DNA of 64,000 nt from Eledone cirrhosa (GCA_964016885.1 OZ024764.1:13702001-13766000); one strand, 5' to 3'. Shown: positions 1 to 64,000, counted from the first letter of the stretch. Made by a program: numbers and translations. The notes: a model not told the origin generated them from the sequence alone.

Positions 1-636
1 TATCCCAGTGCATTACTGGTACCTGCATATTAATAATGGGCACAGATTAAAGTCAAAGGCCAGCAATTTTGAGGAATAGAAAGTTGATCAACCCGACCCC
101 CAGTACATTACTGGTACTTTATTTATCGACCGCGGAAGGATGAACGGCAAAGCTAACCCCGGTGGGATTTGAACTCACATAGTTAAAGGGGCATAACTCT
201 ATGCTGCAAAAGATGGCGTCCGACGCTCTACTGGTTGGGTCAATTCACTGCCCCAAATAATAATAACAATAATAGTAATAATTATGTATTACATTAGGCA
301 CAAGGCCAGCAGGTTGAAGGTGGTAAGGAAGTCGATTAAATCAACCCCATTGTATTACTGGTACTTTATTTTATTGACCCCGTAAGGATGAAAGGCAAAG
401 TTAACCAAAGTGGCATTTGAACTCAGATCGTAAAGGGGCATAACTCTTTATATACTATATATATAATATATATATATATTATGTATATATTATATATATA
501 TATTTTATCGATATATATATTATATATATATATTTTATCGATATATATAATATATCGATATATATATTTTATCGATATATATAATATATCGATATATATA
601 TATATAAGATCAAAAGATGGTTAAAGGAGTTCCATG

Positions 637-707
637 TATTTTATTATGCGCATTTCAAAAACAAATATCATCATGCAATAACATTTGTGTTTTCATCAGA
701 TAAAATA
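637..707 (-). ncRNA. Type I minimal hammerhead ribozyme (family C) in a Penelope-like element at ~605-850
   Basis: Minus strand: TATTTTAT-CTGATGA-long helix II (ACAAATGTTATT/GATGATATTTGT)-GAA-ATGCGCAT (palindromic helix III)-A-ATAAAATA. Helix I is 8 bp. Flanked by (TA)n. Confidence 0.85.
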
Positions 708-850
708 GGAGGACATGATATGAAGGTTAAAAACACTTGTGGATAGTGCAGTTTTAAATCAACATATCTCCAGTCCTACAAACTGTAGAGTGCTTCTTAT
801 CCGATATCTGCATGGCTTTATTGAACTACAATAAAACTCACCTCCTACAT

Positions 851-881
<31 letters not shown>

Positions 882-1074
882 GTGAGGTTTTTTTACAAAA
901 TGAAAAAAAAAAAACGGTGTCCTACACAGTGTGAAAGTATTAAGGAAAAAAGATGAAATCGAAAATGCAACTGGAGTTTTTTTTTCTTATATATATACAT
1001 ATATATTATATATAAATCTAATATATTATATATCTATATATATAATATATTATATATATATGTATCTATATATA

Positions 1075-1292
1075 TAACGAAGGAAATGTGGTAAGGAACC
1101 AGGTGGACCATAACGCACCAAAGTACTCAATACTTAGGGTAGTAGAGTGGGTAATAGGAACGAGTAGGACCCCGATGGCTGAGCTCAAGCCGTTTCGACG
1201 GCTAATTCTGGACTAAATGAAATTTTTTATCCAGGATAAAAATTTTCATTTAGTCCAGACCAGAATTAGCCGTCGAGGTCCTACTCGTTCCT
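1075..1292 (-). mobile_element. Penelope-like foldback element, family B (3' half of an HHR). Other copies: ~11684-11878, 12302-12425, 12603-12784, 15770-15850, 16200-16393, 21487-21683, 44236-44448, 45738-45875, 52088-52132, 58870-58918, 59455-59652, 62977-63026
   Basis: Conserved GAA-ACGGC-TTGAGCTC(A/T)-GCCGT-C-GGGGTC (helix III plus GUC site), followed by a ~90 nt tail. The 5' end is inverted and copies are flanked by (TA)n. CTGANGA is not present in any copy. Confidence 0.7.
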
Positions 1293-2254
1293 ATATATAT
1301 ATATATATATAGGCTTAGGGGCTATATGGTTGATTGAATAGAGGCAGTGCTCCAGTATGCCCGCAGTCTAACCAAGAGAAGAACACAGAACTACACAGAA
1401 AAGGTTGAATTCTTTTAATGCAAAATTTTTTTTCTGATTTAGGCACAAGGCCAACAATTTAGGGGGAATTCAATTAAATCGACCTCAGCACATTACTGGT
1501 ACTTTATTTTATCAACACCGTAAGGATGAAAATCAAAGTATACCTCGGCGCGGGATTTGTACCGAGGCCGTAAAGGGCCATAACTTTATGCTGCAAAGCA
1601 TGGCGTCAGACGCTCTACCGATTACTACCAAACCGCCACCGTCGTTTTTGATGCAAATAAAGGTTTCTTATAAAGGCACAAGGCCAGCAATTTTGGGGAA
1701 GGGGAATGTCGATTAAGTCGACCCAAGTGTATTACTGGTAAGGATGAAAGTTAACCTCGGCGAAGGATTTGAACTCAGATCATAAAGGGCCATAACTCTA
1801 TGCTGCAAAGCATGGTGTCCGACGCTCTACCGATACTGCCAAACCAGCGTCCTTTTTGATGCAAATAATGTCAAATAAAAAAGGGTTAAGTCGTATTGTA
1901 TTTCAGGCGAATGATTTGAGGAGAGATGGCTAGATTTGGAGCGCCGAAAACGTAATATCTTGGTTAATATCTATTCTTTATATTTATAATGATCGATTTT
2001 TTTTTGTAATCATTTACATTGGTGCAACTACTTCGATTTCTAATTACAAGGGTCAGCTTAAAAGTTCATAAGGTGACCAAGATACTCTCATGGAATGACC
2101 ACACGGGGTTTATTTTTCAAAAAGGTCTCTGGAAAGAAAATGATTTTATTAAAATACAGCGTAGCCACACCCAAGAAACCTTTCCAGCGCTCCAGCCGTG
2201 ATCACCTCATTTTATTCAGAACTGCGCCATGCGCAGAGTTTTGCTAGAAAAAAT

Positions 2255-2785
2255 TCTCAACCTTAGAAATCTTTGTCGCCTCTCCAACCATGACCAACCC
2301 CATTTAGAACCCAGCGAGTGTGCAGACACAGGATTTAGGATCGGGATAGATGGTCACATTTGGAGCGCTTCCTCCCTCGAAAAAAAAAAAAAAGTGTGAA
2401 ACCCTCAACATTTTTTTTGGGGGGTTCAAACATGAATATTTTAATTTGGAATGGTGAGAGTACGCATGCGCAGAATTCGGGATCGGGGCAATGGAAGTTC
2501 GGAAACACTATTCTGAACCCTAGAAATCAGGGTCACCTCTCCAAGCATGACCAACTCCACCAATTTAGAACTCAGCGAGTGCGTATGCACAGGATTTCGT
2601 ATCGGGATAAACAGTCACAGTTGGAGCGCTTCCTCCTTAAAAAAAAAATAATAAAAACAATAACGTGAAAACCCTCAAAATCTTTTTTATGGGGTTCAAA
2701 CATGAATACCCTTTTTTTATTTTTATTTCGAATGGTGCGAGTACGCATGCGCGGAATTTGGGATCGGGGCAATGAAAGTTTGGAT
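2255..2785 (+). repeat. Diverged tandem duplication (~255 bp x2), each unit carrying an NRF1-like motif
   Basis: Repeated CCTCTCCAA..CATGACCAAC...GGATCGGG...AAACCCTCAA...TACGCATGCGC blocks. Confidence 0.75.
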
Positions 2786-2859
2786 CAAAAACACAATTTT
2801 ATTATGAATAACTCTTTATTTTATTCCGGCGTTCCACCCGTGACCATCCCTTTTTCGTA

Positions 2860-2970
2860 TTCTGCGCATGCGCATTCACATCGCTTACTTTTGATGTATG
2901 GCAGCAGCAGTCATGACCGAGGGTTATACATGCGCATGCGCGTTTCTGACAGCTTCTGAGCATGCGCAAA
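2860..2970 (+). promoter_or_regulatory. Probable promoter with clustered NRF1/EWG sites
   Basis: TGCGCATGCGCA at 2863-2874, TGCGCATGCGCG at 2931-2942, AGCATGCGCA at 2959, and more at 2461 and 2742. CpG-enriched, directly upstream of an ATG and a splice donor. Confidence 0.65.
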
Positions 2971-3025
2971 TTTCATAGCTCAGCAAACGAACATCATTTT
3001 GGATTATACTCCCACAGAAACAAGG

Positions 3026-3062
3026 ATGTACACTGTTGCTTCTAAAGAACTGAATTCAGTAT
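3026..3062 (+). CDS. Candidate first coding exon (MYTVASKELNSV..), unidentified gene
   Basis: AGG-ATG at 3026, open frame to donor GTAAGT at 3063 (alternative donor GTATGT at 3059), then AT-rich intron-like sequence. Confidence 0.45.
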
Positions 3063-3404
3063 GTAAGTAGGAACTTATTTTTTATTTTTTATTTTTATAA
3101 AATTTAATTTTATCAAATATGTCTTCTGTCAATTTTCATTATTACACTTGGTAACGAGATAAGTGTAAATAAATTAAATTAATTTTATATTTATTAATAC
3201 TTTCAATTAATTAGAAAACCAAGCATTGCGTGATATATTTATATAATTATATGTAGTGAATTAAAAAAAAATTTTAATAAATATTTAGTCAAAAAGACCT
3301 CCATTAGTAAATATATAAGCGTGGGTGGACATAAATTCCTTATTGAAAGTTACTTATAACTTTTGGCCAACTGTGACTACTTGGGATAAAACCAAAGACC
3401 TCAT

Positions 3405-3600
3405 AAGAGCACCTCCTTATTTTGCACGCACTGTCTTTGAGTGGTCTGTTGTCCAATTTCCAGGACATTGGTTGGGTTGTAGAGGCCCACGTGAATGGCC
3501 AGCAAGAAGCATTTTGTTAACGCCGTGCGGTTTTCTTTTCCAATGTGTCGGCGGGTGGGCAAAAGAAGTTCGTAGCTCAAAACCAAAAATCTCTGAGTAA
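3405..3600 (+). mobile_element. Tc1/mariner-superfamily transposase relic (DDE/D domain C-terminal part)
   Basis: APPYFARTVFEW...FPGHWLGCRGPREWPARSILLTPCGF..GWAKEV resembles the family motif GAPPH..VR.WL..FP.RWIGR.GP..WPARSPDLTPCDFFLWG..K. Confidence 0.85.
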
Positions 3601-3639
3601 ATTGCAGGAACGCATTTGCAATGTAGAAAGCAACATACA

Positions 3640-4270
3640 GCCAGAGTTCCTAAAAAGTAAGTCAATGATACACCCCCGACTATTACAAACACTGGTAGAC
3701 AATATGGTGACTATGTAGAATTTTAACACTGTATAACATTGTATAACGCCATTATACTGTTTAAAATAAACATGTTTTATGTAAACATGGAGTTTCTTTC
3801 CACATACCCTGTATACCGTCTAAGTTCCTGATGAAATCAGTCAAGGATAAACCTAGGTATTTACAAACACTGGTGGACAACACTGGTATCTATGCAGAAT
3901 TTTAACACTGTACTGCCCTTCTACCAATAATTAATAAAGTTATTAACAGTTTTTAATAGGGAGTTTCCTTATGCCGATCCTGTATAGTGCTTGAGTTCCT
4001 AATGAAAGCAATCAAGGATATACCCAGGCTATTACAAATACTGGTGGACAACACTGGTATCTATGTAGAATTTAAACACTGTACTGCCCTTCTACCAATA
4101 ATTAATAAAGTTATTAACAGTTTTAAATAGGGTGTTTCCTTGTACCCAGCCTTATAGCGCCTGAGTTCCTGATGAAGGCAATCAAGGATATACCCAGGCT
4201 ATTACAAATACTGGTAGACATCACTGGCGCCTATGTAGAATTTCAACACTGTACTGTACTTCTACTAATC
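3640..4270 (+). repeat. Tandem repeat, ~171-178 bp x4
   Basis: TTACAAA(C/T)ACTGGT recurs at ~3683, 3861, 4032 and 4202. Confidence 0.85.
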
Positions 4271-4679
4271 TATATATTACTAAAACTCTGTGATTGCTTG
4301 CTTGCTTGTCTGTCTGTAATGTAATAGAGCCAAAAGGGCGCATAATGGGAAAATACTTTGAAAGGAGGTTGACCCTGAAATGGAGATACAGATGGAATAA
4401 AACAAGTTTCGCGTAAATCGGAGCCCGGGTTCCCGAGATGTGGGATTTTTCTGGGTACCTTCATAAACAGAGACCCCGCAAGGATGAAAGGCAAAGCTAA
4501 CCTTGGCGGGATTTGAACTCAAAACGTATAGGGCTGTAGAAGAAATATATTAGTTGTATATTTTTTCACTTGTATATAATTACTGTATATGACCCAGGGA
4601 GGTAAGATTAGTGGGTGACACCAGTGGGGATCGAGCCATACTGCGTTTCACTCGCTCTCCCCATCTCTCATTATTTTGA

Positions 4680-5770
4680 ATTGGCAGTATCGGTAGAGGG
4701 TTGGACGCCATGCTTTCTAGCATAGTTACGTCCCTTTACAGTCTGAGTTCAAATCCCGCCGAGGTTGACTTTGCCTTTCATCCTTACGGGGGTCGATAAA
4801 ATAAAGTACCAGTAATATACTGGGTAATTGCTGGCCTTGTGCCTAAAGTAGAAACAATTATTTATTCAAAGTAAATCCTGGTTCAAACGTAAACAGCGGT
4901 GGATTGGCAGAATCGGTAGAGGGTCAGACGCCATGCTTTGACGCATAGAGTTACGGCCCTTGCCATTCTGAGTTCAAATCCCGCCGAGGTTAACTTTGCC
5001 TTTCATCCTTACGGGGGTCGATAAAATAAAGTACCAGTAATACACTGGGTAATTGCTGGCCTTGTGCCTAAAGTAGAAACAATAATTATAAGCAAATAGA
5101 AGCCCACGCGCTGCTCGCCACGTGGCTCCGGCGGACAGAATAGAGAAGGCCTTTCCCGGAAGATAGTGTGGGCGACGCGTTTTGAAGAGCCATTCCAGCT
5201 CTCGAGGTTTACACCTGAAGGTAGCTAACCTTCGGGTCCGGGATTGGCCCCTATAGCCAAATCAGTGTGCGCCACCACACGGAGCAGGACAACAATTCTT
5301 CCCACTGATCTTCTCAAGCGAAGAATTCGCCATTCCGCCATTGACAGGTACTTTGTTATCGAAACCTTAAAGCTGAAACTCAAAGTTAGCTTGATGATTG
5401 TTTCTACAATGTAAACATCTATACTATAATAAAGTAAGGGGTGCAGGACTCAGTCCTGTTTATATATTGTTTATCCCGTTAGTAAAATAAGGGCCGTAAC
5501 TCTATGCGTCAAAGCATGGCGTCTGACCCTCTACCGATACTGCCAATCCACCGCCGTTTACGTTTGAAGCAGGATTTACTTTGAATAAATAATTGTTTCT
5601 ACTTTAGGCACAAGGCCAGCAATTACCCAGTGCATTACTGGTACTTTATTTTATCGACCCCGTAAGGATGAAAGGCAAAGTCAACCTCGGCGGGATTTGA
5701 ATTCAGATCGTAAAGGGACGTAACTATGCTGGAAAGCATGGCGTCCGACCCTCTACCGATACTGCCAATT
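4680..5770. mobile_element. SINE-1 cluster: plus copies 4680-4860 and 4900-5088; minus copies 5490-5555 and 5590-5770
   Basis: Same A/B boxes and central domain as the other SINE-1 copies. Confidence 0.85.
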
Positions 5771-6208
5771 GAATAAATATTACATAATTTATCTACTAAA
5801 TTTCCTAGCTGTTGATTAAACATAAATATTCTTATATATAATGATTGTTTATTTTAAGGTCCAGTTCTTTTAAACATGTTTAAATGTCAATATTTCCGGT
5901 TATGATATAATGGACGCCATATCACATCACTTACATAAACCTTCATATATTTACATCGTTATATCATAACATTTATATTTCTGTCGCTAATATTCTCCTT
6001 TTTCGTTTTCATAACATTTCACCGTAATGCAGTTTATATATAATATCGTCTTTTTTTAAATGTATCATGGATTACTTTACTGATTACAGAAGACAGTGTA
6101 ACACAGTCTCTCTTCAATTTCTGTGCATATTCTCAATTACGATTTTATTTGATGTATAATATCTACATGTATATATACTTGTGTATAATATCTACATGTA
6201 TATATCTA

Positions 6209-6360
6209 TCTAAGGCGGGTAAAATTCCCGAGATCCATGGACGAGTTCTCTCCAGCGGTCTCTGTCCCTCATTATCGCCGCCATACCCTGCGTCTCCAAC
6301 AGACCAGTGCCTGTCCTTAGGGCATCAACATACGTTAACCTTGGTCTTCCACTTCCAGTG
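6209..6360 (-). mobile_element. RTE-clade LINE 3' end fragment (also 21697-21843)
   Basis: GRPRLTYVDALRTGTG...MRDRDRWRELV; same family as the fragment at 41867. Confidence 0.85.
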
Positions 6361-6614
6361 TATATACATTTGCGTATAATATCAATATACACACTACAGA
6401 TGCTAGCAGAAAAGCACCCGAATGGTGATTTTTCTTCTAGTACTAATAATATTTGAGAGATGAAAATAAATAAATAATTTTCATAGGTTCCCGGGTATTG
6501 TAATGGTAGGGGTAAATAGTAGGGTACTTTATTAAAGCTCACACCAATGTAGGTTTAACTGACATGCTAAAAGGACGTACCTAGTATCTTCCTCGAGTGT
6601 TTTAATGATAGTTG

Positions 6615-7340
6615 TTGTTGTTACAGCCCACACCTATGCAGGTTTAGCTGGCCCCCTCCAGGGTATATCTCGTTGGAGGTGTCTTGGGTGGTTTAATGAT
6701 AGGGACCCCAGTCCTATCATGTTGTTACAGCCCACACCTATGCAGGTTTAGCTGGCCCCCTCCAAGGTATATCTCGTTGGAGGTGTCTTGGGTGGTTTAA
6801 TGATAGGGACCCCAGTCCTATCTTGTTGTTACAGCTCACACCGAGGCAGGTTTAGCTGGCCCCCTCCAAGGTATATCTCGTTGGAGGTGTCTTGGGTGGT
6901 TTAATGATAGGGACCCCAGTCCTATCATGTTGTTACAGCTCACACCTTATGCAGGTTTAGCTGGCCCCCTCCAAGGTATATCTCGTTGGAGGTGTCTTGG
7001 GTGATTTAATGATAGGGACCCCAGTCCTATCTTGTTACAGCTCACACCGAGGCAGGTTTAGCTGACCCCCTCCAAGGTATATCTCGTTGGAGGTGTCGTG
7101 GGTGATTTAATGATAGGGACCCCAGTCCTATCATGTTGTTACAGCTCACACCGAGGCAGGTTTAGCTGGCCCCCTCCAAGGTATATCTCGTTGGAGGTGT
7201 CTTGGGTGATTTAATGATAGGGACCCCGTCCTATCATGTTGTTACAGCTCACACCTATGCAGGTTTAGCTGGCCTCCTCCAAGGTATATCTCGTTGGAGG
7301 TGTCTTGGGTGGTTTAATGATAGGGACCCCAGTCCTATCA
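6615..7340 (-). repeat. ~100 bp tandem array (7 copies) continuing the body of the adjacent SINE-2
   Basis: Unit contains the hairpin TGATAGGGACCCCAGTCCTATCA, also seen in SINE-2 at ~13357; joined directly to a SINE head at 7340-7482. Confidence 0.85.
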
Positions 7341-7482
7341 TCTCATTTCTCCAGCTGAGTAAACTGGAGCAACGTGAAATAAAGTGTCTTGCTCAAGGAA
7401 ACAACACATCACCCGGTCTGAGAATTGAACTCACAACCTTTCGATTGCAAACCCAATGCTCTAACCATTAAGCCATGCACCT
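7340..7482 (-). mobile_element. tRNA-derived SINE-2 (CORE/V-like CCTTGAGCAAGACACTT). Other copies: 13212-13560(+), 14350-14697(-), 51641-51760(+); fragments 41729-41795(-), 42376-42442(-)
   Basis: A box TGGCTTAGTGGTTAG and B box GAGTTCAATTC. Long copies end with GGAAGGGCATCCAGCTGTAGAAA...(GAT)n, an RTE-type tail. Confidence 0.8.
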
Positions 7483-7484
7483 TC

Positions 7485-9340
7485 ACACTCTATACTCTAT
7501 ATACACAGTCTATACTCTATATATACACTATATACTCTATATATATACACTCTATACTCTATATATACACTCCATACTCTATATATACACTCTATACTCT
7601 ATATATACCCTCTATAGTCTATATATACACTCTATACTCTATATATACACTCTATACTCTATATATACACTCCATACTCTATATATACACTCAATACTCT
7701 ATATATACACACTATACTCTATATATAAACTATATACTCTATATATACACTCAATACTCTATATATACACTCCATAGTCTCTATATATACACTCCATACT
7801 TTATACTCTATATATACACTCAATACTCTATATATACACTCTATACTCTATATATACACTCCATACTCTCTATATATACACTCCATACGCTATATATACA
7901 CTCAATACTCTATATATACACTCCATACTCTATACATACCCTCAATACTCTATATATACACTCCATACTCTATATATACACTCCATACTCTCTATATATA
8001 CACTCCATACTCTCTATATATACCCTCCATACTCTATATATAAACACTCTATACTCTATATATACACTCTATACTCTATATATACCCTCCATACTCTATA
8101 TATACACTCAATACTCTATATATACACTCTATACTCTATATATACACTCTATACTCAATGTATACACTATATACTCTATATATACACTCCATACTCTATA
8201 TATACACTCTATACTCTATATATACACTCAATACTCTATATATACACTCTATACTCTATACATACCCTCAATACTCTATATATACACTCAATACTCTATA
8301 CATACACTCTATACTCTCTATATATACTCAATACTCTATATATACACATTATACTCTATACATATACTCTATATATATACACTCCATACTCTATATATAC
8401 ACTCCATACTCTATACTCTATATATACACTCCATACTCTATATATACATTCTATACTCTATATATATACTCCATACTCTATATATACACTCTATACTCTA
8501 CATATACACTCAATACTCTACATATACACTCCATACTCTATATATACACTCCATACTCTATATATAAACTCAATACTCTATATATACCCTCTATAGTCTA
8601 TATATACATTCAATACTCTATATATACCCTCTATACTCTATATATACACTCCATACTCTATATATACACTCTATACTCTATATATACACTCTATACTCTA
8701 CATATACACTCCATACATACACTCCATACTCTATATATACACTCTATACTCTATATATACACTCTATACTCTACATATACACTCCATACTCTATATATAC
8801 ACTCCATACTCTATATATACACTCTATACTCTATATATACACTCTATACTCTATATATACACTCTATACTCTATATATACACTCCATACTCTATATATAA
8901 ACTCAATACTCTATATATACCCTCTATAGTCTATATATACACTCAATACTCTATATATATACTCAATACTCTATATATATACCCTCTATACTCTATATAT
9001 ACACTCCATACTCTATATATACACTCAATACTTTATATATACCCTCCATACTCTATATATACACTCTATACTCTATATATACACTCAATACTCTATATAT
9101 ACACTCTATACTCTATATATACACTCTATACTCTACATATACACTCAATACTCTACATATACACTCCATACTCTATATATAAACTCAATACTCTATATAT
9201 ACCCTCTATAGTCTATATATACACTCTATACTCTATATATATATACACTCCATACTCTATATATACACTCAATACTTTATATATACCCTCCATACTCTAT
9301 ATATACACTCTATACTCTATATATACACTCTATACTCTCT
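7485..9340 (+). repeat. ~20 bp minisatellite (ACTCTATATATACACTC[C/T/A]AT)n
   Basis: Direct inspection. Confidence 0.95.
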
Positions 9341-9656
9341 ATATAAATATATGTATGTATATATATATACGTAAATGTATGTATATATATACGCAAATGT
9401 ATGTATATATATACGCAAATGTATGTATATATATACGCAAATGTATGTATATATATACGCAAATGTATGTATATATATACGTAAATGTATGTATATATAT
9501 ATACGCAAATGTATGTATATATATACGCAAATGTATGTATATATATACGTAAATGTATATATATATATACATATATGTATATATACATATACAAACACAC
9601 ACCTATATATATACACACACACACACACCCAGATATATATATATATATACACACAT

Positions 9657-9697
<41 letters not shown>

Positions 9698-10211
9698 ATG
9701 TCACTGCCAAACAGGACGTAATTATAAGTTTACAAAGCATATATATACTCATATACGGAAAATGTGAAAAAAAAAATAAAATATACACGTATTTAATATA
9801 TATATTTTCTTCATCATTGTCGTTGTTAATGTGTGTGTATGTTTGTGTATATAAATGTGTATACACATAGGTTAGTGGTTAGTGATCGGCTCATATTAGG
9901 GAGTTCGTAAGTTCAATTCACGGCTCTGCTCTCTGTATTTCAACTAAAGATTATTTTCCTAATCCACTTAGCTGATAAACAAGGTGATGCCCCTTATAAT
10001 TCAAAGTGTGTGTATATATGTATATTATATACACACACACACATATATATATAAATATACACAATTATATGTATATATATATCAATATATAAATACATAT
10101 ATGTATATATATATACATACACATACCTATATATACACATATATATAAATGCATATATATGTATATATATATGTATATATATATACATATATAAATATAT
10201 ATATATATAGA

Positions 10212-10700
10212 TGTCGGGTCACTCTTGAGTGCTACTGGTAACATGTAACCCAGTACAATCTGTCGCATGGCAACCCCACCAAGTTTACTTAGTGAAGAGG
10301 GTGATTTTGGACACCCTGCAGGACAAAAAACAAAACCTGACAAAGGGCGGAAGAACCCATAAGAGTCAACGGCCATCCAAAAGCGTGTAAATATGTATAT
10401 ATACATGTACCGTGCAGTTAAACCACTGGGAGCGAAGGACCCCTAGCCTTTGTCAGGGCATTCTTCTAGGAGAAGGCAACTCAGGAAACTGGGATAACTC
10501 TGATATAAAACCTGCGGCTCAGTAGTTACCGATGATGTTGATCTTTTCTTCTTTTTAGGTTAGCAAAATCTGCAGGTCCTTGCTCATGCCAATCTGCAGT
10601 CAGGAAGTAGGAGGGTAGCCGGAAATTCAGCACACCATAATGTCTACAAAACCCGACACGGTGACCTGTGTTGAGCAATCCGTTTGAAACCTCCCAGTAA
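10212..10700 (+). mobile_element. Probable RTE-clade LINE 5' UTR fragment
   Basis: GGGCGGAAGAACCC...TCTAGGAGAAGGCAACTC...ACTCTGATATAAAACCTG resembles RTE 5' UTR motifs; begins next to (TA)n. Confidence 0.5.
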
Positions 10701-10717
10701 CGCAGAGCTTCTGCCTT

Positions 10718-11570
10718 TAATCCTTACGGGGTCGATAAAATAAAGTACCAGTAATGTACTGATTTAATTGCTGGCCTTGTGCTAATAGTAGAAAAAATTA
10801 TCTTTAAGACCTCTATTGGTCACGAATGGCATGCTTTTTGCACCTAAAAAGTTCCTCTCCGAGGGACGAGTCCGGGCAAGTTGTGGGAGATTAGCAGTCA
10901 GCTATGCATACCAGCCTTCTCCCTCCACGCCACCGATGTTGTCTAAGGTAAACGAAGCTTCGTTTACATATAAAAGATGTTTAGTGTGTATAGAGATGTT
11001 ACGCGCGTTCCGCAGAAGACTGGCTCAACGTCAGTCATAGGGGTTATGGACCCGACTCCACTATCGATGTGCCCTTCCGATTGCCGATGTGACTTCAAAA
11101 TATATATATACACACACATATATATATTTGTCATATCGGTAGTCCGAAGAGCAGATGGCTAGTGGAGTCGGGTCCATAACCCATATGACTGACCTTGAGC
11201 CAATCCTCTGCGGAACGCGCGTAACGGGTCCATACACAATAAATATATTTCATATGTAAAAGAAACTTCCTTTCCCTTTGACAACACCGGTGGCGTGGGG
11301 CGAGGAGGCTGGTATACATGGACCACTGTTGGTCTGCCACAGCTTACCCGGATGTGTCCCTCGTGGGGGAACTTTCTAGGTGCGAAAAGCATGTCATTCG
11401 AGACCGATAGAGATCTTACAAATAATTGTTTTTACTATTGGCACAAGGCCAGCAATTATCCCAGTGCATTACTGGTACTTTATTTTATCGACACCGTAAG
11501 GATGAAAGGCAAAGTTAACCTCTGCGAGATTTGAACTCAGACCTTAAAGGGGCGTAACTCTATGCGGATG
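10718..11570. mobile_element. Composite foldback: SINE-1 part + Ceph-SINE-like domain + antisense HHR-bearing segment, as an inverted pair
   Basis: Arms ~10718-11098(+) and ~11128-11570(-) around a TA/CA spacer. Ceph-like GGTCACGAATG..AAGTTCCCC..TCCGGG..ATACCAGCC..CACGCCACCGATGTTGTC. Confidence 0.75.
11135..11233 (+). ncRNA. HHR-like motif with extended helix II (degenerate). Partners: ~10990-11090(-), 13989-14086(-), 14165-14250(+), ~15172-15272(-), 15362-15462(+)
   Basis: C(C/T)GAAGA-GCAGA-[~50 nt]-TCTGC-G(A/G)AACGCGCGT-A-AC; helix I ATTGGC.GT/AC..GTCGAT in the 15362 copy. Confidence 0.65.
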
Positions 11571-11627
11571 TGAAGCCTCTCTTAACATACTGTTTGCCTC
11601 TATATCGTTGTATTATGAATCATCTAT

Positions 11628-11686
<59 letters not shown>

Positions 11687-11901
11687 CGAAGGAGTTGTGG
11701 TAAGGAACCAGATGGACCATAACGCACCAGAGTACTCAATACTTAGGGTAGTAGAGTGGGAAATAGGAAAAAGTATGACCCCGACAGCAGAGCTCAAGCC
11801 GTTTCGACGGCTATTTCTGTCCAGAAATACCCGTCGAAACCGCTTGAGCTCTGCCGTCGGGGTCATACTTTTTCCTATATATATATATATATATATATAT
11901 A

Positions 11902-12265
11902 TCATCATCATCATCATCGTTTAATGTCCATGTTCCACGCTTGCATGGGTTTGGACGGGAGTTTTCCCACTTGAGTGGTTGTCATTGCTCGCATAGGACT
12001 GTCTGGCGTGTTTTCTACAGCTGGATGCCCTTCCTAACACCAACCACATTTACAGTATGGGACTGGGAGGTTTTTACCGTGTTGCCTACACGGCCACATT
12101 ACAGCGTGGACTGTCTGGCTTGATTTCTACAGCTGGATGCCCTTCCTAACACCAACCACATTTACAGTGTGGGGCTGGGAGGGTTTTACCGTGTTGCCTA
12201 CAAGGCCACATTACAGCGTGGACTGTGTGTTTTTTTGTCGTGACACCTACACGACCTCATTTGTT
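11902..12265 (-). mobile_element. SINE 3' part with RTE-type (GAT)n tail and internal ~115 bp duplication; inverted copy at 15850-16170
   Basis: Repeated CTACAGCTGGATGCCCTTCCTAACACCAACC; tail CCAAACCCATGCAAGCGTGGAACATGGAC.TTAAA(TGA)n. Confidence 0.75.
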
Positions 12266-12919
12266 TCGGCCTGATATATATATATATATACATATATATA
12301 TCAGAAAGGGTGTGGGAAAATACCAGGTGGACCATAATCCGCCAGAGTACACGATACTTGGGGTACTAGAGTTGGTAATATGAAAAGATTCAGGACCCCG
12401 ACGGTTGAGCTACGGCCGTTTCCACATCTATCTATCTATCTATCTATATAAATAACAGATTAAAGTTTAAGCAAAGAATCGCTGCTTTTACTCTTAATGG
12501 GTTTTTATATATTTATATATATATATTATCCTTATCGAGCCCTCTTCGGATTTTAGTCTTCACATATATTATTATTAATATCGTATATATATATATATAT
12601 ATATAGGAACAAGTAAGACCCCGACGGCTGAGCTCAAGCCGTTTCGACGGCTAATTAGACGTCGAAACGGCTTGAGCTCAGCCGTCGGGGTCTTACTTGT
12701 TCCTATTACCCACTCTACTACCCTAAGTATTGAGTACTTTGGTGCGTTATGGTCCACCTGGTTCCTTACCACATTTCCTTCGTTATATATATATATATAT
12801 ATTCATTAGTTAAGCAAAACAAGACCACAGATTTCACAAGGAAGACATTATTAAAAGATTGTCAGCATATTTTAGTTTGATGTAAGGAATGTAGAGAATA
12901 ATAATAATAATAATATTAA

Positions 12920-13102
12920 TAATAATTGTTTCTACTTTAGGCACAAGGCCAACAATTACCCAGTGCATTACTGGTACTTTATTTTATCGACCCCGTAAAG
13001 ATGAAAGGCAAAGTTAACCTCGGCGGAATTTGAACTCAGACTGTAAAGGGACGTAACTATGCTAGAAAGCATGGCGTCCGACCCTCTACCGATACCGCCA
13101 AT
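12920..13102 (-). mobile_element. SINE-1. Further copies: 32205-32422(-), 35860-36030(+), 56250-56440(-), 56450-56546(+), 59140-59330(-), 62650-62832(-)
   Basis: Near-consensus match to the other copies. Confidence 0.9.
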
Positions 13103-54001: not shown

Positions 54002-55795
54002 CAGAGCTGTGATCTCAATCCAGAGATTCTTTCCTGAGACATTCTAACCACATGTCTGTAGTATCAGAGCTGTGATCTCTCAATTCAGAGATTCTTTCCT
54101 GAGACATTCTAACCACATGTCTGTAGTATCAGAGCTGTGATCTCTCAATTCAGAGATTCTTTCCTGAGACATTCTAACCCCATGTCTGTAGTATCAGAGC
54201 TGTGATCTCTCAATTCAGAGATTCTTTCCTGAGATATTCTAACCACATGTCTGTAGTATCAGAGCTGTGATCTCAATCCAGAGATTCTTTCCTGAGACAT
54301 TCTAACCACATGTCTGTAGTATCAGAGCTGTGATCTCAATCCAGAGATTCTTTCCTGAGACATTCTAACCACATGTCTGTAGTATCAGAGCTGTGATCTC
54401 TCAATTCAGAGATTCTTTCCTGAGACATTCTAACCACATGTCTGTAGTATCAGAGCTGTGATCTCTCAATTCAGAGATTCTTTCCTGAGACATTCTAACC
54501 CCATGTCTGTAGTATCAGAGCTGTGATCTCTCAATTCAGAGATTCTTTCTTGAAACATTCTAACTACATGTCTGTAGTATCAGAGCTGTGATCTCTCAAT
54601 TTAGAGGTTCTTTCCTGAGACATTCTATCCACATGTCTGTAGTATCAGAGCTGTGATCTCTCAATTCAGAGATTCTTTCCTGAGACATTCTACCCACATG
54701 TCTGTAGTATCAGAGCTGTGATCTCTCAATCCTGAGATTCTTTCCTGAGACATTCTAACCACAAGTCTGTAGTATCAGAGCTGTGATCTCTCAATTTAGA
54801 GGTTCTTTCCTGAGACATTCTATCCACATGTCTGTAGTATCAGAGCTGTCATCTCTCAATTTAGAGGTTCTTTCCTGAGACATTCTATCCACATGTCTGT
54901 AGTATCAGAGCTGTGATCTCTCAATTCAGAGATTCTTTCTTGAGACATTCTAACCACATGTCTGTAGTATCAGAGCTGTGATCTCTCAATCCAGAGATTC
55001 TTTCTTGAGACATTCTAACCACATGTCTGTAGTATCAGAGCTGTGATCTCTCAATTCAGAGATTCTTTCCTGAGACATTCCAACCACATGTCTGTAGTAT
55101 CAGAGCTGTGATCTCTCAATTCAGAGATTCTTTCCTGAGACATTCTAACCACATGTCTGTAGTATCAGAGCTGTGATCTCTCAATTTAGAGGTTCTTTCC
55201 TGAGACATTCTATCCACATGTCTGTAGTATCAGAGCTGTCATCTCTCAATTTAGAGGTTCTTTCCTGAGACATTCTATCCACATGTCTGTAGTATCAGAG
55301 CTGTGATCTCTCAATTCAGAGATTCTTTCTTGAAACATTCTGACTACATGTCTGTAGTATCAGAGCTGTGATCTCTCAATTTAGAGGTTCTTTCCTGAGA
55401 CATTCTATCCACATGTCTGTAGTATCAGAGCTGTGATCTCTCAATTCAGAGATTCTTTCCTGAGACATTCTAACCACATGTCTGTAGTATCAGAGCTGTG
55501 ATCTCTCAATTCAGAGCTGTGATCTCTCAATTCAGAGATTCTTTCCTGATACATTCTAACCACTTGTCTGTAGTATCAGAGCTGTGATCTCTCAATTCAG
55601 AGATTCTTTCCTGAGACATTCTAACCACATGTCTGTAGTATCAGAGCTGTGATCTCTCAATTCAGAGATTCTTTCCTGAGACATTCTATCCACATGTCTG
55701 TAGTATCAGAGCTGTGATCTCTCAATTCAGATTCTTTCCTGAGACATTCTAACCACATGTGTGTAGTATCTGAGCTGTGATGTCTCAATTCAGAG
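54002..55795. repeat. 65 bp minisatellite (with 63 bp variants), ~27 copies
   Basis: Unit GTATCAGAGCTGTGATCTCTCAATTCAGAGATTCTTTCCTGAGACATTCTAACCACATGTCTGTA. Confidence 0.95.
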
Positions 55796-56743
55796 AAGTA
55801 GCGGCTCAACCTGAAGTGACTCTCTCTATTTCTTATTAATTTTGAAAATTTAAAAGTAATTTGAGCTTATGTAATCAGGTTAGTCATCATTAACGAACTT
55901 TAATTAATTATTTTGCTGAGCTTAATTGTATTTTTTATATGGCTAGGAATTGTATAATATGATTAACAAAGAAAATGTGGATTGTGTATGTATGTACATA
56001 TGCACATATAATATATAAACGTATATATATGGTATGGTAATGTATATCTATCTATTTATCCATACATCTACACACTCATACATACATACATACATATCTA
56101 TTTGTGTGTGTGTGTGTGAAATATTGGTATATGAATATATTTACATATACAAGTATATATATAAATCTATCTATATATGTGTGTATATATCTGTTTATAT
56201 ATATATTTCTATATATGTGTATATATATATATATTTATATATATATATATAATTGTTTCTACATTTGGCACAAGGCCAGCAATTACCCAGTGCATTACTG
56301 GTACTTTATTTTATCGACCCCGTAAGGATGAAAGGCAAAGTTAACCTCGATGGGATTTGAACTCAGACTGTAAAGGGACGTAACTATGCTAGAAAACATG
56401 GCGTCCAACTCTCCACCGATACTGCCAATTCACCGCCGTTATATATATATAAGGTTAACTTTGCCTTTCATCCTTACGGGGTCGATAAAATAAAGTACCA
56501 GTAATGTACTGGGTAATTGCTGGCCTTGTGCCTAAAGTAGAAACAGTTATATATATATAATGAGATTCAAATGTGATTTCCATATTTAATACGCATTTTA
56601 CATGTGTTAAATTACTTGTGTATATTTATATATACATATTTTTTTCTTCTTTTAAACTCTAAATCGTAAGATATACATACATGCATATACAACTTATATA
56701 TATATATATATATATATAGATACACTTATATTTACAAATATAC

Positions 56744-56784
<41 letters not shown>

Positions 56785-56810
56785 AATGTATATGTAAGTA
56801 TATAAATGTA

Positions 56811-56842
<32 letters not shown>

Positions 56843-56949
56843 CATATATACACATATATGATATGCTTATATATTATAGATACGTGTAAACTTTCAAATC
56901 AAAAGGAAGAATCAACACCTATCGATATACAAAGGAATAGTTTATTTTA

Positions 56950-56999
<50 letters not shown>

Positions 57000-57139
57000 A
57001 ATGTATATATATATGTATATATATATATATATTTATGTATGAATGTATATATATGTATATATATATATAACAAGGCAGGCCACGAACTGAAACTAGTTAA
57101 AAAAAAAAAAAATTAATACATTTTGAAAATAATCCCGAC

Positions 57140-57180
<41 letters not shown>

Positions 57181-57208
57181 CATATATATGTATAAAAACA
57201 AACACACT

Positions 57209-57246
<38 letters not shown>

Positions 57247-57267
57247 TACACACATGTATGGATAAAA

Positions 57268-57317
<50 letters not shown>

Positions 57318-58917
57318 AATATCTATACACACGTGTATGGATAAAAACACACACACACACACACACATATATATATGTATATATGTATATATATATATGT
57401 GTGTGTGTGTATTCACGAACCACTAAAGAAAAATTATCTATGAAAGTGCATTAAGTTTCGACAAGTACAGCACCTACACCACCACCTACAACAACACCTA
57501 CACCTACACCAACACCACCACCAACACTAACACCAACACCACCACCTACACCAACACCACCACCTACACCAACACCACCACCTACACCACCACCTACACC
57601 AACACCACCACCTACACCACCACCTACACCACCACCACCACCTACACCACCACCACCACCTACACCAACACCACCACCAACTGCACTACTACCACCCCCT
57701 ACACCAACACCACCACCAACTGCACTACTACCACCCCCTATACCACCAACAACAACTATTCAGCAACAGCCCCACCACCAACATACCACCACCATACCAA
57801 CAACAACTACAGCACCAACAGCACCACCACTACCACCACCACTACCACCTACACCACTACCACTACAAGCAGCACTACCACCTACACCACAACCACTACC
57901 ACTACCACTACCACCACTACCACTACCACCACCACTACCACCGCCACTACCACCACTACCACCACCACCACCACTACCACCACCACTACCACCACCACCA
58001 CCACCACTACCACTACCACCACCACTACCACCACCACTACCACTACCACCATCACCACCGCTACCACCACCACCATCACCACCACCACCACCACCACCAC
58101 CACCACCACCACTACCACCACCACTACCACCACTACCACCACTACTACCACTACCACCACTACTACCCCCCCCCCCCCCCCCCACTACCACTACCACCAC
58201 TACCACTACCACCACTACCACCACCACTACACCCCCCAACCACCACTACCACCACCACCACTACCACCACCAACACCCCCCCACCACATCAGCAACAATA
58301 AAATTATCTAAAAAGCTGCCATGTAAGAATCTTCTAGATGTGTGAGGAATATTCTCTTGGATTTCCTTCCTTCTTACCATTTCTATATGTTGAGGATATC
58401 CGACTGGTGGCGGTGTGGTGTGGTAGTGTGGTGTGTATAATTGCGTGGTGGTGTGGTGGTATGGTGTCATGAGTGTGGTTGTGGTGGTGTGGTAGTGTTG
58501 GTGTGGTGGTTGTGGTGTGGCTTTCTGTGTGATGTGTGTTGGTGTGATGTGGTGTGGTGTTATGTGTATGGTGGTATGGTGTGGTGTGGTTATGTGTATG
58601 GTGGTGTGATGTGGTGTTGTGGTGTGGTGTGGTGTTATGTGTATGGTGGTATGGTGTGGTGTGGTTATGTGTATGGTGGTGTGATGTGGTGTTGTGGTGT
58701 TATGTGTATGGTGGTATGGTGTGGTGTGGTTATGTGTATGGTGGTGTGATGTGGTGTTGTGGTGTGGTGTTATGTGTATGGTAGTGGTGTGGTTGTGTGG
58801 TGTTGCCATGTGTATGATGATGGTGGTGGTGTGGGGTGGAGTACTTGATACTTTGGGTTAGTTCAGAACTAGCTGGCGAAAGGGCCGGAGCTCAGCCGTC
58901 GGGGTCCTGACTCTTTT

Positions 58918-58952
<35 letters not shown>

Positions 58953-58973
58953 TGTTTATACTTAATATAAAAA

Positions 58974-59026
58974 TGACTTCTACAGGACTAGAACTGTTTC
59001 ATTCTGGAGAAATCATCAGGAAGCCA
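58974..59026 (-). ncRNA. Intact type I HHR (family A)
   Basis: TGGCTTC-CTGATGA-TTTCTCCAGAAT-GAA-ACAG-TTCTAGTC-CTGT-A-GAAGTCA; helix I differs in sequence from the 46 kb copy but still pairs. Confidence 0.85.
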
Positions 59027-59649
59027 GGGCTAATCCTGGAGAAGCCATTTCTATATTAAATATTTATACTCTATGTATTGAGTACCTTATCTACTGTGGT
59101 TACCCCCAATTGAACCCGGGATAAACTTATATATATAGTAATTGTTTCTACTTTAGGCACAAGGCCAGCAAATACCCAGTGCATTACTGGTACTTTATTT
59201 TATCGACCCCGTAAGGATGAAAGGCAAAGTCAACTTCGGCGGGATTTGAACTCAGATCGTAAAGAGACTTAACTCTATGCTGGCAAGCATGGCGTCCGAC
59301 CCTCTACCGACTCTGCCAATCCACCGCCCTATATATATATATCGTAATAATAATAAATTTGAAGACTAAAATCGAAAGAGGGCGCGATAAGGATAAATAT
59401 ATATAAGATATATAAGAACCGTAGAGCAAATATTTATTAAAATATATATATATAATGGAGGAAGTGTGGTAAGGAACCAGGTGGACCATATCGCACCAAA
59501 GTAGTCGATATTTTGGGTAGTAGAGTGGGTAATAGGAAAATAGTAAGAACCCCGACGGCAGAGCTCAAGTCGATTCGACAGCTATTTCTGGAGTCCAGAA
59601 ATAGCTGTCGAAACGACTTGAACTCTGACGTCCGGGTTCTGTCTATTTT

Positions 59650-59689
<40 letters not shown>

Positions 59690-59693
<4 letters not shown>

Positions 59694-60315
59694 TAAAGTT
59701 AGTCCTTCATCAGTGATCTTCCAACCATCATTGGTATTTCATCGCTTTAAAGACCATATACCTCCGGTTTGTGCGAGCAACGGCTAAAACTAGTCGTTGG
59801 GACACGTAAATAAAGGGGACGCGAGTATAAACAACAAAAATGGTGAAGCAACGAAAAGTGAGGAAGATGAAGTCAAGTCCCAAATTTCTATGAATTTAAA
59901 TTCGGTGAAATCGTGAACGAGAGAGAATAAAGACCATCAAACCTGGTTGGAATGTGAGCAAGGAAGGAATTCCGTACAGGTCTAACGGGAGGAAGAAGGG
60001 ATCTAGTCTGTGATTTCGGTGAACGTGAGTTCTATGAAATCGTAGACGAGAGATCACCGAATTTAAATTCATAGAAATTTGGGTCTTGACTTCATCTTCC
60101 TCACTTTTCGTTGCTTCACCATCTTTGTTTGTTTACACTCTCGCTGTCCCCTTTATTTACGTGTCCCAACGACTTTTTTTAGCCGTTGCTCGCACCAACC
60201 GGAGGTATATGGTCTTTAAAGCGATGAAATACCAATGATGGTTGGAAGATCACTGATGAAGGACTAACTTTATTCATATGTAACCCATTAGCAACGCCGC
60301 AGCACGTTTATTTTC
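59690..60315. mobile_element. ~600 bp foldback element in (TA)n (arms ~220 bp); single-arm copy at 49430-49632
   Basis: 59690-59908 is the reverse complement of 60054-60277. Confidence 0.85.
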
Positions 60316-60346
<31 letters not shown>

Positions 60347-60521
60347 CTACAAGTGGTACCCGGCGTTGCACGGGATAAGGTATTTTGGAACGCGGGCCGC
60401 CAACAGACCTAATCGTGGAAAAACTGCATGCCTAGACAATAGTGAAAATAAACCGATTACTCTGATGTTTGGATAATCTTTAACATTTTCTTCGATAAAT
60501 CCACACTCCATACACAAAAAA

Positions 60522-60574
<53 letters not shown>

Positions 60575-61806
60575 GGCACACAGATCTCTATATACATATA
60601 TATACACACATACAGACACACAGACCTATATATATACATATATATACACACACAGACACACAGGCCTATATATACATATATATACACACACACACACACA
60701 GACCTATATATATATACATATATATACACACATACAGGCACACAGACCTATATATACATATATATATACACACAGACACACAAACCTATATATACATATA
60801 TATATACACACACACACACACACAGACCTATATATACATATATATACACACAGACCTCTATATATATACATATATATACACACACAGACACACAGGCCTA
60901 TATATACATATATATACACACACACAGACACAGACCTATATATACATATATATACACACAGACCTCTATATATATACATATATATACACACACAGACACA
61001 CAGGCCTATATATACATATATATACACACACACACACACAGACCTATATATACATATATATACACACAGACCTCTATATATATACATATATATACACACA
61101 CAGACACACAGGCCTATATATACATATATATACACACACACAGACACAGACCTATATATACATATATATACACACAGACCTCTATATATATACATATATA
61201 TACACACACAGACACACAGGCCTATATATACATATATATACACACACACAGACACACAGACCTATATATATATATATATACACACATACCTCTATATATA
61301 TACATATATACACACACACAGACACACAGGCCTATATATATATATATACATATATAGACACACACACACACACAGACCTATATATACATATATATATACA
61401 CACACAGACACACAGACCTATATATATATACATATATATATACACACACAGGCACACAGACCTATATATACATATATATATATACACACACAGGCACACA
61501 GACCTATATATACATACATATATATACACACACACAGACCTATATATATACATATATACACACACACAGACACACAGGCCTATATATACATATATATATA
61601 CACACACACACACAGAGCTATATATATATATACACACACACATACACACATATTATACACGCCCCAGACATTATACACACGTTTAATTAGGAAATGAGAA
61701 AGTTCCAGCTATGATTACAAAACATTGATGAAATCAGGAGGGAGAAATCATTTATTTCTGTAGGATAATCTCTTTAATTCTCCGACTTCAAAACCAACGG
61801 CTCATG

Positions 61807-61874
<68 letters not shown>

Positions 61875-62066
61875 TGTGTTTATTTGTATGTGCGGGTGTT
61901 TACAATTATGCGTATAGATGTGTATATATATATTCAGACACGCATTCACACACATGTGTGTGTATGTGTGCTTGTTGAAATGTATGTGCGTATGTTCACA
62001 CAAAAACGCACAGATACAAACACAAACTTAGTTGTGAGTTTGTCTACAAATATGTGTGATTTTATG

Positions 62067-62127
<61 letters not shown>

Positions 62128-62251
62128 TGTATATATATATATATATATATAGATATATAGATATACACACATCTATACATCTCTTTCAAAATATCTCTTT
62201 CTCTCTAACGGAAATTCTAGCTAGTTATCCTTTCCATGTATCCATCCATTG

Positions 62252-62282
<31 letters not shown>

Positions 62283-62433
62283 TGTATGTATGTATGTATG
62301 TATGTATGTATGTATGTATGTATAAATATGTGTGTGTGTGTGGGACGGGGGGTGTCAGCCTCAGAAGATTGATTTCGAAAAATGGTAATCAATTACAACT
62401 TCGATTTTACTCAGCATTATTATCTATATACAA

Positions 62434-62480
<47 letters not shown>

Positions 62481-63173
62481 TATAAATATATACATACACA
62501 TATATATATATATATATATACACATATATATAGATATACATATATAGATATATATATACATATATATATATATACATATATATAGATATACATATATAGA
62601 TATACACATATATATATATATATATACATATATATACATATATATATATAATTGTTTCTACTTTTGGCACAAGGCCAGCTTTTACCCAGTACATTACTGG
62701 TACTTTATTTTATCGACCCCCCGCCCCCGTATGGATGAAAGGCAAAGTTAACCTCGGCGGGATTTGAACTCAGATCGTAAAGGGACGTAACTATGCTGGA
62801 AAGCATGTCCGACCCTCTACTGATACTGCCATCGAAGTTTAGCTGCAGTACAGCAGGTATAATTTGATTTGTTTTGAGGCAATCACAGAGCACTCAATGG
62901 ATCGAAAGTTGAAAACGTTACGCAACAGTTATGACTTCATCAGACAGCTAAACATTTATATATATATATATTTATATATGAAAAGATTCAGGACTCCGAC
63001 GCCTGAGCTCCGGCGGTTTCGACATCTATATAAATATATATGTATATACATATATATATATATATATACATGCATGTATATACATATACATGTATATACA
63101 TATACATGTATATACATGTATATGTATATACATGTATATGTATATACATATATATACATATACATGTATATAC

Positions 63174-63205
<32 letters not shown>

Positions 63206-63264
63206 GAATACATATGCATGTATATACATATAAAAAAGTTAGATAGGAGATAATAGGAAATTTT

Positions 63265-63319
<55 letters not shown>

Positions 63320-63512
63320 GCGCAAATAAATCTGTATATATCTATCTATACATTAAAACCACATATATATTAGGTCATCAAGTATGAAATTTGTAGAAAT
63401 TGTTTTGTTTTTTCTACAAATTTCATAACTGACGACTAAATATATACACTCACACACATATACACATATTTGCATATAAATCTGTATCTATCTATATAGA
63501 CAGACACACACA

Positions 63513-63563
<51 letters not shown>

Positions 63564-63734
63564 ACACACACAGACACACACACACATATACATGTATAAT
63601 CTGTTTGTAGACAGGGTCATATATTGAATTACGTGGCCATTTTGATTGAAATACACATCTACTGATGTAACATATATATATACACACACACATATATATA
63701 TATACATATACATAAATACACATACATATATATA

Positions 63735-63812
<78 letters not shown>

Positions 63813-63873
63813 GGTAGACAAACGCTAGATTAACACTATTTCTCTCTTTTTCTTGCTCCCTGTCTCTCTCTCT

Positions 63874-63925
<52 letters not shown>

Positions 63926-64000
63926 TTGTATATATATATACACATGCACACACACACATTCACATGTACATATGAACAGATAAGAGAACATAATTACACT

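Follow-up and report, generated by a model that had tools for sequence, protein, structure and literature searches.

Hammerhead ribozyme islands at (TA)n tracts in Eledone cirrhosa as probable short insertions of Penelope-like element 3' ends

Hammerhead ribozymes and (TA)n targeting are already described for Penelope-like elements (PLEs) of the Hydra clade, a group of C-terminal EN+ elements that includes Hydra-1_Obim of Octopus bimaculoides (Craig et al. 2021, PMC8557442). Frangieh et al. (2024, PMC11167929) describe PAc, a Poseidon element of Anolis, whose tail is defined by two internal start sites of the reverse transcriptase (RT); each strand of the target is cut and then extended, and mutating the ribozyme does not abolish insertion in vitro. 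Published retrozyme units are non-coding and tandem, of about 150-450 bp, with a type I hammerhead each (PMC7229834; bioRxiv 10.64898/2026.07.22.740005).

The window analysed here is a 64-kb stretch of the Eledone cirrhosa genome (GCA_964016885.1, OZ024764.1:13702001-13766000), in which a sequence-only reading had proposed a dense set of hammerheads from about ten families of TA-targeted Penelope-like mini-elements. A strict type I descriptor recovers eight folds, against a mean of 0.025 per shuffle (40 dinucleotide shuffles, 200-nt blocks) and none in the reversed sequence; tolerating an offset at the base of stem II raises the number to 12, whereas 60 shuffles average 0.03. These correspond to 12 of the 16 sites named beforehand and have the CUGANGA and GAAA boxes, a UH site, three helices and an open stem I, while the remaining four (34247, 34478, 46131 and 47416) by eye retain intact CTGANGA and GAAA boxes with one stem partly broken. 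The 16 sites represent 11 sequence families (Table 1), and the observation is confirmed. A Watson-Crick 3-8 core pair (C3-G8 or U3-A8) is present in all 12 complete folds and in family P (U3-A8 in 21 of 22 copies), and self-cutting is the predicted function of the folds. An origin by chance in AT-rich, repetitive DNA has next to no probability: Rfam hammerhead models give no match in the window at the gathering threshold (at E<=1 the best 150 of 593 matches are simple-repeat) and stem I is frequently A/U-rich, but dozens of variants combine the same core with unrelated stems, and the shuffle controls reject such an origin.

Table 1. Islands in the 64-kb window (window coordinates). Strict, fold recovered by the strict descriptor; relaxed, recovered by the relaxed descriptor only. 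Element types are assigned from sequence motifs.
Feature	Coordinates	Strand	Remarks
Family A (Hydra-type PLE 3' end) island	605..850	-	two head-to-head arms
Family A tailless arm	605-766		complete type I fold, core -699 (strict), stem III ATGCGCAT
Family A inverted tail arm	767-850		joined to tailless arm 605-766
Family P, extreme 3' end of Neptune/Nematis-type PLE	876..990	-	downstream of U3-A8 ribozyme, ribozyme not included; matches 3' ends of L041, L042, L046, L049, L050, L029
Family B (Hydra-type) inverted mini-copy	1079..1276	-	ribozyme 3' half only
Family B (subfamily B2) inverted mini-copy	11686..11871	-	
Family B single arm	12303..12422	-	diverged
Family B inverted mini-copy	12608..12782	+	
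Family B tail only	15773..15850	-	
Family B inverted mini-copy	16204..16387	+	
Family D inverted mini-copy	16696..16846	+	ribozyme 3' half
Family B inverted mini-copy	21490..21682	+	
Family A-type copy	31491..31688	-	complete fold, core -31677 (strict), and tail
Family C island	33690..33955	+	complete fold, core +33806 (strict), long stem II
Family K island	34215..34365	+	minimal fold, core 34247, stem I broken
Family L island	34412..34596	-	near-complete fold, core 34478; relative at 33480-33660
Family E retrozyme-like unit	35483..35850	+	complete fold, core +35627 (relaxed), stem III ACTAGT
Family D-type inverted mini-copy	42470..42655	+	
Family B inverted mini-copy	44238..44446	+	
Family H inverted copy	45476..45680	.	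damaged folds, cores -45484, +45564
Family B inverted mini-copy	45741..45872	+	
Family D (Hydra-type) inverted mini-copy	46058..46258	+	complete fold on minus, core -46116 (relaxed); near-complete on plus, 46131
Family F island	47370..47510	+	near-complete fold, core 47416
Family G island	47562..47666	+	complete fold, core +47583 (strict)
Family H-type island and adjoining fragment	47700..47960	-	complete fold, core -47801 (strict)
Family D-type inverted mini-copy	47962..48165	-	core mutated
Three family I (Hydra-type) 3' ends	48373..49220	-	complete folds, cores -48473, -48816, -49171 (strict)
Family N fragment	49434..49626	-	
Family J island	51880..52035	+	minimal fold, core +51910 (relaxed)
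Family B tailless single arm	52090..52142	-	
Family B tailless single arm	58856..58916	+	
Family D-type inverted copy	58955..59128	.	complete fold on minus, core -59019 (relaxed)
Family B inverted mini-copy	59457..59650	-	
Family N inverted copy	59692..60310	.	circularly permuted ~630-bp non-coding unit, CTGATGA half core only
Family B tailless single arm	62980..63030	-	

Helix III, described beforehand as minimal and palindromic, is an exact palindrome in six of the 12 folds and longer in families C, D and G; an AATAAA, placed downstream in the same description, truly lies there in only two folds and overlaps stem I in four. The islands, thought to be much of the 'unique' DNA, occupy 23% of the non-simple DNA (7.4 of 32.0 kb, 45 hand-drawn islands). 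Folds are denser in the window (12 per 64 kb) than in 26 arbitrary stretches (2.6 per 64 kb; nine folds in 224 kb), but similar in number per (TA)n (12 per 7.3 kb and 9 per 7.4 kb, respectively); fold density in the window follows (TA)n content. Extrapolation from the arbitrary stretches gives 55,000-230,000 folds in the 3.0-Gb genome, against 2,000-9,000, obtained with different descriptors, in Cervera and de la Pena (2014, PMC4209133). The minimal hammerheads of metazoan PLEs described there likewise number thousands per genome in many families, are mostly single truncated copies, with opposite-strand pairs, and share the short palindromic helix III, the extra base before stem II and the U3-A8 core variant, whereas helix II or III is long in several of the present families.

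The islands are almost certainly PLE ends, to judge from their continuations elsewhere in the genome. The window itself lacks a PLE ORF, as had been stated: six PLE proteins gave no tblastn match in it at E<=1. At other loci, families A, B, D and I continue upstream into ORFs for RT and GIY-YIG with Hydra-clade motifs, and family P into a Neptune/Nematis-type ORF, so that the linkage named as a check in the sequence-only reading is borne out for these five families. The order ORF, 3' UTR, ribozyme, tail and (TA)n is contiguous in independent loci (at least 12 for B, at least eight for A, four for I, two for D and six for P), and 3' ends adjoin (TA)n in nearly all loci read. The ORF ends 863-931 nt upstream in family A (at least eight loci), 1047 and 1058 nt upstream in D (L222 and L232), and 671-845 nt upstream in I (L238, L243, L247 and L250). 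Partial tandems of the pLTR were seen in L330 and L331, the latter with the layout pLTR, 790-codon open frame, pLTR.

By its motifs, the source of the islands would be mainly the Hydra clade, as defined by DKT, RWK, CxCx5C, CxxC and CxH in section 11 of PMC8557442. DKT and RWR (for RWK) occur in L331 and L334, the two family B frames extending to the N-terminus, a reading limited to family B because the A, D and I frames stop short of this region. The CxCx5C linker is CNCPAKNKC in A, CNCLNKEAC in D and CNCPDRSIC in the B copy L122, and CxxC and CxH (around conserved E and N) are present in all three families. The last C of the linker is changed in the B copies L121, L331 and L334. A Hydra-type profile matched Pfam-confirmed RT/GIY-YIG ORFs with 96.4% probability (E 1e-9), and the Atlas neighbours are clusters with HTH_animal, GIY-YIG or RVT_1 in a minority or majority of their members; Pfam found the RT domain in none of four Hydra-type frames, and GIY-YIG below threshold in one. 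Family P is classed as Neptune/Nematis-type, the two not told apart, by the CX2-5CxxC linker and DKG of its L041 frame, both as in Neptune/Nematis; this 938-aa ORF contains RVT_1 and GIY-YIG (Pfam).

Like the Hydra clade (PMC8557442), these elements have a single ORF, RT then GIY-YIG, with DKT, RWK-like, CxCx5C, CxxC and CxH motifs, a type I hammerhead near the 3' end, (TA)n targets, partial tandems, an inverted 5' copy and an optional tail. Unlike the one octopus family reported there, at least four Hydra-type families are found here, with hundreds to thousands of candidate copies each; tails are 65-78 nt rather than 30-40, and the helices of the ribozyme listed for Hydra-1_oBim are by eye unlike those of all window families. 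The family B unit also differs in its non-canonical core and its tandem period of ~3.5 kb, which exceeds the 'generally under 3 kb' of the clade but is not a strict mismatch, since the source says 'generally'.

The inverted duplicates noticed beforehand are real, and 63 pairs were counted among copies gathered incidentally. One tailed and one tailless arm are joined head-to-head in 59 of them (B 38/41, D 15/16, A 6/6), the two types of arm having fixed 3' ends, both at TA. Families A, B and D each have one preferred 5' end, at -123, -41 and -45, respectively; the best 8-nt window holds 9/17, 27/49 and 13/22 of the ends (P<0.0002, P<0.0002 and P=0.0014 against a geometric-truncation null), counted on matches of at least 88% identity, in which divergence between subfamilies may make alignments end early. 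The boundary is found in single arms too. Among 7-14 incidental arms each, families G, H and J lack a sharp 5' boundary.

The pieces had been called solo-pLTR debris; PLE ends they appear to be, but 'debris' is probably the wrong image, since their two fixed 3' ends and favoured 5' end give them the look of primary insertions. Their origin by decay of long insertions, through recombination or deletion between flanking (TA)n or pLTRs, is very improbable. Rotifer solo pLTRs have been put down partly to recombination or deletion (PMC3846280), and slippage-prone repeats are abundant in the region; however, many copies are young, with 100% identity across the query in 40 of 40 scored A matches and 13 of 40 scored B matches, family B junctions differ in sequence from copy to copy but keep a constant place, and the tailed/tailless pairing is strict.

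Whether the sharp 5' boundary corresponds to the RNA start of the element is evenly balanced. The boundary A nucleotide is preceded, at a distance of 30-31 nt, by a TATA-like box in families D (TATAAATA) and B (TATTYATAT), and none is present at -30 in family A; pLTRs have been found to contain TATA and Inr motifs (PMC3846280). An extra unexplained G precedes the boundary A nucleotide in 12 of 21 arms, at least two of the 12 being explicable by the partner arm, and in family B the G:A ratio at this position is 6:3 against 1:8 at control offsets, a borderline difference (Fisher P=0.05). Alternatively, the same elements may be involved with a structural stop at the boundary, where a stable hairpin within or beside the ribozyme would make the RT stall or fold back, with the inverted arm arising by self-priming instead of from a second primed nick. 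We regard this as rather unlikely, although 26 of 41 B pairs have both arms ending in -43..-33, the boundaries of B and D fall within the fold or at its edge, and palindromic junctions were taken as self-priming in PMC3846280. Copies of family B next to ORFs also favour a stop: none of 30 begins at -41, and their 5' ends are scattered from about +97 to beyond -300, which is not expected under a single RNA start. On the other side, a stop would not predict the TATA spacing or the extra G's, the A boundary lies ~65 nt upstream of the fold, the boundary is shared by single arms, and the arms of the L121 pair are strongly unequal (2.6 kb vs ~0.17 kb).

The best explanation of the islands, which we consider probable, is that they are 3'/pLTR ends of TA-targeting PLEs, mostly of the Hydra clade, inserted short via two internal RT starts. 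In this scheme, a (TA)n tract would be nicked on its two strands by the GIY-YIG endonuclease, and the nicks would each prime synthesis at one of two start sites that contain TA and lie downstream of the hammerhead. The RNA would start at the pLTR promoter; the two cDNAs would copy its first 60-260 bases, running toward its 5' end, and would be joined head to head. The tail would thus be set by two RT starts, as in PAc; in the available part of PMC11167929, however, the PAc starts are not homologous to the cut DNA, whereas both lie at TA here, and genome-wide tailed/tailless pairing and a sharp 5' boundary are not described. Tailed/tailless pairing at TA, the pile-up of 5' ends per family and the mismatched core of family B were not found in print.

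Family B, with the most copies in the window, has A8 in all 57 long copies, C3 in 53 and U3 in four (one locus being listed twice), so that a C3.A8 mismatch replaces the Watson-Crick 3-8 pair in 53 of 57; a fixed mismatch of this kind is not mentioned in the available part of PMC4209133. Because most B copies begin inside the ribozyme and the core is mismatched, hammerheads are likely not required to make the mini-insertions; their predicted role would be to cleave a long tandem precursor, acting as dimers if their helix III is short. A broader proposal, tentative and somewhat doubtful, is that ribozyme mini-insertions arise in large numbers as a by-product of TA-targeting PLEs, the two nicked strands of a (TA)n tract being primed at two TA sites on element RNA and extended back to the cap, and that family B starts its RNA inside its own hammerhead and has spread with a broken core. 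If this is true, folds on the order of 100,000 would be a genomic record of the RNA start and RT starts of each family, and the spread of family B would show ribozyme cleavage to be dispensable for PLE transposition in a living genome. The fixed end point of the islands offers a testable mechanistic lead.

The attribution to PLE ends, which is backed by ORFs in families A, B, D, I and P, extends less fully to the others. With 1.5-kb flanks, no ORF was contiguous with family C, G, H or J at the 19-24 loci examined per family (19 for each of C, G and J). Family E is circularly permuted, with periods of 422, 422, 430, 483 and 511 bp and no contiguous ORF among 81 matches. It resembles non-LTR retrozymes (PMC7229834; bioRxiv 10.64898/2026.07.22.740005) in its non-coding tandem unit with one type I hammerhead, its periods being at or just above the published range, but its units have internal (TA)n and PLE-like inverted arms. 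Family N is circularly permuted with a period of ~620-640 bp and no contiguous ORF, and in contrast to retrozymes it has no complete core; a GAAA box pairing with CTGATGA was looked for and not found. Both E and N are likely to be non-autonomous, as circles or repeats mobilised by the PLE enzymes. It is improbable that the islands in general represent non-LTR retrozymes (circles of ribozyme RNA) in their own right and not the ends of autonomous elements: the form of E and N, the lack of an ORF link for C, G, H and J in the loci sampled and the description of retrozymes as PLE-derived in the two sources just cited agree with it, but ORFs are contiguous with five families, the upstream sequence of C, G and J is unique and non-circular, and the 343-bp trimer of family I is a local duplication. 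The three copies of this trimer are 98% identical to one another against at most 93% to copies elsewhere, which indicates the duplication, and the triplication includes the microsatellite flanks; together with the Hydra-type ORF link, the local duplication speaks against a retrozyme array that spread as a tandem. Elsewhere in the genome, family G occurs as tailed and tailless copies and with inverted arms.

The assembly comprises 3.0 Gb in 1796 contigs, and the bulk of the window (G000:C25:13702001-13766000) is made up of microsatellites and tandem arrays. A strict descriptor of the type I hammerhead found eight folds in the window, against 0.025 in 40 block shuffles, and a relaxed descriptor found 12, against 0.03 in 60 shuffles; the feature is real, and all 12 folds are among the 16 sites named in the sequence-only reading. 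The remaining four sites retain both core boxes intact but have one damaged stem. Together, the 16 sites represent 11 families, lettered here. A search of the window with Rfam missed the folds and returned no hammerhead match. Other properties ascribed to the islands held only in part: helix III is exactly palindromic in six of the 12 folds, AATAAA lies truly 3' of the fold in two of the 12, and the 45 hand-drawn islands, which had been thought to account for much of the 'unique' DNA, occupy 23% of the non-simple sequence (32 kb). Nine folds were present in 26 arbitrary stretches (224 kb, at round coordinates and mostly on large chromosomes), making the window about five times denser than average, yet its fold density per kb of (TA)n is similar to that of these stretches. 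Extrapolation from this small sample (224 kb) gives about 120,000 folds genome-wide, with a 95% interval of 55,000-230,000; up to 120,000 copies of retrozymes (ORF-less ribozyme repeats) are reported from the much larger axolotl genome (PMC7229834).

Six proteins of Penelope-like elements (PLEs) used as queries gave zero matches in the window, in agreement with the earlier statement that it contains no PLE ORF. The proposal that the islands are PLE ends is supported, and they can now be tied to Hydra-clade and Neptune/Nematis-type elements elsewhere in the genome, which contains 10,597 GIY-YIG candidates. Four long frames drawn from these contain RVT_1 and GIY-YIG, with RVT_1 just below the curated cut-off in two. 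The family P fragment is the 3' end of an element of the type found at locus L041 (938 codons, DKG, CX4CxxC linker), and this end is located 933-1421 nt 3' of the ORF in six loci. None of the 13 family B copies in the window has more than the 3' half of a hammerhead; long copies elsewhere continue into the complete fold, then a 1.1-kb UTR and finally an ORF. This link was found in at least 12 loci (among the first 14 of 31 flagged matches), with a spacing of 1075-1202 nt and no long TA tract between. At locus L331, an uninterrupted Hydra-type open frame of 790 codons lies between two PLE terminal repeats (pLTRs). The Hydra-type frames were missed by a Pfam scan; a Hydra-type profile aligned across 517 columns with the ORFs that Pfam had confirmed (96.4% probability, E 1e-9). 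They contain DKT, CxCx5C, CxxC and CxH, with RWR in place of RWK; DKT, RWK, CxCx5C, CxxC and CxH define the Hydra clade (PMC8557442, section 11), and the supplement of the same work describes Hydra-1_Obim of Octopus bimaculoides, which has a canonical hammerhead and a preference for (TA)n.

Family A is linked to an ORF in at least eight loci, family I in four and family D in two of 20. The interpretation of family A as a fixed 250-bp SINE-like unit was rejected as a query artefact, a shorter query having given long UTRs, ORFs and the inverted tail. The family D UTR contains a long compound microsatellite, so that the element itself disperses microsatellite DNA; similar simple-repeat UTRs occur in families G and P. 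A Neptune-type endonuclease 1 kb 5' of a D copy (locus L216) was taken as a chance neighbour, because a 54-bp TA tract intervenes and the usual D UTR is absent. Families E, H, N, F, J, M, Q and V are only co-located with ORFs in the fetched loci, and no link was counted, since long TA tracts or other elements lie between or the orientation is wrong. No contiguous ORF was found within 1.5 kb of families C, G and J (19 loci each) or H (24 loci). All four have 3' ends fixed at TA, and C, G and H also have inverted arms; sightings of F, K and L were incidental only.

Variants of the ribozyme core occur in two of these families. In family P, 21 of 22 copies contain the U3-A8 core, a previously described variant (PMC4209133). 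All 57 long copies of family B have A8, combined with C3 in 53 and with U3 in four (one locus being listed twice), and the helices are conserved across subfamilies. In an anole element, cleavage is lost when positions 3 and 8 carry other single mismatches, and insertion in vitro persists in ribozyme mutants (PMC11167929). Identity of 100% over 122 nt in 13 of 40 scored matches indicates that family B is young, and on the simplest reading its ribozyme may have been weak or dead while it spread. MFE folding of two B copies yielded alternative hairpins and not the hammerhead, a non-decisive result.

Many copies are head-to-head inverted mini-copies, each half of which is termed an arm. Arms were counted in window copies and in copies that happened to lie in loci fetched for another purpose. 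Relative to the predicted cleavage site, each of families A, B and D has two fixed 3' ends, tailless and tailed (B, +20 and +97; D, about +19-28 and +89; A, +53 and +131), both at a TA within the element in B and A. A tailed arm is paired with a tailless one in 59 of 63 head-to-head pairs (B, 38/41; D, 15/16; A, 6/6). For the 5' ends, loci fetched with a same-family query and matches below 88% identity were dropped; 27 of 49 B arms, 13 of 22 D arms and nine of 17 A arms start inside one 8-nt window, a clustering far above the expectation from geometric truncation. No such peak was seen in families G, H and J, with 7-14 arms each.

The boundary base is an A in each of families B (-41, within loop II), D (-45, on the 5' strand of stem I) and A (-123). 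Families B and D have a TATA-like box 30-31 nt 5' of it, and family A has none there. In 12 of 21 arms this base is preceded by an unexplained G, which is doubtful in at least two of them; in family B, G and A at the preceding position stand at 6:3, compared with 1:8 at control offsets. An added G at the 5' end can be read as a copied RNA cap. However, not one of 30 ORF-proximal B copies has its 5' end at -41, which counts against an RNA start at the boundary. The main rival explanation is a structural stop followed by self-priming, a process that has been proposed for palindromic junctions (PMC3846280). A cap G in all 30 D junctions was discarded because this count is biased by the query, and those loci were excluded from the G count. 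An origin of the D mini-copies from an RNA whose short first exon had been spliced was also dropped: the upstream sequence of 20 long copies lacks a donor site, and what looked like an exon is the partner arm.

The sequences show that the islands belong to PLEs, are flanked by TA and have two 3' ends, paired arms and preferred 5' ends. According to published work, the upstream pLTR is where transcription begins (PMC2377424), reverse transcription starts internally at two sites, which set the tail, with both target strands cut and extended (PMC11167929), and hammerheads with a short helix III are thought to act weakly, as dimers (PMC4209133). Under the RNA-start model, each nick in (TA)n would prime at one TA start site close to the RNA 5' end, the cDNAs from both nicks would extend to the cap, and the two would be joined head to head.

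Published work already covers hammerheads in pLTRs, their presence in thousands of copies within a genome, pairs on opposite strands, TA targeting and a Hydra family from octopus; PLE expansion in octopus is known too (PMC13282606, PMC8967140). The PLE type being known, the window itself is no surprise, and its interest lies in the anatomy of the insertions and in the core of family B. How inverted and tailed PLE insertions arise and whether PLE hammerheads have any function are described as open questions (PMC8557442, PMC11167929); the thousands of young copies, the L331 frame and the B core variants (C3.A8 versus U3-A8) make both directly testable. In genomes of this kind, much of the short 'unknown' DNA that separates microsatellites can be annotated as PLE ends; ribozymes go unmentioned in the main text of a 2026 repeat annotation of octopus (PMC13282606). 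In the literature searched, which includes few subscription papers, no description was found of the tailed/tailless pairing, of the sharp 5' boundary or of a fixed C3.A8 core, although Lunse et al. 2017, a paper on PLE hammerhead variants, may already describe core variants.

Two families are circularly permuted non-coding units: E, with a period of 422-511 bp and a complete fold, and N, with a period of about 620-640 bp and a half core only. Family N may be a retrozyme that has lost its ribozyme, or the bearer of an unrecognised fold; consistent helices for a hammerhead of type II or III were found neither by eye nor by folding. A 343-bp trimer considered as a retrozyme is instead a local duplication.

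Coordinates of features in the window and in loci fetched elsewhere in the genome (L-numbers)
Feature	Position	Observation
Family P	window 876-990	PLE 3' end
Family N	window 59692-60310, 49434-49626	~630-bp repeat, 2343 candidates in genome; two TA-bounded 3' ends, inverted arms
Family M	window 34610-35000	390-bp inverted island, one arm bearing a CTGATGA half core; L059 contains relatives
Family Q	window 45903-45990, 59340-59440, 12457-12577, 16460-16506, 44620-44762, 21841-21897	TA-flanked end fragments, inverted arms in other loci; no core seen, parent element not found
Further retrozyme-like unit	L042:6500-7420	459-bp tandem, complete type I fold, form akin to C
Compound (TA/TG) microsatellite	L222:300-1500 (minus); L226, L227, L218	up to ~1 kb, in D 3' UTR
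Neptune-type element	L047:2900-3100 region (minus)	predicted non-canonical hammerhead, U3-A8, GCAA replacing GAAA
Large inverted repeats	window 10712-11511, 13901-14305, 14838-15609	CTGAAGA box at junction (cores +14174, -14077), GAAA distant; SINE-like copies nested inside; no relatives among fetched loci
Diverged 171-bp tandem	window 3640-4269	CTGATGA or variants, GAAA box absent
TA-flanked islands	window 62860-62960, 63364-63446	single CTGATGA or CTGACGA box
LINE-like fragments	window 41867-42397 (minus), 44760-45463	presumably 3' end and body of LINE-type elements, by resemblance; two frames without Pfam match
Abundant SINE-like repeat	22 window places, e.g. 99-445, 1491-1842, 4676-5087, 22136-23008	~3.6 kb in total, partly in tandem; commonest of the window, presumably resembling octopus repeats
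tRNA-related SINE head	window 7316-7485, 13219-13381, 14527-14696, 51642-51757	one copy meets Rfam tRNA threshold
Minisatellite arrays	window 23092-26031 (72 bp), 26365-29100 (67 bp), 54002-55796 (65 bp), 6616-7341 (104 bp)	65-bp unit present in L038 too
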